Below, in pieces: positions 1 through 64,000 of a stretch of DNA of 64,000 bases (positions are counted from its first letter, which is position 1; every line of letters starts with the position of its first letter). The notes beneath the pieces were generated by a model, which was given only the letters and a program-made list of their open reading frames with translations, was not told the DNA's origin and ran no database searches. The stretch comes from Thermodesulfobacteriota bacterium (lineage in GTDB: Bacteria; Desulfobacterota; Desulfarculia; JACQYL01). Position numbers and translations under genes: made by a program. The stretch is from positions 2,816,001 through 2,880,000 of the forward strand of contig CAXXLZ010000002.1 of the NCBI GenBank assembly GCA_963675595.2, read 5' to 3'.

Positions 1-277
1 CCAGATCCGACGGCTTCAACTGGAGCCGTTCGGCCAAGTCTCGGGGTTCCACACCGCCGGTTTCTTCGAGAATCCGGAGTATGTCGGACTGTAAAGTGCT
101 CAGATCCGTCGCACCTCCGGACGCGTCTTCCAGGCGTTTGGCGCTGTGGATGGCCCAAGGATCGCAAGTTCGGGACGGAGACAACACGTCCATATAGCAA
201 TCCTCACAAAGCACTCTTCCGAGATGTTCCCTTTTTTCTTCCGCAGAGACGGCGTCCCCGCAACGATCACATTCCAT
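1..277 (-). CDS. small Zn-ribbon (CxxC..CxxC) + winged-HTH-like protein, runs off window edge
   Basis: Not in ORF track; manual translation from ATG 277 (AGGAG upstream): MECDRCGDAVSAEEKREHLGRVLCEDCYMDVLSPSRTCDPWAIHSAKRLE...LQSDILRILEETGGVEPRDLAERLQLKPSDL. Confidence 0.75.
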   Translation of the reverse strand, partial: MECDRCGDAVSAEEKREHLGRVLCEDCYMDVLSPSRTCDPWAIHSAKRLEDASGGATDLSTLQSDILRILEETGGVEPRDLAERLQLKPSDL

Positions 278-295
278 CGTTTCTTCTCCTATCGC

Positions 296-1054
296 CTATC
301 GTGCCTGAAGTTCCGGATGGGATTCCAAATTCAGCACCACCACATGGACTTTGCCCGTGTCCTCTTCCACGAGCTGGAGCCTGAGCAGTCGAGCCGTGGG
401 AGTCTCCCCGGGGAAGAACAGAAAGCCGTGCGCCAGCGTCTTGGGCTCCACCGGCACGTTCTGAAGGCTCTTGTCTCTCAAGTCTGAAATGATTTCCCTC
501 CGAGCGTCCCCGGAGCCATAGCCTTGCGCCCCTCCAATGACCGCTCCGGCGGCGGCTCCGACCGCAGCGCCCTTGCCCAATGCGGCGGCGACATTACTCC
601 CGCCCACGATGCCGATGGCGGCTCCCACTATGGCACCGGCGGCCGCTCCAAGAAGGCCGCGATAAGCTCCTTCCTTGACCACGTCCTCGGCACTCGCATG
701 CTTGGTCGCCCGATCATAGGCCATGTCCCTGGACAAGACGGCCCATAGGTTCCCCTGCTCGTCTTCCAAAAAAGTCTGGGCTCCGTTAATCTTGAGGGGA
801 TGACTCCCCCGGTTGTTGAAAACCACCTGCACGGGAAGCATGCCCGCGCCGCGGATATCGAAACCGAAGGCATCTTGGGCTTCCTTGGGATCCGCATACG
901 CTTGGGCCGCCACCATGGCGCCGCCCACCTCCACAACGTTGGCATAGGACTCCGGACTCCTGAAAGGCAACGGTTTGGCTTTGTAGGCCGTGGAGCAACC
1001 GACCAACAACAACACGGCCAGGATCAGGAGCGGCACTCGCATAATCCGGTTCAT
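296..1054 (-). CDS. lipoprotein with glycine-zipper region
   Basis: Start re-set to ATG 1054 (GGAGG RBS); signal peptide with lipobox LVGC; GAAAGAIVGAAIG/GAAVGAAAGAVIGG glycine zipper. Confidence 0.75.
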   Translation of the reverse strand: MNRIMRVPLLILAVLLLVGCSTAYKAKPLPFRSPESYANVVEVGGAMVAAQAYADPKEAQDAFGFDIRGAGMLPVQVVFNNRGSHPLKINGAQTFLEDEQGNLWAVLSRDMAYDRATKHASAEDVVKEGAYRGLLGAAAGAIVGAAIGIVGGSNVAAALGKGAAVGAAAGAVIGGAQGYGSGDARREIISDLRDKSLQNVPVEPKTLAHGFLFFPGETPTARLLRLQLVEEDTGKVHVVVLNLESHPELQAR

Positions 1055-1448
1055 GAAGCAATCCTCCCCTTGGGTTCCTCGGCTCGAATTTTCAGTGGTC
1101 GAGCCGGAGTTGTCGACCGGAATACAACAGCAGGGCAACGAACCGCACCGTTGCATCCTATTTTGAACAGACCGCCTCCCGGCCAAAGCCGTTTAGACGG
1201 GATTCCGATCTGCTCATTCAAACGTACTCCGGACGGGAATTCAAGGCCTTGCCGTACCGGACCGGGAGCGTCGTTTCCTTGATTTTGTTTGACATGCCGG
1301 GGCTGTTTTGTTACCCACTAGAGATCGAATTAACCCATGGACGAAGGCGGTATGGAATCGAGTTTGGCTCAGGACCCATTCCCTGATCATAGTCGTCGAA
1401 ACGGCTCGCGCACCAACTCCTTCATGCTTGACGGGCAGGGCAGAGGCA

Positions 1449-2819
1449 ATGAACGAGAGAGGCTATCAATTGCTCCAAGACACTGTGGAGCGACTTCTGC
1501 GCCGTCATGCCACGAAGAACCTGACCAAGATACTTAATAAGACCCATCCCGCCGATATCGCACATCTTTTTAGACTCCTCAACGACAGATCCGCCCGCCA
1601 ACTTTTCGAAATCCTCCCGGAAGTCGAAAGCGCACCCTTGATTCTCTCCGAAATGGAGCCTAGAGTTCGCATCGATTTCTTTCATTTCGTGGATCTGAAA
1701 CGCGCCGCGGAGATCCTCTCCGACATGGCTTACGACGATGCGGCCGACCTTCTCGGTGATCTGCCTCAGGAACTCCGCGATCAGATTCTCGCTCTGATGC
1801 CGGACAAGGACACCGAGGAAGTAGCCGAACTCCTCAGCTATCCCGAGGACACGGCCGGCCGGATCATGACCACGGACTTCCTCAACGTCCCCGAAACCAT
1901 GGTGGCGCACGAAGCGGTCCACGAAGTGCGTAAGGCGGCGGAACGAGAGAACGTGTTCTATTTGTACGTCACGGACGGCCAAAAAAGACTGGTGGGCGTC
2001 CTTTCCTTGCGGCAGTTGGTCACCGCACCCGACGACACGCCCATGTCCGGCCTCATGACCAGAGACGTGGTCAAGGTGCGGGTGGACACGGACCAGGAAG
2101 AGGTTGCGCGGATGGTTTCCCGCTACGATCTGCTGGCCGTGCCCGTGGTGGATCACGCGGACGTCCTGGTGGGAATCGTTACGGTGGACGACGTCATCGA
2201 CGTTCTCAAAGAAGAAGCCACCGAAGACATGCTGAAACTCGCCGGTACGTCCGAAGAGGAAATCAGTTCATTCTCCGCGGCGCGAAGCGCAAAGGTTCGT
2301 TCGCCTTGGTTGCTCATCGCATGGATCGAGGGCGTCATCGCGGTCAACATCATCGGGGCCTTCGAGGTTCAATTCAATGCCCATCTACAGTTGTTCGCGG
2401 CTTTGGCCGCCTTTATTCCCATCATCAATGGAATGGGTGGAAACATCGGCACGCAAAGCCTGTCCATCACGCTCCGAGGGCTGGCCACGCACCGCATAGA
2501 CCCGAAACATCTTTGGAGGGTGTTAAGCAAAGAAGTGAGGGTGGGGTTGATGCTGGGGATCGCTTACGGGTGCCTGCTGGGAGTGGTGGGATATTTTCTC
2601 AAGCAGGACGTCATGCTGGGCGTCGTCGTGGGCATCGCCATGTGTACCAACATGACCATTGCGGCATTGGTCGGCACGTTTCTTCCGATTTTGGCGGTCA
2701 AGCTGAAAATCGATCCCGCTGTTGCGTCGGGGCCGTTTATCACGACCAGTATGGATATCCTGGGCGTATCTCTGTATTTTTTTACCGCTTATTTCCTGAT
2801 TGTCCGTCTAGCCCAATGA
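1449..2819 (+). CDS. mgtE: magnesium transporter MgtE
   Basis: N-domain HPADIA, tandem CBS domains, TM region with GMGGNIGTQ and DPAVASGPFITTSMD; start ATG 1449. Confidence 0.95.
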   Translation: MNERGYQLLQDTVERLLRRHATKNLTKILNKTHPADIAHLFRLLNDRSARQLFEILPEVESAPLILSEMEPRVRIDFFHFVDLKRAAEILSDMAYDDAADLLGDLPQELRDQILALMPDKDTEEVAELLSYPEDTAGRIMTTDFLNVPETMVAHEAVHEVRKAAERENVFYLYVTDGQKRLVGVLSLRQLVTAPDDTPMSGLMTRDVVKVRVDTDQEEVARMVSRYDLLAVPVVDHADVLVGIVTVDDVIDVLKEEATEDMLKLAGTSEEEISSFSAARSAKVRSPWLLIAWIEGVIAVNIIGAFEVQFNAHLQLFAALAAFIPIINGMGGNIGTQSLSITLRGLATHRIDPKHLWRVLSKEVRVGLMLGIAYGCLLGVVGYFLKQDVMLGVVVGIAMCTNMTIAALVGTFLPILAVKLKIDPAVASGPFITTSMDILGVSLYFFTAYFLIVRLAQ

Positions 2820-2846
2820 AAGCGTCGGGCCGTGCTGCGGACGGCC

Positions 2847-3275
2847 TTATTCCTCCGGCGGTTTTTCATAGGGAAAGGGCTCGTCGTAACTCCCCGCCGC
2901 ATTTAGGTCGTCTTCATCCATTGAATCCGTGAGCATGTGGCAAAACCCGTCCAGCAGTCCCCCCAAAGCGATGGAGACGCTCCGCGCTTCCACGTTTCCT
3001 CGAATCCTGCCCGTTGCCCCGACGTTCAGTTGTTCGTAGGCGACGATGTTTCCCTTTACGGATCCGTTGACCATCACCTGGTTCGACACGATGTCCGCTT
3101 CGACCCGGCTTTCCTTGCCCAGGATCACCTGGCCCTTGCTTTCCACTTTGCCCTTGATGTTTCCCTGCACAAGCATACTGTTGTTCAGGAGGATGATCCC
3201 CTCGAACACACAATCCGATCCAATGACCGTTTCTATCTTTTCGTTGTCGACGGACCGCTTTTCCTGTTTCTTCAT
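2847..3275 (-). CDS. bactofilin (polymer-forming cytoskeletal protein)
   Basis: ETVIGSDCVFEG...VQGNIKGKV...VNGSVKGNIVA...GRIRGNVEARSVSIALGGLLDGFCHM beta-helix repeats; acidic tail. Confidence 0.9.
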   Translation of the reverse strand: MKKQEKRSVDNEKIETVIGSDCVFEGIILLNNSMLVQGNIKGKVESKGQVILGKESRVEADIVSNQVMVNGSVKGNIVAYEQLNVGATGRIRGNVEARSVSIALGGLLDGFCHMLTDSMDEDDLNAAGSYDEPFPYEKPPEE

Positions 3276-3304
3276 GCCTTAAGCCCGCAGAGACCTGTGA
3301 AGGG

Positions 3305-4405
3305 TCAGACGCTGAAAGGCCCGAACGCGTTTTCCTCGGACATGGCGGCGATGAGGGCGCCCTTCACGGTACTCGTCAATGGGTCGTCGGCCTTCCGTAC
3401 TTCCGAAATCCGTATGGGCAAACTGTATTCACTGAGTACTTTTTCGAAGGCGTCTCGAAAGCCGTTGGGACACACCGTTCCTCCCGCCAATACCATGGGC
3501 AAGGCGCTCAGGGAAGGAGGCATTTTCTTCTCTTCCTTGAGATGGGCTTCAATGTTGCTCGCCAAATGATGCATCACTTCATTGTAGAAAATGTGGAGCG
3601 CGTTTTCGATGCGGCTGCGCGGACTCCTGCCCAAATCGCACTCGTTTTCCTTGGCCAGACGAACGTCCGTGGGGTTCATATTGAGCACCGTGGCCGCCGA
3701 ATGATCGATATAATCCCCCGCCTTGGGAACCGAAAAAGAGAAAATGGGAAGAGACATGTAGGACAGGCAGACGTTGCACATACCCCCGCCGATGCTGACT
3801 CCGATCCCCGTAAAATTGTTGTCCGAAAGCTCGGAAAGAATCACGGCGTGGCCCTCATTGATCACCTTGACTTGGTACCCCATGGACATCAGGAAATTCC
3901 TGAAGATCGCCTCATGATATACCAGCCGCTCGGCTCCGTTTCTTGGAGCGGCGGGGATGCTCAGACACAGGGATTCACCCAAAGTGGCGGGGCGCTGTAT
4001 CAGGGTTTGAATGATCCGCTCGATCACTTTCTGCCCCAAGTCTTCGGCCGCGTTCAACAAACCGTGTCGCATGGGTCTGCGGGTTTCGGCCATGAACATG
4101 ACGGAGAACTTTTCGGCCGCGTTGCCCATGATATACATCTGGTTCCCGTCGGCGAAATAGTCCACGCGGTTCTTGTCCAGAATATCCAGGGCGAATTGGA
4201 CGTAAGGAACCGTGAAGAAAGCATTGAGCTGCCGTTTGGTCTCGATAACTTCGCCCTTCTTCTGACACATGACGATATAGCACGTGCCGATATCCAGACC
4301 CACGGGGCCCGTGGGACCCTCAGGCTTCTCATCAACGGCCTTCTCGGTGCTGACGATTGTCGCTTCAGACACGTTCATCGCTGTTTCTCTAAGGTCTTCG
4401 GTCAT
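3305..4405 (-). CDS. actin-like ATPase, volactin/Mad28-like
   Basis: Phosphate-1 GLDIGT, RRPMRHG, INEGHAVI, phosphate-2 GVSIGGGMCNVC, adenosine VLAGGT, C-terminal DPLTSTVKGAL. Confidence 0.85.
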   Translation of the reverse strand: MTEDLRETAMNVSEATIVSTEKAVDEKPEGPTGPVGLDIGTCYIVMCQKKGEVIETKRQLNAFFTVPYVQFALDILDKNRVDYFADGNQMYIMGNAAEKFSVMFMAETRRPMRHGLLNAAEDLGQKVIERIIQTLIQRPATLGESLCLSIPAAPRNGAERLVYHEAIFRNFLMSMGYQVKVINEGHAVILSELSDNNFTGIGVSIGGGMCNVCLSYMSLPIFSFSVPKAGDYIDHSAATVLNMNPTDVRLAKENECDLGRSPRSRIENALHIFYNEVMHHLASNIEAHLKEEKKMPPSLSALPMVLAGGTVCPNGFRDAFEKVLSEYSLPIRISEVRKADDPLTSTVKGALIAAMSEENAFGPFSV

Positions 4406-4508
4406 CGGACCCTCCCCTTCCCCTCATCGAGTCTCATGATTCGGTCGCCGCCTGGTCGGACCATTAGCTTTGCCTCTCCGATATAACCGACTGGTAACCA
4501 TCGATCCG

Positions 4509-5888
4509 TTATCTGCACGCGGCCAGTTCTTCTTCCTTTTCCCGAAGGCTCTTGGACAGCGAGCCGTACTGCAAATTCCACCGCGCCAGTTCTTCACTCT
4601 GTCTTTGCTTCTCGAGTTCGAGCCTTTCCGCCAGTTTTTCCTTCGCTTCCACCGCCCGAATGATTTCTTCTTCCACGTTTCGAAGCCTGATCTCGAGCGC
4701 GCGGTTCACCCTCACCAACTTTGCGGCCCGGTTTCGCCACTCGGCCGCCTTGGCGTAGATCTCCACCTCGGTCAACTCCCGGGTCAAATCATCGGCCGAG
4801 ATTTCCGGCATCTCCTCCAATCCCTTGACCCCCTTAAACTCTTCCACCTGTTCCGCAAGGGATCGGTTCTCCTCGATCAAACGCTCCTGTTCCGTCCGCG
4901 CTGCATCGAAACGAGACCGGAGGCTTTCACATTCCGCCTCGACGCTCAGTAACCTTGCCAGACATTGGTCCTTGATCGAAGTCTCCTGCGACAGCCGTAA
5001 GCGCAGGGAGCTCACATCTTCAAGGCTCTCGGCATGCTCCTGTTCCAGCGTCTGCAATCGTGCGCCGAGATCAATACTTTCCGATTGGAATCGTTCGAGA
5101 TCGGCCGACATCCGAGACACTCGTTGCTCCGCCTCGGCGGATTCATTTTGAGCCCGAGAAAGTTCTTGAGCAAGCCGGTCCCGTTCCTCGGACAGCTCGG
5201 AAACTTGGGAATTGAGAACGTCGTTTTCTTCCCGATACAAGAGGCAATCCTCGGCGGCCCGTTTGCCGGCTTCCGCCTCCTCCGCCACCTTCTCATTCAA
5301 ATATTGGATTTGCTGCTCGGCCTCGGCAAGGTGTTTCAGAGCCCGAACAAGTCGTTCCTCTTCGGATTCGGAAACCTCCGCCGGATTCTCCTGCTGCGAG
5401 GTCAGTCGTTGGTACTGATCTTTGGCTCTTTCGATCTTTTCGGCGTCGGTCAATCGCTCCTTGGCCGGTTCGTGGGCAAGACCGGCGATGCCCTCCTTGT
5501 GCTTTTCCTTGAGCTGGCCAAACAGCTTGACGCCGCCCTTCACCACCTCGATAAAAGTCGAATTGGTCAACGGTTCCGTGAGGTAACGATGGATATGGCC
5601 TTCGTTCATCGCTTCGGAAACTCGGAGGTTGAGAGAGGGCGTGATCAGGATACGGACCACCCAGGGGCGGAGGTCTTTGAGCGATGCAAATAGTTCGGAC
5701 CAGGGAAGCCCGGGGAGATCGGCGTCGGCAATCACCACCTGAACATCGGATTTTTCTATCAGCTCGATGACTTTTGAGGCATCCTTGGCCGTGAAAACAT
5801 CGAAAACTGCTGGAAGGGCGTTGGCCAAAGTTTTCGCCATTCCCGGATTCCTGTGCGCTATGACGACGCGTGGTCTTCGGATGTCCAT
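4509..5888 (-). CDS. atypical receiver domain + long coiled-coil protein
   Basis: N-terminal REC-like fold (VQVVIADADLPG, RILIT, YLTEP) followed by ~300 aa E/K/R/L-rich heptad region; AGAGGA RBS. Confidence 0.75.
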   Translation of the reverse strand: MDIRRPRVVIAHRNPGMAKTLANALPAVFDVFTAKDASKVIELIEKSDVQVVIADADLPGLPWSELFASLKDLRPWVVRILITPSLNLRVSEAMNEGHIHRYLTEPLTNSTFIEVVKGGVKLFGQLKEKHKEGIAGLAHEPAKERLTDAEKIERAKDQYQRLTSQQENPAEVSESEEERLVRALKHLAEAEQQIQYLNEKVAEEAEAGKRAAEDCLLYREENDVLNSQVSELSEERDRLAQELSRAQNESAEAEQRVSRMSADLERFQSESIDLGARLQTLEQEHAESLEDVSSLRLRLSQETSIKDQCLARLLSVEAECESLRSRFDAARTEQERLIEENRSLAEQVEEFKGVKGLEEMPEISADDLTRELTEVEIYAKAAEWRNRAAKLVRVNRALEIRLRNVEEEIIRAVEAKEKLAERLELEKQRQSEELARWNLQYGSLSKSLREKEEELAACR

Positions 5889-6144
5889 GGGTTGTCCTCT
5901 ATCATCGGTCTTTCCGCCGGGCGTTTCCGTTCAGGGCGGGCTCGGCGAACACCCCGGGAGCCGGGACTTGTTGGAACAACTTGGCGGCCTTCGCCGGTGA
6001 AGCGGTAATCGGGGCCACCGGTCCGGGCCCCGGATGCCGTCCTTACGACCCCTGCTCTTCACTTGAGCCAGCCGGTCTTGAAGCGGTCGTGACCCCGAAT
6101 TGTGAATCGTCAGGGCAAGAACGGTCGGGTTTTCAGCACCGATG

Positions 6145-6173
6145 TGCATATCACGACGGTCTATTCAAGTCAA
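6145..6173 (-). promoter_or_regulatory. putative sigma-70 promoter for the coiled-coil/actin/bactofilin operon
   Basis: TTGACT-17nt-TATGCA with TG just upstream of the -10 box. Confidence 0.4.
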
Positions 6174-6205
6174 CTCCCTATTCTCACTGAATTTATCAGC
6201 GGAAC

Positions 6206-7540
6206 TCATCCCCCTTCCACCATCAGGACGATCTTGTCCACCACCTCTTCGGGATTTTCCCCGCAAACGATCATTTGAGGCTCCAGCGCGAATCCCCCCT
6301 CGTGCCGGAGAATGTCCGGCGGGATGTCGCTCACGGCGGGCGAAAACTTGATCTCCAAAGCCCCACCCGAGCCCCGAGCCTCCGTCCATTGGATCCCGTG
6401 GACGGACAGCCCCTCCTTCTCCGCCCTCTCCACGAACCCGTCAACGAGCTTGAGGTTGATCGCGGCTCGAATGGTGGGGAACAAAGCGGTCATTGCCGGG
6501 AGCAGATTCCCCATAAAAGGCGAAACTCCGAAGTCCGGTGGGCTGAACGCGCTGATTCCGTCATAGTACCGGACGATCCCTCCGGGAAAAGACGCCGTCT
6601 CCCCGACACTTGCAGCGCGAGGCAATGCATAGACCAGATCGGCGGGAACATTTGGAAGGAGATAAGTGGGTTTCAAATCCTCCAGGGTCCCAAGGGCTTC
6701 CTCCAGCTTCTCCACCATGATCCGTCTTTCGCGTTCCAGAGCGAGCTGAGCGAAATGATTGGTGGGGCCGTGGCCATGACCCAGGGGTAAAGCGTGCCGG
6801 ATCGCCAAATCAATAAAGGATCTGGCTTGCCGCACGGCCTCGGGTACCGAATGCCCGCAACCCAGTCCTGCCGCTATGGCTGCTGAAAACGTACACCCGG
6901 TGCCGTGGGTGTGAGGGGTATCGTACCGGACCGCCTCGAAATCAAGGAAATCCCGTCCGTCGTAAAGCATATCCACCGGAGAGCGAGGCATGTGCCCTCC
7001 CTTGACCACCACGTTTTCAGCCCCGAGCCCATGAATGATTCGGGCCGCTTCCTGCATGTCCCCTCGATCGGAAATCTCAAGCCCCGCAAGGATTTCCGCT
7101 TCCGGCACGTTGGGAGTCACCACGCGGGACAAAGGAATCAGCGCCTTCCTTACAGCCTCACGCGCCTCGGCAAGCAATAGAGCGTCTCCGCTTTTCGCGA
7201 CCATTACCGGGTCCACAACCAGGTTACGGATCCCGTGTTCCTTCACCTTGTCCGCAACCAGTTCGACAATGTCGGCACTGAGCAGCATCCCCGTTTTAGC
7301 TGCATCGACACCAATGTCTTCGGCTACCGCGTCGATCTGCAACGCAATGAAATCCAGCGGGACCTCGTGGATACCCTTCACCGCCGTGGTGTTTTGGGCG
7401 GTCAACGCGGTCAGTACGCTCATGCCGAAACCACCCAGCACGGTGATGGTCTTCAAGTCGGCTTGAATTCCCGCGCCTCCACCCGAATCGGACCCGGCGA
7501 TTGTCAAGATTCTTGGAATGGTCCGGTCTTCTCCGATCAT
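6206..7540 (-). CDS. thiD: hydroxymethylpyrimidine/phosphomethylpyrimidine kinase ThiD fused to ThiN-like domain
   Basis: TIAGSDSGGGAGIQADLKT, VDPVMVAKSG, THGTGCTFS, GHGPTNH; ~175 aa C-terminal extension resembling ThiN. Confidence 0.9.
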   Translation of the reverse strand: MIGEDRTIPRILTIAGSDSGGGAGIQADLKTITVLGGFGMSVLTALTAQNTTAVKGIHEVPLDFIALQIDAVAEDIGVDAAKTGMLLSADIVELVADKVKEHGIRNLVVDPVMVAKSGDALLLAEAREAVRKALIPLSRVVTPNVPEAEILAGLEISDRGDMQEAARIIHGLGAENVVVKGGHMPRSPVDMLYDGRDFLDFEAVRYDTPHTHGTGCTFSAAIAAGLGCGHSVPEAVRQARSFIDLAIRHALPLGHGHGPTNHFAQLALERERRIMVEKLEEALGTLEDLKPTYLLPNVPADLVYALPRAASVGETASFPGGIVRYYDGISAFSPPDFGVSPFMGNLLPAMTALFPTIRAAINLKLVDGFVERAEKEGLSVHGIQWTEARGSGGALEIKFSPAVSDIPPDILRHEGGFALEPQMIVCGENPEEVVDKIVLMVEGG

Positions 7541-7701
7541 GTCGGCCGCTCCTTCGTACGCAGGGGTGCACAGTCCAGGGAGGATCCGCGTCGGTCGCGA
7601 CGTGGATACCGGCCCGTGCGCGCTCCCTGTGCTTCACTGGATAATTTTTTTGGACCCGACTTCTTTCGCACCGGCAAATAGGTCTGCCTCCCAAGGGAGA
7701 A

Positions 7702-9597
7702 TCAGCCGGCCGCGTCCTCAAGGTCCAACTGGCAGAGATCGGCCTTTTCATCGAACCGAAACGCGATGCGAAACACGCCGTCCTCGGCCATGGTACGCAC
7801 TCGGTAACCGGTTCGGTAGAACACATTCAGCATCTTCCGATTGGTGCTCAATACGTAAGCGGTAAAGCCGGCAATACCGTTTGCTTTGGCGATCTCCGTC
7901 AGGAAATGCAACAGAAACGACCCGACGCCTTTGCGCTGCAACTCATGGCTCACGGTGAAGTCCACTTCGGCCATGTCCGAATTGGGTTCCATGAGATAGC
8001 GCCCCATGGCTACGATACGTTCCGCTCCGATGTCTCCCATGACTCCCACAATGGCCACGCCGTCCTCATAATCGATGTTGCACATGGCCTGCGTGTCGTA
8101 ATGGGAGAAGACCTTCATGTTGGAAAGAAATCGGTAATAGATGTCTTCTTTGGGCAGGGAATAAAAAAATTCCTGTAAAGGACGTTCATCCGTCGGCCGA
8201 ATGGACCGGAAGAAGACCCGAACATCGTCTTTGAAAGTCTGCCATGTTTCCAGGTTCGGGTAGGCCAGTTCCATGCCGGTTTCGAGAATCTGGTCCTCGT
8301 AGAGAAATTTCAGTTGTTTGGCTTCGGCCAGAAGCTTGTCCCGGAACTTGGGATGAGCGATGCTGATCAGGGCCAAGGCCCGCTCTCGAATCGTCAGACC
8401 GTGCAGGTTTGCAATACCGAACTCGGTGATCACATACTGAACGGAACCGCGCGTAATGACCACCCCGCTTCCTTCATCGAGATGTGTCACGATGCGGGAC
8501 CGTTTCCCATCCCTGCTGATGGAAGGCATGGCCACGATGTGCCTTCCGTTTTCGGACATGCGCGTACCCACCATGAAATCCACGTAACCGCCGATACCGC
8601 TCAATATCTGGTAGCCTCTCGAATCCGCGCATACCTGCCCCGTGATATCCACTTGAACGGCGGAGTTGATGGACACCATGTGATCATTGGCCGCTATGAC
8701 CGTAGGATTGTTTACGTGCTCCGTCGGATAAAACTGCACTTGCGGATTGTCCCTTACGAGATCGTAAAGCCGCTTTGTCCCGATGCAAAAGCTGGCGATG
8801 ATCCTTCCGGCATGCTTGGTCTTCATTCGGGAAGTCACCGCCCCGGATTCGATCAATTCCAGAAAGGCGTCGTGAAGCACGTCGGTATGGATGCCCAGGT
8901 CCTTCTTCCCTTTAAGCGCCCTGAGCGCCTCGACACAAACCGCGTTCATGCCCGCATGTATTGTCGACCCGTCCTCCACGAGCTTGGCGACCTGTTCTCC
9001 GATGCGCTCATGGATGGAACTGGGAGTGCTTGCCGCCCACTCCAAGAGCGGCTCCTCGTGCTCGACAATGATGTCCAAGTCGTTGACGTGAATGAAGCTG
9101 TCGCCCCAGACTCTGGGCATGGCCGGATTCACCTGTGCCACCACGGTCCTGGCGCTTTCCGCGGCGGCTTTGGTAATGTCCACACTAATGCCGTAAGAGC
9201 AAAAACCGTGTTTGTCGGGGGGCGAAACCTGAATCAGGGCCACATGGATGGGAACCCGACCCGAGGTGAAAAGAGCGGGAACGTCCCTCAAATAGATCGG
9301 CGTGTAGTCGGCGCGACCTTCGGATACGGCCTCTCGCGAACCCGATGCGATGTAGAAGGACTTGAGCCGGAAATGGCCGGCGAATTCCGCATTGGTATAA
9401 GCCCGTTTGCCCATGGAAAGGGCGTGCAGTATTTCAATATCGGAAATGTACCAGCGCAGGGAAGCCAAAGAGTTGACCAGATGCTGAGGCTCTCCGCAGC
9501 CGGACCCGATGAAGACGCGCTCTCCGGGTTTGATTACCTTCAACGCCGTCTCGGCATCTCTCTTCTTTGCCTGATAATCCTTTTCCCAATCATGCAT
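7702..9597 (-). CDS. acetyl-CoA hydrolase/CoA-transferase-like domain fused to GNAT acetyltransferase
   Basis: VSPPDKHGFCSYG, GQVCADS, SGIGGYVDF, VITEFGIANLHG; C-terminal GNAT (RSIRPTDE, AEVDFTV, QRKGVG); start ATG 9597 with AAGGA. Confidence 0.85.
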   Translation of the reverse strand: MHDWEKDYQAKKRDAETALKVIKPGERVFIGSGCGEPQHLVNSLASLRWYISDIEILHALSMGKRAYTNAEFAGHFRLKSFYIASGSREAVSEGRADYTPIYLRDVPALFTSGRVPIHVALIQVSPPDKHGFCSYGISVDITKAAAESARTVVAQVNPAMPRVWGDSFIHVNDLDIIVEHEEPLLEWAASTPSSIHERIGEQVAKLVEDGSTIHAGMNAVCVEALRALKGKKDLGIHTDVLHDAFLELIESGAVTSRMKTKHAGRIIASFCIGTKRLYDLVRDNPQVQFYPTEHVNNPTVIAANDHMVSINSAVQVDITGQVCADSRGYQILSGIGGYVDFMVGTRMSENGRHIVAMPSISRDGKRSRIVTHLDEGSGVVITRGSVQYVITEFGIANLHGLTIRERALALISIAHPKFRDKLLAEAKQLKFLYEDQILETGMELAYPNLETWQTFKDDVRVFFRSIRPTDERPLQEFFYSLPKEDIYYRFLSNMKVFSHYDTQAMCNIDYEDGVAIVGVMGDIGAERIVAMGRYLMEPNSDMAEVDFTVSHELQRKGVGSFLLHFLTEIAKANGIAGFTAYVLSTNRKMLNVFYRTGYRVRTMAEDGVFRIAFRFDEKADLCQLDLEDAAG

Positions 9598-10076
9598 GGG
9601 GATATCTTTCCTTATGAATGACCTCAATTCCATGTGAGGGGAACGTTCCAAATTCGATTTCCGCCCCTTTGGAGGAATTCCCGCCTAAGCTTGGGGCGAG
9701 TGAGGAAACGGACTATGGAGGTGTCGCGGTGCTTCTCTTAAGATACGACGCCCCTAACAGATTAACAGAACAGACCCCAAGTTCAAGTCATTTCCCCTCG
9801 GAACGCTTTTGAAAAACCCATTGATTCATGTTAGGCTTCGGCTCGTTGCGGATCGAAGAGCGACGAGGCTTAAGAGCGGTTCGCCGAGCTTTCCACAAAG
9901 CCCTCCGGCCCGGTTTTATCCGAAAAAACGAGCGGTCTTCCGTCAATCGGGGGCTTCTCCATCTCTTCCGCCGGGAGCTCATAAATTCATACCCGCTTCC
10001 GAGTCGTCGGGTTCTGAACGGAATCAGCCCGAGCCCGTCGCGACGAATCCTCACCTCCTGCCGAGGGGACCTCCTC

Positions 10077-11288
10077 ATGGAGATCAAACCGACTTCCTAT
10101 ATTGAACGCCAGATGGGCGGCATGGACTATTTTCTTCTCTGGTTCGGCGCTTCCATTTCCATAGCCGAAATCTATGCCGGCAGTATTCTCGCCTCTCTGG
10201 GTTGGGTCATGGGGATGGCAGCGGTTCTCCTGGGACACCTCATCGGCAACCTTCCCCTCGCCTTGGGCGCCCTGGTCGGCAGTGAGCGCGGGTTGCCCAC
10301 CATGTATCTATTGAGGCCCACTTTCGGAAGGCACGGCTCATATCTGGCGTCCGTGTTGAACATCCTGCAATTGGTCGGCTGGACGGCGATCATGCTGCTG
10401 ATCTGTGAAAAAGCCGTTCGGGCCCTGCTGCCCGACCTCACCCTGGGGTACGCCAAATTGTTCATCGTGGTTCCCGGAATCGTTTGTACGATTTGGGCGC
10501 TATTGGGAAAGTCGTCTTTCAAATGGCTTCAGCGTCTCTCCATCATCACCCTGAGCACCCTGTGTCTCGGGATGACTCTCATGCTCTTTCTCAAACACGG
10601 AGAATTGGGCATTCAGAAGATGGGTGCCGACGGCGGGTTGTCTTTTGGAGTGGGTCTTGATCTCTGCATCGCCATGCCCATATCCTGGCTGCCGCTGGTG
10701 GCCGACTATTCCCGTTTCGCACGATCGGCCAAGGGAGGCTTCTTCGGCACCTACCTCGGTTATTTCATCGGAAGTTCCTGGATGTTCGCGCTCGGCCTGT
10801 CCAGCGGATTGATCCTGGGCAAACCGGACCCCATCATGGCGTTCGCCTCGCTCTGGTTCGGCCTTCCCGCTTTGGTCATCGTGTTGTTCAGTACTTTCAC
10901 CACGACATTCATGGATATCTACTCCTCGGCCGTATCGGCTTTGAACCTGAACCCAAAGGTTCGGATCGAAGTCTGTACGGTGCTCTCCGGCGCCCTGGGC
11001 ATCCTGGTGGCCCTGGTCTTCCCCATCGAACGCTATGAGTCGTTTCTGCTTCTGATCGGGTCCTTCTTTATTCCGCTTTTCGGCATTGCCTTGACCCATT
11101 ATTTTTTCCTTGACTACGAAGCGGTTCCCAAACGAAAGGCGGATTGGGGCGCTTTGGCGGTTTGGCTTGCGGGCGTCGGTCTCTACCAGGGTTGCCTGCG
11201 CGCCGACCTTGTGGTTGGAGCCTCCCTGCCCGCGCTTTTGGGCTCAGGACTACTTTTTTTTATCATGAAAAGATTTTTTGGAAGATAA
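10077..11288 (+). CDS. cytX: NCS1 family permease, putative hydroxymethylpyrimidine transporter CytX
   Basis: LWFGASISIAEI, AMPISWLPLVADYSRF, STFTTTFMDIYS; multi-TM; near thiD. Confidence 0.85.
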   Translation: MEIKPTSYIERQMGGMDYFLLWFGASISIAEIYAGSILASLGWVMGMAAVLLGHLIGNLPLALGALVGSERGLPTMYLLRPTFGRHGSYLASVLNILQLVGWTAIMLLICEKAVRALLPDLTLGYAKLFIVVPGIVCTIWALLGKSSFKWLQRLSIITLSTLCLGMTLMLFLKHGELGIQKMGADGGLSFGVGLDLCIAMPISWLPLVADYSRFARSAKGGFFGTYLGYFIGSSWMFALGLSSGLILGKPDPIMAFASLWFGLPALVIVLFSTFTTTFMDIYSSAVSALNLNPKVRIEVCTVLSGALGILVALVFPIERYESFLLLIGSFFIPLFGIALTHYFFLDYEAVPKRKADWGALAVWLAGVGLYQGCLRADLVVGASLPALLGSGLLFFIMKRFFGR

Positions 11289-11295
11289 TAAGAAT

Positions 11296-12297
11296 ATGAC
11301 CAGCGAGCGAAAGAAATGGTTGCAGCCTATTGGTTGGATCAAGCAAGGAATCCATTACCTTTCAGGTGTGCGAAGCAAATTCTTCGGAATCAAGACGATC
11401 GCGCTCGTGGGCGAAAGCGGCACGGGTAAGAGCTTTCACGCCCAGTCCATCGCCTCCTTGCTTAATTGTTCCTACATCATAGACGACGGATTGCTGATTC
11501 ACGGACAGCAGATTCTCGCCGGCAAGACGTCGAAGAACGAAGTTTCGCCGCTCAAGGCCATCCGACGCGCCATTTTCACCGACGACAAGCACATGCAGGC
11601 GGTTCGAGATACGATCCGCAGCCGCCACGCCGATCGGATCATGATTATCGGTACGTCGGAAAAGATGGTTCGCCTGATCTGCGAACGTTTGGGGCTACCT
11701 CAACCCTCACGCACGGTTTACATACACGAATTCGCCCAACCGGAAGACCTGATGGCGGCCCGTCGAAGCCGGGACATGGAAGGCAAACACGTGATCCCCG
11801 CACCTCAGGTCGAAGTGAAGAAGGTGTTCTCTCACGCCATCGTGGCCTCCGTGTCCCAGCTGATCGCCTCGTACCGACTCCACCGGCACCCTCCTCAAAC
11901 CATCGAAAAATCGGTGGTTCGCCCGGGGTACCAGATGGGCAGGCTGACCATTTCCGAATCCGCCCTCGCCTCTCTCGTCAAAGTCGTCATCGAACGACAC
12001 GACCCCGGAGTGGAGGTTCATCAGGTCCGAGTTCAGCTCAGCGACGGGCACATGCATGTTTACGGCGAGGTCGCCGTGGCGCTGGGCGACAATCTGCCCC
12101 AATCTTTGGGGCAGGCCCAGCAGGAAGTCTACAGCCAAGTGCGACAGTTCACCGGAATGCATGTGGAACGCGTGGATTTGAACGTGGTGGATATCCACCC
12201 GCCGATGGAGCTCGAAGCCGGCACGTCCGGCTGGAAGGCCCGACTGAAGAAAAAGAAGAAGGATAAGAAAAAAGAGCCGGAAGAGGAAGAAGGCTGA
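11296..12297 (+). CDS. P-loop NTPase with C-terminal Asp23/Gls24-like domain
   Basis: GESGTGKS Walker A, YIIDDGLLI, GKHVIPAP, EKSVVRP, GRLTISE...QFTGMHVERVDLNV. Confidence 0.7.
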   Translation: MTSERKKWLQPIGWIKQGIHYLSGVRSKFFGIKTIALVGESGTGKSFHAQSIASLLNCSYIIDDGLLIHGQQILAGKTSKNEVSPLKAIRRAIFTDDKHMQAVRDTIRSRHADRIMIIGTSEKMVRLICERLGLPQPSRTVYIHEFAQPEDLMAARRSRDMEGKHVIPAPQVEVKKVFSHAIVASVSQLIASYRLHRHPPQTIEKSVVRPGYQMGRLTISESALASLVKVVIERHDPGVEVHQVRVQLSDGHMHVYGEVAVALGDNLPQSLGQAQQEVYSQVRQFTGMHVERVDLNVVDIHPPMELEAGTSGWKARLKKKKKDKKKEPEEEEG

Positions 12298-12344
12298 CAA
12301 CGCCCGCAGGCGCAGGTCCACTTGGTGGGAAGTCGCTTTGAGCC

Positions 12345-13751
12345 TTATTGTTTGTAGGTTTCTTTCGACAACCTGTAGAGCTTCATCTTGTTGTAAAGGG
12401 TCTTCTCGTCGATCCCCGCTCTTTCCGAGGTCCGGCGTATGTTGCCCGAGAACTCCTTGAGCAACGCCGCGAGGTACGCGGTTTCCAATTCCTGAACAAG
12501 CCGGTCCCTCAGCTCCCTCAAGGGGGCCTTGGTGTCCAACTGCCAATCCCCCGCCATGCCGCTCTGATACGAAGGCAGCTCCACGTCCGTGATTTCAGAC
12601 CCTCTGGTCATGATCACGGCCCGTTCTACGATGTTTTCCAGTTCCCGAACGTTTCCCGGCCAGAAATATCCCTCAAGTTTGTGCAGAACCTCGTCGCTGA
12701 TGGCATCCACCGGGCGTTTGAATCTCTCGGCATACTTCGCCAGAAAGTGATTCGCCAGCAGTGGAATGTCTTCTTTCCGCTCTCTCAAGGGCGGCAGAAT
12801 GATGGGGATGACGTTGAGTCGATAGTACAGGTCCTGACGGAAACGCCCTTCCTGCATTTCCTTTTCCATATCGCGATTGGTGGCGGAGATGATCCGGACA
12901 TCCACTTCGGTTAGTCTCTCACCGCCGACCCGCTCGAACGCCTTCTCCTGGATAACCCGAAGGAGCTTCTGCTGTACGGCGTGACTGGTGTTCCCGATCT
13001 CGTCCAGAAAGAGGGTCCCGCCGTGAGCCCGCTCGAACCGGCCGTGCTTCCTCGAAACCGCCCCGGTGAAGGCTCCCTTTTCGTGACCGAACAGCTCGCT
13101 CTCCAGCAGTGTTTCCGGCACGGCGGCGCAGTCCAGAGCGACGAAAGGCCCTTCTTTTCTCACGCTGTTGAAATGAATGGTTCTGGCCAGTTGCTCCTTG
13201 CCGGTACCCGTCTCTCCGGTAATGAGCACGGAAGAGTCCACATCCTGGATGGTACGAACCAACTGGAAGATCTTCTGCATGGCGGGACTCCGCCCGATCA
13301 TGCCGGAAAAAGACACGTAACGGTCTTCCAACAGGCCCTGCAATTCCTGATAACGAGCCGCGAGAGAAGCGTTTTCCGAACGAAGGGCGAGAGTCTCCTC
13401 TATTTTTTTCAACGTAATCTTGATATGCGGGAAATTGAGGGGCTTGAGAAAGAAGTCATAAGCGCCGGCCTTCATCACTTCGACGGCGGATTCAACCGTA
13501 CCGTAAGCCGTGATGACCAGCACTTCGGTTTCCGGATGCCCCGCTTTGACCTGTTTCACGACCTCCGCTCCGGACAGGCCCGGCATCATCAGGTCGGTTA
13601 CGACGATCTCGAAAGGACGCTCTTTGAGAAGATCGAGACCCTCCTGTCCGCTTGAGGCTGTTTCCACCGTATAGCCCCATTTTGAGAGCCTCATGCGCAT
13701 CAATTCCAGGATGAAGTGCTCATCGTCGATGACAAGAATGCTTAGAGACAC
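12345..13751 (-). CDS. sigma-54-dependent response regulator (NtrC/AtoC/ZraR family)
   Basis: REC (IDDE, TDLMMPG), [24 protein letters not shown], Fis-type HTH. Confidence 0.95.
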
Positions 13752-13752
13752 C

Positions 13753-15600
13753 CTAATCCTCCTCCACCGTTTCCAGCAGCGAACGGACCAGTTCTTTCAG
13801 AGCCCCCACGGTGAACGGCTTCACCAGTTGCCGCCAATGAACCGCTTCCGGAGGTGCCGGGAGTCCGGGTTCACTGGAATCCACCATCAAAACCGTATGC
13901 TTTTTGAGATCGGGCCATGAGGCTAGAATCCGTTCACAAACGTCCGATCCGGGCGTCCCGTCCACCTCCGAATCCACCAGAACCATGGGGATCGAACCCT
14001 GTCGAATTCGTTCAAGAGCTTTGTGCAATGAATCCGTTTGCTCCAAATCGATCGCTTCGTCTCTCAAGACACTGTCCAGCCATTCGCCCAACGAGAGATC
14101 ATCGGTGACGAGAAGACATTTGACGCGACGCAACGGTTCCGTAGGCTCTCGGGGGACCGCTGCGGAATACGGCAGTTCGACCACGAAACGGCCCCCTTCG
14201 GTTGGAGGGCTGGCCAGATAGATGTGGCCCCCGTGTTCCTTCACGATACCATAGGCGATGGACAACCCCAAACCGGTTCCTTTACCCGGCGGTTTGGTCG
14301 TGAAGAAGGGATCGAAAATCTTCCTGCGATACTCTTTTTTGATCCCGGGTCCGTTGTCTTCCACTTCCATGACCGCGCATCCTTCTATGCTCTGGGTCCG
14401 CAGCCGAACCAATCCGGGACGTTCCTGCTTGTTTTCCTCCACCGCATCGAAAGCGTTGGAAAACAGGTTCAACAGCACCTGTTGCAGTTGACTGGGATCA
14501 CCGTGAATCGCCGGTAAAGTCCGATCCAAATCCGTTTCCACGCGAATGCCGCTATTCTCGATGCGCCGATCCTGAATTCCCAGGATGGTTTCAATGAGCT
14601 CGTTAAGACTGCACTCTTCCTTTTCCGGCTTCCTTTGCCGCGAAAACGTCAACAGACTTCGGACCAGATGAGCCGATCTCTTGGCTTCGTGACAGATGGC
14701 CTCAAGAGCGGAGGCCGCATCTCCGGGCAGTCCGTGTGCTTCCCGTAGAAACTCGGCGAAGCCGAGAATCGTGGTGAGAGGATTGTTCAGTTCGTGAGCC
14801 ACCCCGGCCACCAGCTTTCCAATGGAAGAAAGCTTCTCGGCCTGGAAAAGTTGTTCTTCCAGAAGCTTCTGTTCCGTCACGTCCAAGCCGATGCAAAGCA
14901 CACCCCAAGGCTTGCCCTCGAGATCCTCGAGTGTGCCGGTCCTCCAGTTCACGTCCCGCTCCTGGCCCTCTTTGGAAATAAGCGTGCATTGGAACGATTG
15001 GTCCCGACGATCCCGCTTTTGGGTGGACAACCTCTCCAAGACCATGCCCCACTGACCTTCCGGAACGAACATCTCCATCCACTCCTTGCCGATCACCTCC
15101 ACCCGATTGTAGCCGGACATGACCTCGGCCGCCCGGTTGAAGAAGATGATCCGCCCCGCCAAGTCCAAGGCTACGATGGATACTCCGGCGGTTTCGGTGA
15201 TGGAGCTGGAGGCCTCCACCTGCCGACGTAACTCATCCTGGGCATTCTTGAACTCGCTCACATCGTGAGCCACGGCCAAGAGAAGAGAAGGTTTTTCGGC
15301 CATGCTCCGGCATCTGAGAAGCGTGGGCAACACTACGCCGTTCTTGGCCAGGAGCATCACCTCCAGACCCAAAACGGACTTCCGATGAAGGGAGGAAAGG
15401 TCCTTGAAGGCCCCGGCACCATCAACAATCAACGTTTCAAACGCGATTCCGATCAATTCGTCCGGAGAACGTTCCAGCAATCCACAAGCGGCTTTATTCG
15501 CCCTCCTGACGAAGCCGTCCTCCGCCAAGATGAACGAGGGATCCGGGTAGTCGTCGAAGAGGACCTCCCAGGACACGCCGTCCCACTCTTCCGCGATCAT
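13753..15600 (-). CDS. PAS-PAS sensor histidine kinase with degenerate C-terminal receiver
   Basis: AHELNNPL H-box, DNGPGI, FFTTK, GTGLGL; abuts the response regulator. Confidence 0.92.
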
Positions 15601-15656
15601 ATTTAGGCTCCGGGCAAAATGAAGAGGTCCACGATTGGATCTTCGGTAAGCCCAGG

Positions 15657-16058
15657 TCAGGTTTCCAGAGAATACTTGGGGGGTTTCTTCCTTACGGTAA
15701 AACCGATGATCCAGCCCGCCAGAAATACGGCACTGCCAATGAGAAACCAGCGCACCCTTGAGGACAGCTTCAAACGTTTGTACTGCTCCCTAAGCTCATC
15801 CATCTGCTCTTTCTGCTTGTTCAGTTTGGCTTCGAGCAGCTTGTACTTTTCCGATAACCGCCCCCCTGATTCGCTCCATTCGCCGGAACTTCCCGCCCAG
15901 GACGGTTCCACCGCTCCGGCCGGCACGCTTCCCTCCGAGGACTGCTGAACCGAAGTCCCCTCCCCTTGTTGGGCCCATGTCTGAAGGACCGATGCGGCTC
16001 CCGAGACAGCAAAAAAGACGACCAGGATAACGACCCCACGTGCCCGGCTTAACTTCAT
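15657..16058 (-). CDS. signal peptide + short coiled coil + C-terminal membrane anchor (YgiM/TIGR04211-like tail without SH3)
   Basis: Hydrophobic N-terminus; LEAKLNKQKEQMDELREQ; RWFLIGSAVFLAGWIIG followed by basic residues. Confidence 0.6.
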   Translation of the reverse strand: MKLSRARGVVILVVFFAVSGAASVLQTWAQQGEGTSVQQSSEGSVPAGAVEPSWAGSSGEWSESGGRLSEKYKLLEAKLNKQKEQMDELREQYKRLKLSSRVRWFLIGSAVFLAGWIIGFTVRKKPPKYSLET

Positions 16059-16366
16059 GAATACACGCTCCCTTGCGGTTCTTCGGAGGCGGTTGCGGCG
16101 CCCCGGGCGTTCCGGTTTTCAACGGTCCGCCGAATGGCCGGCCTCTTTAGTTCAAGGAGAAAGACCATAAATAATGTTACAATGACTGCGGTCCGACCCG
16201 AACGATTTCAAGTACACTCTATTTGTTACCATTTCTATAGAGCAATCTCCCTCGGCTTTCAAGGATTCCGACCGTCGGTTCGGGAATTCGGAACCTTAGG
16301 GGGAAGACCGGTTCACAAGGTTCTTCTTCGCCTCCCATACTCATCCCCGCCGGGAAAGGAAAGCTT

Positions 16367-16837
16367 ATGAAACTCTATCTTGCAGGTCCCATTTTCTCAG
16401 AGGCGGACCAGAATTGGCTGAGGGCCCTAAAAGAAAAGATCGAGCTTTATTGTCGGGAAAAGCGACTCGGCCTCCAGGTGGTCTGGCCCTATGAGCTCAT
16501 GGATTCGGAGACCGCCCAACGCCTCGGACCCATGGCCAAGGGTGAAATATTTCGGCTGTGCAAAGGACATCTCGAGGACACCGACGTTCTCATCGCCTGC
16601 CTGGACGGTTCGCAAGTAGACGACGGAACCGCCTGGGAAATCGGCTATTACTTCGCCCGCAAACCGGGAAACCGACATCGGATATTGGGGATCCGGACGG
16701 ACTTTCGCAGAGCCGGAGAAACGGCATTTTCCACCGTGAACCTGATGATCGAGGAATCCTGCGACGTGCTGGTCCGCACTCCCGATGAACTCTTGACATC
16801 CCTCGAAAAATTGCTGTCTCCGTCCGATACCGTTTAA
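16367..16837 (+). CDS. nucleoside 2-deoxyribosyltransferase family protein
   Basis: LYLAGPIF, DGSQVDDGTAWEIGY, RTDFR, NLMI. Confidence 0.9.
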   Translation: MKLYLAGPIFSEADQNWLRALKEKIELYCREKRLGLQVVWPYELMDSETAQRLGPMAKGEIFRLCKGHLEDTDVLIACLDGSQVDDGTAWEIGYYFARKPGNRHRILGIRTDFRRAGETAFSTVNLMIEESCDVLVRTPDELLTSLEKLLSPSDTV

Positions 16838-17030
16838 GGACATCGGAAGGTCTTTTCCCGTTCAACAAGTCGACCGCACGTCGTAACCCGCCGGCCCTTG
16901 GTTCATCCCTACCATATATCAGGCTCGACGTATATCCGTCTTGACATAGCTTAAGCCTTGCCCTATTTCTCACAAAGATATCGAAATTCATTCTTCTTAA
17001 CCATGCAGTCCGGAAAGGAGCCGGGGCCCA

Positions 17031-18599
17031 ATGGAGTTTCACAAATCGGTCCGCGTTTTCTTCCTTTTCATCTCCCTGATCTTTCTGATTCCATCGGTTG
17101 CCCTGAGCCAGACCGAGGCACTAGAGCAACTCCTTCGGATTCTCGAGGACAAGAACTTGGTCGGACCCGCGGAAGCACAAGGAATCCGCGAAACCATGTC
17201 CGAGGACCGTCGCAAACTCCTCGAACGGGAAAAGGAATTGGACGCGCGAGAACGCGCTCTGGAGGAACGGGAACACCGCCTTAAGGCTATGGAAACCTCC
17301 ACGGTTTCACCGAAGGTCGAAGAAAGCGAGCGTCCCGAAGCGCTTTCCTCCGACGGGCGCTCCTCGGAGGAGACGACGTCCGCCCTGCCTTTGGAGGCAG
17401 TCTACGATAAGGGATTCATTCTCCGGACCGAGGACCCCGACCTCTTTTCCCTCAGAATCGGAGGCCTGCTCCAGACCGACTACCGATTCTACAACTATCA
17501 AGGCGACGTCGACCCTGACGGAAACAAATTCGATATCCGGCGGGCGCGACTCATCCTGGAAAGCCGTATCTTCCAATATTTCGACTGCAAATTCGAATAT
17601 GAGTTCCAGGGAGCCGCCAGCAGGAACCTGCTCGACGCCTATGTGGACGTACACCTCGCTCCCTGGCTGTCCGTCAGGGCCGGGCAATTCAAAGAACCCT
17701 TCAGTTTGGAGCAGGTAACCAAAGACGGTTTCATTCCCTTTGCCGAGCGCTCCATGGGGTATTACCTCACGCCGCGGAGGGACGTTGGGGTCATGGCCCA
17801 CGCCTCCCTTTGGAGGGACCGCATCGGGTACGGGGTCGGTTTGTTCAACGGCGACGGACAGGATGATGTGTCGGGTGGAGACGTGGACGAACCTCAGGTT
17901 GCCGGTCGATTGGTGTTGCGGCCCTTGGCCGGTTTCGGCTTGCCCCTCCTGGAACAGCTCCAGATGGGAGGTTCCTTTACCTACGCGCGCATCGACCGAA
18001 ACAACGTAAGGGTGGACGTGCAGACCACCGGGCTCAACTCCATTTTCACCGTCACTTCCTCGGCCAAATTCAACGTGATCCTCAACGCTGGGGCCGCAAC
18101 ACGATACGGAGCGGAATTGGGCTGGGCCTACGGACCCTTCGCACTTATGGGAGAATATATCCACCTCGGCTTCACCGACCTGGAAACCAGTTCCGAAACC
18201 TTTGATGCTTCCATGGAAGACTACTATCTGGCCCTGCTTTGGATGATCACGGGTGAGAAACCCGAATTCCACGGCGGCGTGCTCGCCAACATCGAACCTG
18301 AACATCCTTTGTTCCAGGGCGGCTGGGGAGCCTTGGGGCTGGCTTTCCGATTCGATCGATTCGAGGCGGAGGAATCCGTTTACGACGATCTGGTCAACCC
18401 GGGGGATTCCATCCGCCGGGCCACGGGATTCACGCTGGCCTTGAACTGGTATCTCAACGCGTCCACCAAGCTCGTGCTGGACGCAACGCGAACCACTTTC
18501 GACCGTCCTTTGCTGGTGGGTCGAGACCCCGTTACCGGCCAATCCCTTTTCAGCGATCGAGAGGACGTGATCACCGCTCGGTTCCAGATCGGATTCTGA
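17031..18599 (+). CDS. OprO/OprP-type porin
   Basis: Signal peptide, coiled-coil N-region, IRRARL, GQFKEPFSLE, ALNWYLN, terminal RFQIGF. Confidence 0.88.
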   Translation: MEFHKSVRVFFLFISLIFLIPSVALSQTEALEQLLRILEDKNLVGPAEAQGIRETMSEDRRKLLEREKELDARERALEEREHRLKAMETSTVSPKVEESERPEALSSDGRSSEETTSALPLEAVYDKGFILRTEDPDLFSLRIGGLLQTDYRFYNYQGDVDPDGNKFDIRRARLILESRIFQYFDCKFEYEFQGAASRNLLDAYVDVHLAPWLSVRAGQFKEPFSLEQVTKDGFIPFAERSMGYYLTPRRDVGVMAHASLWRDRIGYGVGLFNGDGQDDVSGGDVDEPQVAGRLVLRPLAGFGLPLLEQLQMGGSFTYARIDRNNVRVDVQTTGLNSIFTVTSSAKFNVILNAGAATRYGAELGWAYGPFALMGEYIHLGFTDLETSSETFDASMEDYYLALLWMITGEKPEFHGGVLANIEPEHPLFQGGWGALGLAFRFDRFEAEESVYDDLVNPGDSIRRATGFTLALNWYLNASTKLVLDATRTTFDRPLLVGRDPVTGQSLFSDREDVITARFQIGF

Positions 18600-18723
18600 T
18601 GTTGAAAGGGAGACGAGAGGCGGAGATCGCCTGGAGTCCGTATTTTCACAACCAGGGAAGTCTCCCGACAAGGGGCGGACTTCTTCGGAAACCAACCCTT
18701 AATCTTACCGGAAGGAGTACATA

Positions 18724-20196
18724 ATGAAGAGAGGGGTAATCGTTGTCCTGTGTTTGCTTTCGGTCTGTTGGCTCACCGACGCGTTTTCGGCCTACCATCA
18801 TGAGGGGGAAATCGATTCCCCCCAGCTTCTTGCCGCGTATGAAGCCCTGGCCGGGACCAAGCTGGACCATTGTGCCACGTGTCACACGGGGGGAGAGTAC
18901 GTCAACAGTAAGGACCGCCTCGTGAGCCTCGGAAGCTGCCAGTGGTGTCATTACAGCTACGGGTACGAAGGCACCGGGAACATCATCGACACTTTGAACG
19001 ATTACGGCAAAGACTATCTGGTGAACGGTCGGGATGTGGATGCGGTGTCCGCCATAGCGGCCAACGATTCCGACGGAGACGGTTACTCGAACCAGGACGA
19101 GATCGCCGCGTTGACCTACCCCGGCAATGCGCAGGATTATCCCGGGCTTGTCACCGCTCCCTACAGGGTATATACCAAAGCCCAACTTGAGGCCATGCCC
19201 ACGCACACCCAGTTCCTCCTCATGAACGCCAATCGCCAAACCGACGAATACACCGAATACGCCGGCCCCACCATGCAGTTCTTGTTGGGGGACGCAGGCG
19301 CTTATCCGGAAACCACGGGCATCACCGTTTTCGCGCCGGACGGCTTCTCCAATTACTACCCCCTTGTGGAAGACGCCGATCCCGGTCTTTATCACGTGTT
19401 GGGAGAATACCCCCAGTCCATCTGGTATTACTCCGAAGAAGCGGACATCTCCTTGAACCCCGAAGACGGATGGTGCGATTACAGCGCTCCTGCGAATGCC
19501 GGACGTAACGACCTGGACCCCATTGTGGTCCCCGACGGACTTCGCATGATCCTGGCTCACACGAGAGACGGAGTCAACATGGATCCGGGTGTGTTGACCG
19601 AAGACAACAAACTGGACGGCGAAGGACCCTTCCGCGTGGTACCTCCCCAGAAAAACCCGGGACCGCCGGATCAAAGATTTACCGCGGAGAACCAGGAAGT
19701 CGGCTGGCCCTACGATGATAACGCCGATCACAACGCGGGTTCCTCCATCCGTTCCGCTACGATCATTCGCGTGGAGCCGCTTCCCGAAGGGACCACCGAT
19801 ATCGATGTCCTCGAAGCGGGATGGAATTACGTGGACGAAGGCAAGATCATCGTCTACGGCGGCATCGCCGGAGGGGACCAGTGTCCGATAGCCATGCAAA
19901 AGGCGGACGGCACCCTGGCCATGCCCTGCGTCGATCACCTGGGAACCCGCTACCAGGCTTATTTCGAACCCTACGAGAACCCCCAGGACACCGAAGGCCG
20001 GTACTGGAGAATGAGTTCGGTATACTATGCGGCGGCCGGGGCCCGGAACGAGATCTGCGCATCCACCGACGCTCAGGCCAATCTGCACATTCCCTGCATG
20101 CTACTCGACGGGACGCAACAGGAAGTCACCCTTATGTTCTATGTGAATCCCGAAGATCCGGATTCCTTGTACTGGAACATGTCGAGCGGTTCTTAG
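18724..20196 (+). CDS. secreted diheme c-type cytochrome with GEGP motif
   Basis: Signal peptide; CATCH and CQWCH; DSDGDG Ca-type loop; LDGEGPFRVVPPQ. Confidence 0.8.
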   Translation: MKRGVIVVLCLLSVCWLTDAFSAYHHEGEIDSPQLLAAYEALAGTKLDHCATCHTGGEYVNSKDRLVSLGSCQWCHYSYGYEGTGNIIDTLNDYGKDYLVNGRDVDAVSAIAANDSDGDGYSNQDEIAALTYPGNAQDYPGLVTAPYRVYTKAQLEAMPTHTQFLLMNANRQTDEYTEYAGPTMQFLLGDAGAYPETTGITVFAPDGFSNYYPLVEDADPGLYHVLGEYPQSIWYYSEEADISLNPEDGWCDYSAPANAGRNDLDPIVVPDGLRMILAHTRDGVNMDPGVLTEDNKLDGEGPFRVVPPQKNPGPPDQRFTAENQEVGWPYDDNADHNAGSSIRSATIIRVEPLPEGTTDIDVLEAGWNYVDEGKIIVYGGIAGGDQCPIAMQKADGTLAMPCVDHLGTRYQAYFEPYENPQDTEGRYWRMSSVYYAAAGARNEICASTDAQANLHIPCMLLDGTQQEVTLMFYVNPEDPDSLYWNMSSGS

Positions 20197-20525
20197 CATC
20201 GATCGAACGATCCCGCTGATCGCACGGGGAAAGCCTCATTGATTGGGGTTTTCCCCTTTATTTTCGGGCCCCCGGCATTCCGCCCGAGCCCCTGAATCGC
20301 CTTCTTCTCACGAGCTTTTCTTTCCCCTGTTTCTTTTTCCGCGTTCCTTGCCTTCCTTCACCGCTTCCAATCCGCCGCCTGCACAATGTTTCTTCCACCT
20401 GTGCGGCATTGCCCCCGACGGGGTTCCCGGTCTATAATAAGTATCGCAGTCGGACTGAAAGAACCGTCTCGCATCAATTGTCCCATATTCTTCCCCGGAT
20501 CGCACAATCGGCGAAAGTCAAGGAC

Positions 20526-21710
20526 ATGTCCAAAGCCGATACAAAATCCGAACTTTCCCACATCGCCCCTCCGACGATCCTCATTGTGGAAGATGAAGTG
20601 ATTGTGGCCATGCTCCTTAAGGAGCAACTCGAACAGCTCGGGTACCGGGTAAGCGGATACGTCATGAAGGCCGAAGAGGCCCTCCGTCGCATTGAGGAAG
20701 ACAAGCCCGACTTGGTGTTGATGGACATTACCTTGCCGGGATCCATGGACGGCATCGAGGCGGCTGAGCTGGTCCAGAGCCGCTTCCATATCCCGGTGGT
20801 CTTTTCCACAGGACACTCCGACGAAGAAACGATCAGGAGAGCCAAGGCGGTGCTCCCTTTCGGCTTCCTGGTGAAGCCGTACCGCAATTCGGAACTGAAG
20901 GTGGCCGTCGATCTGGCCCTTTACGCTAATCGTGCGGACGCCCTGCGGCGGGCGGAAGAGGAAAGACTTCGAGCCAACGGGCGGACCCTCAGTGCGCTCC
21001 TCAACGTACCTTACGCTCAGTTCATGCTTCTCGACCGGCAAGGAAGGATTCTCTCCATGAATCGTCCGGCCATGGACCAGCTGGGAAAGGACGTGAGCGA
21101 GGTTCGGGGAAAGCCGGCTGCGGACTTCCTGTCCCCGGAGCCGTCGGAACTCCGACGCGCCAAGGCTCGGGAAGTGCTGGCCACGGGCAGGCCGGTTCAT
21201 TTCGAGGACCATGTCTTTCAACGAATCCTCGAAACCGACATTTTTCCCGTGTTCTCCCAAGGAGATACGGTTTCTCAACTTGCGGTGTTCTGGCGGGACG
21301 TCACCAAGGAAAAAGAAGCGACCCGAGCCCTCCGGGATGCGGAGCGGAAGTACCGGGCTTTGGTGGAAAACGTGTTCGAGGGCATCCTGGTACTGCTGGA
21401 CGGCCGGATCGTCTTCCACAATCCCAAAGCCGTCGAAATCCTCGAGTACCCCTCCGACGGTCTGCACGGGACCCCTCTGTTGGAACTCGTTCATCCCGAG
21501 GACAGAAACCGGATGAATTCGACTCTCTTTCCGGAAGACGACACGGCAACCGTGGAAGAAGAAATGCAGTTTCGTTTTCTGGATCGGCACGGATCCGAAC
21601 AACGGATGGAGACCCGAAGGGTGTGGATTCCCTGGGAGGCCGAAAAGGCCCTGATGGTGATCCTCCGTCCTTTGAAGAACGGGAAGACCTCGAACTCGCA
21701 GGTTGTCTAA
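20526..21710 (+). CDS. response regulator receiver + two PAS domains
   Basis: ILIVEDE, VLMDI, FLVKP then two PAS-like segments; no output domain; start ATG 20526. Confidence 0.85.
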   Translation: MSKADTKSELSHIAPPTILIVEDEVIVAMLLKEQLEQLGYRVSGYVMKAEEALRRIEEDKPDLVLMDITLPGSMDGIEAAELVQSRFHIPVVFSTGHSDEETIRRAKAVLPFGFLVKPYRNSELKVAVDLALYANRADALRRAEEERLRANGRTLSALLNVPYAQFMLLDRQGRILSMNRPAMDQLGKDVSEVRGKPAADFLSPEPSELRRAKAREVLATGRPVHFEDHVFQRILETDIFPVFSQGDTVSQLAVFWRDVTKEKEATRALRDAERKYRALVENVFEGILVLLDGRIVFHNPKAVEILEYPSDGLHGTPLLELVHPEDRNRMNSTLFPEDDTATVEEEMQFRFLDRHGSEQRMETRRVWIPWEAEKALMVILRPLKNGKTSNSQVV

Positions 21711-21806
21711 CGGCACAGCCGGTGTTGATCGATGCTCTTGATTTTCTTCAAAGAGGGTCGGGTGGAGAACTCCGAAGTTTCGCCGGAAAAACTCCCGAGC
21801 CGGGAT

Positions 21807-22136
21807 TTAATCGCCGGGACTTCCTTCTTTTCGGGGAAGCTTGATCACCCGAATGGGCCGCTTGTTGAACTTCTGGCCCACCTTGCTCATGAGAAGGCTC
21901 TTGAGACTGTCTTTGGCCTTCTTGGCATCATCCTGGGAAATAAAATACGCCCGCAGTCCCTCAATGGTCGGATAGGCCTGATCGATAGGATCCCAGCGGT
22001 TTCTGTCCACTTTGGCCTCGACCGCGTAGAAAGCCTCGGCTCTCCGCACCGCCAAGAGACAAACGTCGCCCAACTCGCGCTCCAGGATGCGAATCTTAGC
22101 CAGCTGCTCTTCGGTCAATTCCAGGAAATGCGCCAT
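21807..22136 (-). CDS. hypothetical protein
   Basis: 109-aa ORF, 20 nt downstream of and co-directional with the NifA-like gene. Confidence 0.6.
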   Translation of the reverse strand: MAHFLELTEEQLAKIRILERELGDVCLLAVRRAEAFYAVEAKVDRNRWDPIDQAYPTIEGLRAYFISQDDAKKAKDSLKSLLMSKVGQKFNKRPIRVIKLPRKEGSPGD

Positions 22137-22155
22137 ATCGAACCCTTGCGGAACC

Positions 22156-23715
22156 CTATGAAGCGGCGGTCCTGGAACTTTCTTCCGCCCTGAAATGATC
22201 GAAAGGGATTCCGTATTTCTTGACTTTGTATTGGATGATTCGTTTGGTTGTGCCGAGCCGCCGGGCGGCTTTTGTCTGGTTGCCCCGGCATTCTTTCAGC
22301 GCTTCCGTGATGAGTTCCGTCTCATACGCGGCCAGCAGCTGCTTCAATTCTCCCTTCGGAGGGCCTTTCACGGACCGGAACGAACTCTGAACGGCCGGCG
22401 GCAGATGCTTCGGCTCGATGGCGTCCCCAGGAGCCAGCAGCACGGCCCTCTCGATGTAATTCTCGAGTTCGCGGACATTCCCCGGCCATCGATAGGCCGT
22501 CAAAAGATCAAGAGCCGCGGCGGAAAAACCGGTTACGTGCTTTTGCATTTGTGCCGCGTACTTCGCCAGGAAATGCTCCGCAAGAACCAACACATCTCCC
22601 CCCCGCTCCCTCAAAGGAGGGGCCGGAATGGGAAAGACATTGAGGCGATAATACAAGTCCGATCGGAATTTGCCTTTTTCCATGAGCCGGGTCAAGTCCT
22701 GATTCGTGGCAGCCACCACGCGAACGTCCACCTTGATGGTCTTGGACGATCCGATGCGCTGAATTTCCCCCTCCTGCAAAACCCGAAGCAGTTTGGCCTG
22801 GGCCAAGGGTGAAAGTTCTCCCACTTCATCAAGAAAAATGGTACCCCCGTTGGCCGCCTCGAACCGACCGGGATTCGAACTCACCGCTCCGGTAAACGCG
22901 CCTCTGATATGTCCAAAAAGCTCGCTCTCTATGAGAGTTTCAGGTAAAGCGGCGCAGTTGACTTTGATCAACGGTTTTTCGGCACGGGAACTAAGCTGAT
23001 GAATATTTTCCGCGATCAGCTCCTTGCCTGTGCCGGTTTCCCCCGAGATCAGCACGGTAGTTCGGCTGTCCGCCACCTGTGCCGTCAATCCCTTGATCTC
23101 TTTCATGCGCTTTGAATTGCCGATCATCGAGCCGATATTGGGCCGCGTCTCAGAAAGCATTCTCTTCAGCTGCGCGTTTTCCTCCACCACCGATCGAGTA
23201 TATACCTTCCTGGCGATGAGTTCCGCCACGGCCGACAGGAATTTCACTTCCAGCCGAAGGTCCGAAATCAGCCTGGACACCTTGTCCGTGGAGATCACCC
23301 CTACAACGTCTCCTTCATAGATAATCGGCACGCACATAAAGGCCAGTTCGGTTCGATCCACGGTGCGGCGCGCACCCGTTCTATCCAGGAATAGGGGTTC
23401 TTTGTCCAAATTGAAGAAGGCCATGGGCCTGCCGGTCTTGGCCACCTGGCCCGTCACGCCTTCTCCCAGCAGGTATCGACCACGCAATTTCTCATCCGGC
23501 CCTAAGCCGAGCCCCACCACCAGATGGACCTCGTCCAGGTCGCGACGGAGTACGGAGATCATGCCTCGCTCAAGGCCCACACCGTCACGCAACAGCTCAA
23601 GCACCCGACGAAAGGACGACTCGAGGTCCTCCGACGTACTGATGGCCCGCGCGATTCCGTAGAGCGTGGCCAATTCCTCGAAACTGAAAGGTTCCATGAA
23701 GATTTCTTTTTCCAC
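22156..23715 (-). CDS. NifA-like GAF-domain sigma-54 transcriptional activator
   Basis: GAF (GEGVTGQVAKTG, FLDRTGAR, FMCVPI), [27 protein letters not shown]; start 23715 (GTG) or 23697 (ATG). Confidence 0.9.
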   Translation of the reverse strand: MEKEIFMEPFSFEELATLYGIARAISTSEDLESSFRRVLELLRDGVGLERGMISVLRRDLDEVHLVVGLGLGPDEKLRGRYLLGEGVTGQVAKTGRPMAFFNLDKEPLFLDRTGARRTVDRTELAFMCVPIIYEGDVVGVISTDKVSRLISDLRLEVKFLSAVAELIARKVYTRSVVEENAQLKRMLSETRPNIGSMIGNSKRMKEIKGLTAQVADSRTTVLISGETGTGKELIAENIHQLSSRAEKPLIKVNCAALPETLIESELFGHIRGAFTGAVSSNPGRFEAANGGTIFLDEVGELSPLAQAKLLRVLQEGEIQRIGSSKTIKVDVRVVAATNQDLTRLMEKGKFRSDLYYRLNVFPIPAPPLRERGGDVLVLAEHFLAKYAAQMQKHVTGFSAAALDLLTAYRWPGNVRELENYIERAVLLAPGDAIEPKHLPPAVQSSFRSVKGPPKGELKQLLAAYETELITEALKECRGNQTKAARRLGTTKRIIQYKVKKYGIPFDHFRAEESSRTAAS

Positions 23716-23848
23716 GGGACGTCAACTTAATACAATATGGTATCACTGTAAAGAGGGAGCACATAAATGTATCAACAAGAGTGCCACGCCTCATGCCAGA
23801 TCCCACCCAAGCCATTGATAATATGATACTTATTACATTCCCCGCTCA

Positions 23849-23864
23849 TGGCACACCATTTGCT
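23849..23864 (+). promoter_or_regulatory. sigma-54 -24/-12 promoter
   Basis: TGGCACACCATTTGCT matches TGGCAC-N5-TTGCW exactly; upstream of glutamate synthase genes. Confidence 0.8.
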
Positions 23865-23873
23865 TCTTCACTT

Positions 23874-23976
23874 AAGGCTCAAATGGATGGAGGTGGTGTT
23901 CGAGCTTTGTCCGCTTGATTCGAATCACTTCTCCGTTCAATGCACCGCTTTCCGGAACGGCCGCCTCGGGCCTTTT
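23874..23976 (+). ncRNA. candidate sigma-54-dependent structured sRNA or leader
   Basis: Starts at expected TSS; AAGGCTC (23874-80) pairs with GGGCCTT (23968-74), which runs into a T4 tract; internal long GU-rich hairpin 23884-23939. Confidence 0.35.
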
Positions 23977-24174
23977 GGGAAGCCGGGAAGCCGGGTTTCC
24001 CGTGGCACCCGTTTGCATTGCGTCCGATTTTGGAATATAGGGTCATGCGTTCGTAGCCCGGATGACGGGTTCTATACCCACATTCCTACGGAATGGTAGG
24101 AAACCTACCTACTCCGCCGTAGGCAAAGGGGCGAAGCCCCTGATCAGGTAACATCCGACGAAGGTGAGAAATCA

Positions 24175-25311
24175 ATGTGCCGCCTTTTTGCTTTTACTTC
24201 ATACGAGCCCTTGTCTCCCATGCGAGCCATCGATGCGCTCAACGTGATGAAGGAAGGTCACGACGGCTCCGGGGTGGGGCTGTACATGGCCGACTTGGGA
24301 GGTGAGTTCGAAGGGTACAAGGGACTTCCCATCCTGTCCGGCATCGTCACTCTCGAGGGATTAGGCAAGCTGGATCAGTACATGTTCGAAAAAGGCTTCA
24401 TGCCCATGCACCAGTTGTCTTTCGAGCCCGGCAGGACCCCTCCTCCCCTGACGCCCAAGCGTTACACCTACCTCGTGCGGGTCTACGATATTCCCCGGGA
24501 GTGGAAGTCCCTTTCGGAACAGGAACGGAGCGACCGATTGCTCCAAACCCGGCTCCACTTGCGAAAGATGGGCCTGGAAGACGATTCCATCATCGTGTAC
24601 TCGTTCTGGCCGGACAGCATCATGATCAAGGAAATCGGGGATCCCGTGGAAGTAGCCCGATACCTGGGACTTGACCGGGAAGGCCTGACCGCGCGTACGG
24701 TTATGGCTCAGGGACGCCAGAACACCAACTACGACATCACCCTGTACGCATGCCACCCCTTTTTCCTTCAGGGGTACGCCACGATGACCAATGGAGAGAA
24801 CACGGCATTCGTACCCATTCGGGAGTACCTGACGTCGAGGGGATTTCCCGGATACGTGGGGTACTCTTCGGACTCCGAGGTATTCTGTCATATTCTGCAT
24901 TATGTGCACAAGCGTCTCGGCATGAGCCTCGAAGCCTACAAACATACGATTACTCCTTTGAAGGATGAAACGTTGCGTCGCCACCCCGACGGTGACACGC
25001 TGCGCATGATGAAACACACTCTTCGTCCGTTGATCATCGACGGTCCCAACATGGTGATCGGCTGCCTGCCGGACCACACCATGTTTATGGTGCAGGACAG
25101 CAAGAAGCTGAGGCCCGGCGTGTGCGGCGGAAGGCCGGGGCTGTTCGCCTTCTCCTCGGAAATGTGCGGCCTCGAGTATATGATTCCCAATCGGGACCGG
25201 GAGCGGGACGTCCAGCCCATGGGGGCGGACATGGTGGTGGTGGATAGGGCAAGGAAGGAGATGCGGATTTGGAGTCAATGGGATCGTTACGCATTACGCC
25301 GAGCAGCCTGA
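24175..25311 (+). CDS. glutamate synthase amidotransferase subunit (class II GATase; split GltB domain 1)
   Basis: N-terminal MCRL (catalytic Cys), GHDGSG, GRQNTN, ACHPF, NGENT, SDSEVF, KKLRP. Confidence 0.9.
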   Translation: MCRLFAFTSYEPLSPMRAIDALNVMKEGHDGSGVGLYMADLGGEFEGYKGLPILSGIVTLEGLGKLDQYMFEKGFMPMHQLSFEPGRTPPPLTPKRYTYLVRVYDIPREWKSLSEQERSDRLLQTRLHLRKMGLEDDSIIVYSFWPDSIMIKEIGDPVEVARYLGLDREGLTARTVMAQGRQNTNYDITLYACHPFFLQGYATMTNGENTAFVPIREYLTSRGFPGYVGYSSDSEVFCHILHYVHKRLGMSLEAYKHTITPLKDETLRRHPDGDTLRMMKHTLRPLIIDGPNMVIGCLPDHTMFMVQDSKKLRPGVCGGRPGLFAFSSEMCGLEYMIPNRDRERDVQPMGADMVVVDRARKEMRIWSQWDRYALRRAA

Positions 25312-26909
25312 GCGTCAAGGACCTGCCTTGGCAGGTTCACTGGGACCAGGACAAGTGCACCCTGTGCGGACGATGCACCTCGGTGTGCCCGGTCCGCGCC
25401 ATAGAACTTGGGGTATTCCGCAAACGCATCGTCCAGGTGGACGTGAACGACCGGAGCGCGGCGTCGAACGTTTACAAAGTCTTCTACGGCGTGAAACAGC
25501 AGACGGATCCGGCTCATGCCTGTATCGGTTGCGCCATGTGCGATCTGGTGTGTCCCAACCGGGCCATCCGCCCCATGCGTGCCGACGATGCGGACAAGTT
25601 GAGGTTCCACATCAATCAGGGAGGGGAGCCCAGAAAACGCGGCGGTCGAAGGAACGTCGCGGGCACCCTGCTGGATCATATCAAATTCACGAGAATTTCG
25701 ATGCTTACGGACCCCGCTTTGGACGCGGGGAGGCATGAATTCGAATTGCGGACGCTCTTGGGCCGCGTTCTTTCACCCGAAAGCATGATGGCCCACTTGG
25801 ACGAAGAAGGCTACGCTCTTCCGGTGCGGGAAATCTATCCGTTGATCATCGGAAGCATGTCTTTCGGAGCCCTCTCTCCCACCATGTGGGAGGGACTTCA
25901 GATGGGCATCGCCTATTTGAACGAAGAACTGGGGATGCCGGTGCGCATGGTAAGCGGAGAAGGCGGAGTGCCTCGACGCTTTCTCAAGTCCCGGTTCCTC
26001 AAATACATGATTCTGCAAATCGCCAGCGGTTATTTCGGCTGGGACGAAATCCTTCACGCCATTCCGCATATGAAGGAAGACCCCTGCGCCATAGAAATCA
26101 AATATGGGCAGGGGGCCAAACCCGGCGATGGCGGTCTTTTGATGTGGTACAAAGTCAACAAGCTGATCTCCGCCATTCGCGGCGTTCCCATGGCCATCAG
26201 CTTGCCGAGTCCGCCCACGCACCAGACCAAGTACTCCATCGAAGAAGCCGTGGCCAAGATGATCCAGTCCATGTACATGACCTGGGGCTTCCGCGTGCCG
26301 GTGTATCCCAAGATCTCCGCCACGAAAACCTCTCTGGCCGTGCTCAACAATCTCGCCCGGAACTCTTTCGCCGGCGGATTGGCCATCGACGGCGAGGACG
26401 GCGGCACCGGCGCGGCTTACGACGTCTCCTTGAACGCCATGGGCTATCCCATCGCGAGCAACATCCGCGATGCCTACCTGAACCTTGTCGCCATCGGCAA
26501 ACAGAACGAATTGCCCCTTTTTGCCGCGGGCGGCGTGGGAAAGAGCGGCAACTTGGCCGCCAATGCCGCCGCTTTGATCATGTTGGGCGCGAGCGGGGTC
26601 CAGATCGGCAAGTACGTCATGCAGGCGGCCGCCGGTTGCCTGGGCGCCGAATCGGACCGATGCAACATCTGCAACATCGGTCTTTGCCCCAAGGGGATCA
26701 CATCTCAGGATGCGCGCATCTACCGAAGGCTCGACCCCGAGCAGGTGGCGGAACGCTTGGTGGATATGTTCGAGTCGTTCGATACGGAACTACGAAAAAT
26801 CGTAGCCCCTCTGGGTCGCTCCACATCGCTTCCCATAGGCATGTCGGACGCTTTGGGCATTGGAGACGCCCATGCGGCGGAACGATTGAAGATTTCGTAT
26901 GTTTGCTAG
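25278..26909 (+). CDS. glutamate synthase FMN-binding subunit with N-terminal 2x[4Fe-4S] (split GltB domain 2)
   Basis: CTLCGRCTSVCP, CIGCAMCDLVCP, MSFGALS, SGEGG, QIASG, GQGAKPGDGG, GGTGAA, CPKGITSQD; ATG 25278 after GGAG. Confidence 0.9.
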   Translation: MGSLRITPSSLSVKDLPWQVHWDQDKCTLCGRCTSVCPVRAIELGVFRKRIVQVDVNDRSAASNVYKVFYGVKQQTDPAHACIGCAMCDLVCPNRAIRPMRADDADKLRFHINQGGEPRKRGGRRNVAGTLLDHIKFTRISMLTDPALDAGRHEFELRTLLGRVLSPESMMAHLDEEGYALPVREIYPLIIGSMSFGALSPTMWEGLQMGIAYLNEELGMPVRMVSGEGGVPRRFLKSRFLKYMILQIASGYFGWDEILHAIPHMKEDPCAIEIKYGQGAKPGDGGLLMWYKVNKLISAIRGVPMAISLPSPPTHQTKYSIEEAVAKMIQSMYMTWGFRVPVYPKISATKTSLAVLNNLARNSFAGGLAIDGEDGGTGAAYDVSLNAMGYPIASNIRDAYLNLVAIGKQNELPLFAAGGVGKSGNLAANAAALIMLGASGVQIGKYVMQAAAGCLGAESDRCNICNIGLCPKGITSQDARIYRRLDPEQVAERLVDMFESFDTELRKIVAPLGRSTSLPIGMSDALGIGDAHAAERLKISYVC

Positions 26910-27064
26910 GGAATGGTCGGACGCCGTCCTGAATCGTCATGGCGTATAGTCCCACCCCGATAAGCGATTGCGGAAAGGAGAACGGCCTGAAGCGGGAATC
27001 CGGCGGCCTGTCCGGCGTCGAAGGAGAGGCCCCTTGATCCGGGACTCCGCTGGGCTCGAATGAT

Positions 27065-29383
27065 ATGCAGTCCTTTTATAAAATATCCGGTTTCAAAGAG
27101 GGAAGCCGCGTCAGTTCCAGAGACCTTGAAGAAGGAATCCAGGAAGCCATCCGTGAAGGACGCCTCAACCTGGAAATCGACGCGCACGGCCAGCACGGCA
27201 TCGGAGGTCGTCTCTGGAAAGCGGGCAACCGCAAAGTCCACGTCCGCGTCACTGGATTTCCCGGCCAACGTTTGGGCGCCATGGGCTTTCCCAACACCAC
27301 CATCGAATGCATGGGGCCGGCTTCGGACGATACCGGCTGGCTTAACGTGGGGGCGGAGATCATCATTCACGGGGATGCCACCAACGGTACCGCCAACGCC
27401 ATGGCCCAAGGCAAGATCTATGTGGGGGGCCGAATCGGCGCGCGCGGCATGACCATGACCAAGTTCAACCCCAGGTTCGATCCCCCGGAACTGTGGGTTT
27501 TGGGGTCCGCCGGCGATTCCTTCGCGGAATTCATGGCCGGGGGAATCGCCGTTGTTTGCGGCGTCAATCCCCATGATCGAAGAAAGGTACTTGGTTACCG
27601 ACCCTGCGTCGGCATGGTGAGCGGCAAGATTTTTTTCAGGGGTCCCCAGGAAGCCGTGAGCCAGCACGATGTGAAGCAGGTGGATCTGGACGACGAGAAC
27701 TGGCATTGGCTGGAGGAAAGGATTCCGATCTTTCTGAAGAAGATCCGTCGGGAAGACCTGCTCAACACCCTGCTGAATCGGTCCGAATGGCAATACATCA
27801 CCGACAAGACGGCTTTTGAGAAGAAGAAGAAAGCTCGTCGCGCCATGGCCGACTTCCGACACAAGGTGTGGGAATCGGAGTTGGGATCCGGAGGAATGAT
27901 TGGAGACATTGTGGATCAGGCTGATCCCATTCCCCTCATCGTCACGGGAGATCTCCGCCGATTCGCCCCCGTTTGGGAGCACGCCAAAGCCATGCCTCCC
28001 TGTCAGTTCCATTGCCCTTCCGGTATCCCGGTTCACCGACGCTGGTCGCTGGTTCGCAATGGTCAACTTCAGGAGGCCTTGGATTTGTCCTTGCAGTACA
28101 GCCCTCTGCCTGCAACGGTATGCGGTTACCTGTGTCCGAATCTGTGCATGCAGAACTGCACGAGGAAACAAAGTCTCATGGACCCGGTGGACGTTTCCGC
28201 CCTGGGCCAGGCAAGCATCAAAGCGATCCCGCCGGAACCGGCTCCCCCGACCAACCATTCCGTGGCGGTAATCGGAAGCGGCCCCGCGGGGCTTTCCGTA
28301 GCGTGGCAACTCGCCCTCAAAGGACATCGCGTGACCGTGGTGGATCGGGAACCCAATCTTGGCGGTAAACTCAAGGCCGTCATCCCGGTGGAGCGCATAC
28401 CGGAGGAAGTTCTCGACGCCGAATTGGCGCGACTGGGCGAACTGATCGCCGAGTTTCAGTCCGGAGTCGAGGTGAATGCCGAGGTTTTCGATAATCTCAA
28501 GCGCACACACGAATATATCGTCATCGCCGTAGGAGCCAACGCACCCAAGACCCTGCCCATTCAGGGCGGAGAGCGAGCCGTGACCTCCCTCGAGTTCCTT
28601 CGCAAAGCGAGAAGCGGAGGCGTGATGAACGTGGGAAACGACGTGGTCATCATCGGTGCGGGGAATGTGGGGTGTGACGTTGCCACCCAGGCCGCCCGCT
28701 ACGGCGCCAAGAACGTGGTCCTTGTCGACGTTCAGGAACCGGCTTCTTTCGGAAAGGAGCGCATGGCGGCTCAGAGTATCGGAGCCAAGTTCCTGTGGCC
28801 GAAGTTCGTTGAAAGAATTACGCCGGATGCCGTGCAGTTCAAAGATGGTGATCGTCTTCTCGCCGATACCGTGGTGGTTTCCATTGGCGACGTTCCGGTG
28901 TTGGACTTCATTCCCGAGACGGTGGTTACGGAAAGAGGACACATCAAGGTGGACGAAACGGCTCAAACCAGCGATCCGCAGGTGTTCGCCATCGGAGACG
29001 TGGTCAAGCCCGGCCTGATTACGGACGCCATCGGTATGGGCCGAATCGCGGCGGAAAAGATCGATGCTCTGCTCAAAGGCGAAGCTTACAGCGTCCCCAC
29101 CAAGACGAAGGCGGACACTTCTCTGGTGCAGCCCTCTTATTTTGAACCCAGGCCGACCGCCTGTGACCTGGTGAGCCAAGCCAACTCGTGCGCCTCCTGC
29201 GGCACGTGCAGAGACTGCGGAATCTGCCAAACCATCTGTCCCACTTCCGCCATTGATCGGCGAGAAGAGGACGGCGATCCCATCCTGTCCTGTAACCCGG
29301 ACCGGTGCATTGGTTGTGGATTCTGCGTGGCCGCCTGCCCGTGCGGCATCTGGAGGCTGGAAGAGAACACGGCCATCGGCTGA
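27065..29383 (+). CDS. GXGXG (GltB domain 3) fused to GltD-like FAD/NAD(P) oxidoreductase with ferredoxin domain
   Basis: GQHGIGG, FAEFMAGG, PCQFHCP, GSGPAG, GAGNVGCD, C-terminal CxxCxxC clusters. Confidence 0.88.
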   Translation: MQSFYKISGFKEGSRVSSRDLEEGIQEAIREGRLNLEIDAHGQHGIGGRLWKAGNRKVHVRVTGFPGQRLGAMGFPNTTIECMGPASDDTGWLNVGAEIIIHGDATNGTANAMAQGKIYVGGRIGARGMTMTKFNPRFDPPELWVLGSAGDSFAEFMAGGIAVVCGVNPHDRRKVLGYRPCVGMVSGKIFFRGPQEAVSQHDVKQVDLDDENWHWLEERIPIFLKKIRREDLLNTLLNRSEWQYITDKTAFEKKKKARRAMADFRHKVWESELGSGGMIGDIVDQADPIPLIVTGDLRRFAPVWEHAKAMPPCQFHCPSGIPVHRRWSLVRNGQLQEALDLSLQYSPLPATVCGYLCPNLCMQNCTRKQSLMDPVDVSALGQASIKAIPPEPAPPTNHSVAVIGSGPAGLSVAWQLALKGHRVTVVDREPNLGGKLKAVIPVERIPEEVLDAELARLGELIAEFQSGVEVNAEVFDNLKRTHEYIVIAVGANAPKTLPIQGGERAVTSLEFLRKARSGGVMNVGNDVVIIGAGNVGCDVATQAARYGAKNVVLVDVQEPASFGKERMAAQSIGAKFLWPKFVERITPDAVQFKDGDRLLADTVVVSIGDVPVLDFIPETVVTERGHIKVDETAQTSDPQVFAIGDVVKPGLITDAIGMGRIAAEKIDALLKGEAYSVPTKTKADTSLVQPSYFEPRPTACDLVSQANSCASCGTCRDCGICQTICPTSAIDRREEDGDPILSCNPDRCIGCGFCVAACPCGIWRLEENTAIG

Positions 29384-29470
29384 ACGGCGGCGGAGGCTTT
29401 CGGTTGCAGGCCGTGCCGAAACCGTACCCGACCGGAACGAACGACTTGAGATCAGGACAAAGTACTGCTT

Positions 29471-31111
29471 ATGCGCATCGGTTTGGCACAGCTCAACCCG
29501 GTGGTGGGTGATCTCGAAACCAATTCGAGACTTATCCTCGAAGGGATCGACAGAGCTAAGAAGGAGGATTGCCGCATGGTGATCTTCCCCGAGCAATGCC
29601 TCGTGGGATACCCCCTGCGCGACCTCCTGGAACGATCCGCTTTTGTGGATGCCAATCTCGAGGCGTTGGCGGCACTGGTTCCCCACACTCGTGGGATCGC
29701 GGCTCTAGTGGGCTATGTGGCGCGAAATCCGGAGCCGTCGGGAAAGGCCGTCGTCAATGCGGTAGCCCTTATTGACGACGGCGTATTTGTGGCGCAAGGC
29801 GGAAAGAACCTGTTGCCCTCTTATGACGTTTTCGACGAAACGCGCTACTTCGATCCCTTCGGCTCCCCTCTGATTCACACCATCGAAGGGGTACGCATGG
29901 GTTTCACGGTATGCGAAGACGTCTGGAACGACAAAGACCAGTGGAGTCGCCCTCTTTATAAAATGGACCCGGTCCAAGACCTGTGCGGCCGTGGAATCGA
30001 CTTGTTGATCAACGTCTCCGCTTCTCCCTATCATAAGGGAAAGATATCGTTCCGCGAGACCATGCTGGGCAAGCTCGCCCGAAAATACCGAATGCCGATG
30101 ATCTATTTGAACCAAGTGGGCGGCATGGACGAGCTTATTTTCGACGGCGCCAGCATGGTCTTCGACCAAACCGGGACCACGGTGGCCAGGGCGGCCGAAT
30201 TCGAATCGGATTTCATTGTATGGGACACGGATACCGGTGACGGAGAAATCCGGCCTTCTTCAGAAACTCAGGAAGTCTCCGTGCTGAAAGCACTTACGCT
30301 GGGACTGCGGGATTACCTCGGCAAATGCGGCTTCCGACAGGCGGTGATCGGCCTCAGCGGCGGCATCGATTCCTCCCTCGTGGCGTGCATCGCGGCCCGA
30401 GCTTTGGGTCCTTCCAATGTGATGGGCGTAAGTATGCCGTCGCCGTACACTTCGGACATGAGCCGTGAAGACGCCCGCCGGCTGGCGGAAAACCTGGGCA
30501 TATCCTTCATGGAGATCCCCATCGAGCCGCTTATGGCCTCCTTCAAGAAATCTCTCTCCCCGCTGTTCAAAGACAGGCCGGAGGATCACACGGAGGAGAA
30601 CATCCAGGCCCGAATTCGAGGCAATCTCCTCATGGCCGTTTCCAACAAGTTCGGATCGCTGCTGCTGAGCACGGGCAACAAATCGGAAATGTCCGTGGGG
30701 TACTGCACGCTGTACGGGGATATGTGCGGCGCGGTGTCCGTCATCGGAGACGTTCCAAAGACGCTCTGCTATGCGCTGGCGCGTTTGATCAACGCCGATT
30801 CGGAGATCATCCCGGAACGAGTCATCCATCGCCCTCCCAGCGCGGAGCTTAAACCCGACCAGACCGATCAGGACGTGCTGCCCCCGTACGACGCGTTGGA
30901 CGATATTCTTTACGCAGCCGTGGAACTGAATCAGAGTATTCAAGAGATCACGGACCGAGGCCACGATGAAGCCGTGGTTCGGGAAGTTCTTTTGCGGATG
31001 GACCGAAACGAATACAAGAGAGCTCAGGCCGCGCCGGTGCTGAAAGTCACGACTCGGGCCTTTGGGTTCGGACGCCGCTACCCCATCGCCCATACGGGAA
31101 CGGTCTATTGA
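29471..31111 (+). CDS. nadE: glutamine-dependent NAD+ synthetase
   Basis: Nitrilase domain (FPE, YDVFDETRYF, VCEDVW) + GLSGGIDS, ENIQARIRG, GNKSE, GYCTLYGD, PSAEL. Confidence 0.95.
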   Translation: MRIGLAQLNPVVGDLETNSRLILEGIDRAKKEDCRMVIFPEQCLVGYPLRDLLERSAFVDANLEALAALVPHTRGIAALVGYVARNPEPSGKAVVNAVALIDDGVFVAQGGKNLLPSYDVFDETRYFDPFGSPLIHTIEGVRMGFTVCEDVWNDKDQWSRPLYKMDPVQDLCGRGIDLLINVSASPYHKGKISFRETMLGKLARKYRMPMIYLNQVGGMDELIFDGASMVFDQTGTTVARAAEFESDFIVWDTDTGDGEIRPSSETQEVSVLKALTLGLRDYLGKCGFRQAVIGLSGGIDSSLVACIAARALGPSNVMGVSMPSPYTSDMSREDARRLAENLGISFMEIPIEPLMASFKKSLSPLFKDRPEDHTEENIQARIRGNLLMAVSNKFGSLLLSTGNKSEMSVGYCTLYGDMCGAVSVIGDVPKTLCYALARLINADSEIIPERVIHRPPSAELKPDQTDQDVLPPYDALDDILYAAVELNQSIQEITDRGHDEAVVREVLLRMDRNEYKRAQAAPVLKVTTRAFGFGRRYPIAHTGTVY

Positions 31112-31206
31112 AGTCTATTGAAACGGGAGTGTGTGTAACCGCGGACGTTCATCCGTTCGAAAAAGCATGAAACAAGCGCGGGTCCATCGGACCCGGCACA
31201 ATCCAA

Positions 31207-31358
31207 CAGCCCGTTGAAAAAGTCGGATTATTGCGGATTGTTGAAAATCGATGGTATGCAAGGCGCGCAAATCCCTGAGAACGAGACGGACATAAAGGTG
31301 CGTCCCGGCAAAGAGGGATGAAGCACAACGCCGCGGATCGCGTTCTTCAACGGTCCGC
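31207..31358. mobile_element. non-autonomous palindromic repeat / MITE-like element
   Basis: Imperfect terminal inverted repeats GCGGATTGTTGAAAA (31233) and TTCTTCAACGGTCCGC (to 31358); extra end copy CAGCCCGTTGAAAAA at 31207; core ATGCAAGGCGCGCAA...GGATGAAGCACAACGC resembles a dispersed deltaproteobacterial repeat (from memory). Confidence 0.6.
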
Positions 31359-31582
31359 CGAGGTCGGGCGGCCCGCCGCCCTTGACGAAAACCAAGCTAA
31401 CGAAGGTGGAAGAGAAGTGCCGGCACAGCGCTACACAACACCTTAAGTCGGCAAGGTGCAACGCCTTTCCGACGACGCGCATCAACCTTTCTGCCGGGCC
31501 GGGTAATCATGGGGGCCCGTCCGCCGGTGATTCATGAGATTGTATGCGCGATTCCCCGAAAAACACGTTTAGGAGGCAAGAC

Positions 31583-33007
31583 ATGGATTCCCCGAAGACC
31601 CCGAAAGACGTACTCCAGATGATCGAAGAAAACGATGTCAAGATGGTCGACCTTCGATTCATGGACTTCCCCGGCCTGTGGCAACACTTCTCCGTTCCGG
31701 CTCGAGAAATCGAAGAAGATACCTTCGAGTCCGGTCTGGGTTTTGACGGATCGAGCATCCGCGGTTGGCAGGCCATCAACGAATCGGACATGCTCGTGAA
31801 GCCCGTCCCCGAGTCCGCGTTCATCGATCCTTTTTTCGAACACAACACATTGGTCATGATCTGCAACATCTGTGACCCGGTCACCGGGGAAGACTACACC
31901 CGCGATCCCAGAAACATCGCCCGAAAGGCCGAAAACTACCTCCTCAGCTCGGGAATCGCCGACACGGCCTACTTCGGTCCCGAAGCCGAGTTCTTCATTT
32001 TCGAAGACATCCGCTTCGACCAGAACGCCCACGAAGGTTACTATCACATCGATTCCGTTGAAGGCGTCTGGAACTCGGGCAAGGTCGAAAGCCCCAACCT
32101 GGGATACAAGCCCCGATACAAAGAAGGCTACTTCCCCGTACCGCCCACGGACAGCCTGCAGGACATCCGGACGGAGATGGTGCTCACCCTCGAAGATATC
32201 GGTGTGGCCATTGAAGCCCAGCACCACGAAGTCGCCACCGGCGGACAGTCCGAAATCGATATGAAATTTTCCTCCCTGGTCGCCATGGGAGACAAACTCC
32301 TGAAGTATAAATACGTCATCAAGAACGTGGCTCGAAAGCACGGCAAGACCGTTACCTTCATGCCCAAACCCCTCTTCGGCGACAACGGCACCGGTATGCA
32401 CGTGCACGTATCCCTCTGGAAGGGCGACCAAAACCTGTTCGCCGGAGACGGCTACGCAGGCATGTCTCAAATGGCCATGTACGCCATCGGCGGCATTCTG
32501 AAACATACTCCGGCTCTTCTGGCTTTCACCAGCCCCACGACCAACAGCTACAAACGTTTGGTCCCCGGCTTCGAGGCTCCGGTGAACCTGGCCTACTCGA
32601 GTCGGAACCGCAGTGCGGCCATCCGGATTCCCATGTACTCCAACAGCGCCAAGGCCAAACGCATCGAATTCCGTTGCCCCGACCCGAGCTGCAACGGATA
32701 TTTGGCTTTTTCCGCCATCCTCATGGCGGTGCTGGACGGCATCCAGAACAAGATCGATCCGGGTTCGGCCCTGGACAAAGACATCTATGATCTTCCGCCG
32801 GAAGAATTGGCCAAAGTACCTCAGACCCCGGGCAGCCTCAGAGAGTCCCTGAAGGCTTTGGAGGACGACCACGCCTTCCTGCTCAAGGGAGACGTGTTCA
32901 CCAAAGACGTGATCGAAACCTGGATCAATTACAAACTGACTCACGAAGTCCAGGCCATCGAGCTGCGTCCCCATCCCTGGGAGTTCGCTCTGTACTACGA
33001 CATCTAA
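31583..33007 (+). CDS. glnA: glutamine synthetase type I
   Basis: [51 protein letters not shown], adenylylation-site DIYDLPPEE; AGGAGG RBS. Confidence 0.98.
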
Positions 33008-33060
33008 TAAACTCTCGGAGTCGGGACGTCTCGACTTCGAAGATTCCCGCAGATTTTATC

Positions 33061-33094
33061 AGGGCCGCCCGGAAATTCCGGGCGGCCCTTTTTT
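33061..33094 (+). terminator. rho-independent terminator of glnA
   Basis: AGGGCCGCCCGGA-AAT-TCCGGGCGGCCCT then T run. Confidence 0.9.
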
Positions 33095-33585
33095 CGTCGA
33101 GTGAGGGGAGTTCGGAAACTTATCTTGCCCATCGCCTCGCCGGGACGCGCAATCAAGCGAAGATGAGAAAAGCCTGGACCTCATGCCGATTGTTTTCATA
33201 GACTTAGAGGACTTGTCCGCCCTCGAATTGGGCTGAACGCCTACGAATGTGGCCGTCGTTCCCGGTCTCGCGCGCGCGAACAACTCCGCTTCGTGGTGCG
33301 ACAGCCGAAATTCATGCTGCTTCGAGGCTTCCACACAAACGAGGGGACGCCCCAAGAACCCTCTTACTATCTCCCCGATCCGCCACAGGGCGGACGGAAG
33401 GGGCGATAGGATCATGATCGGGAGTTTTCCCGGAAGTCCGGGCGCTCTTATGGCTGCGAGCGCTCCCGGTTACGCCGGGTCCGTGCCGGCGGATTTTAGT
33501 GGGAGGAGAACCGCACTCTCCTCAGGCTCGCCAATCACGTTCTCCGGCCGAAGCGCTTTCGAAAGCCGGGGCAAGGAGTACCGTC

Positions 33586-35592
33586 ATGAATTTTCCCAAG
33601 CTTTTCGAACCCCTCGCGGTCCACGGCATGGAAATGAAAAACCGCATCGTGATGCCCGCAATGCACCTGAACTACACCATGGACGGCACCGTAACCGACC
33701 AACTCGCCGCCTTCTACGAAGCCCGCGCTAAAGGCGGAGCCGGCCTCATCATCGTGGGAGGATGCCTGGTCAACGAGTTCTCCGGCGGAATGAGCATGAT
33801 CGGGCTGCAAAGTGATGAATACATCCCGGGTCTGAAACGGCTCGTTCAGGTTTGCCGCGCACACGATGCCCGTGTCGGCGCTCAGCTTTACAACGCCGGG
33901 GCCTATGCCCACCGGGTTTTCATTCGGAAACAGGCCTTGAGCTCCTCCACGCATGTTTCCAGGTTCACCAATGAGGAAGCCCGGGAAATGAACAAGGAAG
34001 ACATCGCCCGGACCATCGGAGACTTTGCATCAGCCGCCGCTCGCGCACGCGAGGCCGGTTTCGACATGGTGGAAATCCTCACTGGCGGGGGATACCTCAT
34101 TTCCCAGTTCCTTTCTCCCTTGATCAACAAAAGAACGGACGAATACGGCGGGGCCATAGAAAACCGCATGCGTTTCGGACGCGAGGTGGTTCACGCCGTG
34201 AGAGCGGCCGTGGGGAAAGATTTCTGCGTGGGCGTTCGCCTGGCCGGTAATGACTTTGTTCCCGGAAGCCATACCAACACCGAATCCCGAATGTTCGCCC
34301 AGGTGTGCGAAGAGGCCGGCGCCGACATGTTCAACGTCACCGGAGGCTGGCATGAAACGCGCATACCTCAAATCACCACGGACCTTCCCCCTGCCGGCTA
34401 TGCGTACTTGGCCAGGGGAATCCGGGAAGCGGTTTCCATACCCGTGGCCGCGAGCAACCGCATCAATCGGGCCGAACTCGCCGAAGAGCTGATCCATGAA
34501 GGATTCGCAGATTTGGTTTGTATCGCGCGGGGCCTCATCGCCGATTCCGAGTTTCCCAACAAGGCGAGAGAGGGGCGCTCCCGTGAAATTCGTCCCTGCG
34601 TGGCCTGCAACCAGAAATGCTTTGATCACGTCTTTCTGTTGAAGCCCGTGGGCTGTCTCACCAACGCTCTCGCCGGAGAAGAGGCCTTGCGTACCATCGG
34701 CACGGCCAAGAGCCCTCGTCGCGTGCTCGTGATCGGAGGGGGGCCCGCCGGGTGCGAGGCGGCTTTGCGCTCCGCAGGGCGCGGCCATCAGGTGGAGCTC
34801 TGGGAGAGGGAACCTGTGTTGGGAGGACAGGTGGCCTGGTGGAGCCATCCTACAGGAAAGAAAGACTTCGCGCGACTCTTCGAGTATTATGACGCCGCTC
34901 TTTCTCGAGCGGGAGTACGGGTCCGGTTGGGGGAAAAGTTCACTCCGGACCTGCTTGAAAAGGACGCATTCGATTGCGTTCTTGTGCCTGCCGGAGCTAA
35001 GCCCACCCTTCCCAGAGTGCCCGGCATCGAGGGGTTCCAGGTGGTGCAGGCTTGGGATGTTCTCAAAGGTCGGGCGACCACGGGTCGGAACGTCGTGGTC
35101 GTCGGCGGTGGTGCGGTAGGCCTCGAAACGGCCATTCACTTGGCTTCTCAAGGAACTTTGACGCCGGAGCAGCTCCATTTCCTCATGCTGCACGAAGCCG
35201 AGAGCCCGGAGACGCTGCGGGAGCTTATGACGCGTGGAAGCAAATGCGTCACCGTCGTCGAGATGCTACCCGATGCGGGCAAAGACATTGGTCGCTCGAC
35301 CCGTTGGACGGTGCTCAAGAAAACCCGACTGTACGGAATCAAGATTCTGACCGGAACCCGGTTGACGGAGGTCACTCCCACTACGGTGATCTGCGAGAAC
35401 GCCCAGGGGAAGGTGATCGAGTTGCCAGCCGATTCGGTGGTGTCGGCGGTGGGCGCGGAGCCCGACAAGGGTCCGGCCGAAGAACTTGAAGCTCTTATGC
35501 CGGGCAAAGTGCGCGTTATCGGCGACGCCCGGAGTGTGGGCAACGTCGCCCAGGCCATAGAGGAGGGCTTGGCCGCCGCCCTGGAAATATAA
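33586..35592 (+). CDS. NADH:flavin oxidoreductase, 2,4-dienoyl-CoA reductase (FadH)-like
   Basis: KNRIVMPAM, GYLISQFLSP, RTDEYGG, TGGWHETRIP, CVACNQKC, two Rossmann motifs; AAGGAG RBS. Confidence 0.88.
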   Translation: MNFPKLFEPLAVHGMEMKNRIVMPAMHLNYTMDGTVTDQLAAFYEARAKGGAGLIIVGGCLVNEFSGGMSMIGLQSDEYIPGLKRLVQVCRAHDARVGAQLYNAGAYAHRVFIRKQALSSSTHVSRFTNEEAREMNKEDIARTIGDFASAAARAREAGFDMVEILTGGGYLISQFLSPLINKRTDEYGGAIENRMRFGREVVHAVRAAVGKDFCVGVRLAGNDFVPGSHTNTESRMFAQVCEEAGADMFNVTGGWHETRIPQITTDLPPAGYAYLARGIREAVSIPVAASNRINRAELAEELIHEGFADLVCIARGLIADSEFPNKAREGRSREIRPCVACNQKCFDHVFLLKPVGCLTNALAGEEALRTIGTAKSPRRVLVIGGGPAGCEAALRSAGRGHQVELWEREPVLGGQVAWWSHPTGKKDFARLFEYYDAALSRAGVRVRLGEKFTPDLLEKDAFDCVLVPAGAKPTLPRVPGIEGFQVVQAWDVLKGRATTGRNVVVVGGGAVGLETAIHLASQGTLTPEQLHFLMLHEAESPETLRELMTRGSKCVTVVEMLPDAGKDIGRSTRWTVLKKTRLYGIKILTGTRLTEVTPTTVICENAQGKVIELPADSVVSAVGAEPDKGPAEELEALMPGKVRVIGDARSVGNVAQAIEEGLAAALEI

Positions 35593-35679
35593 CAGACCGT
35601 TGGAGGACGCGATCCGTGTCGGGGCCTTGGATTGGATGCGGTCCGTGGCCCTCTTCGACGTGAATGAGGAAGAAGGAAC

Positions 35680-36906
35680 ATGCGATACTTAACGGTCCTT
35701 ACGGCTTTGTTCGTATGCCTGGTTTCCACGGCCTCCCTCTCGCGAGCCCAGGTTTCCGCGCCGGAGGTACAAACCGTCGTTGCATGGGGCGAAACCGCCG
35801 CCACCGACGACCAGGCTTCGGATAAACGCACCGCACTGGCCCATGCCCGCCGCGCCGCGGTGGAGAGAGTGGTGGGGTCCTATGTGACTTCCCAAACCTT
35901 GGTGAAGAATTACCAAGTGGTGGAAGACCGCATCTATTCCCAAGCCGCCGGTCTGGTAAACACGTACAGAGTACTGCGGGAAGAGCGAGACGCTCTCCAG
36001 CGTGTGGAAATCGAGGCCGTGGTCGGACTCATTCCGGTAACGGACCTTCTGCGATCTTCCGGTTTATTGCGCCGTTGGCGCGTGGGCGTCCTGCTGGACC
36101 CCGACGGGCAATCGACCGCGCACATCTCGGGCTACTATTCTTCCGCCCGAATCCAAGACCTGGTAAGGGGCATCGAAGCACATATCGGCGGAGATCTTGT
36201 GAAGGCGGGATTCAAAGTGATGGAACCTCGGCTGGTGGAGAAGCTGCGCAAGGAATTCGACAAGGAACACAATATCTCCCGGGGATCGGCTCAGGGATTG
36301 GACATATTGATCACGGGTGAAGTCTCCTTTGCCGCGCGGAAAACCATGGGAAACGTTTTCCAGGCGACCTGCGGCATTCACGCCGAAGCGCTGAAAGTGG
36401 AGACCGGGGAAATCGTTTACACGGGAACCATCGGAAACACCTTCGACGGCGTGACCCTGCTCGTGGACCGCAGCCTGGCCATGAAACACGCTTCGAGTCT
36501 CGGCAACGGACTCCTTTCCGACGGCACCCCGGACCTAAGATCTTTCGGCGGCGGGGTCGCCGGAGCTTTGGACAAGGCGGTTCGTCTTGCCTCAACCTTG
36601 GCGGGCGAAGTCCTGGTTTCCCAGATTTCGCGGCTGCCGGCGGCAGTGAGTTCAAAGATCGCGCTCGAGATCACAGGTCTTGATTTTTCCTCATTCATGA
36701 GTCTTGAAGAAGGCCTTCGTGGATTGGAGGGAGTGGCCGCGGTCCATGCCGAAGAGTTCACCGGAGGCGTCCAACTCATGGAGGTGGAATTCGACGGAGA
36801 CGCCATGGATCTCGCCCGAACCCTCTCCAGGGCTCCTTTTCCATCCGAAGGCAAACTGAAAATCAAGAAAGTCGGCAAAAGCCGGATTATAATGGAAGTC
36901 CAATAA
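35680..36906 (+). CDS. exported protein with FlgT N-terminal-like domain
   Basis: Signal peptide; VVAWG...ALAHARRAAVERVVGSYVTSQTLVKN pattern; C-terminal small alpha/beta domain. Confidence 0.6.
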   Translation: MRYLTVLTALFVCLVSTASLSRAQVSAPEVQTVVAWGETAATDDQASDKRTALAHARRAAVERVVGSYVTSQTLVKNYQVVEDRIYSQAAGLVNTYRVLREERDALQRVEIEAVVGLIPVTDLLRSSGLLRRWRVGVLLDPDGQSTAHISGYYSSARIQDLVRGIEAHIGGDLVKAGFKVMEPRLVEKLRKEFDKEHNISRGSAQGLDILITGEVSFAARKTMGNVFQATCGIHAEALKVETGEIVYTGTIGNTFDGVTLLVDRSLAMKHASSLGNGLLSDGTPDLRSFGGGVAGALDKAVRLASTLAGEVLVSQISRLPAAVSSKIALEITGLDFSSFMSLEEGLRGLEGVAAVHAEEFTGGVQLMEVEFDGDAMDLARTLSRAPFPSEGKLKIKKVGKSRIIMEVQ

Positions 36907-37007
36907 TCGGAAGGCGCCGGGCGCCTTTCGGCGGGAAATAACCATGATGCACAAGCCCGGATCCCGTGGCTCTTTCCAGGGCGATTCGGGGAAGGAGGAT
37001 GTGAGTG

Positions 37008-37898
37008 ATGGGTCGATGGGCAACGATTCTGATGATGGCGGCGGTCCTCGCAATCCAGAGTGTTTCCGCGGTGGAAGCCAAAGACCGGGTGGCCGTCATG
37101 GACTTTGAGAACAAATCACAGCACGGAGGATGGGCACTGGGACGAGGAGCCTCGGATATGCTCGCCACGGAACTGGTGAAGACCGGGAAGTTCAGCGTCA
37201 TGGAACGCGATCATCTGTCTTCCGTGCTCAAGGAGCAAAACCTGGGAGCTTCCGGGACCGTGGACCCGACCACCGCGGCCCGTATCGGCAAGGTGATCGG
37301 CGTCGAATACATCATCACCGGCGCGGTGACCGAATACGGCCAAAGCGAATACGGTGGGGGCGGTGGAGGATTCGGCCTCAAGAAGAAAGGGTACCATGCC
37401 ACGGTGGACATCCGGATGGTGGATACCACCACGTCGGAAATCGTGTTTGCCGACAGCGCTTCCCACAGCGAGGCCTCGTACGACGTGAAGGTATTCGGTT
37501 ACGGAGGCGGGGAATCCTTCGACGAAAAGAAGGCCACGGAAGTCATGCGGGCGGCCATCGCCGCTCTCGCGGGAAAAATCGACTCCGCTCCGCTGCCCTC
37601 CGCCTCCCAGGCCTCCGGATCGGGGTCCGCCGCCGGACCCGTAGGTACCGTCATGATCGCGGATGTGGACGGCACCAATCTGATGTTGAACAAAGGTCTC
37701 AACGGTGGATTGAGCGTGGGCGCGGAACTGACCTTCTTCCGGCCGGGTCGCGAAATCAAGGATCCCGCCACCGGGAAGGTCCTTACCCAAAAATTCGACA
37801 AAGTGGGAACCGCCAAAGTGATCCGAGTCGAAGATGGTTATTCCATGGCGCAAGTGGTCGGCGGCTCCGGATTTCAGGTGGGGGATCGGACCAAATAA
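37008..37898 (+). CDS. CsgG/HfaB family protein with FlgT C-terminal-like domain
   Basis: VAVMDFEN, FSVMERDHL..VLKEQNL, IGKVIGVEYIITGAVTEY; C-terminal NKG..G, IKDPATGKVL. Confidence 0.8.
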   Translation: MGRWATILMMAAVLAIQSVSAVEAKDRVAVMDFENKSQHGGWALGRGASDMLATELVKTGKFSVMERDHLSSVLKEQNLGASGTVDPTTAARIGKVIGVEYIITGAVTEYGQSEYGGGGGGFGLKKKGYHATVDIRMVDTTTSEIVFADSASHSEASYDVKVFGYGGGESFDEKKATEVMRAAIAALAGKIDSAPLPSASQASGSGSAAGPVGTVMIADVDGTNLMLNKGLNGGLSVGAELTFFRPGREIKDPATGKVLTQKFDKVGTAKVIRVEDGYSMAQVVGGSGFQVGDRTK

Positions 37899-37917
37899 TT
37901 CACGTTTACCCACCATT

Positions 37918-37949
37918 CCATGGAGGGACTCTTTCAAGTCCCTCCATGG
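37918..37949. terminator. perfect 13-bp inverted repeat, probable terminator
   Basis: CCATGGAGGGACT-CTTTCA-AGTCCCTCCATGG 20 nt after the stop; no clear U tract. Confidence 0.5.
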
Positions 37950-38565
37950 GTCCCGCACGGCCCGACTCCCCTTTCCGACCCCCCGACGCTGCGTCTACCT
38001 TCTTCGCCTGAGTCGCTTCTCGATATTCTTGTAATCACCCTCAGGAGAAGCTCACCGAACAACGGGTTATACCGTTTGCGATCGACTCAAGCTATTTTGG
38101 CTGTCGATCAAGGTCGGACGGCGTCCGGGAAATCCGGATTTGCCGGCGGGCTTGAACCGATCTCCTTTAGGAAGGACCAAGGATTGCGGAAAGGGATGTT
38201 TTGGTATGACTGAAGGACAACGCCGACAACGGATTATTGCGCCCGGTGAATACGCGTACGGCCCCATATTCACTCATGCAATAGGAAGAGACGGGGTTGC
38301 GTCGACCAACCGTCGCGCCTCAAGCATCCCGAGTTCGTTCCCGGCAGGAAGAAGGCGCATTTCAGCACGAGCACGAGCTGAATTGTTTACGATCCATATC
38401 GATGGAGGCTCGGATTTCGGCATGAGCCGATCCGTGCGGAGTCTCCCCGGCGCGGTGCCCGGTACGGACACTTGGCCGGTATACTTGAAATCATGTCGGA
38501 TTCGTGAGTTCTTTGCGTTTGAATACGGTGATATCCATGATATCCCCGTAAAATCAACGCTTCCG

Positions 38566-39126
38566 TCAGGAACCGTTCTCACTCCAATCATAACCCGCTC
38601 TCAGAGCTTCCACGTTCTTGCCCCTGAAGGCTTCCTTGCTGAGTCGTTCCACCGTTTCTTTCACCGACTCGAAAGGCATCGGGAAAGACAGACGGCTCAA
38701 AGCAAATCCCAACAAGATCACATTCGCCGTCAAAGGCGAACCCATTTGTGCGGCGGCGCCATAGGCGTCCATATAGTGCGGTGTAACGCCGCGGGCCTTG
38801 AGATACGTTTGGAGTTCGGAGGGTGCATCTTCCTCGCTCGGCCGATTCACCACGGCGGCCCCTCCTCGTTTCAGCATTCCCACCGTGTTGGATAACTCGC
38901 CGTACTCGAACACCAGCAGAACGTCCGCGGTCCCGGACCGGACCAGAGGGGAGCCCATATCCCCGATGCGCAGGTGACTGACCACGGATCCGCCTCGTTG
39001 CGCCATGCCGTGAGTTTCACTCACCATCACCCGAAAACCCTGTGTGAGGGCCGCGTCGTGCAAAATCTTGGTAATAAACAGAATCCCCTGCCCTCCGACT
39101 CCCGCGAGCACGCAGTTGGTTCTCAT
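38566..39126 (-). CDS. iorB: indolepyruvate:ferredoxin oxidoreductase beta subunit
   Basis: AGVGGQGI, SETHGMAQRGGSVVSHLR, NVILLG. Confidence 0.92.
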   Translation of the reverse strand: MRTNCVLAGVGGQGILFITKILHDAALTQGFRVMVSETHGMAQRGGSVVSHLRIGDMGSPLVRSGTADVLLVFEYGELSNTVGMLKRGGAAVVNRPSEEDAPSELQTYLKARGVTPHYMDAYGAAAQMGSPLTANVILLGFALSRLSFPMPFESVKETVERLSKEAFRGKNVEALRAGYDWSENGS

Positions 39127-39147
39127 AGTTTCCTCTCGCTGCGCGGC

Positions 39148-41013
39148 CTACGCGCATTCAATGGCTTGTTGACGGCATACGTGAACGCACACGCCGCATC
39201 CGGAACATAAGCGCTCGTTGATCCGGACCTTCTTCTCCTCGCCGGGAACCAGTTCGAAGGCGGGGCATTCGAACCGTTGCATGCAAAGCAAGCAACCATT
39301 GCAGGCGTCCGTCACGGTGACGGTCTTCTTTTCCAGACCGTCGCGGTAGGCAATGACGCAGGGATGCTCCGCGATCAGGACGGACACGCCTCCCTCGACG
39401 GCGATCTCACCGGCACGATCCAGCGCCTTCATGAACCCGGGGAGGTCATAGGGATCATGGGTAATCACCGAATCCACCCCGCAACCTCGCACCAAACGCT
39501 CCAACGGAATCACCCCCCCGGGACTTCCGTCGGCCCGAATTCCCAAGCCGGGCGTCGGCTGCATCCCGGTCATGGCGGTGGTCTTGTTGTCCAGTATGAC
39601 CAGCAGCAAATGAGCCTGATTGTATACCGCGTTGATCAAAGCGGTAACGCCGGAATGATAGAACGTGGAATCTCCCATGGTGGCCACGATCATCTTTTCC
39701 CGCCCGTCCTGGTGGTATGCCTGGTAGAACCCGCTCCCCAGGGTCAGCCCGGCGCCCATGTCCAACACCGTGTCCACGGCTCCGAGGTTCAACCCCAGCG
39801 TGTAGCAGCCGATGTCCGAGGTGTAGATCGCTTTGGGGAACCGTTTCCGTATGGAGTAGAACGCCGCCCGATGGGGGCAGCCGGGGCACAGGGTCGGCCT
39901 GCGCGGCACTGGGCCCACCTGTTTGAGCAACGCCGCTTCCTTTTCATCCATGACCGGAGCCAGAGAAGGCCCGCCCACGTCGGAGAAAAATCTCGACATA
40001 CAATCGTAGATCACCTCGGGAACGAGTTCCCCTTCCTTGGGCACGTGGCCGGTGTTGCGACCCCGTACGTGTGGAAAAGCCTCAAGAATCAACTCGAGCA
40101 TGGCCCCGGTTTCTTCAACCACCAGGACATGATCGCAGCGTGTGCAGAAATCGTTCAGCAACTCCCTCGGATAGGGATGCGGCATTCCCACTTTCAGCAC
40201 CGGTACGCTCTCGTTGCCCGTGTCCGACAGAATATCCAGAACGGAAACATAGGGCACTCCCCCGGCAATGATGCCCACGGGACTTCGTCCGGCGGCCTCC
40301 ATGGGATTCTTGTTGAATCCCTGGGACCACTTGGGCTCGTGGACGATGCCGTCCAGCTTACCGTTCAGTTCTTTGTGCAACAGGTATCGAAACTTTGGTG
40401 TGGCGGCCCATCGCATGGGGTCTTTGCGAAAATCGGCAACAGCGGCGCCCGATGCAATGGGCCGCTGGAGAATATCCTGTTTGGCGTGACATACCCGGAT
40501 GGCCGGTCTCAATATCACCGGAATCTTCTCGGCCTCGGAAAGCTCAAAGGCCGCGGCGATCATGTCTACGGCCTCTTCCGGTGTGGACGGATCGTACACC
40601 GGGACCTTGGCGAAAAGCCCCATGAGTCGCGTGTCCTGCTCCGTTTGCGATGAATGGGGTCCCGGGTCGTCACAGGAAACCACCACAAAACCTCCCACCG
40701 TACCCAAATACGCCGCGCTCATCAGAGAGTCGCAGGCAACGTTGAGGCCCACCTGCTTCATCACGCACGCGGCCCTCTTACCGGACAAAGCCGCCGCATA
40801 GGCGTTGTCGAAGGCCACTTTCTCGTTGACGGACCATTCCAGGTAGGTGTCCAGCCCGTATTCTCTTTTCAGTTCCAGAGCGGCGGGCAGAATCTCCGAG
40901 CTCGGAGTTCCGGGATAGGAACAGATCACCCGGCATCCGGCTTCCAACAATCCTCTCGCCACGGCCTCGTTTCCCAACATGACACGCCGCTGCACCGGCG
41001 GACTTTCCACCAT
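39148..41013 (-). CDS. iorA: indolepyruvate:ferredoxin oxidoreductase alpha subunit
   Basis: GNEAVARG, YPGTPSSE, NEKVA, LCPGCPHR, SDIGCY, GDSTF, TAMTG, C-terminal 2x[4Fe-4S]. Confidence 0.95.
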   Translation of the reverse strand: MVESPPVQRRVMLGNEAVARGLLEAGCRVICSYPGTPSSEILPAALELKREYGLDTYLEWSVNEKVAFDNAYAAALSGKRAACVMKQVGLNVACDSLMSAAYLGTVGGFVVVSCDDPGPHSSQTEQDTRLMGLFAKVPVYDPSTPEEAVDMIAAAFELSEAEKIPVILRPAIRVCHAKQDILQRPIASGAAVADFRKDPMRWAATPKFRYLLHKELNGKLDGIVHEPKWSQGFNKNPMEAAGRSPVGIIAGGVPYVSVLDILSDTGNESVPVLKVGMPHPYPRELLNDFCTRCDHVLVVEETGAMLELILEAFPHVRGRNTGHVPKEGELVPEVIYDCMSRFFSDVGGPSLAPVMDEKEAALLKQVGPVPRRPTLCPGCPHRAAFYSIRKRFPKAIYTSDIGCYTLGLNLGAVDTVLDMGAGLTLGSGFYQAYHQDGREKMIVATMGDSTFYHSGVTALINAVYNQAHLLLVILDNKTTAMTGMQPTPGLGIRADGSPGGVIPLERLVRGCGVDSVITHDPYDLPGFMKALDRAGEIAVEGGVSVLIAEHPCVIAYRDGLEKKTVTVTDACNGCLLCMQRFECPAFELVPGEEKKVRINERLCSGCGVCVHVCRQQAIECA

Positions 41014-41212
41014 GGGTTGTTCTCCTTAAAGTAGTATTCGATCCAAAACGTTATAATTAACTCGACTCGAACCATGGTTGCAACCGCGGAATGGGCAAAT
41101 CAGCGTGTCGCTCTCCGCCTCCGGCGTCCTTGCCCGAACCTGATCATTACCTCGAAAGAGATGATACACACGGCGGAAACAGGCCGGGCACTAGCTGATC
41201 GATATTTGGAAT

Positions 41213-41241
41213 TTGACAAATCATGCCGGCCAATTCATGAT
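41213..41241 (+). promoter_or_regulatory. putative sigma-70 promoter
   Basis: TTGACA-17nt-CATGAT, ~350 nt upstream of the URO-D family gene. Confidence 0.45.
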
Positions 41242-41593
41242 GTTCCACAAAGCGTGGAAGTATATGGCGACCTACCTCTCCAAATATCTCTGATCGGGTT
41301 CACCCATCCGCCGTGTCGGAAGATCCGTCCCTGTTTCTCCTCTTTGTTCGAGGTTCCGGGTATGCGATAATCCGGCGGTCGGAGTCGAAAAGACGCCGTG
41401 GGCGAGATCGGCTTGAGGACCATCGGCACCTTGCCCCTTGGGCCTTCCAAGCTTCAGGGATGAACCGAGGGTTCATTAGGGCGATGCCGTCTTACCGCAA
41501 ACGCCGAGGAGAAAGGGACGAATACCCCGAGGTTTGAGGCGCGCCGGCGAATCCGCGTTGTCCGGCGCCGGCTTTGTTGAAGGGAGACAAGAG

Positions 41594-42634
41594 ATGGCGA
41601 AGCAGCTGTTGATCGATGCGTACAGGGGTAAACGAACTCGAAAAGCACCATGGGTACCCTATTCCGGCGTGCACGGCGCTTTCCTCATCGGGGAACCCGC
41701 AGACAAGTACCTGCGCGACCCGGGTCTGCTGGCCAAAGGCGTGGTTGAAGCGGCTTCGCGGTACAAGGCGGATGGGATACCCCTAAGCTTCGATCTATCC
41801 GTTGAAGCCGATTCCATGGGGTGCGGCATCAAATGGTGGCCGGACAACGTCCCCAATGTTACGACCCATCCCTGCGCCCAATGCACCGTGGAAGAAGCCG
41901 GTTTGGAGATTCCCGGCCCGGAGGACGGCAGATGGCCGGTGATCGTCGAGGCCGCCAAGCTGGCCAAACCGCAACTTGAAGAGATGGACTGCGCCATGCT
42001 GGGTCTGCTGTGCGGCCCCTTGACTCTCGCCGCTCATCTGAAGGGAGTCAAGATTCTCAACGACGTTTACAAGGATAAGGCCTCGGCCCATGACGTGTGC
42101 CGATTCGCCGGCCTGGTCGGAGCGAGGAGCGCGGAAATCTACCGGGATATCGGCTGCGACGTCATCTGCATCGTGGATCCGGTGGCCTCACAGATCAACG
42201 AACAAGCATTCAAAGACTACGTAGCCGTCAATGTGCAGCCGGCCGTCAAGGTCATACACGACGCCGGGCTGACCTCCTGTTTCTTCGTGTGCGGCGATTG
42301 CACCAAGATCCTGCATTCCGTCGCCCAAATCGGTACCCATGCTTTTGCCGTGGACGAGCAGTTGAACCTGACCTACGTGCGGGATGTGGCTTTGAAACAC
42401 GGTGTCGGTTTCGGGGGAAATCTCAAGTTGACCCTCGCCCTGTCGCTCGGTCTCGTTTCTCCCCGAGAAGACACGCTGATCAACCTCGCCGCGGGCGGGG
42501 CCACCGGATTCGTCTTGGCGCCGGGTTGCGACATGCCTTTCGATGTTCCCATGGAACACATGAACCAGGTTCTGAGCGCCAGGGACTGGTTCGAAGAGTA
42601 CTACGCACCCTACCCGAAAGGGGCGCGAGTCTGA
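41594..42634 (+). CDS. uroporphyrinogen decarboxylase / MtaA-CmuA methyltransferase superfamily protein
   Basis: PWVPYSGVH, FDLSVEA, GPLTLA, VDPVASQI, FVCGD, GGNL, LAPGCD. Confidence 0.8.
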   Translation: MAKQLLIDAYRGKRTRKAPWVPYSGVHGAFLIGEPADKYLRDPGLLAKGVVEAASRYKADGIPLSFDLSVEADSMGCGIKWWPDNVPNVTTHPCAQCTVEEAGLEIPGPEDGRWPVIVEAAKLAKPQLEEMDCAMLGLLCGPLTLAAHLKGVKILNDVYKDKASAHDVCRFAGLVGARSAEIYRDIGCDVICIVDPVASQINEQAFKDYVAVNVQPAVKVIHDAGLTSCFFVCGDCTKILHSVAQIGTHAFAVDEQLNLTYVRDVALKHGVGFGGNLKLTLALSLGLVSPREDTLINLAAGGATGFVLAPGCDMPFDVPMEHMNQVLSARDWFEEYYAPYPKGARV

Positions 42635-43127
42635 CCACCGCATGAGTCGAATTCGGATTCAAGCTGATGTAAGCCAAGTCTGAAGCCGGGTTCGGCCGGA
42701 TGGATCTTCGGCACGGGCGGCGGGTAATTTCGGACTCTCCAGCGATGGGCTTGGTTTCGTTCCGGCGGGAAAAATCCCTCCGCTCCGGATGCCGGAGACT
42801 GCGATTCTTCCATTTCAGCGCATTCCGATTCCATTCCGATTTCATTTCCCGCCTGTGATTGCGCTTTTTTATTTTGAAGATTGTTCTTTTTTATTGTAGA
42901 GAAATAAATCACATGGTCCAAAGGATTCGGCAAGGCCCTTCATGCGCCTCCTCCCTCCTTTCACGTGACGACTCATCGAGAGCCCGCCCGGGATCGGTGG
43001 AATGCGCGTCCGTAAAGCAGTCTGAATCGAGGATATCTCCATTCTCCCCTGTTTCCGGACGATTGCGGCGGTCTTACAGGCCAACGGCTCGATGGGTCCG
43101 TATTCGGGGGCTGAAGAGGGAGTTACC

Positions 43128-43559
43128 ATGCATGACGGGTTTGAGCCATCCATTCTGGCCTTTTGCTGCCGGCAGTGTTCGTATGCCGCCGCCGACTTGG
43201 CCGGAGCCATGCGTTTGCAGTACCCGCCCCAGGTTAAGATACTCCAGGTTCCCTGCACGGGTCGGGTGGAGATCGTGCACGTTTTGGAGGCCTTGCATCA
43301 AGGCGCGGACGGAGTCTTCCTGTCCGGATGTTTGCTCGGCGACTGTCACTACCAACAAGGCAACCACCGGGCGGCCAAGCGGGTATCCCGCATCAAAGAG
43401 ATTCTCGGGCAAATCGGAGTCGAGCCCGAGCGCGTCGAAATTTTTTTTAACTCAGCCGGTATGGGAGCCGGATTCGCCGAAACCTGCCGGGAATTCGCGG
43501 AGCGAATCAGCCGACTCGGCCCGCTCAAGCATGGTGAATCCCGGGAACCGGCCTCCTAG
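43128..43559 (+). CDS. mvhD: MvhD/FlpD-type [2Fe-2S] subunit
   Basis: AFCCRQCSYAAADLAG, VPCTGRV, GADGV, GCLLGDCHY..GN, LGP. Confidence 0.9.
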   Translation: MHDGFEPSILAFCCRQCSYAAADLAGAMRLQYPPQVKILQVPCTGRVEIVHVLEALHQGADGVFLSGCLLGDCHYQQGNHRAAKRVSRIKEILGQIGVEPERVEIFFNSAGMGAGFAETCREFAERISRLGPLKHGESREPAS

Positions 43560-43627
43560 AGTCTACGTGGACAATTTCGCTTCCGCGGATTGAAAACCAG
43601 GCCCCTCACTCGGGGTAAAAAAGGAGA

Positions 43628-44959
43628 ATGACCATGGCAGATTCCATCGCCATCAAAGCGCTGCCTGATGAGGTGAAAGACAAACTGGCCTCTTTGAACC
43701 TCAACCTCTGCTACACCTGCGGAACCTGTTCCAGCGGTTGTCCCATCACGGGCAATCCGGGCATGGAAGGATGGGACACGCGAAAAGTGATTCGCATGCT
43801 GGTATTCGGCATGCTGGACGAGGTTGTGGAGTCTAAGTTCCCGTGGCTCTGTACCGGATGCGGCCGATGTTCCCTCTCATGTCCCATGGATTTGGACATG
43901 CCGGCCATCATGGGCTACTTGAAACATCTCCGACCGCGGGACAAGGTGCCGGGAATTCTCCATAAGGGCGTCGAGCAGGTTCTCAAGTCCGGTAACAACA
44001 TGGGCATCCCCAAGGACGACTATCTCATGAGCATGGCCGACATGGGCGTCGAGATGGCGGATGAGGGTTTTCCCGGATTCTACGTGCCGGTGGACAAGGA
44101 AGGCGCGGAGGTCATGTTCCTTCCCAATTCCAAAGAAGTGTTCGCGGATTATGAAGACCAGAAATGGTGGTGGAAGATATTCTACGCCGCCAAGGAAAAC
44201 TGGACCATTCCATCGGAAAACTGGGAAGCCGTGGATTGGGGGCTGTTCACCGGAAATTACGAAGCCACTCAGATTCTCGCCCAGCGCAAGATGGATCATA
44301 TGCGCAAATTCAACATCAAACGGATGATCATGCCCGACTGTGGTGGAGGTTCCTACGGCTGTCGCATGGGCATGAAGATGTGCGCAATGGATGATCCCAC
44401 CAATACGGTCAACTATGTCTACCTGTACGAATACCTTGTCGACCTTCTCAAGTCCGGCCGAATCAAGGTGGACAAGAGCGTGAACGAGGGCAAGATCTTC
44501 ACCTTCCATGATTCCTGCAAGCACGGTCGGGAGGTCGAGAGGCATTACGGCCACGGATTCTTCGAAGAACCCCGTTGGATCGTACAGCAGTGCGTGGACC
44601 AGTACGTGGAAATGGAGCCCAACCGCATGCTTTCCTATTGCTGCGGCGCGGGCGGCGGTAACTGGCCCGGTCCCTATGTCGACGACGCTGCGTGGCACGG
44701 TCGGAAGAAGTACGAATCCATCAAGAATTCCGGCGCCAACGTCGTGGTGCTCGGCTGCTCCAATTGCCACGACCAGCTCATGAAACGCATTCCCAAGTTC
44801 TACGAGGACTACGAGTACGAAGTGAAATACATCTGGGAACTCGTTGCGGACAGCCTGGTGGTGGAGCCTTGGACCGACGAGGAAATCGCCCGCGGAGAAG
44901 AAGAAGCCAAGGTTCAGTGGGAAGGCTTTGGGATTGATCTTGACGATATGGAGTATTGA
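43628..44959 (+). CDS. HdrD-like heterodisulfide reductase-related Fe-S protein (2x[4Fe-4S] + CCG domain)
   Basis: CYTCGTCSSGCP, CTGCGRCSLSCP, HDSC, CCGAGGG, CSNC. Confidence 0.85.
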   Translation: MTMADSIAIKALPDEVKDKLASLNLNLCYTCGTCSSGCPITGNPGMEGWDTRKVIRMLVFGMLDEVVESKFPWLCTGCGRCSLSCPMDLDMPAIMGYLKHLRPRDKVPGILHKGVEQVLKSGNNMGIPKDDYLMSMADMGVEMADEGFPGFYVPVDKEGAEVMFLPNSKEVFADYEDQKWWWKIFYAAKENWTIPSENWEAVDWGLFTGNYEATQILAQRKMDHMRKFNIKRMIMPDCGGGSYGCRMGMKMCAMDDPTNTVNYVYLYEYLVDLLKSGRIKVDKSVNEGKIFTFHDSCKHGREVERHYGHGFFEEPRWIVQQCVDQYVEMEPNRMLSYCCGAGGGNWPGPYVDDAAWHGRKKYESIKNSGANVVVLGCSNCHDQLMKRIPKFYEDYEYEVKYIWELVADSLVVEPWTDEEIARGEEEAKVQWEGFGIDLDDMEY

Positions 44960-45097
44960 TAGTATTGATCCGGGATAGACCACGGCGGAAATCTCCCTCG
45001 CCGTCCACCCACGGCACGCCCTTTCGGTTCGGGGGTCCAACGTCCGTGCGGCGCGGCGCGGGAAGTTTTTCCGCGGAACCATCCCGGAGGACACATT

Positions 45098-45592
45098 ATG
45101 ATCGTCGCCATTCTCAGAACCCCGACGTTCGAGAAGAGCATCGACTCTCTCAGGAAAGCGGGCGGACTGGGACCTGAAGTGGCGGACCACGCCGAAGGCA
45201 TCATCGGGCGGCTGGTGGAAGAAGGAAGGACCCAACTCGCGGAAGCCGGCCGCCTGACCCGCTACGGAGAAAACCGAGTCAAGAACTGCCTCAAGTTCGA
45301 CCTCAAGTACGGCTACCGACTGGTGTGCATGAAGGAGGATGACCGGCTGATCCTGCTGTTCATCGGAGATCACGAGGAAGTGGACCGATGGGCCAGGAAC
45401 TCTCGAGGCAAAGTTCTCTTTCGTGAAGAAAAGGTCGTCGAGGTGCCCCTCGCCCTGGAAGCCGACCAGGAGGACGAGGGAGAACCCGACGGGGATCCGG
45501 AAGAGGACGCCGACATGCTCCAGACCGCTCACATCGACGACGCGGTTCTCAGAGAAGTCTTCAAAGGCCTGTGCGGAGGCGCGGGCGGATAA
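45098..45592 (+). CDS. hypothetical protein, RelE/ParE-like fold with acidic tail
   Basis: GGAGG RBS; TPTFEKSI, KFDLKYGYRLVC, LLFIGDHEEVDRW; D/E-rich C-terminus. Confidence 0.6.
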   Translation: MIVAILRTPTFEKSIDSLRKAGGLGPEVADHAEGIIGRLVEEGRTQLAEAGRLTRYGENRVKNCLKFDLKYGYRLVCMKEDDRLILLFIGDHEEVDRWARNSRGKVLFREEKVVEVPLALEADQEDEGEPDGDPEEDADMLQTAHIDDAVLREVFKGLCGGAGG

Positions 45593-45634
45593 GCCGGGTT
45601 GACTTGACGACTGCTCCGGGTGGAAACTATCCGG

Positions 45635-46822
45635 ATGTCCACACATCGACGCATTCTGTTTATCCTGTTCTGCGCGGTATTCTGCGTGACTCTGGGGGTG
45701 GGGCTCATCGCCCCCCTCCTTCCCCTTTACGCCCAAAGTCTCGGCGCGAGCGGCTTCTTCATCGGGCTCATTTTCGGCGCCTTTTCCATCACTCGAAGCA
45801 TTTTTCTCCCCGTGTTCGGCGGTCTTTCCGACCACCACGGCAGAAAACCGTTCCTGCTGGGCGGTCTGGGGGGCTACTGTATCGTGGCGGCCCTCTTCGC
45901 CCATGCGGACAACGTTCTCACCCTGGTACTTCTCAGGCTTCTACAGGGATTCGGGTCCGCCATGATCCTTCCCGTGGCTCAGGCCTACATTGCGGACATC
46001 ACTCCGGAAGCTCGGGAAGGCAAAATGATGGGCTTCCTCAACATGGCCCTTTTCGGCGGACTGGCCGCCGGTCCTCTGGTGGGAGGCGTGATCAGCGACG
46101 CGGCCGGCATCCAGGCGTCCTTCTACACCATGTGCGGCCTGAGTTGCGTCGGTTTCACCCTCTGCGCCCTGGGCCTACCCCGGGAAGACCGGGACCCGCT
46201 GCGCGCGAGCAGGGAACGCAAATCCACCTCCTTTGAACTGCTCAAGAATCCCGTGGTCCTCTGTCTGTGCGTCTACCGGTTCACCTTCACCGTCTGCCTG
46301 GGCATCATCTGGGCGTTCCTGCCCCTTTGGGCCAGCCTGCGGGCGGACCTGAGCAGCTCCGCCATCGGACTCCTCGTGTCCCTCAACGTGGGCCTCCCCG
46401 TGATCCTGTCCACACCCATGGGAGCCCTGGCGGACCGTCGATCCAAAAAGCTCATGATGGTGGGCAGCGGCATTCTGTCCGTGGCCGCTCTGCTGTGTTT
46501 CGCCGGAGCCCGGACGTTCGCCGGCTTCCTGGCGGCCAACGCGCTGTTCGGCCTGGCGGCGGGGATTTCCTCTCCGGCCTTCTTGGCCGCGGCCGTTATC
46601 GCCGGACGAGGCACGGGTTCCATGGGAACCCTCATGGGCCTCCTGGCCATGGCCCACAGCACCGGCATGTTCTGCGGCCCCATTATCTCCGGCTTTTTCA
46701 TGGACCGGATATCCTCGGAACGCGTGTTCGAAGCCGCCGCCGTGGTGGCCGCCCTGGGCACCCTGATCCTGTTTCGCTACGGCCGATGGCAGGAAGCCAA
46801 GGTCAAGTCGGCGGGGGCGTGA
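45635..46822 (+). CDS. MFS transporter (DHA1-like)
   Basis: GGLSDHHGRK motif A, LRLLQGFG, GPLVGG; ~12 TM. Confidence 0.9.
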   Translation: MSTHRRILFILFCAVFCVTLGVGLIAPLLPLYAQSLGASGFFIGLIFGAFSITRSIFLPVFGGLSDHHGRKPFLLGGLGGYCIVAALFAHADNVLTLVLLRLLQGFGSAMILPVAQAYIADITPEAREGKMMGFLNMALFGGLAAGPLVGGVISDAAGIQASFYTMCGLSCVGFTLCALGLPREDRDPLRASRERKSTSFELLKNPVVLCLCVYRFTFTVCLGIIWAFLPLWASLRADLSSSAIGLLVSLNVGLPVILSTPMGALADRRSKKLMMVGSGILSVAALLCFAGARTFAGFLAANALFGLAAGISSPAFLAAAVIAGRGTGSMGTLMGLLAMAHSTGMFCGPIISGFFMDRISSERVFEAAAVVAALGTLILFRYGRWQEAKVKSAGA

Positions 46823-46896
46823 GAAGCGGGCTTGGGAGACGCTGGAAGCGAAAGACTCCGGGGCGCTTCGACTGGAGAATGGACGGAATCGTCAGC

Positions 46897-47808
46897 CTAC
46901 TCGTCCAGGAAATAGTCCGAATCCACCTTCTTGACTTCGTATGCGGCGACCAATCCCACACCGAGATTGAAGTCGATCATGTATTGAGCGAGTTGCTTCC
47001 CGTCAATCAGGATGATCCTGCTTTCGATGTGGGAGACAAAATCTAGCGCCTCTCCTGAAAAGGAGGACGTGGTGATCATGACCCCTTTTCGCGCCCGTTG
47101 GCCTTGGAGAGCCCCTGCGAATTTCTGTACTTCGGGACGGCCGACGTTATTCTCCCAACGTTTGGCTTGGATGTAGATGTTGTCCAGACCCAAATGATCT
47201 TCTTTGATAATGCCGTCGATCCCTTCGTCCCCGGTCCCTCCAACAGCTTTGCCGGCATCCCGGCGCGATCCCCCGTATCCCATCTTTACCAACAGCTCCA
47301 CCACCAGTTTTTCAAATAATCGGGCAGACGCGGTCTTGACCTGCTGGAGAATCTCGGCGGCCAAATCCTCCCGCAGACGTTGATAGGCATCTTCCAGAGC
47401 CTCTTGGGGGGTGGTGTCTTCACAAACGGGTGTCTCAGGAACCTCCTGGGTTTCCTTCTTGACTTTTCGTGATCGGAACTCCCTGAATTCGGAGAACCGT
47501 TCAAGATATCGGGCGTCCAGGGTCGTGGGACTTTCGCCCAACACGGAAACTCCTCTTGCCGTGATCCTGAAATATCCCCGGCGGGTGCTCTCCAGCAAAA
47601 CGGCTTTCCTCAAGTAGGTGGAGGCCCAGGCCACACGGTTGTTGAAGACCTCTTGTTGCCCGCTTGGTAGGAGTTCCCGTCTCTCGTCCGGAGTAAGATC
47701 GAACCGCTGAGCGAGGAGGTCGACGGCCTCGCGCAAGGAGTGCTCCTTCCCATCAGCCGCGAATCCGAGCAAAGGCAGCAGCAAACTTTGGTAATCGGGA
47801 ATCGACAT
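46897..47808 (-). CDS. mrr: Mrr type IV restriction endonuclease
   Basis: MSIPDYQSLLLPLL, NRVAWASTYL, GDEGIDGII, IYIQAKRW, ITTSSFS, LIDG. Confidence 0.93.
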   Translation of the reverse strand: MSIPDYQSLLLPLLGFAADGKEHSLREAVDLLAQRFDLTPDERRELLPSGQQEVFNNRVAWASTYLRKAVLLESTRRGYFRITARGVSVLGESPTTLDARYLERFSEFREFRSRKVKKETQEVPETPVCEDTTPQEALEDAYQRLREDLAAEILQQVKTASARLFEKLVVELLVKMGYGGSRRDAGKAVGGTGDEGIDGIIKEDHLGLDNIYIQAKRWENNVGRPEVQKFAGALQGQRARKGVMITTSSFSGEALDFVSHIESRIILIDGKQLAQYMIDFNLGVGLVAAYEVKKVDSDYFLDE

Positions 47809-47925
47809 AAGAAGTGGCTCCTTTTGCCGGTTGCTTTTTCTCGGCTCTTGAATGGCCCTGATCAGAATTTCGAGCCGTCACATCCGCAGAGGAGGGTAAA
47901 CGACAGCCGATATATGTGGGCGTAG

Positions 47926-50004
47926 TCAGGGTTGAACGGCCCCGGTGTCTCCTCCCCCCACCCCCAAACCCAACCTCCGCCGCCCCTCCAAAAAATCCGG
48001 GAATGGCCGACGGATTGCCGATGGAGCACCTGCTCCCTGCAACGTGTAAGGATCCACAATGGTGGGGCCGGCGCCGTCAAAGGCCGTCTGCAGGTAGGTC
48101 ATGACCTGTGCCTGAATGATTTCCGTGGGTCCGTCGGTCACGTCCAATAAGGCCCGGTGCCCGCCGTCGTCGTACTGGTACAGACCGGTCCCGGTGAAGG
48201 GGGACGAGGTCGCGTCGAGTCCTTCCACCGGGTCCACAAGGTCCACCTGCATGATGCTCAGAGCGCGGGCCAAGTCCACCGTAGCGGAATTGGGCACCAC
48301 CAGGTCGCCGATCATCTCCTGCAACAGAATTCCGCCCGTGGGGTCCGTACTGTCTCCGGCCGCGAACCGAGCTCCATAGACGAAGGCGTCCGCGTCGTCG
48401 CAGATGATTTGACCCGCCGCGAGAAGCCATCGGTATTCCGGAGTTCCCGGTTCGATTCCCAGGTAGGCGACGGACTGCCTGAGTTGCGGCCCCACGGAAT
48501 CGGAATCATCCAGCAGATAGAGGAGTCTGCCCCCCGCCGCGTTGATCACCGCGGAGTCCAGTCCCCGTTCCATCGCCACATAGGGAACCCCCACGATGCC
48601 GCCCAGGGACATGCCCACAAAGGCCACACGATCCGATGAAAGTTCGGGAAAACCGTCCGCGTCGAAATCCGAAGCGCCGTTCCGGATCATGTGGGTGAGG
48701 GCAAACAGGTCCGCCACGGACTGGCGCACGTTGTCCCGGGAGACGAGGAGGTTTTCCATGTTGATGAAATTGGCTCCGGATGGGTCCGCAATGCCGTCCG
48801 GCACGGGCTCGCCGGTTTCATTGTTGACCCGATCCAGGTCCTTCGTCCGGCTCCCGTGCAGCACCAGATCAATGCCGATGACGGCCGTGCCCCGGCTGCA
48901 GGCGGCATCCGCAATGGCCAGCAGGTCTTCCTTGGAACGGGTAATCCCATGAGCGAAAATCATCACGGGAAAGGGTCCGTCTCCTTCGGGCAAGGCCGCG
49001 ATGAATTCGAGGTCTTCCCGGAAGGCCTCGACCACGGCTCCGTCTTGGGAAAACACGAAAGGCCCGGTCAGGGGATCCTGGATGTATTGAGGCGCTTCGA
49101 ACCGCCCGAGGTACACCGCGTGAATGTGGTCATGAGGTACGAAATCCGCCCCGAAGAGCTGAAACAGCAGGTCGATGGACGAAGCCCCCGCGACTCCGAA
49201 GTAGATTTCCGGTTCGGGATGCTCTTCTTGGGCCTGTTCCCAAAGCCTGTCCAACATGTCGAAGAGGGGCTGCGTGGTGAAGGTAAAGGCAAAAGGAATC
49301 CGGTCCCGGCTCTCGCCGGTGAACGCCTCGGCGGCTTCCCACGCAGGTTGGAGGGAACGCCGCACCGGCTCCAACAAACGCGCCGACTCGTCGCTCAATC
49401 CCTTATGCAGGGACCTTCCGCCCGCATCGATCAACGAAGTCTCTTCTCTCAGATAAGGTCCGTGGGGTCCGGCCTCCACCGGGTCGCCGGAAGCGTCGTG
49501 CACGTTCCGGGTCACCACGACCACATAGGTGCGTCCCGGTACCAGCGGGCGCAGAGGCAACGCCGTGATCCAGGAGGGATTGCCGGAGGAATCAGGCTCC
49601 ACGGAGAACTTCATGGCGGGTGTCGCGGACGGGTCCTCCATTTCCAGCACGATCACGGATTCCGCATCCACCGATGTCTCGTCCAAAGGACCTGAAAACG
49701 GGATCCGGAGGGGAGCGGACACGGAAAAGCCGTCCAGCTCGTTGACCTGCTCAATCAGTGGGTCCAAAGACGAAGAATCGGTGAGTGAAAGGGCGTTTTC
49801 CCCGGTTTCCGGGTCTCGGAAGAGATCGTTGGGGAAGGGAGACTGCAATGGATCCGGAGGAAGCTGAAGCAGCACGTGCGTGCCTTCGTTCTCGTTTCCG
49901 TCCGTGCGGGAACCGCCCGAGCAGGAAACGAACACAACCAAGGGAAGACAGATCAGTACAAACAGGCGAAGGGCGGCCCCCCCGACTCTTGTGCGGGTTG
50001 CCAT
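47926..50004 (-). CDS. lipoprotein alpha/beta-hydrolase, Pla-1/VolA-like extracellular lipase
   Basis: Lipobox-like FVSC; PFPNDL, NELDGFS Ig-like region; FAHGITRSKE, IDLVLHG, RDNVRQSVADL, GMSLGG nucleophile elbow. Confidence 0.8.
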   Translation of the reverse strand: MATRTRVGGAALRLFVLICLPLVVFVSCSGGSRTDGNENEGTHVLLQLPPDPLQSPFPNDLFRDPETGENALSLTDSSSLDPLIEQVNELDGFSVSAPLRIPFSGPLDETSVDAESVIVLEMEDPSATPAMKFSVEPDSSGNPSWITALPLRPLVPGRTYVVVVTRNVHDASGDPVEAGPHGPYLREETSLIDAGGRSLHKGLSDESARLLEPVRRSLQPAWEAAEAFTGESRDRIPFAFTFTTQPLFDMLDRLWEQAQEEHPEPEIYFGVAGASSIDLLFQLFGADFVPHDHIHAVYLGRFEAPQYIQDPLTGPFVFSQDGAVVEAFREDLEFIAALPEGDGPFPVMIFAHGITRSKEDLLAIADAACSRGTAVIGIDLVLHGSRTKDLDRVNNETGEPVPDGIADPSGANFINMENLLVSRDNVRQSVADLFALTHMIRNGASDFDADGFPELSSDRVAFVGMSLGGIVGVPYVAMERGLDSAVINAAGGRLLYLLDDSDSVGPQLRQSVAYLGIEPGTPEYRWLLAAGQIICDDADAFVYGARFAAGDSTDPTGGILLQEMIGDLVVPNSATVDLARALSIMQVDLVDPVEGLDATSSPFTGTGLYQYDDGGHRALLDVTDGPTEIIQAQVMTYLQTAFDGAGPTIVDPYTLQGAGAPSAIRRPFPDFLEGRRRLGLGVGGGDTGAVQP

Positions 50005-50207
50005 GGCGTTACCTCGTTCTACGCGAAAACCGTTTTGGCTCCGTTTCACCCGAGGGACCTCCGCGGCACGCGCATTGCACGCCGGGAAGACCCCTCGAGC
50101 GCCTTCCTCAAGGCCGGATGCGGTCGGTTTGAAAGCGCTCTCGGGAATAAAGGCGCTTCGACCGGAAAAATCATCTCAAACATGCCTCCGGACGAAGAAT
50201 AAGGGTC

Positions 50208-51950
50208 TCACGATTGGTCCAGGACCATGCGGATCATCTTGAGCATTTCTCTGATTTCGTAAGGCTTGTTGAGGAAAGCCTTGGCCCCCTCTTTGAAGCC
50301 CCCGGCCACGGCTCCGTTGGCGGAATACCCACTGGTCAGAATCACTTTCTGCTCCGGATGAATCTTTCGAATCTCCTGCAGGCACTTCATGCCGCCCATG
50401 CCGGGCATGATCAGATCCAGAATCACCAAAGCGTAGCCGGTGGGATTCTCCTTGTACAGCGCCAGTGCCGTTTCTCCGTCGGGTGCCGAGGTCACCGTGT
50501 ATCCCTGGCGGAGAAGCACCTGTTCCGCGAAATCCCTGACCGCTTCTTCGTCGTCCGCGAGCAAAACGCTCTCCGAGCCCCGGGGCAATTCCTTCATCCC
50601 GGGCACTTCCTCCTCGCCTCTACGTATTTGGAGCACCGTGGGCCAATACACTTTGAAGGTGGTGCCCGTACCGGGCTCACTGTAGCAGTTGATCAGACCG
50701 CCATGGTTTTTCACGATGCCGTAGACCATGGACAGACCCAACCCGCTGCCTTTGCCCACCGCTTTGGTGGTGAAAAACGGCTCGAAAATGCGCTCCCGCA
50801 CCCTCTTGTCCATGCCGTGTCCCGTATCGGACATCGCGAGCACCACGAAATCTCCGGGCAGGGCATCCACATGAGTCCTGCAGTACTCGTCGTCCAGAGA
50901 GACGTTCCAGGTTTCAATAATCAGGTCTCCGCCTTCGGGCATGGCGTCGCGCGCATTGAGGGCGAGGTTCATGACCACCTGTTCCACCTGGTTGGGGTCC
51001 GCATAGATGATGCGCAAATCCATACCCGGATGAAAATGCACGCTGATGGATTTCGTCAAAGCTCTTTCCAGTAACGAACGGATGTGTTGAATCTCCTGAT
51101 TGAGGTCCACGGGCCGCAATCTGCTTTCGAGCTTGCGGCTGAAGGTCAGGAGTTGGCGGGTGAGGTCCGAGCCTTTTCGAGCCGTTTTGGCGATTTCCCT
51201 GAGGTGCCGACCGTCGGGATCGTTTTCCGACCGCCCCATGAGCATCAGCTCGGCATATCCGTGAATCCCTTGAAGGAGGTTATTGAAATCGTGGGCGATT
51301 CCCCCGGCCAAGGCTCCGATGGCCTCCATCTTCTGGGCGTGGCGCAACTGACTTTCGAGTTGGTTTCGCTCCGTGACGTCGCTGAGAACGACGAAGCTCC
51401 CTTTGCTGAAACCGGAATCATCCCGATGGAGTTTGGCCGAACAGAGAACCCGCGCTCTGCCGCCGTCTTTACGGACCAATTCCATTTCTTCTTGACGAGA
51501 CCCGGGACCGCCCGCCCATATTCTTTTCGCCACTTCCTCCCGTCGCTCTTCCGGCACGAGACGAGAATAGTGCATGCCCAACAGCTCTTCAGGATCGTAC
51601 CCGGTGATCTCACTGAGGCGAGGGTTGGCGTAACCGATTCGTCCCTCTTGATCCAACAGAAACAATCCATCATGCATGGTTTCCACTAGTCGGCGGTATC
51701 GGGTTTCGGACCGCATCCTCTGGTCCTGAACCCTCCAAAGCAAGAATCCACCCGCCAGACAAGCGGCCAACACGTAGGACCTCACCCAAAGCTCGTGAGG
51801 CGGCACATGTAATACCAGGAGGTCCCAAAACCCGCCTCTTCCCTGGTAAAACACGAGATAGTCCAAAACCGCGTCGATGACCCAAAACGACAATCCGAAA
51901 AGCAGAGCTGCTTTCAGCACATGAGCCCGAACCGGAAATAAGGATTTCAT
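50208..51950 (-). CDS. membrane PAS hybrid histidine kinase (CckA-like architecture)
   Basis: 2 TM, PAS, AHDFNNLL, NARDAM, FFTTK, GSGLGL, REC (LADDE, LDLIMPG, NKP). Confidence 0.92.
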   Translation of the reverse strand: MKSLFPVRAHVLKAALLFGLSFWVIDAVLDYLVFYQGRGGFWDLLVLHVPPHELWVRSYVLAACLAGGFLLWRVQDQRMRSETRYRRLVETMHDGLFLLDQEGRIGYANPRLSEITGYDPEELLGMHYSRLVPEERREEVAKRIWAGGPGSRQEEMELVRKDGGRARVLCSAKLHRDDSGFSKGSFVVLSDVTERNQLESQLRHAQKMEAIGALAGGIAHDFNNLLQGIHGYAELMLMGRSENDPDGRHLREIAKTARKGSDLTRQLLTFSRKLESRLRPVDLNQEIQHIRSLLERALTKSISVHFHPGMDLRIIYADPNQVEQVVMNLALNARDAMPEGGDLIIETWNVSLDDEYCRTHVDALPGDFVVLAMSDTGHGMDKRVRERIFEPFFTTKAVGKGSGLGLSMVYGIVKNHGGLINCYSEPGTGTTFKVYWPTVLQIRRGEEEVPGMKELPRGSESVLLADDEEAVRDFAEQVLLRQGYTVTSAPDGETALALYKENPTGYALVILDLIMPGMGGMKCLQEIRKIHPEQKVILTSGYSANGAVAGGFKEGAKAFLNKPYEIREMLKMIRMVLDQS

Positions 51951-52104
51951 GCATGTCCTCCGAGAAGCGAAACGGAGAATGCGGCGTTAAGGACCTGGGG
52001 AGTCCGAAGACGGCGTAATCGCCGCCCGCGGCAAATGAAGAAAAGAAGGTGCGAGGCGCGCTTCCCCTCTAAACTTTCCCACCAAAATTATGTGGAGAAA
52101 CAGG

Positions 52105-52133
52105 TTGTCTTTACCGGAAGGCTTCGTTACGAT
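52105..52133 (+). promoter_or_regulatory. putative sigma-70 promoter
   Basis: TTGTCT-17nt-TACGAT. Confidence 0.45.
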
Positions 52134-52189
52134 TGTTGCACCCCGCTCTGAAAGCAGCCTTCATCTTACCAATAAAAAGGAGTTCTGTC

Positions 52190-52891
52190 ATGAAGGTACT
52201 GGGCATTTCCGGCAGTCCACGAAAGGAGACCACCTCCGGCGTCTACAAACTCGTGCGAACCGTCTTGGAAAACACGGGACTGGAATATGAACTGGTTTCC
52301 CTCCGATCGAAAACCATCGGCGGCTGCATCGCCTGTTTGGGCTGCGTCAAGGACAACGTGTGCAAAGTGGAGGACGACCTGGCCCCCCTGAGAGACAAGA
52401 TCGTGGAAGCCGACGCTTACGTGATCGGCGCGCCCAATTACTATTCGACCATGAACGCGACGTCGCACGCTTTCCTCGAACGGTGGTTCCAATTCCGACA
52501 CCAGGAGGGGAATACGCTCTGGGGCAAACTAGGCGTTGCGGTGGGCGTGGGGGGAACCGGAGGAAGATTTCCCGCTGATACCATCGAAACCTTCTTTGCC
52601 TACAACTTCATTGAGCCCGTGGCCAAAGTCACGGGACAAGGCGCGGCCTCTTGTTTCTCCTGCGGCTATGGAGAAACCTGCAAGGTGGGCGTACCCACCA
52701 TGCTGTTCGGGGAAGGAGTCAAGATCACCGAGGACATGGTTCCCGACGTGGCCAAACAGCCCGAAGTCATGAAAACGGCGGCGGATGCCGGCAAACTCCT
52801 GGGGGCGCGCCTCACGCAGGGTCACGACCGCATGGCGGTCACTCAGAAAATGCAGAAGATGCTGATGGAGAAATTCAAAGGCTCCGCCTGA
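52190..52891 (+). CDS. iron-sulfur flavoprotein / NADPH-dependent FMN reductase family
   Basis: GISGSPRK, CIACLGC.....C, GAPNYY; extra CFSCGYGETC; AAGGAG RBS. Confidence 0.88.
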   Translation: MKVLGISGSPRKETTSGVYKLVRTVLENTGLEYELVSLRSKTIGGCIACLGCVKDNVCKVEDDLAPLRDKIVEADAYVIGAPNYYSTMNATSHAFLERWFQFRHQEGNTLWGKLGVAVGVGGTGGRFPADTIETFFAYNFIEPVAKVTGQGAASCFSCGYGETCKVGVPTMLFGEGVKITEDMVPDVAKQPEVMKTAADAGKLLGARLTQGHDRMAVTQKMQKMLMEKFKGSA

Positions 52892-53167
52892 TCCGGCTCG
52901 AGCCCGCGGGGAGGCGCGACGTCTCCCCGCGATCCTCGTACGACAACCATGGGTCCGAACGGGTTCCGGCCCCATGAACCCTCTGAAATCCCTCCTCATT
53001 CCGCCCGGACATATTGCTGTTGCGCACCTGTCCCGTCCGTTCTATAAAGCCTCTTGGAAATGACGCGCAACACCGTGGATCGCGTTTTTCAATGACCCGA
53101 TGGGCGGCTCCTGAAAAAAATGGAGCCGGTTGTTTTCAGATCGTAATCCGGAGGGAGATCCCGAACC

Positions 53168-53647
53168 ATGGCCGGTTGGAAACTGAAAAGCGTCGGTTCC
53201 GTTCTCAAGGAAAGCCGTTCCAGTCTCCTGGAAGGGGCCGCGGTTTGGCGGGTTTGGGACGAGGCGGTGGGACCTCAGATTTCCGCCCGGGCGCAGCCGC
53301 TTTCTTTTCAAGCCGGCCTACTGTGGGTGGTTGTTCAAAACGCTGCGTGGATGCAGGAGCTTCAGTTCCAGGCCGAGACTTTGATCGCGACCTTGAATCG
53401 GTCCGTGGGCAGGGAAATGGTCCGAGAAATCCGTTTTCGACAGGGCCGCTTTGCTCCCAAGAAAAAGAAACCGGAAGAGACTGAACGCGATCTCGCCGAA
53501 TCGACTCCTCCCCCCCCGGAAACAATGCATTCCATCCAAGATCACACACGCAAACTAAAAGACCCCGAACTCAGGGAAATCGCGAAGCGCATCGGGTTCC
53601 ACGCGGCATCCCGAAACCCCCGAGGATGGGACGCCGAAAAACCGTAG
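53168..53647 (+). CDS. dciA: DUF721 / DciA family protein
   Basis: VWDEAVGPQISARAQP..F..GLLWVVV.NAAWMQELQF...LN...VREIRF. Confidence 0.8.
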   Translation: MAGWKLKSVGSVLKESRSSLLEGAAVWRVWDEAVGPQISARAQPLSFQAGLLWVVVQNAAWMQELQFQAETLIATLNRSVGREMVREIRFRQGRFAPKKKKPEETERDLAESTPPPPETMHSIQDHTRKLKDPELREIAKRIGFHAASRNPRGWDAEKP

Positions 53648-53664
53648 CCGTCTCCCCGGTCGAA

Positions 53665-54423
53665 TCACTTCGCGTACAGTCTCTGCAACTCCGTGGTATA
53701 TGATCCGTCCTCCCGATACAAGATCAAGGGAGGCTCAACGATAAGTTCTTCACCGCCCCCCTTTACGGAGTGAATCAGGGCCAATTTGCCCGGACTCGCC
53801 TTTCGACCGTGAACGAAGCGCATCCGCTTGGGCGTGAAACCGGCCGCTTCCAGGCCGCGCAAGAGCCTGGGCAATCCCGCGGCCCTGTAAATCACGGCCA
53901 AACGTCCCCCGTAACGCACCAGAAAGGCGGCGGCTCGCAGGAAGTCCTCGAGAGTGGAATGGAGTTCGTGGCGCGCCGATGCCCTGTCTTCCATGGGGCT
54001 GATCCTCCCCGTGCCCGGAGAGCCGTACGGCGGGTTGGCCACGGCGAGGTCGAAACTCTCGGGCGGAAAAAGGTCGGCCGGTCGGGTCAGATCGCCCGTC
54101 ACCATGCGCACCTTGGATTCCATGGCGTTCAGTTGGACGTTTTCGGAGGCGAGGGAAGCCATCCCGGAATCGAGCTCGATCCCGGTGACGCTCGACGGCG
54201 CGGGGTTCAGAGCAAGGATCAAGGAAATCACGCCGCAACCGGCGCCCAGGTCCGCCACCCGATCCCCGATTTTCGGTCGGGCAAAATCGGCCAGCAGGAC
54301 CACGTCCATGGAAAACCGGTAACCCCGTTCGGGCTGCCGCAGTTTGAGGCGGCCGCCGAACAGAGCATCCAGGGTTTCTCCCGGTCGCGGCCGGGGCTCC
54401 GAATCGCGAATCTCCGTCCCCAC
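53665..54423 (-). CDS. tRNA1(Val) A37 N6-methyltransferase family
   Basis: QPERGYRFSMDVVLLA, DLGAGCG, ANPPY, ARHE. Confidence 0.85.
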   Translation of the reverse strand: MGTEIRDSEPRPRPGETLDALFGGRLKLRQPERGYRFSMDVVLLADFARPKIGDRVADLGAGCGVISLILALNPAPSSVTGIELDSGMASLASENVQLNAMESKVRMVTGDLTRPADLFPPESFDLAVANPPYGSPGTGRISPMEDRASARHELHSTLEDFLRAAAFLVRYGGRLAVIYRAAGLPRLLRGLEAAGFTPKRMRFVHGRKASPGKLALIHSVKGGGEELIVEPPLILYREDGSYTTELQRLYAK

Positions 54424-54424
54424 G

Positions 54425-55750
54425 TCAGAAGGCGTTGATCACCATTCCCGTGATCACCTTGGGATAAAAGTAAGTGGATTTCCGGGGCATGATCAATCCT
54501 TCACCCGCCACGGCCGTCACCTGCTCGATGCGGGTCGGATTCAGCAGGAAACCCGCTTCGCAGCGCCCGGTTTCCACCTTGTCCAACGCGTCGTGATAAC
54601 GGCTGCTGTAGTGAAGGTTCTTCTCGTTGTCCAGGTCCTCGTCGGTCATGCCCAGAAGCCCTTTGAAAATCACCTCCGTAAAGGCGGCCACGTCCAGGTC
54701 TCGCTGCGCCGGCTTCAAGTCCCTGCCGAAATCGCCTTCCATGACTCCCGGCTTCATTGTGAACAGAAAGTATCGATCCATTCCCTTCTTGGTAAAGCCG
54801 AAGGCATGAGCCGATTCTCCCGCCTCTTTCAACACGTCGAAAAAGCGGGCGCGCACGTCGTCTCGATCGGATGCCGCGTATTCAAATGATTTGATCTCGA
54901 AGAATTTTTCGCAGGATTCCAGAAAATCGTCGACGTCCAAAGCCGAAGGCCATTGCGCCAGGAGTCGATGGGCGGGAAGGATGGTGACGTTTTCTTCGGT
55001 GTTACACAGGTACATCATCACGTACTGTGCCGGGTGCCCTTCCTTTGCGCCTTCGGTCTCTTTCAGGAAATTCCAGTAATTCACCGCCGTCTCATATCGG
55101 TGATGCCCGTCCGCAATGAACAGATCGCGGTCGTCAAACCACTGGGAAACGCCTTGGAGGGCGGCTGCTTCCGTTACCGGCCACAACATATGTCGGATGC
55201 CGTCTTTGTCCCTGAAATCATTGACCGGGGTCTTGGCCGCGGCCGACTGCAACAGATTGGAAACCGAACGCTCCGGGTCCGAGTACAAAGAGAAGATCGG
55301 ACTGAAATTGGCCCGACAGGCCTTGATCAGTTTCAGCCGATCCGATTTGGTTTCGGAGAAGGTCCGCTCATGACGTCGAATCTTTCCATCCTGGATATCC
55401 TCAACCTTCACCCGCGCGATGAGTCCGGTCCTCTGCTCTTTCGTACCGTCCTCAACGGTATATTCGATCCTGTACAGATACAGTGCGGGACCGGGATCAT
55501 GAATCAACACGCCGTTCTCCCGCCATGCCTGGAAGTCCGCTGCGGCGCGGGTGTAGCGATTGTCCGCCTCGGTGTCCGAAGCATACTGCCGGCCCAAGAT
55601 CAAGCGAATGATATTGCGGGGATGAGTTCGATAAAACGATTCCTGCTCCTCCGGTGAAATCACGTCGTAAGGCGGCGTAACCACCAGGGAAAGGTCTTGA
55701 ATGATTTGCGAATTGTAACGGAGTCCTTTGAACGCTTCCACATGTGCCAC
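54425..55750 (-). CDS. DUF1015 family protein
   Basis: PPYDVIS, RHERT, FIADGHHRYETA, MPRKSTYFYPK. Confidence 0.9.
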   Translation of the reverse strand: MAHVEAFKGLRYNSQIIQDLSLVVTPPYDVISPEEQESFYRTHPRNIIRLILGRQYASDTEADNRYTRAAADFQAWRENGVLIHDPGPALYLYRIEYTVEDGTKEQRTGLIARVKVEDIQDGKIRRHERTFSETKSDRLKLIKACRANFSPIFSLYSDPERSVSNLLQSAAAKTPVNDFRDKDGIRHMLWPVTEAAALQGVSQWFDDRDLFIADGHHRYETAVNYWNFLKETEGAKEGHPAQYVMMYLCNTEENVTILPAHRLLAQWPSALDVDDFLESCEKFFEIKSFEYAASDRDDVRARFFDVLKEAGESAHAFGFTKKGMDRYFLFTMKPGVMEGDFGRDLKPAQRDLDVAAFTEVIFKGLLGMTDEDLDNEKNLHYSSRYHDALDKVETGRCEAGFLLNPTRIEQVTAVAGEGLIMPRKSTYFYPKVITGMVINAF

Positions 55751-55847
55751 GAGAATACCTCTGTCGTTTTCTAGTTTGCGCCTTCCGCAGGAACGAACTT
55801 GTTACGGCCGGCGGGGTTCCGTGCTGTGCCGTGATCTCGGGACGTAT

Positions 55848-57173
55848 CTAAACGCCGATGAGTGCGCGGATTTCTTTTTCGATTTCGCGGACGCGAGCAA
55901 AAACCTCGTGCTCGTCAATGCTTGAAAACCGGCCGTTCAGCATGACCGGCCTGCCGTTGATGATACTAGTGACGACTTCGCTGCCGTTGGCGGAATATAC
56001 TAAATGCGAATACGGATTGTACATGGGAATCAGGTGAGGCCGATCAAAATCCAGAATAATCAGGTCCGCCTTTTTTCCATTTTCGATACCGCCCAAGTCT
56101 CCGTCCATGCCCAACGCCCTCGCCCCGCCCAAGGTCGCCGTCTCCACCACGGTTTCGGCATCCATGGCCGTGAGGTCGCCGCCGGCCACTTTGTGCAGTT
56201 TCGCCGCCGTATCCATCTCTCCGAACATGTTCAAATTGTTGTTGCTCGCGCAACCGTCCGTACCCAACCCGACGCGGATTCCCCGTTTGAGAAGGCCTGG
56301 AACGGGAGCAATGCCCGAGGCCAGTTTCATGTTGCTTTCCGGGTTATGGCTCACCGCTACGTTTCGGGCCGCCAGCAGGTCCATCTCCTCTTCCGACAGG
56401 AACACGCAATGGTCCGCGATGAGACGTTCGTTCAAGACACCCAGTCCGTCCAAGTAAGCCACCGGGCGTTTTCCGTGTTTGGCCAGCACCTGGTTGATCT
56501 CATCCCGCGACTCACTGAGGTGGGTGATCATGGGAATGTCGAGTTCGAGACTCAGCTCCGCGGCTTTTTCGAACAACTCGGGAGCGCAAGTGTAAGGGCT
56601 GTGCGGCTCGACCGCAACGGAAATGAGCGGATCGTCCTTCCATTTCAGCGCCAATTCACGAGTCGCCTCATATCCATTCTCCAGGGGACCGTAGCTCGGA
56701 GAGGGAAAATCGTAGAGCACCTCACCCACCATCGCTCGAATTCCACAGGATTTCGCGGCCTCCGCAGTCTGATCCTCGAAAAGATACATATCGCAGAATG
56801 TGGTGGTTCCCGACCGGATCATTTCCAGGGCCGCAAGACGGGCGCCCCAATAAACCCATTCCGGTTTCAGGTTTCTTTCTATGGGAAAGATGTACCGAGT
56901 CAGCCATTCCATGAGGGGCAAATCATCGGCCAAACCGCGGAACAGGGTCATGGCCGCGTGAGTATGGGCATTGATCAATCCGGGAAGCACCACCATGTTC
57001 GAGGCGTCGATTACGAGGTCGGCACTGATGTCGGCCGGTGCGGGTTCCGGACCCATGATCGCGATACGGTCACCCCGAATCGCGATGAATCCGGGGTTGA
57101 CAACGCTCCCCGGAGGATTCATGGTTAGCAGCATTCCACGCCTGATCAAAATATCATAAGGTAATTGAGCCAT
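55848..57173 (-). CDS. mtaD: 5-methylthioadenosine/S-adenosylhomocysteine deaminase-like amidohydrolase
   Basis: PGLINAHTH, RGLADDLPL, PHSPYT, HLSE, HNPESNMKLASG, LGTDGCASNN. Confidence 0.85.
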   Translation of the reverse strand: MAQLPYDILIRRGMLLTMNPPGSVVNPGFIAIRGDRIAIMGPEPAPADISADLVIDASNMVVLPGLINAHTHAAMTLFRGLADDLPLMEWLTRYIFPIERNLKPEWVYWGARLAALEMIRSGTTTFCDMYLFEDQTAEAAKSCGIRAMVGEVLYDFPSPSYGPLENGYEATRELALKWKDDPLISVAVEPHSPYTCAPELFEKAAELSLELDIPMITHLSESRDEINQVLAKHGKRPVAYLDGLGVLNERLIADHCVFLSEEEMDLLAARNVAVSHNPESNMKLASGIAPVPGLLKRGIRVGLGTDGCASNNNLNMFGEMDTAAKLHKVAGGDLTAMDAETVVETATLGGARALGMDGDLGGIENGKKADLIILDFDRPHLIPMYNPYSHLVYSANGSEVVTSIINGRPVMLNGRFSSIDEHEVFARVREIEKEIRALIGV

Positions 57174-57207
57174 GATTTTGGGTGCTTACCCTTCGAAGAC
57201 AAAAATA

Positions 57208-57236
57208 TTGACATCCTCGTAACACCCTCCTAAACT
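57208..57236 (+). promoter_or_regulatory. sigma-70 promoter
   Basis: TTGACA-17nt-TAAACT ~40 nt upstream of the SLT gene. Confidence 0.6.
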
Positions 57237-57277
57237 TTGATGTCATACAACTTCGCCACGGAGAAGGAATTGCGGCT

Positions 57278-57913
57278 ATGTCTGACAAAGCGGGGCGTTA
57301 CGCGCCCTTTATTTCTTTCATGTTAATCTTGTTTGCGTGCGGTGTATTGTTTCCTCCTCACACGAGCCGAGTTTTGTGCTCGCAGAGCATTGGTGCCTTC
57401 GGCGTCACCGGCGAGCTCGATCCTCCGCCGGACGCCTTGATTCACGAAGAAGTCGTCGCTTCCAATCGGTCCAACGAAACAGTCCCGCAGCGCAACTATC
57501 CCGTCACTCACGACGCCCTTGCCCCCCACGAACGCTACGACCGGATTATTCGGGTCGCGGCGGAACGGTACGGCATTGATTTCTACCTGATCAAAGGGGT
57601 CATCCAGGCCGAGTCGAGCTTCAATCCCCGCGCCGTATCGCCCGTGGGAGCCTCCGGCCTCATGCAGATCATGCCGACAACGGCGGAGATGCTGGGCGTG
57701 AACAACCGATTCGATCCGGAAGAAAACATTCTCGCGGGCGTGCGTTATCTCAAGGATTTGGTCGAGGCTTTGGACGGAGACGTGGAGCTGGCGCTGGCGG
57801 CCTACAACGCCGGGATCACTCGGATACGCAGAACCAACGGGGTTCCTTATCGGGTCACCAGGACCTACGTACAGCGGGTCAAGCGTTTCGCGGAAGAATT
57901 CCGTTCCCTCTGA
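57278..57913 (+). CDS. lytic transglycosylase (SLT domain)
   Basis: IQAESSFNPRAVS, GASGLMQIMP, ALAAYNAG, TRTYV. Confidence 0.92.
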   Translation: MSDKAGRYAPFISFMLILFACGVLFPPHTSRVLCSQSIGAFGVTGELDPPPDALIHEEVVASNRSNETVPQRNYPVTHDALAPHERYDRIIRVAAERYGIDFYLIKGVIQAESSFNPRAVSPVGASGLMQIMPTTAEMLGVNNRFDPEENILAGVRYLKDLVEALDGDVELALAAYNAGITRIRRTNGVPYRVTRTYVQRVKRFAEEFRSL

Positions 57914-57933
57914 TCCGCCGTGGACGGTTCGGC

Positions 57934-58566
57934 CTAAGAACGCCCGTTCCACCGAGAAAACCGATCAAGGATGCCCAATCCCACCGGTCCGCTTTTTTCG
58001 GGGTGGAATTGTACGGCTACCAAGTTTTTCCGCGCCAGAACCGAGGTGAACCCGATTCCATAATCGGTGACACCGAGGCGAACCTCGTCCTCCGAGGGAT
58101 CTGGATAGTAGGAGTGGACGAAATAGAAGTCCGCTTCAGCGGGGATGTCTGAAAACACGGGATGGTCCCGGAGCAGACGAACCTGATTCCAGCCCATGTG
58201 GGGAATTTTCAGGGAAGGATCCCCGAGGCTCTTCAATGCACCGGCGAATCCCTTGGTCCCGCCTTTCACCAGTCCCAGGCATTCGGTGTCGTTCTCTTCG
58301 CTGTATTCAAGAATCACCTGCGTGCCCAGGCAGATGCCGAGAAGCGGCTTTCCGCTTTCATAGACCTCACGAATTACCGCGTCGAGACCGGTATCTTTCA
58401 AAGTGCGCATGGCCTGTCCCGCGGCGCCGACTCCGGGAAAAATCACTCGATCGGCTTCCAGAATCCGGTGGGGCTCCGCGGTGACCTCACAAAGGATATC
58501 CAGGCTGCGCAGGGCCCGGGCTACACTGGTCAGATTGCCCGCACCGTAGTCAACGATGGCGATCAT
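57934..58566 (-). CDS. hisH: imidazole glycerol phosphate synthase subunit HisH
   Basis: IAIVDYGAGNL, PGVGA, GICLG, PHMGWN, YFVHSY, QFHPEKS; start ATG 58566. Confidence 0.95.
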   Translation of the reverse strand: MIAIVDYGAGNLTSVARALRSLDILCEVTAEPHRILEADRVIFPGVGAAGQAMRTLKDTGLDAVIREVYESGKPLLGICLGTQVILEYSEENDTECLGLVKGGTKGFAGALKSLGDPSLKIPHMGWNQVRLLRDHPVFSDIPAEADFYFVHSYYPDPSEDEVRLGVTDYGIGFTSVLARKNLVAVQFHPEKSGPVGLGILDRFSRWNGRS

Positions 58567-58688
58567 GCGGAAGCCCCTTTCCTGAAGAGAATGATAGCGC
58601 CCTTGATGGGTACGCTTGTCCGGCAAGAATCGTCCGCCGGAGAAAGTGGTTTCTTTACCATCCAAATCCCAGCCAAGTCAATTCAGGA

Positions 58689-60233
58689 ATGGCCGAACCC
58701 CCGGACACCATGGCGGAATTGGCGGAAAGCCTGTCTCGGATCGCTCGCGAAACCGGAATCCCGGAACCTCTCCTCGCCGCGTCCCTGGCCTTCCGTTTGC
58801 CTGTGCGCCGACGATCCCAACGCCGCCGGCTGTTCCTCCTGACGATTCGTTTCCTCAATTCTTCGACGGAACAAGGCTCCCAAGCCGGATACGGCATTCC
58901 CGTGCAACAGGAGCCCGTGGAGATTAACCCGGATTGGTTCCGCATGATCGACAAAGCCGTGGAGCAGGCGCATGCCTGGCATTCCTTGGGGATCCAAGTC
59001 CTAACGACGTTTTCGCACGGCGCCTTGAGAACCGGTCATCCGGAGCAGGCCGGGATTCTTTTCGCCTTCGGTCCCCTTCCCTCGTTGCCCACCCGAAAAA
59101 TCGCACTGCTGCATTCGAGAAAGCCGCGGCGCATCACCCCTGAAACCTCATGGCCGAGTGATACTCGGAAGGCCCTCGGACAAGCCGGCACCGCACCTTT
59201 TCAACTCGTCACGAGTTACGGCACTCCCGGATACGATTTGGCAACCTTCGCCGCCTCCAAGGAGGCGGAACACTTCTGGACGATCTGTCCCGACGACTCT
59301 CCCTTCCGTCTCGCCACAGCAGAGGAGCCCGCTCCCCTACTCAGACCCCGCCTCGATCTGTTCGCCCCTGAAAAGACCACCTGGTTGTGTTCTTTTCCTC
59401 CCGGGTGCGGTTCCGCGAAAGACCGAGAGATTCGGGATTGGACCGTGGCCGCAGTCGCCGACGAGCTTTGGGCCGTGGACGTGCGAGCCCGAGGGATCAT
59501 GGCGGCCGTCCTGGCCCACGCGCAAACTCGAGGAAAACCGGTTCGGAGGGTTTCCTCCTCTTCTGCCGCGTCCGGCTCGCCTAAGCCGTCGGGAACAAAG
59601 CCCGATCCCGCACCACTCCCGCGGATTCATGGAGCCTTTCATCCCTGCCGGCGGAGTCGGGCCGAAGCGATGCTTTTCCATTACACCCGTGCAAACCCGG
59701 GGCCCTGGCCGGGACAGACCATCAAAGAGCGGCTCGGGGAGATCCTTTCCGGTCGTCCGGAAATGGAACACACGGCCTTCCATGCATTGAAAAGAATCCT
59801 TGCAGAAGGACGGATCCGCGCGTCTTCAAGGCTGACACGGGGACGGCAGGCCGTGGTATGCTTCTCGGAATGCCCTCCCGCAGAGCTCGTGTTTCCCGCC
59901 TCCTGGAATCGAGCCCTGATTCGATGGAACTTCGAGCCTTACGGCCTCGTCTTTCCCTTGCACGCCCTCCGAAGGCTCGGCGTCATGCCCGTGATCTACG
60001 CGGGAGAAGAAACGTATGGGTCTCTGGGGGAAGCGGACGGATACCGGTTTCAACTCCATAATCCCCCCAAGACGGACTGGTCCCGGGAAAAGGAATGGAG
60101 ATTGCCCGGTGATCTAACGCTTGACCGGGTTCCCCCGGAACATCTGCGGGTTCTGGTAACCACGCGCCGCGAGGCGGAAGAAATACTGGATGCCTTTGGA
60201 ATTCGGGTTTGGGAAGGATTCGAACCCGGTTGA
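58689..60233 (+). CDS. hypothetical two-domain protein: SLOG/DprA-like + AbiGi/DUF2971 (ART-like) domain
   Basis: LVTSYGTPGYD...RDWTVAAVADELWAV...G...AQTRGKPV; then LFHYTR, RILAEGRIRAS, VCFSE, YGL, WSREKEWR. Confidence 0.5.
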   Translation: MAEPPDTMAELAESLSRIARETGIPEPLLAASLAFRLPVRRRSQRRRLFLLTIRFLNSSTEQGSQAGYGIPVQQEPVEINPDWFRMIDKAVEQAHAWHSLGIQVLTTFSHGALRTGHPEQAGILFAFGPLPSLPTRKIALLHSRKPRRITPETSWPSDTRKALGQAGTAPFQLVTSYGTPGYDLATFAASKEAEHFWTICPDDSPFRLATAEEPAPLLRPRLDLFAPEKTTWLCSFPPGCGSAKDREIRDWTVAAVADELWAVDVRARGIMAAVLAHAQTRGKPVRRVSSSSAASGSPKPSGTKPDPAPLPRIHGAFHPCRRSRAEAMLFHYTRANPGPWPGQTIKERLGEILSGRPEMEHTAFHALKRILAEGRIRASSRLTRGRQAVVCFSECPPAELVFPASWNRALIRWNFEPYGLVFPLHALRRLGVMPVIYAGEETYGSLGEADGYRFQLHNPPKTDWSREKEWRLPGDLTLDRVPPEHLRVLVTTRREAEEILDAFGIRVWEGFEPG

Positions 60234-60258
60234 TCCCGACCTACCGGAGAGGAAGCGT

Positions 60259-60645
60259 ATGAAGCTGACTGCATTGGATCATCTCGTTCTCACCGTCAAC
60301 GATGTGGACGTTACCCGCAGTTTTTATGCAAGGGTATTGGGTATGGAGGAAATCGTCTTTTCCGGCAATCGGAAAGCTCTGGCTTTCGGCGGACAAAAAA
60401 TCAACCTGCATCGGCGAGGATCCGAATTCGATCCCAAAGCGGAGCATCCCACACCGGGTTCGGCGGACCTCTGTTTTCTGACCGAGATTCCTCTCTTCGA
60501 GGCCATGGAACACGTCCGTTCCCAAGGTGTCGCAATCCTCGAAGGCCCCGTCGAACGAGTCGGGGCTTGCGGCCCCATTGTGTCCTTCTATTTCAGGGAC
60601 CCCGATGGAAATCTCATTGAAGTGGCCAACAGCGTCACCTCCTAG
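60259..60645 (+). CDS. VOC/glyoxalase family protein
   Basis: LDHLVLTV, FYARVLGM, QKINLH, PGSADLCF, YFRDPDGNLIE. Confidence 0.92.
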   Translation: MKLTALDHLVLTVNDVDVTRSFYARVLGMEEIVFSGNRKALAFGGQKINLHRRGSEFDPKAEHPTPGSADLCFLTEIPLFEAMEHVRSQGVAILEGPVERVGACGPIVSFYFRDPDGNLIEVANSVTS

Positions 60646-60689
60646 CCGGACCACGCGGATTTCAGGTCTGGGCCGTTTCGGAGGGAGGG

Positions 60690-61047
60690 GAAAGAGTCCC
60701 TTGTAGCCTCCGTCCACGGCCGGGTTCCACCATCATCCGAGGGTCCGGTTCTCAAGCGCGTCCGAAGGTTTCCGGCGAGCATTCACGGGGAGGACTTTCA
60801 CGAAAGTCCTCTCAAGATCTGAGAAGTAAGCCTCTCCCTTCACATCCACGGCTAAAGCTTGCTGACCGGACACTACCCGAGGCACACCCGACCCACTAAG
60901 CTCATACGAGCTGAAATGATGCTACCGGAAACGTGAGAATATCTCGAAAGCGTGTCCTAGGCCTGACGCGTGATGGGAGTGTCCCGTCCGTATCGTCCCG
61001 ATTTCAGGAACCTCGCCGGATACCGTGCCTTGTTCATCCCTGAGAGC
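60690..61047 (-). ncRNA. candidate large structured non-coding RNA (~355 nt), family unrecognised
   Basis: No ORF in the track here; nested long-range helices, GU pairs favouring the minus strand, own promoter. Confidence 0.6.
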
Positions 61048-61051
61048 GTTG

Positions 61052-61080
61052 ATAATAGCCCTTAGTGAACCCCTTCACAA
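61052..61080 (-). promoter_or_regulatory. sigma-70-like promoter overlapped by a Rex-type operator
   Basis: Minus strand TTGTGA-17nt-TATTAT; plus strand 61063-61080 TAGTGAA-CCCC-TTCACAA vs Rex consensus TTGTGAA-N4-TTCACAA. Confidence 0.6.
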
Positions 61081-61222
61081 AAAACAAATCCGGTTTACAA
61101 ATCTTCTCCGACCATCTCTTAAAAAGCTGATAGGATCCCTTCATCGAACGGTGGATCGCTTCCCCGGAATTGGGATTCGATCTCGACCACTGTTCCGGAA
61201 GATTTCAGCAAAAGGAGATGGA

Positions 61223-61654
61223 ATGATGAAGAAGACTTTTGTCGTTCTGTGTGTGGCGGCGTTGGGCATGGCAACGGCGGCGGGCTCGTCGGTCCATGCA
61301 ATGCCTTTGAGGAATTCAGGCGGAGGGATGATCGAACGTCATGACCTGGACGGCGACGGAAAGATCTCACGTGACGAGTTTCCGGGTCCCGACGAACACT
61401 TCGATCTTTTGGATGTGAACGGCGACGGATTTCTCGATGAAGAAGAGTCCTCGGTGGATCTTCGGCCGGAGAGCATGGAATGGCCCGTGCCCCAGCCATT
61501 CTATGAAGACGACGTGGACGGCGATGGAAAAGTCTCGCGCAGCGAGTTTACCGGACCTGCGGATCACTTCGATAGGTTCGACTTGAACGGGGATGGCTAC
61601 ATCGACCAAGACGAGGCTCGCAGGCATCCGCCCGGACCGCCGCCGGCCAGGTAA
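61223..61654 (+). CDS. secreted EF-hand protein (duplicated EF-hand pair)
   Basis: AAGGAG RBS; signal peptide; DLDGDGKISRDEF, DVNGDGFLDEEE, DVDGDGKVSRSEF, DLNGDGYIDQDE. Confidence 0.85.
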   Translation: MMKKTFVVLCVAALGMATAAGSSVHAMPLRNSGGGMIERHDLDGDGKISRDEFPGPDEHFDLLDVNGDGFLDEEESSVDLRPESMEWPVPQPFYEDDVDGDGKVSRSEFTGPADHFDRFDLNGDGYIDQDEARRHPPGPPPAR

Positions 61655-62068
61655 CGGCGCTCAAGACATGCAGCGGTTTCGGCGCAACCATGGCGCACGC
61701 CGAAGCTTCGGCAAGGGAATCCCGGACGGCCGTCGGTCGAACGATTCAGGGATGGAGGTCCGGGAACCCTGAAACCCGAAAAAGCGACCACGCGGACGAA
61801 ACAATTCGTTTAATCCGCAAGACCACCCGACGGCGGCTCCTTGCCGAGAGCCCGACTCCATCCCGCGCCGCGGCTATGAGCAAGCCGACCTTCCTTGAGA
61901 AACTCCCCCTCTTTTTCCCGACCATGACGTTTCAGCGTCGTCCTTGCTCTCCGGGGCCGTTTGGTGCATAATGCCGTTGGACTCCGCTTTGGAATCCTTT
62001 TTTTTTCGACGCCCCGATCATCGGGCTCTGCCCGACTCTTTCAAGCCCCGAAAGCCACTCAGCCGGAA

Positions 62069-62887
62069 ATGGACAAAGAAACTCCCGAAATTCCCTTAAA
62101 CGAGCGAAAAGCCCGCCTTGATCAGGCTGACGTGAACGTTGAAAAAGTACTCTGGGGGGAGGCGGACCCAGAGCCGACGTCCGAAACGACGGCTCCGACA
62201 CCGAAAACGGAGAAAGCTCGAAAGGCCAAAGCGAAGCTCCGTTTTTCCATGCCGTCCAAGCGAGTCCTCGTTATCACCGCCATCTGTCTCTTGATCGTCG
62301 CATCCATGGGCGCGCTCTTTCTCAGAAGCAAACCTCGGCGAATGCCGGACGTCCCGCCCGCTCCTCCGACCGAAAAGCCCGGCCCCGTTGTGACCGGGAA
62401 GGTTTACAGCCACGATTATTACCTTAGGCTGGTCAACCGAGTGGACCGAAGCCGAGAGAAGCTGACGCGCTTGCGATACGATCTCGATATCCTGAAGCAG
62501 AGATCCGAAATATTGAAGGATTTTCTAAAGATCATCCGAACGAGTCGATCCAACAACGAATTGATCCAATATTACCTTTCGGAGCTGAGTAAGGATTACT
62601 TCTCTTATCACGGATTACCCACGGACAGCCTTCTATCCAAGGAAGAAAAACGCAGAATCATGAACACGCTTTACGGCCGCCTGGGTGACGGCCGCATGCC
62701 CGGAGTGGCCGGACCTTCCGGCACCCTGGAGCGGCTCGATGCTTCCTCCGCCGAAACCCTGGTCAAGGCCACGGAGGCAAAGTTCAAGGCGTTGCAGGCC
62801 CAGGTACTGCGTATGGAAAAGTCCATCGACTGGAAAGAACGCCTGGTATTGTTCATGTATCAGAAGGGCTATGATCTGGACGGCTGA
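62069..62887 (+). CDS. hypothetical single-pass membrane protein with coiled coils
   Basis: TM VLVITAICLLIVASMGALFL, Pro-rich linker, two heptad segments; start uncertain. Confidence 0.6.
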   Translation: MDKETPEIPLNERKARLDQADVNVEKVLWGEADPEPTSETTAPTPKTEKARKAKAKLRFSMPSKRVLVITAICLLIVASMGALFLRSKPRRMPDVPPAPPTEKPGPVVTGKVYSHDYYLRLVNRVDRSREKLTRLRYDLDILKQRSEILKDFLKIIRTSRSNNELIQYYLSELSKDYFSYHGLPTDSLLSKEEKRRIMNTLYGRLGDGRMPGVAGPSGTLERLDASSAETLVKATEAKFKALQAQVLRMEKSIDWKERLVLFMYQKGYDLDG

Positions 62888-63155
62888 AACAGCTTTGGAC
62901 GAGTCCGTCACCCCTCCGTGAACCGTCCCCCGCGGTTCTTGGATCCACTGAAGGTCCCGTTGCGCCGTTCGCCGGCCCTTTCTCACGCTCACTTGAATCC
63001 GCCCATCATGGAACCTATATTTTAATTCGGCGAACCAAAACGGCAAAGCGAGCGGTAAAAAGAGCGCATTTCCGGCGTTCCGGTCGGACAAGTCTCGTGC
63101 CGTGGAGCGGCGATCCCACATTTGACGAAGATTCTGAAAGGATACGGAAAAAGGA

Positions 63156-64000
63156 ATGTCGAAACCCGTGATCGGGGTCACTATGGGAGATGTGGCGGGA
63201 GTCGGCCCCGAAATTATCGTGAAAATGCTCATCGAGGGGTCCGTTTTTGATTTCTGTCGGCTGCTTCTCATCGGAGATCGCCGGGCCTTGGAACTGGCCG
63301 CAGAGCGACTTGACTATGGAGAGGCTGTTTGCGAAATCGTGCGCGGAGAGGATGCCCGATCTCTATCTCGCGGGGTGTTCCTTTTGCCTGTGACCGATGA
63401 CGCGGCGGATAGAGTTCCCCTGGGGAAGGTGAATGCGGAGGCGGGAAAAGCCGCGGGACTGGCCATCCAAACCGCAGCCGAGCTGGCGCTTTCGGGTTCC
63501 ATCGACGGAATGGCCACCTGTCCCATCAACAAGGAAGGGCTCCGTTCCGCGGGTTATCCTCACCCGGGCCACACCGAGTTTCTGGCCGAGCTCACCGGTG
63601 CTCGAAATCCGATTATGATGCTGGCGGGGGATCGCCTCCGCGTAACCCTGGTTACGATCCATTGCCCTTTGAGCGAAGTGCCCGGTCGACTCACCACGGA
63701 AAAGATACTCGAAACCATTCTTGGTACGGATCGGGGTTTGCGTCTGGACTTCGGCATTCAGCGACCTAGGCTGGCCGTGGCCGCGCTGAATCCCCATGCC
63801 GGGGAAGCCGGACTGTTCGGTGACGAGGAATCCCGTTTGATCCAACCGGCCGTGCTGCAATCACGGGAACAAGGCGTGGATGCCTACGGTCCTTTGCCTC
63901 CGGACACGGTTTTCGTACATGCTTCGCAAGGCGCATACGACGCCGTGGTCTGCATGTACCACGACCAGGGGCTTATCCCCCTCAAGCTGCTTCATTTCTC
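63156..64000 (+). CDS. pdxA: 4-hydroxythreonine-4-phosphate dehydrogenase PdxA family (runs off window edge)
   Basis: Not in ORF track; MSKPVIGVTMGDVAGVGPE, TCPINKE, GHTEFL, LNPHAGE, GPLPPDT, MYHDQGLIPLK. Confidence 0.93.
   Translation, partial: MSKPVIGVTMGDVAGVGPEIIVKMLIEGSVFDFCRLLLIGDRRALELAAERLDYGEAVCEIVRGEDARSLSRGVFLLPVTDDAADRVPLGKVNAEAGKAAGLAIQTAAELALSGSIDGMATCPINKEGLRSAGYPHPGHTEFLAELTGARNPIMMLAGDRLRVTLVTIHCPLSEVPGRLTTEKILETILGTDRGLRLDFGIQRPRLAVAALNPHAGEAGLFGDEESRLIQPAVLQSREQGVDAYGPLPPDTVFVHASQGAYDAVVCMYHDQGLIPLKLLHF

Follow-up and report, generated by a model that had tools for sequence, protein, structure and literature searches.

Three co-directional genes lay on the minus strand of the window (the whole 64,000-nucleotide stretch of DNA analysed, part of genome G000), in agreement with the initial annotation. 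The first in reading direction encoded a pseudo-receiver coiled-coil protein of 459 aa (4509..5888), the second an actin of the Volactin/Mad28 family of 366 aa (3305..4405) and the third a bactofilin of 142 aa (2847..3275), with intergenic gaps of 103 nt (coiled-coil/actin) and 29 nt (actin/bactofilin). An in-frame remnant of the coiled-coil gene's lost C-terminal tail was recognized at 4434..4508 (minus strand) by frame translation and DNA alignment to a related locus, L014, and locus comparison identified the 29-nt spacer (3276..3304, minus strand) as the position held by an M23 peptidase gene in seven relatives. The flanking genes were MgtE and ThiD-like; no mreCD genes adjoined the actin locus, and HEAT, Mad-type coiled-coil and ParA-like neighbours were absent from it.

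A promoter-like element (TTGACT-17 nt-TATGCA, minus strand, 6145..6173), previously put forward as the promoter of the operon, could be read from the sequence 257 nt upstream of the first start codon, with a weak -10 box. It was not called by a consensus promoter scan, whose yield over 2600-6400 stood at chance level (1 site, inside the actin gene, vs 1.4 expected from shuffles), and the proposed promoter is left unconfirmed. On the minus strand, no terminator-like site was detected 3' of the bactofilin gene. An Rfam search of 1-12000 gave 0 matches, and the repeat search returned short chance-like repeats only, none of them centromere-like.

The coiled-coil protein and its pseudo-receiver

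The structure model (AF2, pLDDT 80 overall) of the coiled-coil protein displayed a receiver fold at residues 7-135 (alternating strand-helix, pLDDT about 90), a helix of ~180 residues (169-350), a disordered hinge (349-370) and a C-terminal part made of an 85-residue helix starting from a conserved EIY-x-KAAEW block. Pfam Response_reg scored 30.0 bits, just under its cut-off of 30.2, alongside coiled-coil matches, while solved receivers matched at E 2e-11 (HupR, 2jk1). In the alignment to HupR, the DD pair was replaced by H12-R13 and the lysine by E105, with D55 and T83 kept. The phosphorylation pocket of receivers comprises an acidic pair after strand 1, a phospho-acceptor Asp, a Thr/Ser and a Lys. 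H12 and E105, which replace the acidic pair and the lysine, were invariant in all 11 aligned rows, bearing out the earlier pseudo-receiver designation, and the receiver Asp was kept in three rows only (the window and two identical L014 rows), with Ser in the rest. Judged from these residues, the coiled-coil partner appears to be a signal-blind pseudo-receiver with an incomplete phosphorylation pocket.

A premature TAA cut the conserved C-terminal tail of this protein, which carries the motif W-M-Q-x-Q-W in most homologues, and a second in-frame stop lay in the remnant. The stop region was identical in contigs from two other runs, and a protein 93% identical to that of the window (P0121) ended at the same residue, so the truncated form has persisted.

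Homology of the C-terminal part to the Mad28-flanking clusters c14, c17, c19, c20, c24, c27 and c40, or to gene c9, which lies upstream in non-magnetosome loci, was considered and rejected: hhalign probabilities were at most 7%, except for one coiled-coil cluster at 62% that was taken as coiled-coil noise, and an EIY-x-KAAEW-like motif occurred in 1 of the 48 proteins checked. Complex predictions of the actin with residues 1-135 and 355-459 of the coiled-coil protein, run without controls, scored 0.33, 0.00 and 0.00 (threshold 0.32) and speak neither for nor against an interaction.

Family assignment and distribution of the actin

The window actin matched the Pfam Volactin profile PF25216 at 263.5 bits (cut-off 35) over profile positions 3-321 of 321. 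It fell under the cut-off for MreB_Mbl (22.1 bits vs 27) and for the NCBIfam MamK model (34.2 bits vs 400), and scored 19.2 bits on the Salactin model. The initial annotation had placed it in the volactin/Mad28 type rather than with MreB, MamK, FtsA or ParM, and the profile scores, fold matches and tree support that placement; the six actin motifs it had quoted were all legible in the translation. The profile match began at residue 35, leaving an N-terminal extension of ~34 residues before the Pfam core. Residues D38, G40, G206-G208 and G308-G309 were invariant across 20 family members, and we take them to be the phosphate and adenosine motifs of the actin fold. With the AF2 model (pLDDT 82, pTM 0.84), Foldseek returned MamK 5ljv as top match (TM 0.72 on target), followed by MreB and BeeR; FtsA came only at rank 37. 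By sequence, MamK alone matched among solved structures, at about 26 bits, so that by this search PF25216 has no solved member.

The same profile recognized a Mad28 orthologue encoded beside MamK (L088, 257 bits) as well as haloarchaeal proteins (436-447 bits), and Haloferax volcanii was the only control genome above the cut-off (1/14). Mad28 and volactin are one family, of which the window actin is a member. In the literature consulted, Mad28 figures as an actin specific to magnetosomes and volactin as a haloarchaeal one, and our search found no publication naming both. The window actin is not a Mad28 in the strict sense, i.e., within a magnetosome cluster and with MamK, mad-type contexts being restricted to other loci. 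A genome-wide MamK search of G000 (98% complete) gave no match above the cut-off of 400 bits, in keeping with the earlier remark that no mam or mad genes lie near the locus; the best score, 73 bits, came from the genome's own MreB, a canonical one (506 bits) encoded ~1 Mb from the window actin on the same contig. The source organism is a non-magnetotactic, sulfate-reducer-type bacterium.

In a tree of 86 rows with MreB as outgroup and no FtsA, ParM or MamK rows, the window actin grouped with four other genome-derived loci of the same context, L014-L017 (SH-aLRT 98). This subclade was separate from, and next to, a 72-row group holding Mad28, Desulfobulbia-type and haloarchaeal members, so that within this sampling the actin sits with Mad28 and volactin and away from MreB, as had been expected. 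Rooting on MreB placed the root inside the Acidobacteria rows; this root rests on a branch of length 10 and is unreliable, and we infer from it neither a donor nor a direction between bacteria and haloarchaea.

Mad-type neighbours were present at the loci of 10 of the 82 bacterial tree rows; most sampled bacterial members of the family are found in non-magnetosome gene contexts. The family was patchy: 11 of 400 further genomes from the phylum carried it, as did two of the 40 nearest relatives (the genome of L014 and G427), and the subclade was small (10 loci). G427 was rejected as a further subclade member, its actin being 46% identical and without any partner gene. In Blastocatellia members, the actin carried a fused HU-type DNA-binding domain, as identified by Pfam in L080; an L080-like HU N-terminus was also read by eye in four more Blastocatellia loci. 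Haloarchaeal members sit on megaplasmids.

These HU fusions and megaplasmid locations would suit a ParM- or salactin-like role, such as the segregation of DNA, in which the neighbouring genes of the window were incidental. We regard this as highly improbable: the window actin gene is chromosomal, occurs in a single copy in the genome and, by Pfam, encodes no HU domain; neither an adaptor nor centromere-like repeats were found at the locus; and the conserved neighbours are cell-envelope proteins.

Conserved gene order, bactofilin and the displaced M23 peptidase

Gene contexts were compared for the best 80 of 459 genome loci and the best 80 of 204 metagenome loci. Within these, the coiled-coil gene lay upstream of the actin in all ten subclade loci, and an LmdC-like M23 peptidase followed by a bactofilin lay downstream in seven of the nine subclade loci with sufficient downstream sequence; the other 151 family loci (76 genome, 75 metagenome) had neither partner. 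At 8 of 81 loci the simple ORF picker chose antisense frames and gave wrong calls, and L014 was therefore read by hand. In the conserved arrangement the pseudo-receiver coiled-coil gene precedes the actin gene, and the M23 peptidase and then the bactofilin usually follow. The trio described by the initial annotation was seen nowhere else among the loci examined: on its own it is not the conserved unit, which consists of the coiled-coil gene and the actin. One locus (L117) kept this pair only, with no M23 or bactofilin gene, so the locus can do without the bactofilin/M23 link. The window flanks MgtE and ThiD had no match at L014-L017. Outside the subclade context, two further links to peptidoglycan were seen: an Amidase_2 gene occurred near the actin in three Acidobacteria loci of the family, and a class A PBP lay within three genes of the actin in 21 of 73 family loci. 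Genes for class A PBPs and histidine kinases are common, however, and may neighbour the actin by coincidence.

Magnetosome chains are positioned by Mad28, which has a coiled-coil protein as interaction partner, and the invariant core of coiled-coil protein and actin, left by itself in L117, might likewise place some intracellular structure (inclusion, compartment or protein complex) along a curved membrane, with the coiled-coil protein as cargo adaptor. Such cargo or organelle positioning is nevertheless decidedly unlikely, as MamK is missing from the genome and mad-type neighbours from the locus, the partners in seven of nine loci are a peptidoglycan hydrolase and a bactofilin, and no candidate cargo gene is linked to the locus. 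Of the two roles first suggested for the module, the cell-shape role is plausible, and organelle positioning is a rival reading.

The bactofilin matched PF04519 at 80.4 bits (cut-off 27.9) over profile positions 1-97 of 98. By eye, its start, MKKQEKRSV, had no hydrophobic residue after M1, while its four orthologues and the paralogous bactofilin on contig C1 of G000 displayed M-x-L-F/L-x-K-like starts. In a survey of bactofilins, the membrane-targeting consensus is given as MFSKKKK, common but not universal, and the prevalent N-terminal motif of Thermodesulfobacteriota bactofilins as different from this global consensus (PMC12448750). Because of that difference, a loss of membrane targeting in the window is read from resemblance only.

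The 29-nt spacer of the window contrasted with the ~1 kb LmdC-like M23 gene at the same position in seven relatives, and a contig from a different study bridged the actin-bactofilin junction without indel. Contig C1 carried one strong homologue of this M23 (268 bits, vs about 64 for others), with the second bactofilin of G000 directly beside it; the genomes of four relatives had one LmdC-like M23 and one bactofilin each, both inside the operon. M23 domain scores were 101.7 and 107.8 bits, the putative zinc-ligand motifs H-x-x-x-D and H-x-H were legible in the M23 proteins of L014 and C1, and the layout, read by eye, ran from a short tail at the N-terminus through a hydrophobic stretch and a region resembling a coiled coil to the M23 domain at the C-terminus. 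The M23 gene has been relocated, with a second bactofilin, to another contig. Taken together, the window appears to have undergone three losses, namely the M23 gene, the membrane-targeting-like N-terminus of the bactofilin and the coiled-coil tail.

Comparison with a 98% identical contig gave 64 differences in all. All 14 coding changes in the actin gene were synonymous, the bactofilin gene had 7 synonymous and 1 non-synonymous, and both genes look to be under purifying selection. In the coiled-coil gene, at least 6 synonymous and at least 9 non-synonymous changes were counted among the 40 of 64 differences listed. The missing M23 gene, the cut coiled-coil tail and the 6 vs 9 changes are signs of decay that speak against an intact machine in the window.

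The locus could accordingly be viewed as a decaying remnant: the M23-bactofilin pair would have been duplicated or moved to C1, the window operon would be in the course of being lost with the coiled-coil gene as a near-pseudogene, and the trio would be no unit, the actin having perhaps kept or gained a separate role. The absent M23 gene, the premature stop with another in-frame stop behind it, the altered bactofilin N-terminus and the 6 vs 9 changes in the listed part of the coiled-coil gene all point this way. We consider it unlikely in view of the clear purifying selection on actin and bactofilin, and of a truncated gene that still stays open for 459 aa, encodes residues (H12, E105) invariant in 11 rows and persists in contigs from other runs and in the 93% identical protein. 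Coiled coils are, moreover, generally tolerant of substitutions.

A candidate cell-wall module and its relation to known systems

The locus is best read as a cut-down version of a morphogenetic operon of four genes that occurs in a small Desulfobacterota clade. The module would serve the cell wall or cell shape and would, in this genome, be divided between two loci; we give this reading a probability of roughly 55%. The full operon would run from the pseudo-receiver coiled-coil protein through the Volactin/Mad28 actin and the LmdC-like M23 peptidoglycan endopeptidase to the bactofilin. By analogy with Mad28, the actin would form nucleotide-dependent filaments that read membrane curvature, with the coiled-coil protein as its dedicated, unphosphorylated adaptor or regulator; by analogy with BacA-LmdC, bactofilin polymers would recruit the M23 hydrolase via its cytoplasmic tail. 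All parts together would place cell-wall cleavage at defined sites, and the cell would thereby be shaped or remodelled. In G000 the machine would be split, the actin-linked bactofilin having no membrane-targeting-like N-terminus and possibly co-polymerising with the membrane-bound paralogue beside the M23 gene.

A wider and, on balance, doubtful extension would see in the four-gene operon a two-polymer machine in which a curvature-reading actin and a phosphorylation-blind adaptor steer a bactofilin-LmdC hydrolase. Work on the cell wall would then be the original job of the family, the positioning of magnetosomes by Mad28 and shape control by volactin would be later re-uses, and the split in G000 would have left two specialised bactofilins, one bound to the membrane together with the hydrolase and the other to the actin.

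Bacterial shape is usually credited to MreB, FtsZ, bactofilins and intermediate-filament-like proteins. Like MreB in the elongasome, the window actin is an actin-fold protein tied to peptidoglycan enzymes, with MreB among its top fold matches; it differs in scoring below the MreB cut-off (22 bits), and the genome has its own MreB elsewhere.

Nucleotide-dependent polymerisation into filaments is published for both Mad28 and volactin. Mad28 is reported to bind membranes and to localise in a curvature-dependent manner (PMC12713370), and in two-hybrid assays its only reported partner was the coiled-coil protein Mad25 (bioRxiv 10.1101/2025.02.24.639979). Mad28 proteins of deep-branching magnetotactic bacteria (Solidesulfovibrio magneticus RS-1 and others) belong to the same Pfam family as the window actin, are 43-48% identical to it, and share the N-terminal extension before the actin core and a coiled-coil protein encoded upstream. 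The window actin differs in belonging to a subclade of its own with good support, in being paired with a pseudo-receiver coiled-coil protein for which no homology to Mad proteins could be detected, and in having M23 peptidase and bactofilin genes as its ancestral neighbours. The function of the family and the origin of Mad28 curvature sensing thus become testable outside hard-to-grow magnetotactic bacteria.

Volactin (VolA, PF25216) of Haloferax volcanii polymerises dynamically and affects the rod-to-disk shape transition, as published (PMC10869688). Its model matches the window actin over the full length, and haloarchaeal members are 36-37% identical; yet volactin is archaeal, occurs in organisms without peptidoglycan and has no N-terminal extension (profile from residue 1, vs 35 in the window), and bactofilin, M23 or receiver neighbours were absent from the three haloarchaeal loci examined.

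The bactofilin-LmdC module, to which the CcmA-Csd1 pair of Helicobacter pylori is described as related, controls morphogenesis in Hyphomonas neptunium and Rhodospirillum rubrum, and the LmdC gene adjoins that of the bactofilin in many species (PMC10945521). The M23 gene is likewise beside the bactofilin gene in the seven relatives and on contig C1, with a layout that, read by eye, resembles the one published for LmdC (cytoplasmic tail, transmembrane helix, coiled coil and M23 domain). The window itself differs in the absent peptidase and in a bactofilin without membrane-targeting-like start. As published, the module includes no actin or receiver protein, whereas the pair of the relatives lies inside an operon led by the coiled-coil gene and the actin. 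One actin subclade appears hard-wired to a known cell-wall module, and the locus is a first candidate for an actin-bactofilin partnership.

Composition and conservation of the putative operon

Three co-directional ORFs were found on the reverse strand exactly where the initial annotation had placed them, coding for a pseudo-receiver coiled-coil protein (459 aa, 4509-5888), a Volactin-family actin (366 aa, 3305-4405) and a bactofilin (142 aa, 2847-3275), with gaps of 103 and 29 nt, respectively. The bactofilin matched the Bactofilin family (80.4 bits, Pfam), and the coiled-coil protein scored 30.0 bits on Response_reg (cut-off 30.2) in addition to coiled-coil families. An MgtE-like gene convergent with the trio ended 27 nt past the bactofilin gene, and a ThiD-like gene ended 317 nt upstream of the coiled-coil gene. 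Further upstream, two long ORFs (7702-9651, reverse strand, 649 aa; 9828-11288, forward strand, 486 aa) were not conserved beside the operon in relatives. The proposed promoter (TTGACT-17-TATGCA, 6173-6145, reverse strand, from sequence reading) was treated as unconfirmed, since the consensus promoter scan did not call it and gave one hit in the region, as in shuffled sequences (1.4).

Partner genes were sought by tblastn with the window proteins at the best 80 of 459 loci from species-representative genomes and the best 80 of 204 metagenome loci. Among the genome loci, coiled-coil and bactofilin partners were detected at just the four nearest (L014-L017, actins 54-73% identical); among the metagenome loci, at L114-L118. 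At the other 76 genome and 75 metagenome loci, tblastn found neither. The trio had been proposed as a unit: within the subclade formed by the window and these nine loci, the coiled-coil gene did precede the actin in 10 of 10 loci, but the bactofilin usually stood behind an M23 peptidase gene (7 of 9 loci, L118 being left out because its downstream sequence was too short), and the window was the sole locus with a bactofilin and no M23. The M23 gene (about 1 kb, 101.7 bits) lay between actin and bactofilin in L014-L017 and L114-L116; its short N-terminal tail, hydrophobic segment and coiled-coil-like stretch, recognized by eye, resemble the layout described for LmdC, a bactofilin-recruited DD-endopeptidase (PMC10945521). 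In L117, the coiled-coil gene and actin were followed by an unrelated gene. Flanking genes of the window were unlike those at L014-L017, so that the module stayed together as its surroundings changed.

Actin family and its distribution

The window actin matched Volactin (PF25216, Pfam) with 263.5 bits for a cut-off of 35, over positions 3-321 of 321, and remained below cut-off on MreB (22 bits), salactin (19 bits) and NCBIfam MamK (34 bits vs 400). The volactin/Mad28 type, rather than MreB or MamK, was thereby upheld, and the six motifs quoted in its favor were all present in the 366-aa translation. An AF2 model built on 20 homologues was confident (pLDDT 82, pTM 0.84), with the MamK filament, MreB and BeeR as top fold matches and FtsA at rank 37. 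The nearest solved chain by sequence was only MamK, at about 26 bits, and therefore the family has no solved member. The actin was single-copy in the window genome, which encoded its own canonical MreB (506 bits); MamK, sought among the mam genes as the initial annotation had suggested, was not found by genome-wide profile search.

The link to Mad28 was checked at family loci with HEAT-repeat, coiled-coil and ParA-like neighbors. MamK was above cut-off (452-467 bits) in three of the five genomes with such neighbors, and adjoined the actin locus in two of these three. On sequence grounds, Mad28, volactin and the window actin are one family, since the Mad28 orthologue beside MamK (L088, 257 bits) and haloarchaeal plasmid-borne proteins (436-447 bits, 36-37% identical to the window actin) also score on PF25216. 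One haloarchaeal member was annotated 'cell division protein FtsA', which its Volactin score of 436 bits (Pfam) contradicts. One Desulfobacteraceae MAG (L071) carried two family members (4182-5213 and 6853-7827) about 1.6 kb apart, with a small c14 gene and a ParA-like gene in between; the second copy had diverged strongly (37% identity, branch length 1.5), and no MamK was above cut-off in this genome (76 bits).

Searching with the window actin retrieved 1462 relatives (E up to 1e-5), of which the best 120 all carried PF25216 and every named one was a 'hypothetical protein'. The family was patchy: among 400 other genomes sampled from the phylum, 11 carried it, as did 2 of the 40 nearest relatives, and it was absent from both same-family genomes (95% and 99% complete). 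In a phylogeny with MreB as outgroup, a check of the kind that had been proposed, window and L014-L017 actins formed one clade (SH-aLRT 98), separate from a group of 72 rows (SH-aLRT 95) with Mad28, Desulfobulbia-type and haloarchaeal members. Haloarchaeal members (L111-L113, plasmids) sat on a long branch within this group, a placement that would fit transfer between domains, the tree root being unreliable.

Coiled-coil protein and changes in the window genome

The AF2 model of the coiled-coil protein displayed a receiver fold at residues 7-135 (pLDDT about 90), then a helix of about 180 residues, a disordered hinge and an 85-residue helix from the conserved EIY-x-KAAEW block. In an alignment to the solved receiver of HupR, H12-R13 stood in place of the acidic pair and E105 in place of the lysine, while D55 and T83 were kept. 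H12 and E105 were invariant across 11 aligned rows (including two pairs of identical sequences); the phospho-acceptor Asp was kept only in the window and L014 sequences, with Ser in all other rows. The domain, which we take to be a pseudo-receiver by the usual criteria, is thus as first described. Invariant helix-1 residues M17, A18, T20, L21 and A22 suggest a protein-binding face. In a whole-library search, only two relatives fell below 1e-30, and the few full-length ones shared 28-32% identity, the remaining ones matching the receiver domain only; judged from sequence, the protein is specific to the actin operon.

The M23 gene was absent from the 29-nt spacer between window actin and bactofilin. 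Its sole strong homologue in the window genome was on another contig, C1 (268 bits, 46% identical over the best segment), other M23 genes scoring about 64 bits. There, the next gene after that of an LmdC-like M23 peptidase (360 aa) encoded a bactofilin (156 aa) whose start was membrane-targeting-like (L098:7629-9200, reverse strand); a 1185-aa gene lay upstream on the same strand. The window genome had exactly two bactofilins, 44% identical, and in each of four relatives, the actin operon contained the genome's single bactofilin and its single LmdC-like M23. Identity to the single bactofilin of L014 was 57% for the window copy and 63% for the C1 copy. Four orthologues and the C1 copy began with an M-x-L-F/L-x-K-like peptide, resembling the membrane-targeting consensus of bactofilins described in PMC12448750; the window bactofilin began with a purely polar peptide. 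The coiled-coil gene stopped at a TAA where L014 reads on, and the next 25 codons, a second stop among them, were still alignable in frame to L014; the conserved tail, W-M-Q-x-Q-W, would have lain in this remnant.

These features are not assembly errors: across the whole 3.5 kb, a 32-kb contig from another study kept the gene order and differed by 65 substitutions and a single 2-nt indel, located in the upstream spacer, a third study's contig was identical over the stop region, and a 93%-identical library protein ended at the same residue as the coiled-coil protein. Among 64 differences between window and 32-kb contig, the 40 displayed ran in order up to position 5184, hence the lists for actin and bactofilin were taken as complete. 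Synonymous and non-synonymous changes numbered 14 and 0 in the actin, 7 and 1 in the bactofilin, and 6 and 9 in the displayed C-terminal two thirds of the coiled-coil gene. Decay is an alternative reading of the window operon, to which the losses could belong; the synonymous excess marks actin and bactofilin as working genes, and for the coiled-coil gene the counts reflect either relaxed selection or just rapid evolution.

Proposed function and comparison with known systems

The bactofilin-LmdC pair is described as a morphogenetic module (PMC10945521), Mad28 as membrane-binding and localized by cell curvature (PMC12713370) and, in two-hybrid assays, as interacting only with the coiled-coil Mad25 (bioRxiv 10.1101/2025.02.24.639979), and volactin as affecting the rod-to-disk transition (PMC10869688). 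Peptidoglycan enzymes also occurred near the actin in unrelated subclades, with an Amidase_2 gene at three loci from Acidobacteria and, at 21 of 73 loci, a class A PBP within three genes; the PBP link may be due to chance. Because of this literature and these neighbors, the ancestral operon is best read as a machine placing peptidoglycan cleavage through two polymers, of which the window would be a split, trimmed version. The coiled-coil protein would bind the actin.

Cargo positioning is a less likely alternative role of the window actin, against which the M23-bactofilin neighbors of its own subclade speak, and DNA segregation is a still less likely one. In Blastocatellia (Acidobacteria), the actin formed a single ORF with an HU-type DNA-binding domain at its N-terminus (L080:7740-9062, forward strand; PF00216 51 bits, residues 1-78; PF25216 262 bits, residues 118-436), and the same HU-like N-terminal peptide was seen by eye in L078:7557-8969, L083:4257-5603, L084:7740-9083 and L085:5160-6566, which hints at a DNA-linked use in that clade. 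At 13 of 73 loci (L039, L042, L044, L046, L048, L050, L054, L062, L092 and others), a PAS-histidine kinase-receiver hybrid of about 930 aa (cluster c6) lay within three genes of the actin, often as the co-oriented gene immediately after it; recurrence of signaling proteins near the family, this kinase and the window pseudo-receiver, may be chance.

In the main texts of the searched literature, whose volactin and Mad28 supplements may list bacterial homologues, the equivalence of Mad28 and volactin was not found, and no paper used both names. Neither the predominance of non-magnetosome contexts among sampled bacterial members nor a conserved operon in which bactofilin and LmdC accompany this actin and a pseudo-receiver coiled-coil protein was found in that literature. 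The parts of the operon are all members of known families, and the association of bactofilin with M23 is known as well.
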